Shown: positions 1 through 64,000 of the stretch, in pieces
Layout of the letters: every line of letters starts with the position of its first letter
Position numbering within the stretch: position 1 is the first letter of the stretch
The notes under the pieces: model-generated
Told to the model about the DNA's origin: nothing
The model's input: the letters and a program-made list of their open reading frames with translations, nothing else
The model's database searches: none
Assembly: GCA_002189035.1 (NCBI GenBank)
Contig: NEEC01000034.1
Location: 1 to 64,000 of the forward strand
Origin: Utricularia gibba
Taxonomy: Eukaryota > Plantae > Magnoliophyta
DNA length: 64,000 bases
Reading direction: 5' to 3'
Position numbers and translations under genes: made by a program

Positions 1-344
1 TTTTAACAAATCCGGTGCACGTGTGATTTTTCGGCTGCATCCGAATGGTGATGCGCAATGAAATGACTATGTCGCACATCCTGGTCCACGAAGCACCTCT
101 TCGAAAACATGTAGAGCCTTACTCTTCATAGCACACCATTGGGAAGCTTTATTCGTGCTCCAAGTAATATCATATGGAGTTACGTTTTTCCGATAACTGT
201 GGACATATTAAAAACAACCTCAACGAAAAGTGTCTTCCGTGTCCTTCCTTGGTGGCTGCGTCTAAGAATGTGCTTCTCGTTCTCGACATTGATGCAAATG
301 GGATACACGGCAAAAGAATCAAATAGCCACTAGAGACATGGTGT

Positions 345-385
345 ATGGGAATGGTGCATCAAGAATCAGAAGTATCATAGCAACT
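345..385 (-). pseudogene. Second, partial 5S-like relic (5' about 38 nt only), once per monomer
   Basis: Minus-strand AGTTGCTATGATAC-TTCTGATTCTTG-ATGCACCAT-TCCCAT versus recalled 5S GGATGCGATCATAC-CAGCACTA-ATGCACCGGA-TCCCAT gives three ordered anchors (9/11, 7/7, 6/6) with small gaps. Similarity fades afterwards. Confidence 0.38.
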
Positions 386-449
386 AATTGAATCAATCAA
401 CAGCCAAAACATATGGTGTCAAACTTCATCGGATATGCGATCAAGATGG

Positions 450-455
450 AAAAAA
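450..455 (-). terminator. T6 run directly 3' of the 5S-like segment (Pol III terminator-like), once per monomer
   Basis: AAAAAA on the plus strand is TTTTTT at positions 122-127 from the GGATGC start, where oligo-T terminators follow eukaryotic 5S genes. Function is untested. Confidence 0.45.
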
Positions 456-576
456 GTCACATGTTACATCATGAATTTCGTGGCATCACTTATCCCAACA
501 CTGTTGTATACTCAGGATATGCGTAAATATTTATTTTTAACAAATCCGGTGCACGTGTGATTTTTCGGCTGCATCC
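456..576 (-). pseudogene. Degenerate 5S rRNA-like segment (plant-type), present once per monomer; first complete copy shown (another at 3657-3777)
   Basis: The minus strand reads GGATGCAGCCGAAAAATCACACGTGCACCGGATTTGTTAAAAATAAATATTTACGCATATCCTGAGTATACAACAGTGTTGGGATAAGTGATGCCACGAAATTCATGATGTAACATGTGAC (121 nt). I compared it by hand with angiosperm 5S recalled from memory (GGATGCGATCATACCAGCACTAATGCACCGGAT...AGTTAAGCGTGC...AGTACTAGGATGGGTGAC...GTGTTGCATCCC). Results: 22/33 ungapped identity at the 5' end, 7/12 at box A, 12/18 over IE/box C with all six mismatches transitions, about 65/120 overall. Helices I-III cannot pair, so this is not a functional rRNA. No database search was run. Confidence 0.62.
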
Positions 577-3200
577 CGAATGGTGATGCGCAATGAAATG
601 ACTATGTCGCACATCCTGGTCCACGAAGCACCTCTTCGAAACATGTAGAGCTTACTCTTCATAGCACACCATTGGGAAGCTTTATTCGTGCTCCAAGTAA
701 TATCATATGGAGTTACGTTTTTCCGATAACTGTGGACATATTAAAAACAACCACAACGAAAAGTGTCTTCCGTGTCCTTCCTTGGTGGCTGCGTCTAAAA
801 TGTGCTTCTCGTTCTCGACATTGATGCAAATGGGATACACGGCAAAGAATCAAATAGCCACTAGAGACATGGTGTATGGGAATGGTGCATCAAGAATCAG
901 AAGTATCATAGCAACTAATTTGAATCAATCAACAGCCAAAACATATGGTGTCAAACTTCATCGGATATGCGATCAAGATGGAAAAAAGTCACATGTTACA
1001 TCATGAATTTCGTGGCATCACTTATCCCAACACTGTTGTATACTCAGGATATGCGTAAATATTTTTTTAACAAATCCGGTGCACGTGTGATTTTTCGGCT
1101 GCATCCCGAATGGTGATGCGCAATGAAATGACTATGTCGCACATCCTGGTCCACGAAGCACCTCTTCGAAAACATGTAGAGCCTTACTCTTCATAGCACA
1201 CCATTGGGAAGCTTTATTCGTGCTCCAAGTAATATCATATGGAGTTACGTTTTTCCGATAACTGTGGACATATTAAAAACAAACCACAACGAAAAGTGTC
1301 TTCCGTGTCCTTCCTTGGTGGCTGCGTCTAAGAATGTGCTTCTCGTTCTCGACATTGATGCAAATGGGATACACGGCAAAAGAATCAAATAGCCACTAGA
1401 GACATGGTGTATGGGAATGGTGCATCAAGAATCAGAAGTATCATAGCAACTAATTGAATCAATCAACAGCCAAAACATATGGTGTCAAACTTCATCGGAT
1501 ATGCGATCAAGATGGAAAAAAGTCACATGTTACATCATGAATTTCGTGGCATCACTTATCCCAACACTGTTGTATACTCAGGATATGCGTAAATATTTAT
1601 TTTTAACAAATCCGGTGCACGTGTGATTTTTCGGCTGCATCCCGAATGGTGATGCGCAATGAAATGACTATGTCGCACATCCTGGTCCACGAAGCACCTC
1701 TTCGAAAACATGTAGAGCCTTACTCTTCATAGCACACCATTGGGAAGCTTTATTCGTGCTCCAAGTAATATCATATGGAGTTACGTTTTTCCGATAACTG
1801 TGGACATATTAAAAACAACCTCAACGAAAAGTGTCTTCCGTGTCCTTCCTTGGTGGCTGCGTCTAAGAATGTGCTTCTCGTTCTCGACATTGATGCAAAT
1901 GGGATACACGGCAAAAGAATCAAATAGCACTAGAGACATGGTGTATGGGAATGGTGCATCAAGAATCAGAAGTATCATAGCAACTAATTGAATCAATCAA
2001 CAGCCAAAACATATGGTGTCAAACTTCATCGGATATGCGATCAAGATGGAAAAAAGTCACATGTTACATCATGAATTTCGTGGCATCACTTATCCAACAC
2101 TGTTGTATACTCAGGATATGCGTAAATATTTATTTTTAACAAATCCGGTGCACGTGTGATTTTTCGGCTGCATCCCGAATGGTGATGCGCAATGAAATGA
2201 CTATGTCGCACATCCTGGTCCACGAAGCACCTCTTCGAAACATGTAGAGCCTTACTCTTCATAGCACACCATTGGGAAGCTTTATTCGTGCTCCAAGTAA
2301 TATCATATGGAGTTACGTTTTCCGATAACTGTGGACATATTAAAAACAACCTCAACGAAAAGTGTCTTCCGTGTCCTTCCTTGGTGGCTGCGTCTAAGAA
2401 TGTGCTTCTCGTTCTCGACATTGATGCAAATGGATACACGGCAAAAGAATCAAATAGCCACTAGAGACATGGTGTATGGGAATGGTGCATCAAGAATCAG
2501 AAGTATCATAGCAACTAATTGAATCAATCAACAGCCAAAACATATGGTGTCAAACTTCATCGGATATGCGATCAAGATGGAAAAAAGTCACATGTTACAT
2601 CATGAATTTCGTGGCATCACTTATCCCAACACTGTTGTATACTCAGGATATGCGTAAATATTTATTTTTAACAAATCCGGTGCACGTGTGATTTTTCGGC
2701 TGCATCCCGAATGGTGATGCGCAATGAAATGACTATGTCGCACATCCTGGTCCACGAAGCACCTCTTCGAAAACATGTAGAGCCTTACTCTTCATAGCAC
2801 ACCATTGGGAAGCTTTATTCGTGCTCCAAGTAATATCATATGGAGTTACGTTTTTCCGATAACTGTGGACATATTAAAAACAACCTCAACGAAAAGTGTC
2901 TTCCGTGTCCTTCCTTGGTGGCTGCGTCTAAGAATGTGCTTCTCGTTCTCGACATTGATGCAAATGGGATACACGGCAAAAGAATCAAATAGCCACTAGA
3001 GACATGGTGTATGGGAATGGTGCATCAAGAATCAGAAGTATCATAGCAACTAATTGAATCAATCAACAGCCAAAACATATGGTGTCAAACTTCATCGGAT
3101 ATGCGATCAAGATGGAAAAAAGTCACATGTTACATCATGAATTTCGTGGCATCACTTATCCCAACACTGTTGTATACTCAGGATATGCGTAAATATTTAT

Positions 3201-3735
3201 TTTTAACAAATCCGGTGCACGTGTGATTTTTCGGCTGCATCCCGAATGGTGATGCGCAATGAAATGACTATGTCGCACATCCTGGTCCACGAAGCACCTC
3301 TTCGAAAACATGTAGAGCCTTACTCTTCATAGCACACCATTGGGAAGCTTTATTCGTGCTCCAAGTAATATCATATGGAGTTACGTTTTTCCGATAACTG
3401 TGGACATATTAAAAACAACCTCAACGAAAAGTGTCTTCCGTGTCCTTCCTTGGTGGCTGCGTCTAAGAATGTGCTTCTCGTTCTCGACATTGATGCAAAT
3501 GGGATACACGGCAAAAGAATCAAATAGCCACTAGAGACATGGTGTATGGGAATGGTGCATCAAGAATCAGAAGTATCATAGCAACTAATTGAATCAATCA
3601 ACAGCCAAAACATATGGTGTCAAACTTCATCGGATATGCGATCAAGATGGAAAAAAGTCACATGTTACATCATGAATTTCGTGGCATCACTTATCCCAAC
3701 ACTGTTGTATACTCAGGATATGCGTAAATATTTAT
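3201..3735 (+). repeat. Representative consensus monomer (535 bp, about 41% GC; single HindIII AAGCTT, BstBI TTCGAA and ApaLI GTGCAC sites; two NdeI CATATG sites)
   Basis: TTTTAACAAATCCGG recurs at 3201 and 3736. GC was counted by hand as 219/535 over one period. Restriction sites were read directly from the sequence. Confidence 0.97.
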
Positions 3736-6700
3736 TTTTAACAAATCCGGTGCACGTGTGATTTTTCGGCTGCATCCCGAATGGTGATGCGCAATGAAAT
3801 GACTATGTCGCACATCCTGGTCCACGAAGCACCTCTTCGAAACATGTAGAGCCTTACTCTTCATAGCACACCATTGGGAAGCTTTATTCGTGCTCCAAGT
3901 AATATCATATGGAGTTACGTTTTTCCGATAACTGTGGACATATTAAAAACAACCTCAACGAAAAGTGTCTTCCGTGTCCTTCCTTGGTGGCTGCGTCTAA
4001 GAATGTGCTTCTCGTTCTCGACATTGATGCAAATGGGATACACGGCAAAAGAATCAAATAGCCACTAGAGACATGGTGTATGGGAATGGTGCATCAAGAA
4101 TCAGAAGTATCATAGCAACTAATTGAATCAATCAACAGCCAAAACATATGGTGTCAAACTTCATCGGATATGCGATCAAGATGGAAAAAAGTCACATGTT
4201 ACATCATGAATTTCGTGGCATCACTTATCCCAACACTGTTGTATACTCAGGATATGCGTAAATATTTATTTTTAACAAATCCGGTGCACGTGTGATTTTT
4301 CGGCTGCATCCCGAATGGTGATGCGCAATGAAATGACTATGTCGCACATCCTGGTCCACGAAGCACCTCTTCGAAAACATGTAGAGCCTTACTCTTCATA
4401 GCACACCATTGGGAAGCTTTATTCGTGCTCCAAGTAATATCATATGGAGTTACGTTTTTCCGATAACTGTGGACATATTAAAAACAACCTCAACGAAAAG
4501 TGTCTTCCGTGTCCTTCCTTGGTGGCTGCGTCTAAGAATGTGCTTCTCGTTCTCGACATTGATGCAAATGGGATACACGGCAAAAGAATCAAATAGCCAC
4601 TAGAGACATGGTGTATGGGAATGGTGCATCAAGAATCAGAAGTATCATAGCAACTAATTGAATCAATCAACAGCCAAAACATATGGTGTCAAACTTCATC
4701 GGATATGCGATCAAGATGGAAAAAAGTCACATGTTACATCATGAATTTCGTGGCATCACTTATCCCAACACTGTTGTATACTCAGGATATGCGTAAATAT
4801 TTATTTTTAACAAATCCGGTGCACGTGTGATTTTTCGGCTGCATCCCGAATGGTGATGCGCAATGAAATGACTATGTCGCACATCCTGGTCCACGAAGCA
4901 CCTCTTCGAAAACATGTAGAGCCTTACTCTTCATAGCACACCATTGGGAAGCTTTATTCGTGCTCCAAGTAATATCATATGGAGTTACGTTTTTCCGATA
5001 ACTGTGGACATATTAAAAACAACCTCAACGAAAAGTGTCTTCCGTGTCCTTCCTTGGTGGCTGCGTCTAAGAATGTGCTTCTCGTTCTCGACATTGATGC
5101 AAATGGGATACACGGCAAAAGAATCAAATAGCCACTAGAGACATGGTGTATGGGAATGGTGCATCAAGAATCAGAAGTATCATAGCAACTAATTGAATCA
5201 ATCAACAGCCAAAACATATGGTGTCAAACTTCATCGGATATGCGATCAAGATGGAAAAAAGTCACATGTTACATCATGAATTTCGTGGCATCACTTATCC
5301 CAACACTGTTGTATACTCAGGATATGCGTAAATATTTATTTTTAACAAATCCGGTGCACGTGTGATTTTTCGGCTGCATCCCGAATGGTGATGCGCAATG
5401 AAATGACTATGTCGCACATCCTGGTCCACGAAGCACCTCTTCGAAACATGTAGAGCCTTACTCTTCATAGCACACCATTGGGAAGCTTTATTCGTGCTCC
5501 AAGTAATATCATATGGAGTTACGTTTTTCCGATAACTGTGGACATATTAAAAACAACCTCAACGAAAAGTGTCTTCCGTGTCCTTCCTTGGTGGCTGCGT
5601 CTAAGAATGTGCTTCTCGTTCTCGACATTGATGCAAATGGGATACACGGCAAAAGAATCAAATAGCCACTAGAGACATGGTGTATGGGAATGGTGCATCA
5701 AGAATCAGAAGTATCATAGCAACTAATTGAATCAATCAACAGCCAAAACATATGGTGTCAAACTTCATCGGATATGCGATCAAGATGGAAAAAAGTCACA
5801 TGTTACATCATGAATTTCGTGGCATCACTTATCCCAACACTGTTGTATACTCAGGATATGCGTAAATATTTATTTTTAACAAATCCGGTGCACGTGTGAT
5901 TTTTCGGCTGCATCCCGAATGGTGATGCGCAATGAAATGACTATGTCGCACATCCTGGTCCACGAAGCACCTCTTCGAAAACATGTAGAGCCTTACTCTT
6001 CATAGCACACCATTGGGAAGCTTTATTCGTGCTCCAAGTAATATCATATGGAGTTACGTTTTTCCGATAACTGTGGACATATTAAAAACAACCTCAACGA
6101 AAAGTGTCTTCCGTGTCCTTCCTTGGTGGCTGCGTCTAAGAATGTGCTTCTCGTTCTCGACATTGATGCAAATGGGATACACGGCAAAAGAATCAAATAG
6201 CCACTAGAGACATGGTGTATGGGAATGGTGCATCAAGAATCAGAAGTATCATAGCAACTAATTGAATCAATCAACAGCCAAAACATATGGTGTCAAACTT
6301 CATCGGATATGCGATCAAGATGGAAAAAAGTCACATGTTACATCATGAATTTCGTGGCATCACTTATCCCAACACTGTTGTATACTCAGGATATGCGTAA
6401 ATATTTATTTTTAACAAATCCGGTGCACGTGTGATTTTTCGGCTGCATCCCGAATGGTGATGCGCAATGAAATGACTATGTCGCACATCCTGGTCCACGA
6501 AGCACCTCTTCGAAACATGTAGAGCCTTACTCTTCATAGCACACCATTGGGAAGCTTTATTCGTGCTCCAAGTAATATCATATGGAGTTACGTTTTCCGA
6601 TAACTGTGGACATATTAAAAACAACCTCAACGAAAAGTGTCTTCCGTGTCCTTCCTTGGTGGCTGCGTCTAAGAATGTGCTTCTCGTTCTCGACATTGAT

Positions 6701-9700
6701 GCAAATGGGATACACGGCAAAAGAATCAAATAGCCACTAGAGACATGGTGTATGGGAATGGTGCATCAAGAATCAGAAGTATCATAGCAACTAATTGAAT
6801 CAATCAACAGCCAAAACATATGGTGTCAAACTTCATCGGATATGCGATCAAGATGGAAAAAAGTCACATGTTACATCATGAATTTCGTGGCATCACTTAT
6901 CCCAACACTGTTGTATACTCAGGATATGCGTAAATATTTATTTTTAACAAATCCGGTGCACGTGTGATTTTTCGGCTGCATCCCGAATGGTGATGCGCAA
7001 TGAAATGACTATGTCGCACATCCTGGTCCACGAAGCACCTCTTCGAAAACATGTAGAGCCTTACTCTTCATAGCACACCATTGGGAAGCTTTATTCGTGC
7101 TCCAAGTAATATCATATGGAGTTACGTTTTTCCGATAACTGTGGACATATTAAAAACAACCTCAACGAAAAGTGTCTTCCGTGTCCTTCCTTGGTGGCTG
7201 CGTCTAAGAATGTGCTTCTCGTTCTCGACATTGATGCAAATGGGATACACGGCAAAAGAATCAAATAGCCACTAGAGACATGGTGTATGGGAATGGTGCA
7301 TCAAGAATCAGAAGTATCATAGCAACTAATTGAATCAATCAACAGCCAAAACATATGGTGTCAAACTTCATCGGATATGCGATCAAGATGGAAAAAAGTC
7401 ACATGTTACATCATGAATTTCGTGGCATCACTTATCCCAACACTGTTGTATACTCAGGATATGCGTAAATATTTATTTTTAACAAATCCGGTGCACGTGT
7501 GATTTTTCGGCTGCATCCCGAATGGTGATGCGCAATGAAATGACTATGTCGCACATCCTGGTCCACGAAGCACCTCTTCGAAAACATGTAGAGCCTTACT
7601 CTTCATAGCACACCATTGGGAAGCTTTATTCGTGCTCCAAGTAATATCATATGGAGTTACGTTTTTCCGATAACTGTGGACATATTAAAAACAACCTCAA
7701 CGAAAAGTGTCTTCCGTGTCCTTCCTTGGTGGCTGCGTCTAAGAATGTGCTTCTCGTTCTCGACATTGATGCAAATGGGATACACGGCAAAAGAATCAAA
7801 TAGCCACTAGAGACATGGTGTATGGGAATGGTGCATCAAGAATCAGAAGTATCATAGCAACTAATTGAATCAATCAACAGCCAAAACATATGGTGTCAAA
7901 CTTCATCGGATATGCGATCAAGATGGAAAAAAGTCACATGTTACATCATGAATTTCGTGGCATCACTTATCCCAACACTGTTGTATACTCAGGATATGCG
8001 TAAATATTTATTTTTAACAAATCCGGTGCACGTGTGATTTTTCGGCTGCATCCCGAATGGTGATGCGCAATGAAATGACTATGTCGCACATCCTGGTCCA
8101 CGAAGCACCTCTTCGAAAACATGTAGAGCCTTACTCTTCATAGCACACCATTGGGAAGCTTTATTCGTGCTCCAAGTAATATCATATGGAGTTACGTTTT
8201 TCCGATAACTGTGGACATATTAAAAACAACCTCAACGAAAAGTGTCTTCCGTGTCCTTCCTTGGTGGCTGCGTCTAAGAATGTGCTTCTCGTTCTCGACA
8301 TTGATGCAAATGGGATACACGGCAAAAGAATCAAATAGCCACTAGAGACATGGTGTATGGGAATGGTGCATCAAGAATCAGAAGTATCATAGCAACTAAT
8401 TGAATCAATCAACAGCCAAAACATATGGTGTCAAACTTCATCGGATATGCGATCAAGATGGAAAAAAGTCACATGTTACATCATGAATTTCGTGGCATCA
8501 CTTATCCCAACACTGTTGTATACTCAGGATATGCGTAAATATTTATTTTTAACAAATCCGGTGCACGTGTGATTTTTCGGCTGCATCCCGAATGGTGATG
8601 CGCAATGAAATGACTATGTCGCACATCCTGGTCCACGAAGCACCTCTTCGAAAACATGTAGAGCCTTACTCTTCATAGCACACCATTGGGAAGCTTTATT
8701 CGTGCTCCAAGTAATATCATATGGAGTTACGTTTTTCCGATAACTGTGGACATATTAAAAACAACCTCAACGAAAAGTGTCTTCCGTGTCCTTCCTTGGT
8801 GGCTGCGTCTAAGAATGTGCTTCTCGTTCTCGACATTGATGCAAATGGGATACACGGCAAAAGAATCAAATAGCCACTAGAGACATGGTGTATGGGAATG
8901 GTGCATCAAGAATCAGAAGTATCATAGCAACTAATTGAATCAATCAACAGCCAAAACATATGGTGTCAAACTTCATCGGATATGCGATCAAGATGGAAAA
9001 AAGTCACATGTTACATCATGAATTTCGTGGCATCACTTATCCCAACACTGTTGTATACTCAGGATATGCGTAAATATTTATTTTTAACAAATCCGGTGCA
9101 CGTGTGATTTTTCGGCTGCATCCCGAATGGTGATGCGCAATGAAATGACTATGTCGCACATCCTGGTCCACGAAGCACCTCTTCGAAAACATGTAGAGCC
9201 TTACTCTTCATAGCACACCATTGGGAAGCTTTATTCGTGCTCCAAGTAATATCATATGGAGTTACGTTTTTCCGATAACTGTGGACATATTAAAAACAAC
9301 CTCAACGAAAAGTGTCTTCCGTGTCCTTCCTTGGTGGCTGCGTCTAAGAATGTGCTTCTCGTTCTCGACATTGATGCAAATGGGATACACGGCAAAAGAA
9401 TCAAATAGCCACTAGAGACATGGTGTATGGGAATGGTGCATCAAGAATCAGAAGTATCATAGCAACTAATTGAATCAATCAACAGCCAAAACATATGGTG
9501 TCAAACTTCATCGGATATGCGATCAAGATGGAAAAAAGTCACATGTTACATCATGAATTTCGTGGCATCACTTATCCCAACACTGTTGTATACTCAGGAT
9601 ATGCGTAAATATTTATTTTTAACAAATCCGGTGCACGTGTGATTTTTCGGCTGCATCCCGAATGGTGATGCGCAATGAAATGACTATGTCGCACATCCTG

Positions 9701-12700
9701 GTCCACGAAGCACCTCTTCGAAACATGTAGAGCCTTACTCTTCATAGCACACCATTGGGAAGCTTTATTCGTGCTCCAAGTAATATCATATGGAGTTACG
9801 TTTTCCGATAACTGTGGACATATTAAAAACAACCTCAACGAAAAGTGTCTTCCGTGTCCTTCCTTGGTGGCTGCGTCTAAGAATGTGCTTCTCGTTCTCG
9901 ACATTGATGCAAATGGGATACACGGCAAAAGAATCAAATAGCCACTAGAGACATGGTGTATGGGAATGGTGCATCAAGAATCAGAAGTATCATAGCAACT
10001 AATTGAATCAATCAACAGCCAAAACATATGGTGTCAAACTTCATCGGATATGCGATCAAGATGGAAAAAAGTCACATGTTACATCATGAATTTCGTGGCA
10101 TCACTTATCCCAACACTGTTGTATACTCAGGATATGCGTAAATATTTATTTTTAACAAATCCGGTGCACGTGTGATTTTTCGGCTGCATCCCGAATGGTG
10201 ATGCGCAATGAAATGACTATGTCGCACATCCTGGTCCACGAAGCACCTCTTCGAAAACATGTAGAGCCTTACTCTTCATAGCACACCATTGGGAAGCTTT
10301 ATTCGTGCTCCAAGTAATATCATATGGAGTTACGTTTTTCCGATAACTGTGGACATATTAAAAACAACCTCAACGAAAAGTGTCTTCCGTGTCCTTCCTT
10401 GGTGGCTGCGTCTAAGAATGTGCTTCTCGTTCTCGACATTGATGCAAATGGGATACACGGCAAAAGAATCAAATAGCCACTAGAGACATGGTGTATGGGA
10501 ATGGTGCATCAAGAATCAGAAGTATCATAGCAACTAATTGAATCAATCAACAGCCAAAACATATGGTGTCAAACTTCATCGGATATGCGATCAAGATGGA
10601 AAAAAGTCACATGTTACATCATGAATTTCGTGGCATCACTTATCCCAACACTGTTGTATACTCAGGATATGCGTAAATATTTATTTTTAACAAATCCGGT
10701 GCACGTGTGATTTTTCGGCTGCATCCCGAATGGTGATGCGCAATGAAATGACTATGTCGCACATCCTGGTCCACGAAGCACCTCTTCGAAAACATGTAGA
10801 GCCTTACTCTTCATAGCACACCATTGGGAAGCTTTATTCGTGCTCCAAGTAATATCATATGGAGTTACGTTTTTCCGATAACTGTGGACATATTAAAAAC
10901 AACCTCAACGAAAAGTGTCTTCCGTGTCCTTCCTTGGTGGCTGCGTCTAAGAATGTGCTTCTCGTTCTCGACATTGATGCAAATGGGATACACGGCAAAA
11001 GAATCAAATAGCCACTAGAGACATGGTGTATGGGAATGGTGCATCAAGAATCAGAAGTATCATAGCAACTAATTGAATCAATCAACAGCCAAAACATATG
11101 GTGTCAAACTTCATCGGATATGCGATCAAGATGGAAAAAAGTCACATGTTACATCATGAATTTCGTGGCATCACTTATCCCAACACTGTTGTATACTCAG
11201 GATATGCGTAAATATTTATTTTTAACAAATCCGGTGCACGTGTGATTTTTCGGCTGCATCCCGAATGGTGATGCGCAATGAAATGACTATGTCGCACATC
11301 CTGGTCCACGAAGCACCTCTTCGAAAACATGTAGAGCCTTACTCTTCATAGCACACCATTGGGAAGCTTTATTCGTGCTCCAAGTAATATCATATGGAGT
11401 TACGTTTTTCCGATAACTGTGGACATATTAAAAACAACCTCAACGAAAAGTGTCTTCCGTGTCCTTCCTTGGTGGCTGCGTCTAAGAATGTGCTTCTCGT
11501 TCTCGACATTGATGCAAATGGGATACACGGCAAAAGAATCAAATAGCCACTAGAGACATGGTGTATGGGAATGGTGCATCAAGAATCAGAAGTATCATAG
11601 CAACTAATTGAATCAATCAACAGCCAAAACATATGGTGTCAAACTTCATCGGATATGCGATCAAGATGGAAAAAAGTCACATGTTACATCATGAATTTCG
11701 TGGCATCACTTATCCCAACACTGTTGTATACTCAGGATATGCGTAAATATTTATTTTTAACAAATCCGGTGCACGTGTGATTTTTCGGCTGCATCCCGAA
11801 TGGTGATGCGCAATGAAATGACTATGTCGCACATCCTGGTCCACGAAGCACCTCTTCGAAACATGTAGAGCCTTACTCTTCATAGCACACCATTGGGAAG
11901 CTTTATTCGTGCTCCAAGTAATATCATATGGAGTTACGTTTTTCCGATAACTGTGGACATATTAAAAACAACCTCAACGAAAAGTGTCTTCCGTGTCCTT
12001 CCTTGGTGGCTGCGTCTAAGAATGTGCTTCTCGTTCTCGACATTGATGCAAATGGGATACACGGCAAAAGAATCAAATAGCCACTAGAGACATGGTGTAT
12101 GGGAATGGTGCATCAAGAATCAGAAGTATCATAGCAACTAATTGAATCAATCAACAGCCAAAACATATGGTGTCAAACTTCATCGGATATGCGATCAAGA
12201 TGGAAAAAAGTCACATGTTACATCATGAATTTCGTGGCATCACTTATCCCAACACTGTTGTATACTCAGGATATGCGTAAATATTTATTTTTAACAAATC
12301 CGGTGCACGTGTGATTTTTCGGCTGCATCCCGAATGGTGATGCGCAATGAAATGACTATGTCGCACATCCTGGTCCACGAAGCACCTCTTCGAAACATGT
12401 AGAGCCTTACTCTTCATAGCACACCATTGGGAAGCTTTATTCGTGCTCCAAGTAATATCATATGGAGTTACGTTTTTCCGATAACTGTGGACATATTAAA
12501 AACAACCTCAACGAAAAGTGTCTTCCGTGTCCTTCCTTGGTGGCTGCGTCTAAGAATGTGCTTCTCGTTCTCGACATTGATGCAAATGGGATACACGGCA
12601 AAAGAATCAAATAGCCACTAGAGACATGGTGTATGGGAATGGTGCATCAAGAATCAGAAGTATCATAGCAACTAATTGAATCAATCAACAGCCAAAACAT

Positions 12701-15700
12701 ATGGTGTCAAACTTCATCGGATATGCGATCAAGATGGAAAAAAGTCACATGTTACATCATGAATTTCGTGGCATCACTTATCCCAACACTGTTGTATACT
12801 CAGGATATGCGTAAATATTTATTTTTAACAAATCCGGTGCACGTGTGATTTTTCGGCTGCATCCCGAATGGTGATGCGCAATGAAATGACTATGTCGCAC
12901 ATCCTGGTCCACGAAGCACCTCTTCGAAAACATGTAGAGCCTTACTCTTCATAGCACACCATTGGGAAGCTTTATTCGTGCTCCAAGTAATATCATATGG
13001 AGTTACGTTTTTCCGATAACTGTGGACATATTAAAAACAACCTCAACGAAAAGTGTCTTCCGTGTCCTTCCTTGGTGGCTGCGTCTAAGAATGTGCTTCT
13101 CGTTCTCGACATTGATGCAAATGGGATACACGGCAAAAGAATCAAATAGCCACTAGAGACATGGTGTATGGGAATGGTGCATCAAGAATCAGAAGTATCA
13201 TAGCAACTAATTGAATCAATCAACAGCCAAAACATATGGTGTCAAACTTCATCGGATATGCGATCAAGATGGAAAAAAGTCACATGTTACATCATGAATT
13301 TCGTGGCATCACTTATCCCAACACTGTTGTATACTCAGGATATGCGTAAATATTTATTTTTAACAAATCCGGTGCACGTGTGATTTTTCGGCTGCATCCC
13401 GAATGGTGATGCGCAATGAAATGACTATGTCGCACATCCTGGTCCACGAAGCACCTCTTCGAAAACATGTAGAGCCTTACTCTTCATAGCACACCATTGG
13501 GAAGCTTTATTCGTGCTCCAAGTAATATCATATGGAGTTACGTTTTTCCGATAACTGTGGACATATTAAAAACAACCTCAACGAAAAGTGTCTTCCGTGT
13601 CCTTCCTTGGTGGCTGCGTCTAAGAATGTGCTTCTCGTTCTCGACATTGATGCAAATGGGATACACGGCAAAAGAATCAAATAGCCACTAGAGACATGGT
13701 GTATGGGAATGGTGCATCAAGAATCAGAAGTATCATAGCAACTAATTGAATCAATCAACAGCCAAAACATATGGTGTCAAACTTCATCGGATATGCGATC
13801 AAGATGGAAAAAAGTCACATGTTACATCATGAATTTCGTGGCATCACTTATCCCAACACTGTTGTATACTCAGGATATGCGTAAATATTTATTTTTAACA
13901 AATCCGGTGCACGTGTGATTTTTCGGCTGCATCCCGAATGGTGATGCGCAATGAAATGACTATGTCGCACATCCTGGTCCACGAAGCACCTCTTCGAAAA
14001 CATGTAGAGCCTTACTCTTCATAGCACACCATTGGGAAGCTTTATTCGTGCTCCAAGTAATATCATATGGAGTTACGTTTTTCCGATAACTGTGGACATA
14101 TTAAAAACAACCTCAACGAAAAGTGTCTTCCGTGTCCTTCCTTGGTGGCTGCGTCTAAGAATGTGCTTCTCGTTCTCGACATTGATGCAAATGGGATACA
14201 CGGCAAAAGAATCAAATAGCCACTAGAGACATGGTGTATGGGAATGGTGCATCAAGAATCAGAAGTATCATAGCAACTAATTGAATCAATCAACAGCCAA
14301 AACATATGGTGTCAAACTTCATCGGATATGCGATCAAGATGGAAAAAAGTCACATGTTACATCATGAATTTCGTGGCATCACTTATCCCAACACTGTTGT
14401 ATACTCAGGATATGCGTAAATATTTATTTTTAACAAATCCGGTGCACGTGTGATTTTTCGGCTGCATCCCGAATGGTGATGCGCAATGAAATGACTATGT
14501 CGCACATCCTGGTCCACGAAGCACCTCTTCGAAAACATGTAGAGCCTTACTCTTCATAGCACACCATTGGGAAGCTTTATTCGTGCTCCAAGTAATATCA
14601 TATGGAGTTACGTTTTTCCGATAACTGTGGACATATTAAAAACAACCTCAACGAAAAGTGTCTTCCGTGTCCTTCCTTGGTGGCTGCGTCTAAGAATGTG
14701 CTTCTCGTTCTCGACATTGATGCAAATGGGATACACGGCAAAAGAATCAAATAGCCACTAGAGACATGGTGTATGGGAATGGTGCATCAAGAATCAGAAG
14801 TATCATAGCAACTAATTGAATCAATCAACAGCCAAAACATATGGTGTCAAACTTCATCGGATATGCGATCAAGATGGAAAAAAGTCACATGTTACATCAT
14901 GAATTTCGTGGCATCACTTATCCCAACACTGTTGTATACTCAGGATATGCGTAAATATTTATTTTTAACAAATCCGGTGCACGTGTGATTTTTCGGCTGC
15001 ATCCCGAATGGTGATGCGCAATGAAATGACTATGTCGCACATCCTGGTCCACGAAGCACCTCTTCGAAACATGTAGAGCCTTACTCTTCATAGCACACCA
15101 TTGGGAAGCTTTATTCGTGCTCCAAGTAATATCATATGGAGTTACGTTTTTCCGATAACTGTGGACATATTAAAAACAACCTCAACGAAAAGTGTCTTCC
15201 GTGTCCTTCCTTGGTGGCTGCGTCTAAGAATGTGCTTCTCGTTCTCGACATTGATGCAAATGGGATACACGGCAAAAGAATCAAATAGCCACTAGAGACA
15301 TGGTGTATGGGAATGGTGCATCAAGAATCAGAAGTATCATAGCAACTAATTGAATCAATCAACAGCCAAAACATATGGTGTCAAACTTCATCGGATATGC
15401 GATCAAGATGGAAAAAAGTCACATGTTACATCATGAATTTCGTGGCATCACTTATCCCAACACTGTTGTATACTCAGGATATGCGTAAATATTTATTTTT
15501 AACAAATCCGGTGCACGTGTGATTTTTCGGCTGCATCCCGAATGGTGATGCGCAATGAAATGACTATGTCGCACATCCTGGTCCACGAAGCACCTCTTCG
15601 AAAACATGTAGAGCCTTACTCTTCATAGCACACCATTGGGAAGCTTTATTCGTGCTCCAAGTAATATCATATGGAGTTACGTTTTTCCGATAACTGTGGA

Positions 15701-18700
15701 CATATTAAAAACAACCTCAACGAAAAGTGTCTTCCGTGTCCTTCCTTGGTGGCTGCGTCTAAGAATGTGCTTCTCGTTCTCGACATTGATGCAAATGGGA
15801 TACACGGCAAAAGAATCAAATAGCCACTAGAGACATGGTGTATGGGAATGGTGCATCAAGAATCAGAAGTATCATAGCAACTAATTGAATCAATCAACAG
15901 CCAAAACATATGGTGTCAAACTTCATCGGATATGCGATCAAGATGGAAAAAAGTCACATGTTACATCATGAATTTCGTGGCATCACTTATCCCAACACTG
16001 TTGTATACTCAGGATATGCGTAAATATTTATTTTTAACAAATCCGGTGCACGTGTGATTTTTCGGCTGCATCCCGAATGGTGATGCGCAATGAAATGACT
16101 ATGTCGCACATCCTGGTCCACGAAGCACCTCTTCGAAACATGTAGAGCCTTACTCTTCATAGCACACCATTGGGAAGCTTTATTCGTGCTCCAAGTAATA
16201 TCATATGGAGTTACGTTTTTCCGATAACTGTGGACATATTAAAAACAACCTCAACGAAAAGTGTCTTCCGTGTCCTTCCTTGGTGGCTGCGTCTAAGAAT
16301 GTGCTTCTCGTTCTCGACATTGATGCAAATGGGATACACGGCAAAAGAATCAAATAGCCACTAGAGACATGGTGTATGGGAATGGTGCATCAAGAATCAG
16401 AAGTATCATAGCAACTAATTGAATCAATCAACAGCCAAAACATATGGTGTCAAACTTCATCGGATATGCGATCAAGATGGAAAAAAGTCACATGTTACAT
16501 CATGAATTTCGTGGCATCACTTATCCCAACACTGTTGTATACTCAGGATATGCGTAAATATTTATTTTTAACAAATCCGGTGCACGTGTGATTTTTCGGC
16601 TGCATCCCGAATGGTGATGCGCAATGAAATGACTATGTCGCACATCCTGGTCCACGAAGCACCTCTTCGAAAACATGTAGAGCCTTACTCTTCATAGCAC
16701 ACCATTGGGAAGCTTTATTCGTGCTCCAAGTAATATCATATGGAGTTACGTTTTTCCGATAACTGTGGACATATTAAAAACAACCTCAACGAAAAGTGTC
16801 TTCCGTGTCCTTCCTTGGTGGCTGCGTCTAAGAATGTGCTTCTCGTTCTCGACATTGATGCAAATGGGATACACGGCAAAAGAATCAAATAGCCACTAGA
16901 GACATGGTGTATGGGAATGGTGCATCAAGAATCAGAAGTATCATAGCAACTAATTGAATCAATCAACAGCCAAAACATATGGTGTCAAACTTCATCGGAT
17001 ATGCGATCAAGATGGAAAAAAGTCACATGTTACATCATGAATTTCGTGGCATCACTTATCCCAACACTGTTGTATACTCAGGATATGCGTAAATATTTAT
17101 TTTTAACAAATCCGGTGCACGTGTGATTTTTCGGCTGCATCCCGAATGGTGATGCGCAATGAAATGACTATGTCGCACATCCTGGTCCACGAAGCACCTC
17201 TTCGAAACATGTAGAGCCTTACTCTTCATAGCACACCATTGGGAAGCTTTATTCGTGCTCCAAGTAATATCATATGGAGTTACGTTTTCCGATAACTGTG
17301 GACATATTAAAAACAACCTCAACGAAAAGTGTCTTCCGTGTCCTTCCTTGGTGGCTGCGTCTAAGAATGTGCTTCTCGTTCTCGACATTGATGCAAATGG
17401 GATACACGGCAAAAGAATCAAATAGCCACTAGAGACATGGTGTATGGGAATGGTGCATCAAGAATCAGAAGTATCATAGCAACTAATTGAATCAATCAAC
17501 AGCCAAAACATATGGTGTCAAACTTCATCGGATATGCGATCAAGATGGAAAAAAGTCACATGTTACATCATGAATTTCGTGGCATCACTTATCCCAACAC
17601 TGTTGTATACTCAGGATATGCGTAAATATTTATTTTTAACAAATCCGGTGCACGTGTGATTTTTCGGCTGCATCCCGAATGGTGATGCGCAATGAAATGA
17701 CTATGTCGCACATCCTGGTCCACGAAGCACCTCTTCGAAAACATGTAGAGCCTTACTCTTCATAGCACACCATTGGGAAGCTTTATTCGTGCTCCAAGTA
17801 ATATCATATGGAGTTACGTTTTTCCGATAACTGTGGACATATTAAAAACAACCTCAACGAAAAGTGTCTTCCGTGTCCTTCCTTGGTGGCTGCGTCTAAG
17901 AATGTGCTTCTCGTTCTCGACATTGATGCAAATGGGATACACGGCAAAAGAATCAAATAGCCACTAGAGACATGGTGTATGGGAATGGTGCATCAAGAAT
18001 CAGAAGTATCATAGCAACTAATTGAATCAATCAACAGCCAAAACATATGGTGTCAAACTTCATCGGATATGCGATCAAGATGGAAAAAAGTCACATGTTA
18101 CATCATGAATTTCGTGGCATCACTTATCCCAACACTGTTGTATACTCAGGATATGCGTAAATATTTATTTTTAACAAATCCGGTGCACGTGTGATTTTTC
18201 GGCTGCATCCCGAATGGTGATGCGCAATGAAATGACTATGTCGCACATCCTGGTCCACGAAGCACCTCTTCGAAACATGTAGAGCCTTACTCTTCATAGC
18301 ACACCATTGGGAAGCTTTATTCGTGCTCCAAGTAATATCATATGGAGTTACGTTTTTCCGATAACTGTGGACATATTAAAAACAACCTCAACGAAAAGTG
18401 TCTTCCGTGTCCTTCCTTGGTGGCTGCGTCTAAGAATGTGCTTCTCGTTCTCGACATTGATGCAAATGGGATACACGGCAAAAGAATCAAATAGCCACTA
18501 GAGACATGGTGTATGGGAATGGTGCATCAAGAATCAGAAGTATCATAGCAACTAATTGAATCAATCAACAGCCAAAACATATGGTGTCAAACTTCATCGG
18601 ATATGCGATCAAGATGGAAAAAAGTCACATGTTACATCATGAATTTCGTGGCATCACTTATCCCAACACTGTTGTATACTCAGGATATGCGTAAATATTT

Positions 18701-21700
18701 ATTTTTAACAAATCCGGTGCACGTGTGATTTTTCGGCTGCATCCCGAATGGTGATGCGCAATGAAATGACTATGTCGCACATCCTGGTCCACGAAGCACC
18801 TCTTCGAAAACATGTAGAGCCTTACTCTTCATAGCACACCATTGGGAAGCTTTATTCGTGCTCCAAGTAATATCATATGGAGTTACGTTTTTCCGATAAC
18901 TGTGGACATATTAAAAACAACCTCAACGAAAAGTGTCTTCCGTGTCCTTCCTTGGTGGCTGCGTCTAAGAATGTGCTTCTCGTTCTCGACATTGATGCAA
19001 ATGGGATACACGGCAAAAGAATCAAATAGCCACTAGAGACATGGTGTATGGGAATGGTGCATCAAGAATCAGAAGTATCATAGCAACTAATTGAATCAAT
19101 CAACAGCCAAAACATATGGTGTCAAACTTCATCGGATATGCGATCAAGATGGAAAAAAGTCACATGTTACATCATGAATTTCGTGGCATCACTTATCCCA
19201 ACACTGTTGTATACTCAGGATATGCGTAAATATTTATTTTTAACAAATCCGGTGCACGTGTGATTTTTCGGCTGCATCCCGAATGGTGATGCGCAATGAA
19301 ATGACTATGTCGCACATCCTGGTCCACGAAGCACCTCTTCGAAAACATGTAGAGCCTTACTCTTCATAGCACACCATTGGGAAGCTTTATTCGTGCTCCA
19401 AGTAATATCATATGGAGTTACGTTTTTCCGATAACTGTGGACATATTAAAAACAACCTCAACGAAAAGTGTCTTCCGTGTCCTTCCTTGGTGGCTGCGTC
19501 TAAGAATGTGCTTCTCGTTCTCGACATTGATGCAAATGGGATACACGGCAAAAGAATCAAATAGCCACTAGAGACATGGTGTATGGGAATGGTGCATCAA
19601 GAATCAGAAGTATCATAGCAACTAATTGAATCAATCAACAGCCAAAACATATGGTGTCAAACTTCATCGGATATGCGATCAAGATGGAAAAAAGTCACAT
19701 GTTACATCATGAATTTCGTGGCATCACTTATCCCAACACTGTTGTATACTCAGGATATGCGTAAATATTTATTTTTAACAAATCCGGTGCACGTGTGATT
19801 TTTCGGCTGCATCCCGAATGGTGATGCGCAATGAAATGACTATGTCGCACATCCTGGTCCACGAAGCACCTCTTCGAAACATGTAGAGCCTTACTCTTCA
19901 TAGCACACCATTGGGAAGCTTTATTCGTGCTCCAAGTAATATCATATGGAGTTACGTTTTTCCGATAACTGTGGACATATTAAAAACAACCTCAACGAAA
20001 AGTGTCTTCCGTGTCCTTCCTTGGTGGCTGCGTCTAAGAATGTGCTTCTCGTTCTCGACATTGATGCAAATGGGATACACGGCAAAAGAATCAAATAGCC
20101 ACTAGAGACATGGTGTATGGGAATGGTGCATCAAGAATCAGAAGTATCATAGCAACTAATTGAATCAATCAACAGCCAAAACATATGGTGTCAAACTTCA
20201 TCGGATATGCGATCAAGATGGAAAAAAGTCACATGTTACATCATGAATTTCGTGGCATCACTTATCCCAACACTGTTGTATACTCAGGATATGCGTAAAT
20301 ATTTATTTTTAACAAATCCGGTGCACGTGTGATTTTTCGGCTGCATCCCGAATGGTGATGCGCAATGAAATGACTATGTCGCACATCCTGGTCCACGAAG
20401 CACCTCTTCGAAAACATGTAGAGCCTTACTCTTCATAGCACACCATTGGGAAGCTTTATTCGTGCTCCAAGTAATATCATATGGAGTTACGTTTTTCCGA
20501 TAACTGTGGACATATTAAAAACAACCTCAACGAAAAGTGTCTTCCGTGTCCTTCCTTGGTGGCTGCGTCTAAGAATGTGCTTCTCGTTCTCGACATTGAT
20601 GCAAATGGGATACACGGCAAAAGAATCAAATAGCCACTAGAGACATGGTGTATGGGAATGGTGCATCAAGAATCAGAAGTATCATAGCAACTAATTGAAT
20701 CAATCAACAGCCAAAACATATGGTGTCAAACTTCATCGGATATGCGATCAAGATGGAAAAAAGTCACATGTTACATCATGAATTTCGTGGCATCACTTAT
20801 CCCAACACTGTTGTATACTCAGGATATGCGTAAATATTTATTTTTAACAAATCCGGTGCACGTGTGATTTTTCGGCTGCATCCCGAATGGTGATGCGCAA
20901 TGAAATGACTATGTCGCACATCCTGGTCCACGAAGCACCTCTTCGAAACATGTAGAGCCTTACTCTTCATAGCACACCATTGGGAAGCTTTATTCGTGCT
21001 CCAAGTAATATCATATGGAGTTACGTTTTTCCGATAACTGTGGACATATTAAAAACAACCTCAACGAAAAGTGTCTTCCGTGTCCTTCCTTGGTGGCTGC
21101 GTCTAAGAATGTGCTTCTCGTTCTCGACATTGATGCAAATGGGATACACGGCAAAAGAATCAAATAGCCACTAGAGACATGGTGTATGGGAATGGTGCAT
21201 CAAGAATCAGAAGTATCATAGCAACTAATTGAATCAATCAACAGCCAAAACATATGGTGTCAAACTTCATCGGATATGCGATCAAGATGGAAAAAAGTCA
21301 CATGTTACATCATGAATTTCGTGGCATCACTTATCCCAACACTGTTGTATACTCAGGATATGCGTAAATATTTATTTTTAACAAATCCGGTGCACGTGTG
21401 ATTTTTCGGCTGCATCCCGAATGGTGATGCGCAATGAAATGACTATGTCGCACATCCTGGTCCACGAAGCACCTCTTCGAAAACATGTAGAGCCTTACTC
21501 TTCATAGCACACCATTGGGAAGCTTTATTCGTGCTCCAAGTAATATCATATGGAGTTACGTTTTTCCGATAACTGTGGACATATTAAAAACAACCTCAAC
21601 GAAAAGTGTCTTCCGTGTCCTTCCTTGGTGGCTGCGTCTAAGAATGTGCTTCTCGTTCTCGACATTGATGCAAATGGGATACACGGCAAAAGAATCAAAT

Positions 21701-22744
21701 AGCCACTAGAGACATGGTGTATGGGAATGGTGCATCAAGAATCAGAAGTATCATAGCAACTAATTGAATCAATCAACAGCCAAAACATATGGTGTCAAAC
21801 TTCATCGGATATGCGATCAAGATGGAAAAAAGTCACATGTTACATCATGAATTTCGTGGCATCACTTATCCCAACACTGTTGTATACTCAGGATATGCGT
21901 AAATATTTATTTTTAACAAATCCGGTGCACGTGTGATTTTTCGGCTGCATCCCGAATGGTGATGCGCAATGAAATGACTATGTCGCACATCCTGGTCCAC
22001 GAAGCACCTCTTCGAAACATGTAGAGCCTTACTCTTCATAGCACACCATTGGGAAGCTTTATTCGTGCTCCAAGTAATATCATATGGAGTTACGTTTTTC
22101 CGATAACTGTGGACATATTAAAAACAACCTCAACGAAAAGTGTCTTCCGTGTCCTTCCTTGGTGGCTGCGTCTAAGAATGTGCTTCTCGTTCTCGACATT
22201 GATGCAAATGGGATCACACTAGAGACAATGGGAATGGTGCATCAAGAATCAGAAGTATCATAGCAACTAATTGAATCAATCAACAGCCAAAACACATGGT
22301 GTCCCATGGGCATCACTGCTCAGCGTAAATCAAATACGTGTGAAAATTGTGTCAATGACCGTGGGTGTCAAACTTCATCGGATATGCGATCAAGATGGAA
22401 AAAAGTCACATGTTACATCATGAATTTCGTGGCATCACTTATCCCAACACTGTTGTATACTCAGGATATGCGTAAATATTTATTTTTAACAAATCCGGTG
22501 CACGTGTGATTTTTCGGCTGCATCCCGAATGGTGATGCGCAATGAAATGACTATGTCGCACATCCTGGTCCACGAAGCACCTCTTCGAAAACATGTAGAG
22601 CCTTACTCTTCATAGCACACCATTGGGAAGCTTTATTCGTGCTCCAAGTAATATCATATGGAGTTACGTTTTCCGATAACTGTGGACATATTAAAAACAA
22701 CCTCAACGAAAAGTGTCTTCCGTGTCCTTCCTTGGTGGCTGCGT

Positions 22745-22930
22745 CTTCTCGTTCTCGACATTGATGCAAATGGGATACACGGCAAAAGAATCAAATAGCC
22801 ACTAGAGACATGGTGTATGGGAATGGTGCATCAAGAATCAGAAGTATCATAGCAACTAATTGAATCAATCAACAGCCAAAACATATGGTGTCAAACTTCA
22901 TCGGATATGCGATCAAGCGTGAAAAAAGCA
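22745..22930 (+). repeat. Truncated 186-bp partial monomer inside the array
   Basis: CTTCTCGTTCTCGAC restarts at 22931, only 186 bp after 22745, via a garbled junction (TCAAGCGTGAAAAAAGCA). Confidence 0.8.
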
Positions 22931-25900
22931 CTTCTCGTTCTCGACATTGATGCAAATGGGATACACGGCAAAAGAATCAAATAGCCACTAGAGACATGGT
23001 GTATGGGAATGGTGCATCAAGAATCAGAAGTATCATAGCAACTAATTGAATCAATCAACAGCCAAAACATATGGTGTCAAACTTCATCGGATATGCGATC
23101 AAGATGGAAAAAAGTCACATGTTACATCATGAATTTCGTGGCATCACTTATCCCAACACTGTTGTATACTCAGGATATGCGTAAATATTTATTTTTAACA
23201 AATCCGGTGCACGTGTGATTTTTCGGCTGCATCCCGAATGGTGATGCGCAATGAAATGACTATGTCGCACATCCTGGTCCACGAAGCACCTCTTCGAAAA
23301 CATGTAGAGCCTTACTCTTCATAGCACACCATTGGGAAGCTTTATTCGTGCTCCAAGTAATATCATATGGAGTTACGTTTTTCCGATAACTGTGGACATA
23401 TTAAAAACAACCTCAACGAAAAGTGTCTTCCGTGTCCTTCCTTGGTGGCTGCGTCTAAGAATGTGCTTCTCGTTCTCGACATTGATGCAAATGGGATACA
23501 CGGCAAAAGAATCAAATAGCCACTAGAGACATGGTGTATGGGAATGGTGCATCAAGAATCAGAAGTATCATAGCAACTAATTGAATCAATCAACAGCCAA
23601 AACATATGGTGTCAAACTTCATCGGATATGCGATCAAGATGGAAAAAAGTCACATGTTACATCATGAATTTCGTGGCATCACTTATCCCAACACTGTTGT
23701 ATACTCAGGATATGCGTAAATATTTATTTTTAACAAATCCGGTGCACGTGTGATTTTTCGGCTGCATCCCGAATGGTGATGCGCAATGAAATGACTATGT
23801 CGCACATCCTGGTCCACGAAGCACCTCTTCGAAACATGTAGAGCCTTACTCTTCATAGCACACCATTGGGAAGCTTTATTCGTGCTCCAAGTAATATCAT
23901 ATGGAGTTACGTTTTTCCGATAACTGTGGACATATTAAAAACAACCTCAACGAAAAGTGTCTTCCGTGTCCTTCCTTGGTGGCTGCGTCTAAGAATGTGC
24001 TTCTCGTTCTCGACATTGATGCAAATGGGATACACGGCAAAAGAATCAAATAGCCACTAGAGACATGGTGTATGGGAATGGTGCATCAAGAATCAGAAGT
24101 ATCATAGCAACTAATTGAATCAATCAACAGCCAAAACATATGGTGTCAAACTTCATCGGATATGCGATCAAGATGGAAAAAAGTCACATGTTACATCATG
24201 AATTTCGTGGCATCACTTATCCCAACACTGTTGTATACTCAGGATATGCGTAAATATTTATTTTTAACAAATCCGGTGCACGTGTGATTTTTCGGCTGCA
24301 TCCCGAATGGTGATGCGCAATGAAATGACTATGTCGCACATCCTGGTCCACGAAGCACCTCTTCGAAAACATGTAGAGCCTTACTCTTCATAGCACACCA
24401 TTGGGAAGCTTTATTCGTGCTCCAAGTAATATCATATGGAGTTACGTTTTTCCGATAACTGTGGACATATTAAAAACAACCTCAACGAAAAGTGTCTTCC
24501 GTGTCCTTCCTTGGTGGCTGCGTCTAAGAATGTGCTTCTCGTTCTCGACATTGATGCAAATGGGATACACGGCAAAAGAATCAAATAGCCACTAGAGACA
24601 TGGTGTATGGGAATGGTGCATCAAGAATCAGAAGTATCATAGCAACTAATTGAATCAATCAACAGCCAAAACATATGGTGTCAAACTTCATCGGATATGC
24701 GATCAAGATGGAAAAAAGTCACATGTTACATCATGAATTTCGTGGCATCACTTATCCCAACACTGTTGTATACTCAGGATATGCGTAAATATTTATTTTT
24801 AACAAATCCGGTGCACGTGTGATTTTTCGGCTGCATCCCGAATGGTGATGCGCAATGAAATGACTATGTCGCACATCCTGGTCCACGAAGCACCTCTTCG
24901 AAAACATGTAGAGCCTTACTCTTCATAGCACACCATTGGGAAGCTTTATTCGTGCTCCAAGTAATATCATATGGAGTTACGTTTTTCCGATAACTGTGGA
25001 CATATTAAAAACAACCTCAACGAAAAGTGTCTTCCGTGTCCTTCCTTGGTGGCTGCGTCTAAGAATGTGCTTCTCGTTCTCGACATTGATGCAAATGGGA
25101 TACACGGCAAAAGAATCAAATAGCCACTAGAGACATGGTGTATGGGAATGGTGCATCAAGAATCAGAAGTATCATAGCAACTAATTGAATCAATCAACAG
25201 CCAAAACATATGGTGTCAAACTTCATCGGATATGCGATCAAGATGGAAAAAAGTCACATGTTACATCATGAATTTCGTGGCATCACTTATCCCAACACTG
25301 TTGTATACTCAGGATATGCGTAAATATTTATTTTTAACAAATCCGGTGCACGTGTGATTTTTCGGCTGCATCCCGAATGGTGATGCGCAATGAAATGACT
25401 ATGTCGCACATCCTGGTCCACGAAGCACCTCTTCGAAAACATGTAGAGCCTTACTCTTCATAGCACACCATTGGGAAGCTTTATTCGTGCTCCAAGTAAT
25501 ATCATATGGAGTTACGTTTTTCCGATAACTGTGGACATATTAAAAACAACCTCAACGAAAAGTGTCTTCCGTGTCCTTCCTTGGTGGCTGCGTCTAAGAA
25601 TGTGCTTCTCGTTCTCGACATTGATGCAAATGGGATACACGGCAAAAGAATCAAATAGCCACTAGAGACATGGTGTATGGGAATGGTGCATCAAGAATCA
25701 GAAGTATCATAGCAACTAATTGAATCAATCAACAGCCAAAACATATGGTGTCAAACTTCATCGGATATGCGATCAAGATGGAAAAAAGTCACATGTTACA
25801 TCATGAATTTCGTGGCATCACTTATCCCAACACTGTTGTATACTCAGGATATGCGTAAATATTTATTTTTAACAAATCCGGTGCACGTGTGATTTTTCGG

Positions 25901-28900
25901 CTGCATCCCGAATGGTGATGCGCAATGAAATGACTATGTCGCACATCCTGGTCCACGAAGCACCTCTTCGAAAACATGTAGAGCCTTACTCTTCATAGCA
26001 CACCATTGGGAAGCTTTATTCGTGCTCCAAGTAATATCATATGGAGTTACGTTTTTCCGATAACTGTGGACATATTAAAAACAACCTCAACGAAAAGTGT
26101 CTTCCGTGTCCTTCCTTGGTGGCTGCGTTAAAATGTGCTTCTCGTTCTCGACATGTGATGCAAATGGGATACACGGCATAAAGAATGTCAAGATACATTG
26201 ATGCAAATGGGATACACGGCAAAAGAATCAAATAGCCACTAGAGACATGGTGTATGGGAATGGTGCATCAAGAATCAGAAGTATCATAGCAACTAATTGA
26301 ATCAATCAACAGCCAAAACATATGGTGTCAAACTTCATCGGATATGCGATCAAGATGGAAAAAAGTCACATGTTACATCATGAATTTCGTGGCATCACTT
26401 ATCCCAACACTGTTGTATACTCAGGATATGCGTAAATATTTATTTTTAACAAATCCGGTGCACGTGTGATTTTTCGGCTGCATCCCGAATGGTGATGCGC
26501 AATGAAATGACTATGTCGCACATCCTGGTCCACGAAGCACCTCTTCGAAAACATGTAGAGCCTTACTCTTCATAGCACACCATTGGGAAGCTTTATTCGT
26601 GCTCCAAGTAATATCATATGGAGTTACGTTTTTCCGATAACTGTGGACATATTAAAAACAACCTCAACGAAAAGTGTCTTCCGTGTCCTTCCTTGGTGGC
26701 TGCGTCTAAGAATGTGCTTCTCGTTCTCGACATTGATGCAAATGGGATACACGGCAAAAGAATCAAATAGCCACTAGAGACATGGTGTATGGGAATGGTG
26801 CATCAAGAATCAGAAGTATCATAGCAACTAATTGAATCAATCAACAGCCAAAACATATGGTGTCAAACTTCATCGGATATGCGATCAAGATGGAAAAAAG
26901 TCACATGTTACATCATGAATTTCGTGGCATCACTTATCCCAACACTGTTGTATACTCAGGATATGCGTAAATATTTATTTTTAACAAATCCGGTGCACGT
27001 GTGATTTTTCGGCTGCATCCCGAATGGTGATGCGCAATGAAATGACTATGTCGCACATCCTGGTCCACGAAGCACCTCTTCGAAAACATGTAGAGCCTTA
27101 CTCTTCATAGCACACCATTGGGAAGCTTTATTCGTGCTCCAAGTAATATCATATGGAGTTACGTTTTTCCGATAACTGTGGACATATTAAAAACAACCTC
27201 AACGAAAAGTGTCTTCCGTGTCCTTCCTTGGTGGCTGCGTCTAAGAATGTGCTTCTCGTTCTCGACATTGATGCAAATGGGATACACGGCAAAAGAATCA
27301 AATAGCCACTAGAGACATGGTGTATGGGAATGGTGCATCAAGAATCAGAAGTATCATAGCAACTAATTGAATCAATCAACAGCCAAAACATATGGTGTCA
27401 AACTTCATCGGATATGCGATCAAGATGGAAAAAAGTCACATGTTACATCATGAATTTCGTGGCATCACTTATCCCAACACTGTTGTATACTCAGGATATG
27501 CGTAAATATTTATTTTTAACAAATCCGGTGCACGTGTGATTTTTCGGCTGCATCCCGAATGGTGATGCGCAATGAAATGACTATGTCGCACATCCTGGTC
27601 CACGAAGCACCTCTTCGAAAACATGTAGAGCCTTACTCTTCATAGCACACCATTGGGAAGCTTTATTCGTGCTCCAAGTAATATCATATGGAGTTACGTT
27701 TTTCCGATAACTGTGGACATATTAAAAACAACCTCAACGAAAAGTGTCTTCCGTGTCCTTCCTTGGTGGCTGCGTCTAAGAATGTGCTTCTCGTTCTCGA
27801 CATTGATGCAAATGGGATACACGGCAAAAGAATCAAATAGCCACTAGAGACATGGTGTATGGGAATGGTGCATCAAGAATCAGAAGTATCATAGCAACTA
27901 ATTGAATCAATCAACAGCCAAAACATATGGTGTCAAACTTCATCGGATATGCGATCAAGATGGAAAAAAGTCACATGTTACATCATGAATTTCGTGGCAT
28001 CACTTATCCCAACACTGTTGTATACTCAGGATATGCGTAAATATTTATTTTTAACAAATCCGGTGCACGTGTGATTTTTCGGCTGCATCCCGAATGGTGA
28101 TGCGCAATGAAATGACTATGTCGCACATCCTGGTCCACGAAGCACCTCTTCGAAAACATGTAGAGCCTTACTCTTCATAGCACACCATTGGGAAGCTTTA
28201 TTCGTGCTCCAAGTAATATCATATGGAGTTACGTTTTTCCGATAACTGTGGACATATTAAAAACAACCTCAACGAAAAGTGTCTTCCGTGTCCTTCCTTG
28301 GTGGCTGCGTCTAAGAATGTGCTTCTCGTTCTCGACATTGATGCAAATGGGATACACGGCAAAAGAATCAAATAGCCACTAGAGACATGGTGTATGGGAA
28401 TGGTGCATCAAGAATCAGAAGTATCATAGCAACTAATTGAATCAATCAACAGCCAAAACATATGGTGTCAAACTTCATCGGATATGCGATCAAGATGGAA
28501 AAAAGTCACATGTTACATCATGAATTTCGTGGCATCACTTATCCCAACACTGTTGTATACTCAGGATATGCGTAAATATTTATTTTTAACAAATCCGGTG
28601 CACGTGTGATTTTTCGGCTGCATCCCGAATGGTGATGCGCAATGAAATGACTATGTCGCACATCCTGGTCCACGAAGCACCTCTTCGAAAACATGTAGAG
28701 CCTTACTCTTCATAGCACACCATTGGGAAGCTTTATTCGTGCTCCAAGTAATATCATATGGAGTTACGTTTTTCCGATAACTGTGGACATATTAAAAACA
28801 ACCTCAACGAAAAGTGTCTTCCGTGTCCTTCCTTGGTGGCTGCGTCTAAGAATGTGCTTCTCGTTCTCGACATTGATGCAAATGGGATACACGGCAAAAG

Positions 28901-31900
28901 AATCAAATAGCCACTAGAGACATGGTGTATGGGAATGGTGCATCAAGAATCAGAAGTATCATAGCAACTAATTGAATCAATCAACAGCCAAAACATATGG
29001 TGTCAAACTTCATCGGATATGCGATCAAGATGGAAAAAAGTCACATGTTACATCATGAATTTCGTGGCATCACTTATCCCAACACTGTTGTATACTCAGG
29101 ATATGCGTAAATATTTATTTTTAACAAATCCGGTGCACGTGTGATTTTTCGGCTGCATCCCGAATGGTGATGCGCAATGAAATGACTATGTCGCACATCC
29201 TGGTCCACGAAGCACCTCTTCGAAAATGTAGAGCCTTACTCTTCATAGCACACCATTGGGAAGCTTTATTCGTGCTCCAAGTAATATCATATGGAGTTAC
29301 GTTTTTCCGATAACTGTGGACATATTAAAAACAACCTCAACGAAAAGTGTCTTCCGTGTCCTTCCTTGGTGGCTGCGTCTAAGAATGTGCTTCTCGTTCT
29401 CGACATTGATGCAAATGGGATACACGGCAAAAGAATCAAATAGCCACTAGAGACATGGTGTATGGGAATGGTGCATCAAGAATCAGAAGTATCATAGCAA
29501 CTAATTGAATCAATCAACAGCCAAAACATATGGTGTCAAACTTCATCGGATATGCGATCAAGATGGAAAAAAGTCACATGTTACATCATGAATTTCGTGG
29601 CATCACTTATCCCAACACTGTTGTATACTCAGGATATGCGTAAATATTTATTTTTAACAAATCCGGTGCACGTGTGATTTTTCGGCTGCATCCCGAATGG
29701 TGATGCGCAATGAAATGACTATGTCGCACATCCTGGTCCACGAAGCACCTCTTCGAAAACATGTAGAGCCTTACTCTTCATAGCACACCATTGGGAAGCT
29801 TTATTCGTGCTCCAAGTAATATCATATGGAGTTACGTTTTTCCGATAACTGTGGACATATTAAAAACAACCTCAACGAAAAGTGTCTTCCGTGTCCTTCC
29901 TTGGTGGCTGCGTCTAAGAATGTGCTTCTCGTTCTCGACATTGATGCAAATGGGATACACGGCAAAAGAATCAAATAGCCACTAGAGACATGGTGTATGG
30001 GAATGGTGCATCAAGAATCAGAAGTATCATAGCAACTAATTGAATCAATCAACAGCCAAAACATATGGTGTCAAACTTCATCGGATATGCGATCAAGATG
30101 GAAAAAAGTCACATGTTACATCATGAATTTCGTGGCATCACTTATCCCAACACTGTTGTATACTCAGGATATGCGTAAATATTTATTTTTAACAAATCCG
30201 GTGCACGTGTGATTTTTCGGCTGCATCCCGAATGGTGATGCGCAATGAAATGACTATGTCGCACATCCTGGTCCACGAAGCACCTCTTCGAAAACATGTA
30301 GAGCCTTACTCTTCATAGCACACCATTGGGAAGCTTTATTCGTGCTCCAAGTAATATCATATGGAGTTACGTTTTTCCGATAACTGTGGACATATTAAAA
30401 ACAACCTCAACGAAAAGTGTCTTCCGTGTCCTTCCTTGGTGGCTGCGTCTAAGAATGTGCTTCTCGTTCTCGACATTGATGCAAATGGGATACACGGCAA
30501 AAGAATCAAATAGCCACTAGAGACATGGTGTATGGGAATGGTGCATCAAGAATCAGAAGTATCATAGCAACTAATTGAATCAATCAACAGCCAAAACATA
30601 TGGTGTCAAACTTCATCGGATATGCGATCAAGATGGAAAAAAGTCACATGTTACATCATGAATTTCGTGGCATCACTTATCCCAACACTGTTGTATACTC
30701 AGGATATGCGTAAATATTTATTTTTAACAAATCCGGTGCACGTGTGATTTTTCGGCTGCATCCCGAATGGTGATGCGCAATGAAATGACTATGTCGCACA
30801 TCCTGGTCCACGAAGCACCTCTTCGAAACATGTAGAGCCTTACTCTTCATAGATGCACACCATTAGGGACATGCATTTATCATCGAATGCTCCAAGTCAA
30901 TATCATACATGGAGTTACGTTTTTCCGGTGCATAACTGTGGACATACATCCTACGAAGCACCTCTTCGACATGTAGAGCCTTACATAGCGAAAAATATCA
31001 TATGTGTCTTCCGAAAAGTGTCCTTCCTTGGTGGCTGCGTCTAAGAATGTGCTTCTCGTTCTCGACATTGATGCAAATGGGATACACGGCAAAAGAATCA
31101 AATAGCCACTAGAGACATGGTGTATGGGAATGGTGCATCAAGAATCAGAAGTATCATAGCAACTAATTGAATCAATCAACAGCCAAAACATATGGTGTCA
31201 AACTTCATCGGATATGCGATCAAGATGGAAAAAAGTCACATGTTACATCATGAATTTCGTGGCATCACTTATCCCAACACTGTTGTATACTCAGGATATG
31301 CGTAAATATTTATTTTTAACAAATCCGGTGCACGTGTGATTTTTCGGCTGCATCCCGAATGGTGATGCGCAATGAAATGACTATGTCGCACATCCTGGTC
31401 CACGAAGCACCTCTTCGAAAACATGTAGAGCCTTACTCTTCATAGCACACCATTGGGAAGCTTTATTCGTGCTCCAAGTAATATCATATGGAGTTACGTT
31501 TTTCCGATAACTGTGGACATATTAAAAACAACCTCAACGAAAAGTGTCTTCCGTGTCCTTCCTTGGTGGCTGCGTCTAACTTCTCGTTCTCGACATTGAT
31601 GCAGGCAAAAGAATCAAATAGCCACTAGAGACATGGTGTATGGGAATGGTGCATCAAGAATCAGAAGTATCATAGCAACTAATTGAATCAATCAACAGCC
31701 AAAACATATGGTGTCAAACTTCATCGGATATGCGATCAAGATGGAAAAAAGTCACATGTTACATCATGAATTTCGTGGCATCACTTATCCCAACACTGTT
31801 GTATACTCAGGATATGCGTAAATATTTATTTTTAACAAATCCGGTGCACGTGTGATTTTTCGGCTGCATCCCGAATGGTGATGCGCAATGAAATGACTAT

Positions 31901-34900
31901 GTCGCACATCCTGGTCCACGAAGCACCTCTTCGAAACATGTAGAGCCTTACTCTTCATAGCACACCATTGGGAAGCTTTATTCGTGCTCCAAGTAATATC
32001 ATATGGAGTTACGTTTTTCCGATAACTGTGGACATATTAAAAACAACCTCAACGAAAAGTGTCTTCCGTGTCCTTCCTTGGTGGCTGCGTCTAAGAATGT
32101 GCTTCTCGTTCTCGACATTGATGCAAATGGGATACACGGCAAAAGAATCAAATAGCCACTAGAGACATGGTGTATGGGAATGGTGCATCAAGAATCAGAA
32201 GTATCATAGCAACTAATTGAATCAATCAACAGCCAAAACATATGGTGTCAAACTTCATCGGATATGCGATCAAGATGGAAAAAAGTCACATGTTACATCA
32301 TGAATTTCGTGGCATCACTTATCCCAACACTGTTGTATACTCAGGATATGCGTAAATATTTATTTTTAACAAATCCGGTGCACGTGTGATTTTTCGGCTG
32401 CATCCCGAATGGTGATGCGCAATGAAATGACTATGTCGCACATCCTGGTCCACGAAGCACCTCTTCGAAAACATGTAGAGCCTTACTCTTCATAGCACAC
32501 CATTGGGAAGCTTTATTCGTGCTCCAAGTAATATCATATGGAGTTACGTTTTCCGATAACTGTGGACATATTAAAAACAACCTCAACGAAAAGTGTCTTC
32601 CGTGTCCTTCCTTGGTGGCTGCGTCTAAGAATGTGCTTCTCGTTCTCGACATTGATGCAAATGGGATACACGGCAAAAGAATCAAATAGCCACTAGAGAC
32701 ATGGTGTATGGGAATGGTGCATCAAGAATCAGAAGTATCATAGCAACTAATTGAATCAATCAACAGCCAAAACATATGGTGTCAAACTTCATCGGATATG
32801 CGATCAAGATGGAAAAAAGTCACATGTTACATCATGAATTTCGTGGCATCACTTATCCCAACACTGTTGTATACTCAGGATATGCGTAAATATTTATTTT
32901 TAACAAATCCGGTGCACGTGTGATTTTTCGGCTGCATCCCGAATGGTGATGCGCAATGAAATGACTATGTCGCACATCCTGGTCCACGAAGCACCTCTTC
33001 GAAACACCTTACTGTAAGCTTTCTTCTAGCACACCATTGGGAAGCTGTTCCAAGTAATATCATATGGAGTTACGTTTTTCCGATAACTGTGGACATATTA
33101 AAAACAACCTCAACGAAAAGTGTCTTCCGTGTCCTTCCTTGGTGGCTGCGTCTAAGAATGTGCTTCTCGTTCTCGACATTGATGCAAATGGGATACACGG
33201 CAAAAGAATCAAATAGCCACTAGAGACATGGTGTATGGGAATGGTGCATCAAGAATCAGAAGTATCATAGCAACTAATTGAATCAATCAACAGCCAAAAC
33301 ATATGGTGTCAAACTTCATCGGATATGCGATCAAGATGGAAAAAAGTCACATGTTACATCATGAATTTCGTGGCATCACTTATCCCAACACTGTTGTATA
33401 CTCAGGATATGCGTAAATATTTATTTTTAACAAATCCGGTGCACGTGTGATTTTTCGGCTGCATCCCGAATGGTGATGCGCAATGAAATGACTATGTCGC
33501 ACATCCTGGTCCACGAAGCACCTCTTCGAAAACATGTAGAGCCTTACTCTTCATAGCACACCATTGGGAAGCTTTATTCGTGCTCCAAGTAATATCATAT
33601 GGAGTTACGTTTTTCCGATAACTGTGGACATATTAAAAACAACCTCAACGAAAAGTGTCTTCCGTGTCCTTCCTTGGTGGCTGCGTCTAAGAATGTGCTT
33701 CTCGTTCTCGACATTGATGCAAATGGGATACACGGCAAAAGAATCAAATAGCCACTAGAGACATGGTGTATGGGAATGGTGCATCAAGAATCAGAAGTAT
33801 CATAGCAACTAATTGAATCAATCAACAGCCAAAACATATGGTGTCAAACTTCATCGGATATGCGATCAAGATGGAAAAAAGTCACATGTTACATCATGAA
33901 TTTCGTGGCATCACTTATCCCAACACTGTTGTATACTCAGGATATGCGTAAATATTTATTTTTAACAAATCCGGTGCACGTGTGATTTTTCGGCTGCATC
34001 CCGAATGGTGATGCGCAATGAAATGACTATGTCGCACATCCTGGTCCACGAAGCACCTCTTCGAAAACATGTAGAGCCTTACTCTTCATAGCACACCATT
34101 GGGAAGCTTTATTCGTGCTCCAAGTAATATCATATGGAGTTACGTTTTTCCGATAACTGTGGACATATTAAAAACAACCTCAACGAAAAGTGTCTTCCGT
34201 GTCCTTCCTTGGTGGCTGCGTCTAAGAATGTGCTTCTCGTTCTCGACATTGATGCAAATGGGATACACGGCAAAAGAATCAAATAGCCACTAGAGACATG
34301 GTGTATGGGAATGGTGCATCAAGAATCAGAAGTATCATAGCAACTAATTGAATCAATCAACAGCCAAAACATATGGTGTCAAACTTCATCGGATATGCGA
34401 TCAAGATGGAAAAAAGTCACATGTTACATCATGAATTTCGTGGCATCACTTATCCCAACACTGTTGTATACTCAGGATATGCGTAAATATTTATTTTTAA
34501 CAAATCCGGTGCACGTGTGATTTTTCGGCTGCATCCCGAATGGTGATGCGCAATGAAATGACTATGTCGCACATCCTGGTCCACGAAGCACCTCTTCGGT
34601 AGAGCCTTACTCTTCATAGCACACCATTGGGAAGCTTTATTCGTGCTCCAAGCATCAAGACATCAGAAAAGTAAGAATGTGCATATGCAACTCAAATTAG
34701 AGACATCATCAAGAATCAGAAGTATCAGCAACTAAAATCAATCATGGTGTCAAACTTCATCGGATATGCGATCAAGATGGAAAAAAGTCACATGTTACAT
34801 CATGAATTTCGTGGCATCACTTATCCCAACACTGTTGTATACTCAGGATATGCGTAAATATTTATTTTTAACAAATCCGGTGCACGTGTGATTTTTCGGC

Positions 34901-37900
34901 TGCATCCCGAATGGTGATGCGCAATGAAATGACTATGTCGCACATCCTGGTCCACGAAGCACCTCTTCGAAAACATGTAGAGCCTTACTCTTCATAGCAC
35001 ACCATTGGGAAGCTTTATTCGTGCTCCAAGTAATATCATATGGAGTTACGTTTTTCCGATAACTGTGGACATATTAAAAACAACCTCAACGAAAAGTGTC
35101 TTCCGTGTCCTTCCTTGGTGGCTGCGTCTAAGAATGTGCTTCTCGTTCTCGACATTGATGCAAATGGGATACACGGCAAAAGAATCAAATAGCCACTAGA
35201 GACATGGTGTATGGGAATGGTGCATCAAGAATCAGAAGTATCATAGCAACTAATTGAATCAATCAACAGCCAAAACATATGGTGTCAAACTTCATCGGAT
35301 ATGCGATCAAGATGGAAAAAAGTCACATGTTACATCATGAATTTCGTGGCATCACTTATCCCAACACTGTTGTATACTCAGGATATGCGTAAATATTTAT
35401 TTTTAACAAATCCGGTGCACGTGTGATTTTTCGGCTGCATCCCGAATGGTGATGCGCAATGAAATGACTATGTCGCACATCCTGGTCCACGAAGCACCTC
35501 TTCGAAACATGTAGAGCCTTACTCTTCATAGCACACCATTGGGAAGCTTTATTCGTGCTCCAAGTAATATCATATGGAGTTACGTTTTTCCGATAACTGT
35601 GGACATATTAAAAACAACCTCAACGAAAAGTGTCTTCCGTGTCCTTCCTTGGTGGCTGCGTCTAAGAATGTGCTTCTCGTTCTCGACATTGATGCAAATG
35701 GGATACACGGCAAAAGAATCAAATAGCCACTAGAGACATGGTGTATGGGAATGGTGCATCAAGAATCAGAAGTATCATAGCAACTAATTGAATCAATCAA
35801 CAGCCAAAACATATGGTGTCAAACTTCATCGGATATGCGATCAAGATGGAAAAAAGTCACATGTTACATCATGAATTTCGTGGCATCACTTATCCCAACA
35901 CTGTTGTATACTCAGGATATGCGTAAATATTTATTTTTAACAAATCCGGTGCACGTGTGATTTTTCGGCTGCATCCCGAATGGTGATGCGCAATGAAATG
36001 ACTATGTCGCACATCCTGGTCCACGAAGCACCTCTTCGAAAACATGTAGAGCCTTACTCTTCATAGCACACCATTGGGAAGCTTTATTCGTGCTCCAAGT
36101 AATATCATATGGAGTTACGTTTTTCCGATAACTGTGGACATATTAAAAACAACCTCAACGAAAAGTGTCTTCCGTGTCCTTCCTTGGTGGCTGCGTCTAA
36201 GAATGTGCTTCTCGTTCTCGACATTGATGCAAATGGGATACACGGCAAAAGAATCAAATAGCCACTAGAGACATGGTGTATGGGAATGGTGCATCAAGAA
36301 TCAGAAGTATCATAGCAACTAATTGAATCAATCAACAGCCAAAACATATGGTGTCAAACTTCATCGGATATGCGATCAAGATGGAAAAAAGTCACATGTT
36401 ACATCATGAATTTCGTGGCATCACTTATCCCAACACTGTTGTATACTCAGGATATGCGTAAATATTTATTTTTAACAAATCCGGTGCACGTGTGATTTTT
36501 CGGCTGCATCCCGAATGGTGATGCGCAATGAAATGACTATGTCGCACATCCTGGTCCACGAAGCACCTCTTCGAAAACATGTAGAGCCTTACTCTTCATA
36601 GCACACCATTGGGAAGCTTTATTCGTGCTCCAAGTAATATCATATGGAGTTACGTTTTCCGATAACTGTGGACATATTAAAAACAACCTCAACGAAAAGT
36701 GTCTTCCGTGTCCTTCCTTGGTGGCTGCGTCTAAGTGCTTCTCGTTCTCGATTGATGCAAATACACGGCAAAAGAATCAAATAGCCACTAGAGACATGGT
36801 GTATGGGAATGGTGCATCAAGAATCAGAAGTATCATAGCAACTAATTGAATCAATCAACAGCCAAAACATATGGTGTCAAACTTCATCGGATATGCGATC
36901 AAGATGGAAAAAAGTCACATGTTACATCATGAATACTCAGGATATGCGTAAATATTTATTTTTAACAAATCCGGTGCACGTGTGATTTTTCTCAAGCACG
37001 TAGAGCCTTACTCTTCATAGCACACCATTGTTTATTCGTGCTCCAAGTAATATCATATGGAGTTACGTTCCGATAACTGTGGACATATGAAAAGTGGTGT
37101 CCTTCCTTGGTGGCTGCGTCTAAGAATGTGCTTCTCGTTCTCGACATTGATGCAAATGGGATACACGGCAAAAGAATCAAATAGCCACTAGAGACATGGT
37201 GTATGGGAATGGTGCATCAAGAATCAGAAGTATCATAGCAACTAATTGAATCAATCAACAGCCAAAACATATGGTGTCAAACTTCATCGGATATGCGATC
37301 AAGATGGAAAAAAGTCACATGTTACATCATGAATTTCGTGGCATCACTTATCCCAACACTGTTGTATACTCAGGATATGCGTAAATATTTATTTTTAACA
37401 AATCCGGTGCACGTGTGATTTTTCGGCTGCATCCCGAATGGTGATGCGCAATGAAATGACTATGTCGCACATCCTGGTCCACGAAGCACCTCTTCGAAAA
37501 CATGTAGAGCCTTACTCTTCATAGCACACCATTGGGAAGCTTTATTCGTGCTCCAAGTAATATCATATGGAGTTACGTTTTTCCGATAACTGTGGACATA
37601 TTAAAAACAACCTCAACGAAAAGTGTCTTCCGTGTCCTTCCTTGGTGGCTGCGTCTAAGAATGTGCTTCTCGTTCTCGACATTGATGCAAATGGGATACA
37701 CGGCAAAAGAATCAAATAGCCACTAGAGACATGGTGTATGGGAATGGTGCATCAAGAATCAGAAGTATCATAGCAACTAATTGAATCAATCAACAGCCAA
37801 AACATATGGTGTCAAACTTCATCGGATATGCGATCAAGATGGAAAAAAGTCACATGTTACATCATGAATTTCGTGGCATCACTTATCCCAACACTGTTGT

Positions 37901-40900
37901 ATACTCAGGATATGCGTAAATATTTATTTTTAACAAATCCGGTGCACGTGTGATTTTTCGGCTGCATCCCGAATGGTGATGCGCAATGAAATGACTATGT
38001 CGCACATCCTGGTCCACGAAGCACCTCTTCGAAACATGTAGAGCCTTACTCTTCATAGCACACCATTGGGAAGCTTTATTCGTGCTCCAAGTAATATCAT
38101 ATGGAGTTACGTTTTTCCGATAACTGTGGACATATTAAAAACAACCTCAACGAAAAGTGTCTTCCGTGTCCTTCCTTGAAGCTTCTCGTGCTCCAACTCA
38201 TATGGATGGTTGCGATAACGTGGACATATTAAAAACAACCTCAACGAAAAGTGTCTTCCGTGTCCTTCCTTGGTGGCTGCGTCTAAGAATGTGCTTCTCG
38301 TTCTCGACATTGATGCAAATGGGATACACGGCAAAAGAATCAAATAGCCACTAGAGACATGGTGTATGGGAATGGTGCATCAAGAATCAGAAGTATCATA
38401 GCAACTAATTGAATCAATCAACAGCCAAAACATATGGTGTCAAACTTCATCGGATATGCGATCAAGATGGAAAAAAGTCACATGTTACATCATGAATTTC
38501 GTGGCATCACTTATCCCAACACTGTTGTATACTCAGGATATGCGTAAATATTTATTTTTAACAAATCCGGTGCACGTGTGATTTTTCGGCTGCATCCCGA
38601 ATGGTGATGCGCAATGAAATGACTATGTCGCACATCCTGGTCCACGAAGCACCTCTTCGAAAACATGTAGAGCCTTACTCTTCATAGCACACCATTGGGA
38701 AGCTTTATTCGTGCTCCAAGTAATATCATATGGAGTTACGTTTTTCCGATAACTGTGGACATATTAAAAACAACCTCAACGAAAAGTGTCTTCCGTGTCC
38801 TTCCTTGGTGGCTGCGTCTAAGAATGTGCTTCTCGTTCTCGACATTGATGCAAATGGGATACACGGCAAAAGAATCAAATAGCCACTAGAGACATGGTGT
38901 ATGGGAATGGTGCATCAAGAATCAGAAGTATCATAGCAACTAATTGAATCAATCAACAGCCAAAACATATGGTGTCAAACTTCATCGGATATGCGATCAA
39001 GATGGAAAAAAGTCACATGTTACATCATGAATTTCGTGGCATCACTTATCCCAACACTGTTGTATACTCAGGATATGCGTAAATATTTATTTTTAACAAA
39101 TCCGGTGCACGTGTGATTTTTCGGCTGCATCCCGAATGGTGATGCGCAATGAAATGACTATGTCGCACATCCTGGTCCACGAAGCACCTCTTCGAAAACA
39201 TGTAGAGCCTTACTCTTCATAGCACACCATTGGGAAGCTTTATTCGTGCTCCAAGTAATATCATATGGAGTTACGTTTTTCCGATAACTGTGGACATATT
39301 AAAAACAACCTCAACGAAAAGTGTCTTCCGTGTCCTTCCTTGGTGGCTGCGTCTAAGAATGTGCTTCTCGTTCTCGACATTGATGCAAATGGGATACACG
39401 GCAAAAGAATCAAATAGCCACTAGAGACATGGTGTATGGGAATGGTGCATCAAGAATCAGAAGTATCATAGCAACTAATTGAATCAATCAACAGCCAAAA
39501 CATATGGTGTCAAACTTCATCGGATATGCGATCAAGATGGAAAAAAGTCACATGTTACATCATGAATTTCGTGGCATCACTTATCCCAACACTGTTGTAT
39601 ACTCAGGATATGCGTAAATATTTATTTTTAACAAATCCGGTGCACGTGTGATTTTTCGGCTGCATCCCGAATGGTGATGCGCAATGAAATGACTATGTCG
39701 CACATCCTGGTCCACGAAGCACCTCTTCGAAAACATGTAGAGCCTTACTCTTCATAGCACACCATTGGGAAGCTTTATTCGTGCTCCAAGTAATATCATA
39801 TGGAGTTACGTTTTTCCGATAACTGTGGACATATTAAAAACAACCTCAACGAAAAGTGTCTTCCGTGTCCTTCCTTGGTGGCTGCGTCTAAGAATGTGCT
39901 TCTCGTTCTCGACATTGATGCAAATGGGATACACGGCAAAAGAATCAAATAGCCACTAGAGACATGGTGTATGGGAATGGTGCATCAAGAATCAGAAGTA
40001 TCATAGCAACTAATTGAATCAATCAACAGCCAAAACATATGGTGTCAAACTTCATCGGATATGCGATCAAGATGGAAAAAAGTCACATGTTACATCATGA
40101 ATTTCGTGGCATCACTTATCCCAACACTGTTGTATACTCAGGATATGCGTAAATATTTATTTTTAACAAATCCGGTGCACGTGTGATTTTTCGGCTGCAT
40201 CCCGAATGGTGATGCGCAATGAAATGACTATGTCGCACATCCTGGTCCACGAAGCACCTCTTCGAAACATGTAGAGCCTTACTCTTCATAGCACACCATT
40301 GGGAAGCTTTATTCGTGCTCCAAGTAATATCATATGGAGTTACGTTTTTCCGATAACTGTGGACATATTAAAAACAACCTCAACGAAAAGTGTCTTCCGT
40401 GTCCTTCCTTGGTGGCTGCGTCTAAGAATGTGCTTCTCGTTCTCGACATTGATGCAAATGGGATACACGGCAAAAGAATCAAATAGCCACTAGAGACATG
40501 GTGTATGGGAATGGTGCATCAAGAATCAGAAGTATCATAGCAACTAATTGAATCAATCAACAGCCAAAACATATGGTGTCAAACTTCATCGGATATGCGA
40601 TCAAGATGGAAAAAAGTCACATGTTACATCATGAATTTCGTGGCATCACTTATCCCAACACTGTTGTATACTCAGGATATGCGTAAATATTTATTTTTAA
40701 CAAATCCGGTGCACGTGTGATTTTTCGGCTGCATCCCGAATGGTGATGCGCAATGAAATGACTATGTCGCACATCCTGGTCCACGAAGCACCTCTTCGAA
40801 AACATGTAGAGCCTTACTCTTCATAGCACACCATTGGGAAGCTTTATTCGTGCTCCAAGTAATATCATATGGAGTTACGTTTTTCCGATAACTGTGGACA

Positions 40901-42437
40901 TATTAAAAACAACCTCAACGAAAAGTGTCTTCCGTGTCCTTCCTTGGTGGCTGCGTCTAAGAATGTGCTTCTCGTTCTCGACATTGATGCAAATGGGATA
41001 CACGGCAAAAGAATCAAATAGCCACTAGAGACATGGTGTATGGGAATGGTGCATCAAGAATCAGAAGTATCATAGCAACTAATTGAATCAATCAACAGCC
41101 AAAACATATGGTGTCAAACTTCATCGGATATGCGATCAAGATGGAAAAAAGTCACATGTTACATCATGAATTTCGTGGCATCACTTATCCCAACACTGTT
41201 GTATACTCAGGATATGCGTAAATATTTATTTTTAACAAATCCGGTGCACGTGTGATTTTTCGGCTGCATCCCGAATGGTGATGCGCAATGAAATGACTAT
41301 GTCGCACATCCTGGTCCACGAAGCACCTCTTCGAAAACATGTAGAGCCTTACTCTTCATAGCACACCATTGGGAAGCTTTATTCGTGCTCCAAGTAATAT
41401 CATATGGAGTTACGTTTTTCCGATAACTGTGGACATATTAAAAACAACCTCAACGAAAAGTGTCTTCCGTGTCCTTCCTTGGTGGCTGCGTCTAAGAATG
41501 TGCTTCTCGTTCTCGACATTGATGCAAATGGGATACACGGCAAAAGAATCAAATAGCCACTAGAGACATGGTGTATGGGAATGGTGCATCAAGAATCAGA
41601 AGTATCATAGCAACTAATTGAATCAATCAACAGCCAAAACATATGGTGTCAAACTTCATCGGATATGCGATCAAGATGGAAAAAAGTCACATGTTACATC
41701 ATGAATTTCGTGGCATCACTTATCCCAACACTGTTGTATACTCAGGATATGCGTAAATATTTATTTTTAACAAATCCGGTGCACGTGTGATTTTTCGGCT
41801 GCATCCCGAATGGTGATGCGCAATGAAATGACTATGTCGCACATCCTGGTCCACGAAGCACCTCTTCGAAACATGTAGAGCCTTACTCTTCATAGCACAC
41901 CATTGGGAAGCTTTATTCGTGCTCCAAGTAATATCATATGGAGTTACGTTTTTCCGATAACTGTGGACATATTAAAAACAACCTCAACGAAAAGTGTCTT
42001 CCGTGTCCTTCCTTGGTGGCTGCGTCTAAGAATGTGCTTCTCGTTCTCGACATTGATGCAAATGGGATACACGGCAAAAGAATCAAATAGCCACTAGAGA
42101 CATGGTGTATGGGAATGGTGCATCAAGAATCAGAAGTATCATAGCAACTAATTGAATCAATCAACAGCCAAAACATATGGTGTCAAACTTCATCGGATAT
42201 GCGATCAAGATGGAAAAAAGTCACATGTTACATCATGAATTTCGTGGCATCACTTATCCCAACACTGTTGTATACTCAGGATATGCGTAAATATTTATTT
42301 TTAACAAATCCGGTGCACGTGTGATTTTTCGGCTGCATCCCGAATGGTGATGCGCAATGAAATGACTATGTCGCACATCCTGGTCCACGAAGCACCTCTT
42401 CGAAAACATGTAGAGCCTTACTCTTCATAGCACACCA

Positions 42438-45400
42438 TTGGGAAGCTTTATTCGTGCTCCAAGTAATATCATATGGAGTTACGTTTTTCCGATAACTGTG
42501 GACATATTAAAAACAACCTCAACGAAAAGTGTCTTCCGTGTCCTTCCTTGGTGGCTGCGTCTAAGAATGTGCTTCTCGTTCTCGACATTGATGCAAATGG
42601 GATACACGGCAAAAGAATCAAATAGCCACTAGAGACATGGTGTATGGGAATGGTGCATCAAGAATCAGAAGTATCATAGCAACTAATTGAATCAATCAAC
42701 AGCCAAAACATATGGTGTCAAACTTCATCGGATATGCGATCAAGATGGAAAAAAGTCACATGTTACATCATGAATTTCGTGGCATCACTTATCCCAACAC
42801 TGTTGTATACTCAGGATATGCGTAAATATTTATTTTTAACAAATCCGGTGCACGTGTGATTTTTCGGCTGCATCCCGAATGGTGATGCGCAATGAAATGA
42901 CTATGTCGCACATCCTGGTCCACGAAGCACCTCTTCGAAAACATGTAGAGCCTTACTCTTCATAGCACACCATTGGGAAGCTTTATTCGTGCTCCAAGTA
43001 ATATCATATGGAGTTACGTTTTTCCGATAACTGTGGACATATTAAAAACAACCTCAACGAAAAGTGTCTTCCGTGTCCTTCCTTGGTGGCTGCGTCTAAG
43101 AATGTGCTTCTCGTTCTCGACATTGATGCAAATGGGATACACGGCAAAAGAATCAAATAGCCACTAGAGACATGGTGTATGGGAATGGTGCATCAAGAAT
43201 CAGAAGTATCATAGCAACTAATTGAATCAATCAACAGCCAAAACATATGGTGTCAAACTTCATCGGATATGCGATCAAGATGGAAAAAAGTCACATGTTA
43301 CATCATGAATTTCGTGGCATCACTTATCCCAACACTGTTGTATACTCAGGATATGCGTAAATATTTATTTTTAACAAATCCGGTGCACGTGTGATTTTTC
43401 GGCTGCATCCCGAATGGTGATGCGCAATGAAATGACTATGTCGCACATCCTGGTCCACGAAGCACCTCTTCGAAAACATGTAGAGCCTTACTCTTCATAG
43501 CACACCATTGGGAAGCTTTATTCGTGCTCCAAGTAATATCATATGGAGTTACGTTTTTCCGATAACTGTGGACATATTAAAAACAACCTCAACGAAAAGT
43601 GTCTTCCGTGTCCTTCCTTGGTGGCTGCGTCTAAGAATGTGCTTCTCGTTCTCGACATTGATGCAAATGGGATACACGGCAAAAGAATCAAATAGCCACT
43701 AGAGACATGGTGTATGGGAATGGTGCATCAAGAATCAGAAGTATCATAGCAACTAATTGAATCAATCAACAGCCAAAACATATGGTGTCAAACTTCATCG
43801 GATATGCGATCAAGATGGAAAAAAGTCACATGTTACATCATGAATTTCGTGGCATCACTTATCCCAACACTGTTGTATACTCAGGATATGCGTAAATATT
43901 TATTTTTAACAAATCCGGTGCACGTGTGATTTTTCGGCTGCATCCCGAATGGTGATGCGCAATGAAATGACTATGTCGCACATCCTGGTCCACGAAGCAC
44001 CTCTTCGAAAACATGTAGAGCCTTACTCTTCATAGCACACCATTGGGAAGCTTTATTCGTGCTCCAAGTAATATCATATGGAGTTACGTTTTTCCGATAA
44101 CTGTGGACATATTAAAAACAACCTCAACGAAAAGTGTCTTCCGTGTCCTTCCTTGGTGGCTGCGTCTAAGAATGTGCTTCTCGTTCTCGACATTGATGCA
44201 AATGGGATACACGGCAAAAGAATCAAATAGCCACTAGAGACATGGTGTATGGGAATGGTGCATCAAGAATCAGAAGTATCATAGCAACTAATTGAATCAA
44301 TCAACAGCCAAAACATATGGTGTCAAACTTCATCGGATATGCGATCAAGATGGAAAAAAGTCACATGTTACATCATGAATTTCGTGGCATCACTTATCCC
44401 AACACTGTTGTATACTCAGGATATGCGTAAATATTTATTTTTAACAAATCCGGTGCACGTGTGATTTTTCGGCTGCATCCCGAATGGTGATGCGCAATGA
44501 AATGACTATGTCGCACATCCTGGTCCACGAAGCACCTCTTCGAAAACATGTAGAGCCTTACTCTTCATAGCACACCATTGGGAAGCTTTATTCGTGCTCC
44601 AAGTAATATCATATGGAGTTACGTTTTTCCGATAACTGTGGACATATTAAAAACAACCTCAACGAAAAGTGTCTTCCGTGTCCTTCCTTGGTGGCTGCGT
44701 CTAAGAATGTGCTTCTCGTTCTCGACATTGATGCAAATGGGATACACGGCAAAAGAATCAAATAGCCACTAGAGACATGGTGTATGGGAATGGTGCATCA
44801 AGAATCAGAAGTATCATAGCAACTAATTGAATCAATCAACAGCCAAAACATATGGTGTCAAACTTCATCGGATATGCGATCAAGATGGAAAAAAGTCACA
44901 TGTTACATCATGAATTTCGTGGCATCACTTATCCCAACACTGTTGTATACTCAGGATATGCGTAAATATTTATTTTTAACAAATCCGGTGCACGTGTGAT
45001 TTTTCGGCTGCATCCCGAATGGTGATGCGCAATGAAATGACTATGTCGCACATCCTGGTCCACGAAGCACCTCTTCGAAAACATGTAGAGCCTTACTCTT
45101 CATAGCACACCATTGGGAAGCTTTATTCGTGCTCCAAGTAATATCATATGGAGTTACGTTTTTCCGATAACTGTGGACATATTAAAAACAACCTCAACGA
45201 AAAGTGTCTTCCGTGTCCTTCCTTGGTGGCTGCGTCTAAGAATGTGCTTCTCGTTCTCGACATTGATGCAAATGGGATACACGGCAAAAGAATCAAATAG
45301 CCACTAGAGACATGGTGTATGGGAATGGTGCATCAAGAATCAGAAGTATCATAGCAACTAATTGAATCAATCAACAGCCAAAACATATGGTGTCAAACTT

Positions 45401-47447
45401 CATCGGATATGCGATCAAGATGGAAAAAAGTCACATGTTACATCATGAATTTCGTGGCATCACTTATCCCAACACTGTTGTATACTCAGGATATGCGTAA
45501 ATATTTATTTTTAACAAATCCGGTGCACGTGTGATTTTTCGGCTGCATCCCGAATGGTGATGCGCAATGAAATGACTATGTCGCACATCCTGGTCCACGA
45601 AGCACCTCTTCGAAAACATGTAGAGCCTTACTCTTCATAGCACACCATTGGGAAGCTTTATTCGTGCTCCAAGTAATATCATATGGAGTTACGTTTTTCC
45701 GATAACTGTGGACATATTAAAAACAACCTCAACGAAAAGTGTCTTCCGTGTCCTTCCTTGGTGGCTGCGTCTAAGAATGTGCTTCTCGTTCTCGACATTG
45801 ATGCAAATGGGATACACGGCAAAAGAATCAAATAGCCACTAGAGACATGGTGTATGGGAATGGTGCATCAAGAATCAGAAGTATCATAGCAACTAATTGA
45901 ATCAATCAACAGCCAAAACATATGGTGTCAAACTTCATCGGATATGCGATCAAGATGGAAAAAAGTCACATGTTACATCATGAATTTCGTGGCATCACTT
46001 ATCCCAACACTGTTGTATACTCAGGATATGCGTAAATATTTATTTTTAACAAATCCGGTGCACGTGTGATTTTTCGGCTGCATCCCGAATGGTGATGCGC
46101 AATGAAATGACTATGTCGCACATCCTGGTCCACGAAGCACCTCTTCGAAAACATGTAGAGCCTTACTCTTCATAGCACACCATTGGGAAGCTTTATTCGT
46201 GCTCCAAGTAATATCATATGGAGTTACGTTTTTCCGATAACTGTGGACATATTAAAAACAACCTCAACGAAAAGTGTCTTCCGTGTCCTTCCTTGGTGGC
46301 TGCGTCTAAGAATGTGCTTCTCGTTCTCGACATTGATGCAAATGGGATACACGGCAAAAGAATCAAATAGCCACTAGAGACATGGTGTATGGGAATGGTG
46401 CATCAAGAATCAGAAGTATCATAGCAACTAATTGAATCAATCAACAGCCAAAACATATGGTGTCAAACTTCATCGGATATGCGATCAAGATGGAAAAAAG
46501 TCACATGTTACATCATGAATTTCGTGGCATCACTTATCCCAACACTGTTGTATACTCAGGATATGCGTAAATATTTATTTTTAACAAATCCGGTGCACGT
46601 GTGATTTTTCGGCTGCATCCCGAATGGTGATGCGCAATGAAATGACTATGTCGCACATCCTGGTCCACGAAGCACCTCTTCGAAAACATGTAGAGCCTTA
46701 CTCTTCATAGCACACCATTGGGAAGCTTTATTCGTGCTCCAAGTAATATCATATGGAGTTACGTTTTTCCGATAACTGTGGACATATTAAAAACAACCTC
46801 AACGAAAAGTGTCTTCCGTGTCCTTCCTTGGTGGCTGCGTCTAAGAATGTGCTTCTCGTTCTCGACATTGATGCAAATGGGATACACGGCAAAAGAATCA
46901 AATAGCCACTAGAGACATGGTGTATGGGAATGGTGCATCAAGAATCAGAAGTATCATAGCAACTAATTGAATCAATCAACAGCCAAAACATATGGTGTCA
47001 AACTTCATCGGATATGCGATCAAGATGGAAAAAAGTCACATGTTACATCATGAATTTCGTGGCATCACTTATCCCAACACTGTTGTATACTCAGGATATG
47101 CGTAAATATTTATTTTTAACAAATCCGGTGCACGTGTGATTTTTCGGCTGCATCCCGAATGGTGATGCGCAATGAAATGACTATGTCGCACATCCTGGTC
47201 CACGAAGCACCTCTTCGAAAACATGTAGAGCCTTACTCTTCATAGCACACCATTGGGAAGCTTTATTCGTGCTCCAAGTAATATCATATGGAGTTACGTT
47301 TTTCCGATAACTGTGGACATATTAAAAACAACCTCAACGAAAAGTGTCTTCCGTGTCCTTCCTTGGTGGCTGCGTCTAAGAATGTGCTTCTCGTTCTCGA
47401 CATTGATGCAAATGGGATACACGGCAAAAGAATCAAATAGCCACTAG
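42438..47447 (+). repeat. Longest visibly uninterrupted block of full-length 535-bp copies
   Basis: Ten consecutive repeat-ORF starts are spaced exactly 535 bp apart with identical translations. Confidence 0.9.
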
Positions 47448-50400
47448 AGACATGGTGTATGGGAATGGTGCATCAAGAATCAGAAGTATCATAGCAACTA
47501 ATTGAATCAATCAACAGCCAAAACATATGGTGTCAAACTTCATCGGATATGCGATCAAGATGGAAAAAAGTCACATGTTACATCATGAATTTCGTGGCAT
47601 CACTTATCCCAACACTGTTGTATACTCAGGATATGCGTAAATATTTATTTTTAACAAATCCGGTGCACGTGTGATTTTTCGGCTGCATCCCGAATGGTGA
47701 TGCGCAATGAAATGACATAACTGTGGACATATTAAAAACAACCTCAACGAAAAGTGTCTTCCGTGTCCTTCCTTGGTGGCTGCGTCTAAGATTGATGCAA
47801 ATGGGATACACGGCAAAAGAATCAAATAGCCACTAGAGACATGGTGTATGGGAATGGTGCATCAAGAATCAGAAGTATCATAGCAACTAATTGAATCAAT
47901 CAACAGCCAAAACATATGGTGTCAAACTTCATCGGATATGCGATCAAGATGGAAAAAAGTCACATGTTACATCATGAATTTCGTGGCATCACTTATCCCA
48001 ACACTGTTGTATACTCAGGATATGCGTAAATATTTATTTTTAACAAATCCGGTGCACGTGTGATTTTTCGGCTGCATCCCGAATGGTGATGCGCAATGAA
48101 ATGACTATGTCGCACATCCTGGTCCACGAAGCACCTCTTCGAAAACATGTAGAGCCTTACTCTTCATAGCACACCATTGGGAAGCTTTATTCGTGCTCCA
48201 AGTAATATCATATGGAGTTACGTTTTTCCGATAACTGTGGACATATTAAAAACAACCTCAACGAAAAGTGTCTTCCGTGTCCTTCCTTGGTGGCTGCGTC
48301 TAAGAATGTGCTTCTCGTTCTCGACATTGATGCAAATGGGATACACGGCAAAAGAATCAAATAGCCACTAGAGACATGGTGTATGGGAATGGTGCATCAA
48401 GAATCAGAAGTATCATAGCAACTAATTGAATCAATCAACAGCCAAAACATATGGTGTCAAACTTCATCGGATATGCGATCAAGATGGAAAAAAGTCACAT
48501 GTTACATCATGAATTTCGTGGCATCACTTATCCCAACACTGTTGTATACTCAGGATATGCGTAAATATTTATTTTTAACAAATCCGGTGCACGTGTGATT
48601 TTTCGGCTGCATCCCGAATGGTGATGCGCAATGAAATGACTATGTCGCACATCCTGGTCCACGAAGCACCTCTTCGAAAACATGTAGAGCCTTACTCTTC
48701 ATAGCACACCATTGGGAAGCTTTATTCGTGCTCCAAGTAATATCATATGGAGTTACGTTTTTCCGATAACTGTGGACATATTAAAAACAACCTCAACGAA
48801 AAGTGTCTTCCGTGTCCTTCCTTGGTGGCTGCGTCTAAGAATGTGCTTCTCGTTCTCGACATTGATGCAAATGGGATACACGGCAAAAGAATCAAATAGC
48901 CACTAGAGACATGGTGTATGGGAATGGTGCATCAAGAATCAGAAGTATCATAGCAACTAATTGAATCAATCAACAGCCAAAACATATGGTGTCAAACTTC
49001 ATCGGATATGCGATCAAGATGGAAAAAAGTCACATGTTACATCATGAATTTCGTGGCATCACTTATCCCAACACTGTTGTATACTCAGGATATGCGTAAA
49101 TATTTATTTTTAACAAATCCGGTGCACGTGTGATTTTTCGGCTGCATCCCGAATGGTGATGCGCAATGAAATGACTATGTCGCACATCCTGGTCCACGAA
49201 GCACCTCTTCGAAACATGTAGAGCCTTACTCTTCATAGCACACCATTGGGAAGCTTTATTCGTGCTCCAAGTAATATCATATGGAGTTACGTTTTTCCGA
49301 TAACTGTGGACATATTAAAAACAACCTCAACGAAAAGTGTCTTCCGTGTCCTTCCTTGGTGGCTGCGTCTAAGAATGTGCTTCTCGTTCTCGACATTGAT
49401 GCAAATGGGATACACGGCAAAAGAATCAAATAGCCACTAGAGACATGGTGTATGGGAATGGTGCATCAAGAATCAGAAGTATCATAGCAACTAATTGAAT
49501 CAATCAACAGCCAAAACATATGGTGTCAAACTTCATCGGATATGCGATCAAGATGGAAAAAAGTCACATGTTACATCATGAATTTCGTGGCATCACTTAT
49601 CCCAACACTGTTGTATACTCAGGATATGCGTAAATATTTATTTTTAACAAATCCGGTGCACGTGTGATTTTTCGGCTGCATCCCGAATGGTGATGCGCAA
49701 TGAAATGACTATGTCGCACATCCTGGTCCACGAAGCACCTCTTCGAAAACATGTAGAGCCTTACTCTTCATAGCACACCATTGGGAAGCTTTATTCGTGC
49801 TCCAAGTAATATCATATGGAGTTACGTTTTTCCGATAACTGTGGACATATTAAAAACAACCTCAACGAAAAGTGTCTTCCGTGTCCTTCCTTGGTGGCTG
49901 CGTCTAAGAATGTGCTTCTCGTTCTCGACATTGATGCAAATGGGATACACGGCAAAAGAATCAAATAGCCACTAGAGACATGGTGTATGGGAATGGTGCA
50001 TCAAGAATCAGAAGTATCATAGCAACTAATTGAATCAATCAACAGCCAAAACATATGGTGTCAAACTTCATCGGATATGCGATCAAGATGGAAAAAAGTC
50101 ACATGTTACATCATGAATTTCGTGGCATCACTTATCCCAACACTGTTGTATACTCAGGATATGCGTAAATATTTATTTTTAACAAATCCGGTGCACGTGT
50201 GATTTTTCGGCTGCATCCCGAATGGTGATGCGCAATGAAATGACTATGTCGCACATCCTGGTCCACGAAGCACCTCTTCGAAAACATGTAGAGCCTTACT
50301 CTTCATAGCACACCATTGGGAAGCTTTATTCGTGCTCCAAGTAATATCATATGGAGTTACGTTTTTCCGATAACTGTGGACATATTAAAAACAACCTCAA

Positions 50401-53400
50401 CGAAAAGTGTCTTCCGTGTCCTTCCTTGGTGGCTGCGTCTAAGAATGTGCTTCTCGTTCTCGACATTGATGCAAATGGGATACACGGCAAAAGAATCAAA
50501 TAGCCACTAGAGACATGGTGTATGGGAATGGTGCATCAAGAATCAGAAGTATCATAGCAACTAATTGAATCAATCAACAGCCAAAACATATGGTGTCAAA
50601 CTTCATCGGATATGCGATCAAGATGGAAAAAAGTCACATGTTACATCATGAATTTCGTGGCATCACTTATCCCAACACTGTTGTATACTCAGGATATGCG
50701 TAAATATTTATTTTTAACAAATCCGGTGCACGTGTGATTTTTCGGCTGCATCCCGAATGGTGATGCGCAATGAAATGACTATGTCGCACATCCTGGTCCA
50801 CGAAGCACCTCTTCGAAAACATGTAGAGCCTTACTCTTCATAGCACACCATTGGGAAGCTTTATTCGTGCTCCAAGTAATATCATATGGAGTTACGTTTT
50901 TCCGATAACTGTGGACATATTAAAAACAACCTCAACGAAAAGTGTCTTCCGTGTCCTTCCTTGGTGGCTGCGTCTAAGAATGTCTTCTCGATCAAGATGG
51001 AAAAAAGTCACATGTTACATCATGAATTTCGTGGCATCACTTATCCCAACACTGTTGTATACTCAGGATATGCGTAAATATTTATTTTTAACAAATCCGG
51101 TGCACGTGTGATTTTTCGGCTGCATCCCGAATGGTGATGCGCAATGAAATGACTATGTCGCACATCCTGGTCCACGAAGCACCTCTTCGGCACACCATTG
51201 GGAAGCTTTATTCGTGCTCCAAGTAATATCATATGGAGTTACGTTTTTCCGATAACTGTGGACATATTAAAAACAACCTCAACGAAAAGTGTCTTCCGTG
51301 TCAAGAATCAAATAGCCACTAGAGACATGGTGTATGGGAATGGTGCATCAAGAATCAGAAGTATCATAGCAACTAATTGAATCAATCAACAGCCAAAACA
51401 TATGGTGTCAAACTTCATCGGATATGCGATCAAGATGGAAAAAAGTCACATGTTACATCATGAATTTCGTGGCATCACTTATCCCAACACTGTTGTATAC
51501 TCAGGATATGCGTAAATATTTATTTTTAACAAATCCGGTGCACGTGTGATTTTTCGGCTGCATCCCGAATGGTGATGCGCAATGAAATGACTATGTCGCA
51601 CATCCTGGTCCACGAAGCACCTCTTCGAAAACATGTAGAGCCTTACTCTTCATAGCACACCATTGGGAAGCTTTATTCGTGCTCCAAGTAATATCATATG
51701 GAGTTACGTTTTTCCGATAACTGTGGACATATTAAAAACAACCTCAACGAAAAGTGTCTTCCGTGTCCTTCCTTGGTGGCTGCGTTAAGAATGTGCTTCT
51801 CGTTCTCGACATTGATGCAAATGGGATACACGGCAAAAGAATCAAATAGCCACTAGAGACATGGTGTATGGGAATGGTGCATCAAGAATCAGAAGTATCA
51901 TAGCAACTAATTGAATCAATCAACAGCCAAAACATATGGTGTCAAACTTCATCGGATATGCGATCAAGATGGAAAAAAGTCACATGTTACATCATGAATT
52001 TCGTGGCATCACTTATCCCAACACTGTTGTATACTCAGGATATGCGTAAATATTTATTTTTAACAAATCCGGTGCACGTGTGATTTTTCGGCTGCATCCC
52101 GAATGGTGATGCGCAATGAAATGACTATGTCGCACATCCTGGTCCACGAAGCACCTCTTCGAAAACATGTAGAGCCTTACTCTTCATAGCACACCATTGG
52201 GAAGCTTTATTCGTGCTCCAAGTAATATCATATGGAGTTACGTTTTTCCGATAACTGTGGACATATTAAAAACAACCTCAACGAAAAGTGTCTTCCGTGT
52301 CCTTCCTTGGTGGCTGCGTCTAAGAATGTGCTTCTCGTTCTCGACATTGATGCAAATGGGATACACGGCAAAAGAATCAAATAGCCACTAGAGACATGGT
52401 GTATGGGAATGGTGCATCAAGAATCAGAAGTATCATAGCAACTAATTGAATCAATCAACAGCCAAAACATATGGTGTCAAACTTCATCGGATATGCGATC
52501 AAGATGGAAAAAAGTCACATGTTACATCATGAATTTCGTGGCATCACTTATCCCAACACTGTTGTATACTCAGGATATGCGTAAATATTTATTTTTAACA
52601 AATCCGGTGCACGTGTGATTTTTCGGCTGCATCCCGAATGGTGATGCGCAATGAAATGACTATGTCGCACATCCTGGTCCACGAAGCACCTCTTCGAAAA
52701 CATGTAGAGCCTTACTCTTCATAGCACACCATTGGGAAGCTTTATTCGTGCTCCAAGTAATATCATATGGAGTTACGTTTTTCCGATAACTGTGGACATA
52801 TTAAAAACAACCTCAACGAAAAGTGTCTTCCGTGTCCTTCCTTGGTGGCTGCGTCTAAGAATGTGCTTCTCGTTCTCGACATTGATGCAAATGGGATACA
52901 CGGCAAAAGAATCAAATAGCCACTAGAGACATGGTGTATGGGAATGGTGCATCAAGAATCAGAAGTATCATAGCAACTAATTGAATCAATCAACAGCCAA
53001 AACATATGGTGTCAAACTTCATCGGATATGCGATCAAGATGGAAAAAAGTCACATGTTACATCATGAATTTCGTGGCATCACTTATCCCAACACTGTTGT
53101 ATACTCAGGATATGCGTAAATATTTATTTTTAACAAATCCGGTGCACGTGTGATTTTTCGGCTGCATCCCGAATGGTGATGCGCAATGAAATGACTATGT
53201 CGCACATCCTGGTCCACGAAGCACCTCTTCGAAAACATGTAGAGCCTTACTCTTCATAGCACACCATTGGGAAGCTTTATTCGTGCTCCAAGTAATATCA
53301 TATGGAGTTACGTTTTTCCGATAACTGTGGACATATTAAAAACAACCTCAACGAAAAGTGTCTTCCGTGTCCTTCCTTGGTGGCTGCGTCTAAGAATGTG

Positions 53401-56400
53401 CTTCTCGTTCTCGACATTGATGCAAATGGGATACACGGCAAAAGAATCAAATAGCCACTAGAGACATGGTGTATGGGAATGGTGCATCAAGAATCAGAAG
53501 TATCATAGCAACTAATTGAATCAATCAACAGCCAAAACATATGGTGTCAAACTTCATCGGATATGCGATCAAGATGGAAAAAAGTCACATGTTACATCAT
53601 GAATTTCGTGGCATCACTTATCCCAACACTGTTGTATACTCAGGATATGCGTAAATATTTATTTTTAACAAATCCGGTGCACGTGTGATTTTTCGGCTGC
53701 ATCCCGAATGGTGATGCGCAATGAAATGACTATGTCGCACATCCTGGTCCACGAAGCACCTCTTCGAAACATGTAGAGCCTTACTCTTCATAGCACACCA
53801 TTGGGAAGCTTTATTCGTGCTCCAAGTAATATCATATGGAGTTACGTTTTTCCGATAACTGTGGACATATTAAAAACAACCTCAACGAAAAGTGTCTTCC
53901 GTGTCCTTCCTTGGTGGCTGCGTCTAAGAATGTGCTTCTCGTTCTCGACATTGATGCAAATGGGATACACGGCAAAAGAATCAAATAGCCACTAGAGACA
54001 TGGTGTATGGGAATGGTGCATCAAGAATCAGAAGTATCATAGCAACTAATTGAATCAATCAACAGCCAAAACATATGGTGTCAAACTTCATCGGATATGC
54101 GATCAAGATGGAAAAAAGTCACATGTTACATCATGAATTTCGTGGCATCACTTATCCCAACACTGTTGTATACTCAGGATATGCGTAAATATTTATTTTT
54201 AACAAATCCGGTGCACGTGTGATTTTTCGGCTGCATCCCGAATGGTGATGCGCAATGAAATGACTATGTCGCACATCCTGGTCCACGAAGCACCTCTTCG
54301 AAAACATGTAGAGCCTTACTCTTCATAGCACACCATTGGGAAGCTTTATTCGTGCTCCAAGTAATATCATATGGAGTTACGTTTTTCCGATAACTGTGGA
54401 CATATTAAAAACAACCTCAACGAAAAGTGTCTTCGTGTCCTTCCTTGGTGGCTGCGTCTAAGAATGTGCTTCTCGTTCTCGACATTGATGCAAATGGGAT
54501 ACACGGCAAAAGAATCAAATAGCCACTAGAGACATGGTGTATGGGAATGGTGCATCAAGAATCAGAAGTATCATAGCAACTAATTGAATCAATCAACAGC
54601 CAAAACATATGGTGTCAAACTTCATCGGATATGCGATCAAGATGGAAAAAAGTCACATGTTACATCATGAATTTCGTGGCATCACTTATCCCACTGTTGT
54701 ATACTCACGTGTGCACGTGTGATTTTTCGGCTGCATCCCGAATGGTGATGCGCAATGAAATGACTATGTCGCACATCCTGGTCCACGAAGCACCTCTTCG
54801 ATGTAGAGCCTTACTCTTCATAGCACACCATTGGGAAGCAAGTATCGGATAACTGTGGACATAGTGTCACTTCTCGTTCTCGACATTGATGCTACACGGC
54901 AAAAGAATCAAATAGCCACTAGAGACATGGTGTATGGGAATGGTGCATCAAGAATCAGAAGTATCATAGCAACTAATTGAATCAATCAACAGCCAAAACA
55001 TATGGTGTCAAACTTCATCGGATATGCGATCAAGATGGAAAAAAGTCACATGTTACATCATGAATTTCGTGGCATCACTTATCCCAACACTGTTGTATAC
55101 TCAGGATATGCGTAAATATTTATTTTTAACAAATCCGGTGCACGTGTGATTTTTCGGCTGCATCCCGAATGGTGATGCGCAATGAAATGACTATGTCGCA
55201 CATCCTGGTCCACGAAGCACCTCTTCGAAAACATGTAGAGCCTTACTCTTCATAGCACACCATTGGGAAGCTTTATTCGTGCTCCAAGTAATATCATATG
55301 GAGTTACGTTTTTCCGATAACTGTGGACATATTAAAAACAACCTCAACGAAAAGTGTCTTCCGTGTCCTTCCTTGGTGGCTGCGTTAAAATGTGCTTCTC
55401 GTTCTCGACATTGATGCAAATGGGATACACGGCAAAAGAATCAAATAGCCACTAGAGACATGGTGTATGGGAATGGTGCATCAAGAATCAGAAGTATCAT
55501 AGCAACTAATTGAATCAATCAACAGCCAAAACATATGGTGTCAAACTTCATCGGATATGCGATCAAGATGGAAAAAAGTCACATGTTACATCATGAATTT
55601 CGTGGCATCACTTATCCCAACACTGTTGTATACTCAGGATATGCGTAAATATTTATTTTTAACAAATCCGGTGCACGTGTGATTTTTCGGCTGCATCCCG
55701 AATGGTGATGCGCAATGAAATGACTATGTCGCACATCCTGGTCCACGAAGCACCTCTTCGAAAACATGTAGAGCCTTACTCTTCATAGCACACCATTGGG
55801 AAGCTTTATTCGTGCTCCAAGTAATATCATATGGAGTTACGTTTTTCCGATAACTGTGGACATATTAAAAACAACCTCAACGAAAAGTGTCTTCCGTGTC
55901 CTTCCTTGGTGGCTGCGTCTAAGAATGTGCTTCTCGTTCTCGACATTGATGCAAATGGGATACACGGCAAAAGAATCAAATAGCCACTAGAGACATGGTG
56001 TATGGGAATGGTGCATCAAGAATCAGAAGTATCATAGCAACTAATTGAATCAATCAACAGCCAAAACATATGGTGTCAAACTTCATCGGATATGCGATCA
56101 AGATGGAAAAAAGTCACATGTTACATCATGAATTTCGTGGCATCACTTATCCCAACACTGTTGTATACTCAGGATATGCGTAAATATTTATTTTTAACAA
56201 ATCCGGTGCACGTGTGATTTTTCGGCTGCATCCCGAATGGTGATGCGCAATGAAATGACTATGTCGCACATCCTGGTCCACGAAGCACCTCTTCGAAAAC
56301 ATGTAGAGCCTTACTCTTCATAGCACACCATTGGGAAGCTTTATTCGTGCTCCAAGTAATATCATATGGAGTTACGTTTTTCCGATAACTGTGGACATAT

Positions 56401-59400
56401 TAAAAACAACCTCAACGAAAAGTGTCTTCCCTTCCTTGGTGGCTGCGTCTAATAATGTGCTTCTCGTTCTCGACATTGATGCAAATGGGATACACGGCAA
56501 AAGAATCAAATAGCCACTAGAGACATGGTGTATGGGAATGGTGCATCAAGAATCAGAAGTATCATAGCAACTAATTGAATCAATCAACAGCCAAAACATA
56601 TGGTGTCAAACTTCATCGGATATGCGATCAAGATGGAAAAAAGTCACATGTTACATCATGAATTTCGTGGCATCACTTATCCCAACACTGTTGTATACTC
56701 AGGATATGCGTAAATATTTATTTTTAACAAATCCGGTGCACGTGTGATTTTTCGGCTGCATCCCGAATGGTGATGCGCAATGAAATGACTATGTCGCACA
56801 TCCTGGTCCACGAAGCACCTCTTCGAAACATGTAGAGCCTTACTCTTCATAGCACACCATTGGGAAGCTTTATTCGTGCTCCAAGTAATATCATATGGAG
56901 TTACGTTTTTCCGATAACTGTGGACATATTAAAAACAACGTCTTCCGTGTCCTTCCTTGGTGGCTGCGTCTAAGAATGTGCTTCTCGTTCTCGACATTGA
57001 TGCAAATGGGATACACGGCAAAAGAATCAAATAGCCACTAGAGACATGGTGTATGGGAATGGTGCATCAAGAATCAGAAGTATCATAGCAACTAATTGAA
57101 TCAATCAACAGCCAAAACATATGGTGTCAAACTTCATCGGATATGCGATCAAGATGGAAAAAAGTCACATGTTACATCATGAATTTCGTGGCATCACTTA
57201 TCCCAACACTGTTGTATACTCAGGATATGCGTAAATATTTATTTTTAACAAATCCGGTGCACGTGTGATTTTTCGGCTGCATCCCGAATGGTGATGCGCA
57301 ATGAAATGACTATGTCGCACATCCTGGTCCACGAAGCACCTCTTCGAAACATGTAGAGCCTTACTCTTCATAGCACACCATTGGGAAGCTTTATTCGTGC
57401 TCAAGTAATATCATATGGAGTTACGTTTTCCGATAACTGTGGACATATTAAAAACAACCTCAACGAAAAGTGTCTTCCGTGTCCTTCCTTGGTGGCTGCG
57501 TCTAAGAATGTGCTTCTCGTTCTCGACATTGATGCAAATGGGATACACGGCAAAAGAATCAAATAGCCACTAGAGACATGGTGTATGGGAATGGTGCATC
57601 AAGAATCAGAAGTATCATAGCAACTAATTGAATCAATCAACAGCCAAAACATATGGTGTCAAACTTCATCGGATATGCGATCAAGATGGAAAAAAGTCAC
57701 ATGTTACATCATGAATTTCGTGGCATCACTTATCCCAACACTGTTGTATACTCAGGATATGCGTAAATATTTATTTTTAACAAATCCGGTGCACGTGTGA
57801 TTTTTCGGCTGCATCCCGAATGGTGATGCGCAATGAAATGACTATGTCGCACATCCTGGTCCACGAAGCACCTCTTCGAAAACATGTAGAGCCTTGGGGA
57901 AGCTTTATTCGTGCTCCAAGTAATATCATATGGAGTTACGTTTTCCGATAACTGTGGACATATTAAAAACAACCTCAACGAAAAGTGTCTTCCGTGTCCT
58001 TCCTTGGTGGCTGCGTCTAAGAATGTGCTTCTCGTTCTCGACATTGATGCAAATGGGATACACGGCAAAAGAATCAAATAGCCACTAGAGACATGGTGTA
58101 TGGGAATGGTGCATCAAGAATCAGAAGTATCATAGCAACTAATTGAATCAATCAACAGCCAAAACATATGGTGTCAAACTTCATCGGATATGCGATCAAG
58201 ATGGAAAAAAGTCACATGTTACATCATGAATTTCGTGGCATCACTTATCCCAACACTGTTGTATACTCAGGATATGCGTAAATATTTATTTTTAACAAAT
58301 CCGGTGCACGTGTGATTTTTCGGCTGCATCCCGAATGGTGATGCGCAATGAAATGACTATGTCGCACATCCTGGTCCACGAAGCACCTCTTCGAAAACAT
58401 GTAGAGCCTTACTCTTCATAGCACACCATTGGGAAGCTTTATTCGTGCTCCAAGTAATATCATATGGAGTTACGTTTTTCCGATAACTGTGGACATATTA
58501 AAAACAACCTCAACGAAAAGTGTCTTCCGTGTCCTTCCTTGGTGGCTGCGTCTAAGAATGTGCTTCTCGTTCTCGACATTGATGCAAATGGGATACACGG
58601 CAAAAGAATCAAATAGCCACTAGAGACATGGTGTATGGGAATGGTGCATCAAGAATCAGAAGTATCATAGCAACTAATTGAATCAATCAACAGCCAAAAC
58701 ATATGGTGTCAAACTTCATCGGATATGCGATCAAGATGGAAAAAAGTCACATGTTACATCATGAATTTCGTGGCATCACTTATCCCAACACTGTTGTATA
58801 CTCAGGATATGCGTAAATATTTATTTTTAACAAATCCGGTGCACGTGTGATTTTTCGGCTGCATCCCGAATGGTGATGCGCAATGAAATGACTATGTCGC
58901 ACATCCTGGTCCACGAAGCACCTCTTCGAAAACATGTAGAGCCTTACTCTTCATAGCACACCATTGGGAAGCTTTATTCGTGCTCCAAGTAATATCATAT
59001 GGAGTTACGTTTTTCCGATAACTGTGGACATATTAAAAACAACCTCAACGAAAAGTGTCTTCCGTGTCCTTCCTTGGTGGCTGCGTCTAAGAATGTGCTT
59101 CTCGTTCTCGACATTGATGCAAATGGGATACACGGCAAAAGAATCAAATAGCCACTAGAGACATGGTGTATGGGAATGGTGCATCAAGAATCAGAAGTAT
59201 CATAGCAACTAATTGAATCAATCAACAGCCAAAACATATGGTGTCAAACTTCATCGGATATGCGATCAAGATGGAAAAAAGTCACATGTTACATCATGAA
59301 TTTCGTGGCATCACTTATCCCAACACTGTTGTATACTCAGGATATGCGTAAATATTTATTTTTAACAAATCCGGTGCACGTGTGATTTTTCGGCTGCATC

Positions 59401-62400
59401 CCGAATGGTGATGCGCAATGAAATGACTATGTCGCACATCCTGGTCCACGAAGCACCTCTTCGAAAACATGTAGAGCCTTACTCTTCATAGCACACCATT
59501 GGGAAGCTTTATTCGTGCTCCAAGTAATATCATATGGAGTTACGTTTTTCCGATAACTGTGGACATATTAAAAACAACCTCAACGAAAAGTGTCTTCCGT
59601 GTCCTTCCTTGGTGGCTGCGTCTAAGAATGTGCTTCTCGTTCTCGACATTGATGCAAATGGGATACACGGCAAAAGAATCAAATAGCCACTAGAGACATG
59701 GTGTATGGGAATGGTGCATCAAGAATCAGAAGTATCATAGCAACTAATTGAATCAATCAACAGCCAAAACATATGGTGTCAAACTTCATCGGATATGCGA
59801 TCAAGATGGAAAAAAGTCACATGTTACATCATGAATTTCGTGGCATCACTTATCCCAACACTGTTGTATACTCAGGATATGCGTAAATATTTATTTTTAA
59901 CAAATCCGGTGCACGTGTGATTTTTCGGCTGCATCCCGAATGGTGATGCGCAATGAAATGACTATGTCGCACATCCTGGTCCACGAAGCACCTCTTCGAA
60001 AACATGTAGAGCCTTACTCTTCATAGCACACCATTGGGAAGCTTTATTCGTGCTCCAAGTAATATCATATGGAGTTACGTTTTTCCGATAACTGTGGACA
60101 TATTAAAAACAACCTCAACGAAAAGTGTCTTCCGTGTCCTTCCTTGGTGGCTGCGTCTAAGAATGTGCTTCTCGTTCTCGACATTGATGCAAATGGGATA
60201 CACGGCAAAAGAATCAAATAGCCACTAGAGACATGGTGTATGGGAATGGTGCATCAAGAATCAGAAGTATCATAGCAACTAATTGAATCAATCAACAGCC
60301 AAAACATATGGTGTCAAACTTCATCGGATATGCGATCAAGATGGAAAAAAGTCACATGTTACATCATGAATTTCGTGGCATCACTTATCCCAACACTGTT
60401 GTATACTCAGGATATGCGTAAATATTTATTTTTAACAAATCCGGTGCACGTGTGATTTTTCGGCTGCATCCCGAATGGTGATGCGCAATGAAATGACTAT
60501 GTCGCACATCCTGGTCCACGAAGCACCTCTTCGAAAACATGTAGAGCCTTACTCTTCATAGCACACCATTGGGAAGCTTTATTCGTGCTCCAAGTAATAT
60601 CATATGGAGTTACGTTTTTCCGATAACTGTGGACATATTAAAAACAACCTCAACGAAAAGTGTCTTCCGTGTCCTTCCTTGGTGGCTGCGTCTAAGAATG
60701 TGCTTCTCGTTCTCGACATTGATGCAAATGGGATACACGGCAAAAGAATCAAATAGCCACTAGAGACATGGTGTATGGGAATGGTGCATCAAGAATCAGA
60801 AGTATCATAGCAACTAATTGAATCAATCAACAGCCAAAACATATGGTGTCAAACTTCATCGATATGCGATCAAGATGGAAAAAAGTCACATGTTACATCA
60901 TGAATTTCGTGGCATCACTTATCCCAACACTGTTGTATACTCAGGATATGCGTAAATATTTATTTTTAACAAATCCGGTGCACGTGTGATTTTTCGGCTG
61001 CAAATGGTGATGCGCAATGAAATGACTATGTCGCACATCCTGGTCCACGAAGCACCTCTTCGATGTAGAGCCTTACTCTTCATAGCACACCATTGGGAAG
61101 CTTTATTCGTGCTCCAAGTAATATCATATGGAGTTACATAACTGTGGAGAAAAGTGATGCAAATGGGATACACGGCAAAAGAATCAAATAGCCACTAGAG
61201 ACATGGTGTATGGGAATGGTGCATCAAGAATCAGAAGTATCATAGCAACTAATTGAATCAATCAACAGCCAAAACATATGGTGTCAAACTTCATCGGATA
61301 TGCGATCAAGATGGAAAAAAGTCACATGTTACATCATGAATTTCGTGGCATCACTTATCCCAACACTGTTGTATACTCAGGATATGCGTAAATATTTATT
61401 TTTAACAAATCCGGTGCACGTGTGATTTTTCGGCTGCATCCCGAATGGTGATGCGCAATGAAATGACTATGTCGCACATCCTGGTCCACGAAGCACCTCT
61501 TCGAAAACATGTAGAGCCTTACTCTTCATAGCACACCATTGGGAAGCTTTATTCGTGCTCCAAGTAATATCATATGGAGTTACGTTTTTCCGATAACTGT
61601 GGACATATTAAAAACAACCTCAACGAAAAGTGTCTTCCGTGTCCTTCCTTGGTGGCTGCGTCTAAGAATGTGCTTCTCGTTCTCGACATTGATGCAAATG
61701 GGATACACGGCAAAAGAATCAAATAGCCACTAGAGACATGGTGTATGGGAATGGTGCATCAAGAATCAGAAGTATCATAGCAACTAATTGAATCAATCAA
61801 CAGCCAAAACATATGGTGTCAAACTTCATCGGATATGCGATCAAGATGGAAAAAAGTCACATGTTACATCATGAATTTCGTGGCATCACTTATCCCAACA
61901 CTGTTGTATACTCAGGATATGCGTAAATATTTATTTTTAACAAATCCGGTGCACGTGTGATTTTTCGGCTGCATCCCGAATGGTGATGCGCAATGAAATG
62001 ACTATGTCGCACATCCTGGTCCACGAAGCACCTCTTCGAAAACATGTAGAGCCTTACTCTTCATAGCACACCATTGGGAAGCTTTATTCGTGCTCCAAGT
62101 AATATCATATGGAGTTACGTTTTTCCGATAACTGTGGACATATTAAAAACAACCTCAACGAAAAGTGTCTTCCGTGTCCTTCCTTGGTGGCTGCGTCTAA
62201 GAATGTGCTTCTCGTTCTCGACATTGATGCAAATGGGATACACGGCAAAAGAATCAAATAGCCACTAGAGACATGGTGTATGGGAATGGTGCATCAAGAA
62301 TCAGAAGTATCATAGCAACTAATTGAATCAATCAACAGCCAAAACATATGGTGTCAAACTTCATCGGATATGCGATCAAGATGGAAAAAAGTCACATGTT

Positions 62401-64000
62401 ACATCATGAATTTCGTGGCATCACTTATCCCAACACTGTTGTATACTCAGGATATGCGTAAATATTTATTTTTAACAAATCCGGTGCACGTGTGATTTTT
62501 CGGCTGCATCCCGAATGGTGATGCGCAATGAAATGACTATGTCGCACATCCTGGTCCACGAAGCACCTCTTCGAAAACATGTAGAGCCTTACTCTTCATA
62601 GCACACCATTGGGAAGCTTTATTCGTGCTCCAAGTAATATCATATGGAGTTACGTTTTCCGATAACTGTGGACATATTAAAAACAACCTCAACGAAAAGT
62701 GTCTTCCGTGTCCTTCCTTGGTGGCTGCGTCTAAGAATGTGCTTCTCGTTCTCGACATTGATGCAAATGGGATACACGGCAAAAGAATCAAATAGCCACT
62801 AGAGACATGGTGTATGGGAATGGTGCATCAAGAATCAGAAGTATCATAGCAACTAATTGAATCAATCAACAGCCAAAACATATGGTGTCAAACTTCATCG
62901 GATATGCGATCAAGATGGAAAAAAGTCACATGTTACATCATGAATTTCGTGGCATCACTTATCCCAACACTGTTGTATACTCAGGATATGCGTAAATATT
63001 TATTTTTAACAAATCCGGTGCACGTGTGATTTTTCGGCTGCATCCCGAATGGTGATGCGCAATGAAATGACTATGTCGCACATCCTGGTCCACGAAGCAC
63101 CTCTTCGAAACATGTAGAGCCTTACTCTTCATAGCACACCATTGGGAAGCTTTATTCGTGCTCCAAGTAATATCATATGGAGTTACGTTTTTCCGATAAC
63201 TGTGGACATATTAAAAACAACCTCAACGAAAAGTGTCTTCCGTGTCCTTCCTTGGTGGCTGCGTCTAAGAATGTGCTTCTCGTTCTCGACATTGATGCAA
63301 ATGGGATACACGGCAAAAGAATCAAATAGCCACTAGAGACATGGTGTATGGGAATGGTGCATCAAGAATCAGAAGTATCATAGCAACTAATTGAATCAAT
63401 CAACAGCCAAAACATATGGTGTCAAACTTCATCGGATATGCGATCAAGATGGAAAAAAGTCACATGTTACATCATGAATTTCGTGGCATCACTTATCCCA
63501 ACACTGTTGTATACTCAGGATATGCGTAAATATTTATTTTTAACAAATCCGGTGCACGTGTGATTTTTCGGCTGCATCCCGAATGGTGATGCGCAATGAA
63601 ATGACTATGTCGCACATCCTGGTCCACGAAGCACCTCTTCGAAAATGTAGAGCCTTACTCTTCATAGCACACCATTGGGAAGCTTTATTCGTGCTCCAAG
63701 TAATATCATATGGAGTTACGTTTTTCCGATAACTGTGGACATATTAAAAACAACCTCAACGAAAAGTGTCTTCCGTGTCCTTCCTTGGTGGCTGCGTCTA
63801 AGAGATGCCTCGTTCTCAAGACAGAAATGTGTCAATTCCGTGTCCAACTTCAAAATATTGATGCAAATGGGATACACGGCAAAAGAATCAAATAGCCACT
63901 AGAGACATGGTGTATGGGAATGGTGCATCAAGAATCAGAAGTATCATAGCAACTAATTGAATCAATCAACAGCCAAAACATATGGTGTCAAACTTCATCG

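Follow-up and report, generated by a model that had tools for sequence, protein, structure and literature searches.

Most plant satellites, to our knowledge, have no known origin. The stretch of DNA analysed here (the window, 64,000 nt) is a single head-to-tail satellite array of about 120 monomers, all in the same orientation, and it raises the question of what its monomer descends from. A preliminary description of the locus had pointed to a 121-nt minus-strand segment resembling a 5S rRNA gene, and had read the whole monomer as an ancient 5S rDNA unit that had decayed.

The array and the 5S-like segment

An anchor word occurred 120 times in the window, on one strand only, and the distance between successive occurrences was mostly 535 (69 times), 534 (22 times) or 533 nt (6 times). 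The consensus derived from the 103 regular monomers was 535 bp long, and the monomers were on average 99.8% identical to it. In a BLASTN comparison with the consensus 63,835 of the 64,000 bases were covered (99.7%), with zero minus-strand matches. The GC content was flat along the window at 41%. Neither internal repeats or subrepeats within the monomer nor a higher-order repeat structure across the array were found; only two homopolymer-length variants recurred.

These two variants, at columns 100 and 181, were the sole recurrent differences among the 103 regular monomers. Both are 1-base length changes, one of an A-run (23 monomers) and one of a T-run (7 monomers), and they may reflect homopolymer errors of long-read sequencing instead of true variation. 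Fifteen monomers had odd lengths (371-927 bp), with the affected sites lying at 21915-23200, 34499, 36474-37932, 47653, 50716-51090, 54201 and 60968. One monomer contains a 186-bp internal duplication (22745-23114), the copies of which are 98% identical, and short stretches at 22304-22363, 34653-34706, 54840-54869 and 61138-61154 do not correspond to the consensus. The odd lengths and the non-consensus stretches look like local deletions, duplications and junction filler within the array.

The features of the window that are relevant to the origin of the monomer are the following (coordinates, strand, feature):

1-64000, minus (the strand of the 5S-like segment): satellite array; about 120 monomers, each 533-536 bp long except for 15 length variants
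43-576, minus: repeat unit read as a probable 5S rDNA unit, consisting of the gene-like segment, the T-run and about 410 bp of former spacer
456-576, minus: probable 5S pseudogene, spanning the full length of the rRNA gene in decayed form; identity to the plant 5S consensus about 52%
571-576, minus: GGATGC, probable remnant of the 5′ end of the gene; GGGTGC in related species
544-553, minus: TGCACCGGAT, exact match to 5S positions 24-33
517-528, minus: box A-like remnant ATTTACGCATAT, agreeing with 9 of the 12 positions of RGTTAAGYRHGY
485-495, minus: box C-like remnant GGATAAGTGAT, agreeing with 9 of the 11 positions of GGATGGGTGAC
450-455, minus: T6 run occupying the position of the Pol III terminator; it begins 3 nt past the last aligned gene position

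Direct reading of the minus strand from 576 to 456 bore out the elements listed in the preliminary description: the 121-nt segment starts with GGATGC, carries TGCACCGGAT at positions 24-33 and GGATAAGTGAT at 82-92, ends with GAC and is followed by TTTTTT (A6 of the plus strand, 450-455). At least 115 of the approximately 120 monomers carry this segment unchanged. The definition of the box A motif (RGTTAAGYRHGY) was taken from the literature (PMC7215508). The functional internal control region (ICR) of 5S genes, which comprises box A, IE and box C, is not intact here: box A is matched at 9 of 12 and box C at 9 of 11 positions, and the distance between the two is 20 nt instead of 18.

Standard searches and whole-gene alignment

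As references we used plant-type 5S genes fetched from metagenome contigs by a conserved 24-mer, which yielded 84 good genes. Rfam was run on eight of these loci, and it gave their 5S genes 100 bits or more for RF00001. The sequence TGCACCGGAT was present at positions 24-33 in 75 of the 84 genes and GGATGGGTGAC at positions 81-91 in 58, in agreement with what the preliminary description had stated of plant 5S genes. It had also given GGATGC as the plant 5S start; this hexamer does occur as a start, but in a minority of the genes (3/84), the commoner ones being GGGTGC (34/84) and AGGTGC (27/84). The reference genes, like the segment, have T-runs directly downstream, and the 535-bp unit falls within the gene-to-gene spacing of the fetched plant 5S arrays (approximately 324-968 bp). 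One of the metagenome contigs (L004) carries a tRNA gene (194-265, minus strand, 67 bits) between two 5S genes about 324 bp apart, and is a linked 5S-tRNA unit from a plant-type organism.

Standard homology searches did not detect the 5S likeness of the window's monomer. Rfam at the gathering threshold found no RF00001 match in the whole window. At E ≤ 10, searches of 1.1 kb and of 146 nt around the segment revealed no 5S match, only snoRNA-like ones with E ≥ 5. The latter are weak C/D-box matches at 893-1010 on the minus strand (snoMe28S-G3255 with 21.9 bits, snoR113 and sR11; E = 5-9), lie far under the gathering scores, and were treated as chance. A custom covariance model built from 30 plant 5S genes and run with the filters off found nothing at 456-576 on the minus strand, and only trivial hairpins elsewhere (E ≥ 1.2). 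The nhmmer program with the --max option gave no match on the window's monomer, and the Smith-Waterman local alignment score was not above those of shuffled sequences (153 of 1000 reached it). BLASTN with a word size of 7 found nothing between the monomer and 120 foreign contigs containing about 150 5S copies with their spacers; the suggestion that BLASTN could miss the resemblance was thus correct. The lack of BLASTN matches to foreign 5S spacers is expected, as spacers evolve fast; the host's own 5S rDNA lies outside the window. A repeated 28-nt BLASTN match in the spacers of one contig (L084) was rejected, being in the wrong orientation and having E > 1.

Infernal and nhmmer searches at 456-576 had been put forward in the preliminary description as the check on its reading, and taken literally their outcome speaks against a 5S origin. 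Simulation, however, indicated that such failure is to be expected. When the real 5S consensus was decayed in silico with a transition bias and few indels, 0.8-1.0 attempted substitutions per site resulted in 52-56% identity, and nhmmer reached 5 bits with the simulated copies of this identity in only 18-48% of the trials. The semi-global alignment scores of the simulated copies ranged from -12 to 0 with plain scoring and from 13 to 23 with transition-aware scoring, and the values observed for the window copy (see below) lie within these ranges. Simulated decay thus reproduces the identity, the scores and the failure of nhmmer.

Global alignment of the segment to the plant 5S consensus gave 63-64 matches in 121-123 columns (52%), slightly below the approximately 54% given earlier. 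The mismatches comprised 28 transitions and 26 transversions (transition share 0.52), and 32 transitions were counted in a transition-aware alignment; the earlier count of 31 transitions to 18 transversions was too generous. In the best alignments of shuffled sequences the transition share was 0.34 ± 0.06, and 0-7 of 1000 reached 0.52. Twenty of the 28 transitions were of the G/C to A/T type.

The significance of the whole-gene resemblance was assessed in a semi-global test, in which the complete 5S consensus was aligned anywhere in the circular monomer, on both strands, and the score was compared with those of 1000-2000 dinucleotide shuffles. The results obtained with three scoring schemes were as follows:

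+1/-1, gap -3/-1: z = 3.0; 9 of 1000 shuffles reached the real score
+1/-1, gap -6/-1: z = 3.9; real score reached by 4 target shuffles and by 6 query shuffles, out of 2000 each
transition-aware (a scheme picked after the transition excess had already been noted): z = 5.5-7.5; real score reached by no target shuffle and by 0-5 query shuffles, out of 2000 each

As the segment was singled out from very many windows, a look-elsewhere discount applies to these significance values. Extending the query by T6 raised z from 3.0 to 4.5. Scoring with a heavy mismatch penalty and cheap gap extension gave no signal over the shuffles. Reversed-sequence controls fell inside the null distribution. Chunks of natural plant DNA other than 5S reached at best -11 (plain) and 12 (transition-aware); the corresponding values were -10 and 19 for the window copy, and 5 and 27.75 for the variant found in related species (see below).

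The two parts of the 5S gene were also aligned separately. Positions 1-45 and 46-119 mapped independently to adjacent and correctly ordered positions of the unit (0-45 and 44-119, respectively). The best supported part was gene positions 1-33, with z = 4.2-4.3 for the window copy and 5.1-5.2 for the relatives' variant. The ICR half alone was not significant in the window copy (z = -0.6 to 2.3); the ICR part rose above the shuffles only in the relatives' variant (z = 4.2-5.6). Upstream promoter motifs in register with the gene, searched for with a position-weight matrix, were not significant (rank 166-333 of 1070). The sequence CATA at -30 to -27 is an anecdote only. In summary, the 5S resemblance exceeds chance under semi-global alignment and is invisible to local-alignment and covariance tools.

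The satellite in related species

The satellite was also present in sequencing runs labelled as several other organisms. Contigs from four such runs were compared with two monomers of the window (539-1608). The copies in these runs were approximately 89-98% alike to those of the window, and in one species they were present at high depth. A relatives' variant of the monomer was rebuilt by introducing into the window copy the differences listed for the best-supported variant, from a table that leaves up to 5 substitutions unlisted.

The rebuilt variant is more similar to 5S than the window copy. It starts with GGGTGC, the commonest plant 5S start, owing to a T>C change at equivalent position 1104 (runs X10 and X13), it is without the two 1-nt insertions of the window copy, and its box A-like and box C-like elements are 18 nt apart (20 nt in the window copy). 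At positions 24-33 the related species have TGCACTGGAT, a CpG-to-TpG change. Aligned with plant 5S, the variant has 67 matches out of 119, with only two 1-nt gaps. Its plain score was +5 against a null of -22 ± 3 (z about 9), and its transition-aware score was 27.75 against 1.4 ± 2.6. With this variant nhmmer did find a collinear match, covering model positions 2-101 with E = 0.0021; among 2000 shuffled monomers of an earlier shuffle set, 7 reached the same nhmmer score. Random mutation sets of the same size, when applied to the window copy, changed the score by -8.5 on average, and none of 3000 attained the observed gain of 17. A chance likeness should regress in unselected relatives; that the likeness strengthens instead counts against chance.

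The species of run X13 contains at least two subfamilies of the satellite. One, with a depth of about 300, carries two 1-nt deletions within its 5S-like part. The second, represented by a 531-bp circularly joined contig with a depth of about 72, differs from the window by about 11% and does not have these deletions, a caveat to the better fit that they bring.

Between species the 5S-like segment differs by about 13%, compared to 3-6% for adjoining sequence on the same contig. Being no better conserved than the rest of the monomer, the segment behaves as a pseudogene. The 5S remnant is a fossil and not a working gene: the covariance model does not match it, and both boxes, A and C, are damaged along with the distance between them. 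Continued engagement of the monomers by RNA polymerase III or by factors of the TFIIIA type might keep the T-run, the box C-like motif and the 10-mer TGCACCGGAT, and would yield transcripts of the satellite or contribute to heterochromatin formation. We regard it as very unlikely: the 10-mer is broken in related species, divergence of the segment is no slower than that of the remaining monomer, and among the runs found with the satellite no RNA run was shown to hold it.

Origin of the monomer

The 535-bp monomer probably descends from a 5S rDNA repeat unit, made up of the 120-bp gene, a T-run terminator and about 410 bp of spacer. The origin proposed in the preliminary description is supported by the semi-global z values, the excess of transitions, the adjacent mapping of the gene halves and the copies of the relatives. 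Three other explanations were weighed against it. One is that the monomer is an unrelated AT-rich satellite in which a 6-mer, a 10-mer, a 9/11 match and a T-run happen to lie in register. The shared 10-mer alone is expected in about one of 9 monomers (1070 positions × 110 words / 4^10), and identity outside the three blocks is about 41%, which is near random for a gapped alignment. Chance would also agree with the lack of matches from Rfam, the covariance model, nhmmer and BLASTN, with the scoring schemes that gave no signal, with the non-significant upstream motifs, and with the segment having been noticed among very many windows read. It does not account well for z values of 3-4 with plain and 5.5-7.5 with transition-aware scoring, for a transition excess that is independent of the match score, or for gene halves that map adjacently. 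Moreover, the unselected copies of the relatives move towards 5S (equalled by 0 of 3000 mutation sets; nhmmer E = 0.002). We therefore consider chance an unlikely explanation.

Another conceivable donor is a tandem array of Cassandra TRIM elements, with a unit consisting of LTR and internal domain, from which a 5S-like piece could have come instead of directly from a 5S rDNA array. Cassandra LTRs contain a module resembling 5S, in which boxes A and C and a terminator are present, and tandem arrays of these elements mimic 5S rDNA spacing (PMC7215508); a unit of about 535 bp would suit LTR plus internal domain. In the Cassandra motif comparison 9 of 12 and 10 of 13 positions matched, at a spacing of 20 nt here and 18 nt in the relatives, a feature that true 5S genes share and that does not tell the two origins apart. 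Yet none of 81 Cassandra families carries a whole 5S gene; what they contain of it is limited to the ICR module and short flanks, the core being about 70 bp long (PMC10853983), whereas the best supported part of the present segment is gene positions 1-33, including the 5′ end. That both halves of the gene are found adjacent to each other likewise argues against a Cassandra origin. The primer binding site (PBS) TGGTATCAGAGC was not found: the best match within 5-220 nt past box C was 7/12, equal to the shuffle expectation, although at such decay the PBS could have been erased. None of the fetched metagenome loci satisfied a Cassandra query. In favour of a Cassandra donor, one purine tract of 9 nt (AAGGAAGGA) is present, about 205 nt ahead of the beginning of the 5S-like segment. 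Reported Cassandra arrays have at most 12 units, versus more than 120 here. On balance a Cassandra donor seems improbable. It is still harder to see the monomer as a decayed fragment of a Pong/Harbinger ORF1 with a Myb-like domain, whose likeness to 5S would be incidental. One monomer variant does have a 124-codon stop-free stretch on the minus strand, but Pfam searches (E ≤ 10) with the ten longest stop-free translations gave no transposase or Myb match, searches of 5.8 billion proteins yielded no candidate, and the reading frame is not kept across units (535 = 3 × 178 + 1). We regard this explanation as highly improbable. No coding remnant was found in the monomer by Pfam or the large protein searches, and no transposon protein matched the monomer better than 5S does; a better match to an unrelated element would, by the preliminary description, have spoken against its reading.

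If the monomer does descend from a 5S rDNA unit, the order of events and the mode of amplification may be pictured as follows. An old 5S array, or a block copied from one, would have fallen out of step with the working 5S genes. With its function lost, it would have accumulated mostly G/C-to-A/T transitions, which brought the gene part down to about half identity, while the tandem organisation and the unit length were kept and the array spread. Homogenisation, by unequal exchange or gene conversion, would be still going on, and would explain why the copies are 99.8% alike within the genome and about 10% different between species. The Kimura two-parameter distance calculated from the alignment counts is approximately 0.65-0.75 substitutions per site, a rough figure that is biased by alignment optimisation and by repeat-specific mutation rates. 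The decay probably dates back tens of millions of years and so is much more ancient than the split between species that differ by about 10%.

In the whole monomer the CpG observed/expected ratio is 0.94; TpG (1.43) and CpA (1.35) are enriched and TpA (0.67) is low. As CpG is not depleted, methylation-driven decay of the monomer is not demonstrated, and is only a possibility.

The satellite probably belongs to a known class, the 5S rDNA-derived satellites, which had been cited in the preliminary description with PcP190 of frogs and 5SHindIII of Hoplias as examples; the class is well established, and also includes a satellite of the Plantago lagopus B chromosome (PMC12692304, PMC11675491). What is unusual in the present family is the degree of decay and the retention of the full rDNA-unit length. 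We did not find this satellite described in the literature; it may be described under another name. According to a review, no 5S-derived SINEs are known in plants (PMC10946416).

PcP190 (Vittorazzi et al. 2011; PMC11675491, PMC4201667) similarly consists of a 5S-derived region of about 120 bp and a variable region, and, like the present satellite, it is old and common to many species. Its unit, of about 190 bp, has a 5S-like region that is highly conserved and easily recognised; the plant satellite described here has a 535-bp unit and about 52% identity. In 5SHindIII of Hoplias malabaricus, as recounted in PMC12692304 (Martins et al. 2006), a 5S rDNA unit likewise turned into a separate amplified satellite; that satellite is centromeric and, by the same account, has an obvious likeness to the 5S gene and spacer, whereas the gene is nearly unrecognisable here. 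The B-chromosome satellite of Plantago lagopus (Kumke et al. 2016, as cited in PMC12692304; PMC6410184) is another plant satellite that arose from amplified 5S rDNA. It is portrayed in these sources as recent, clearly 5S-like and tied to the B chromosome; the present family is ancient and shared by several species with about 90% identity. Satellites of Solanaceae described in PMC10946416 (Jo et al. 2009) offer a parallel in that rDNA escaped its array and became an independent satellite, but their source, as given there, is the 35S intergenic spacer and not the 5S unit. Cassandra TRIM arrays (Kalendar et al. 2008, 2020; PMC7215508; Maiwald et al. 2024, PMC10853983) resemble the present array in having one 5S-like module per unit, with boxes A and C and a T-run. 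They differ from it in containing only the ICR module, followed by the PBS TGGTATCAGAGC, and in comprising, in reported arrays, up to about 12 units; the array in the window has the 5′ part of the gene, no detectable PBS and more than 120 units.

The locus provides a worked case in which a major, uniform satellite can be traced, with the probability discussed above, to a 5S rDNA unit through a link that escapes BLAST, nhmmer and Infernal. It suggests that a tandem family can retain its unit length and the register of the gene long after the sequence has drifted to about half identity. The combination used to recover the origin, transition-aware whole-gene alignment with shuffle controls and with the copies of relatives, may be applicable to other orphan satellites.
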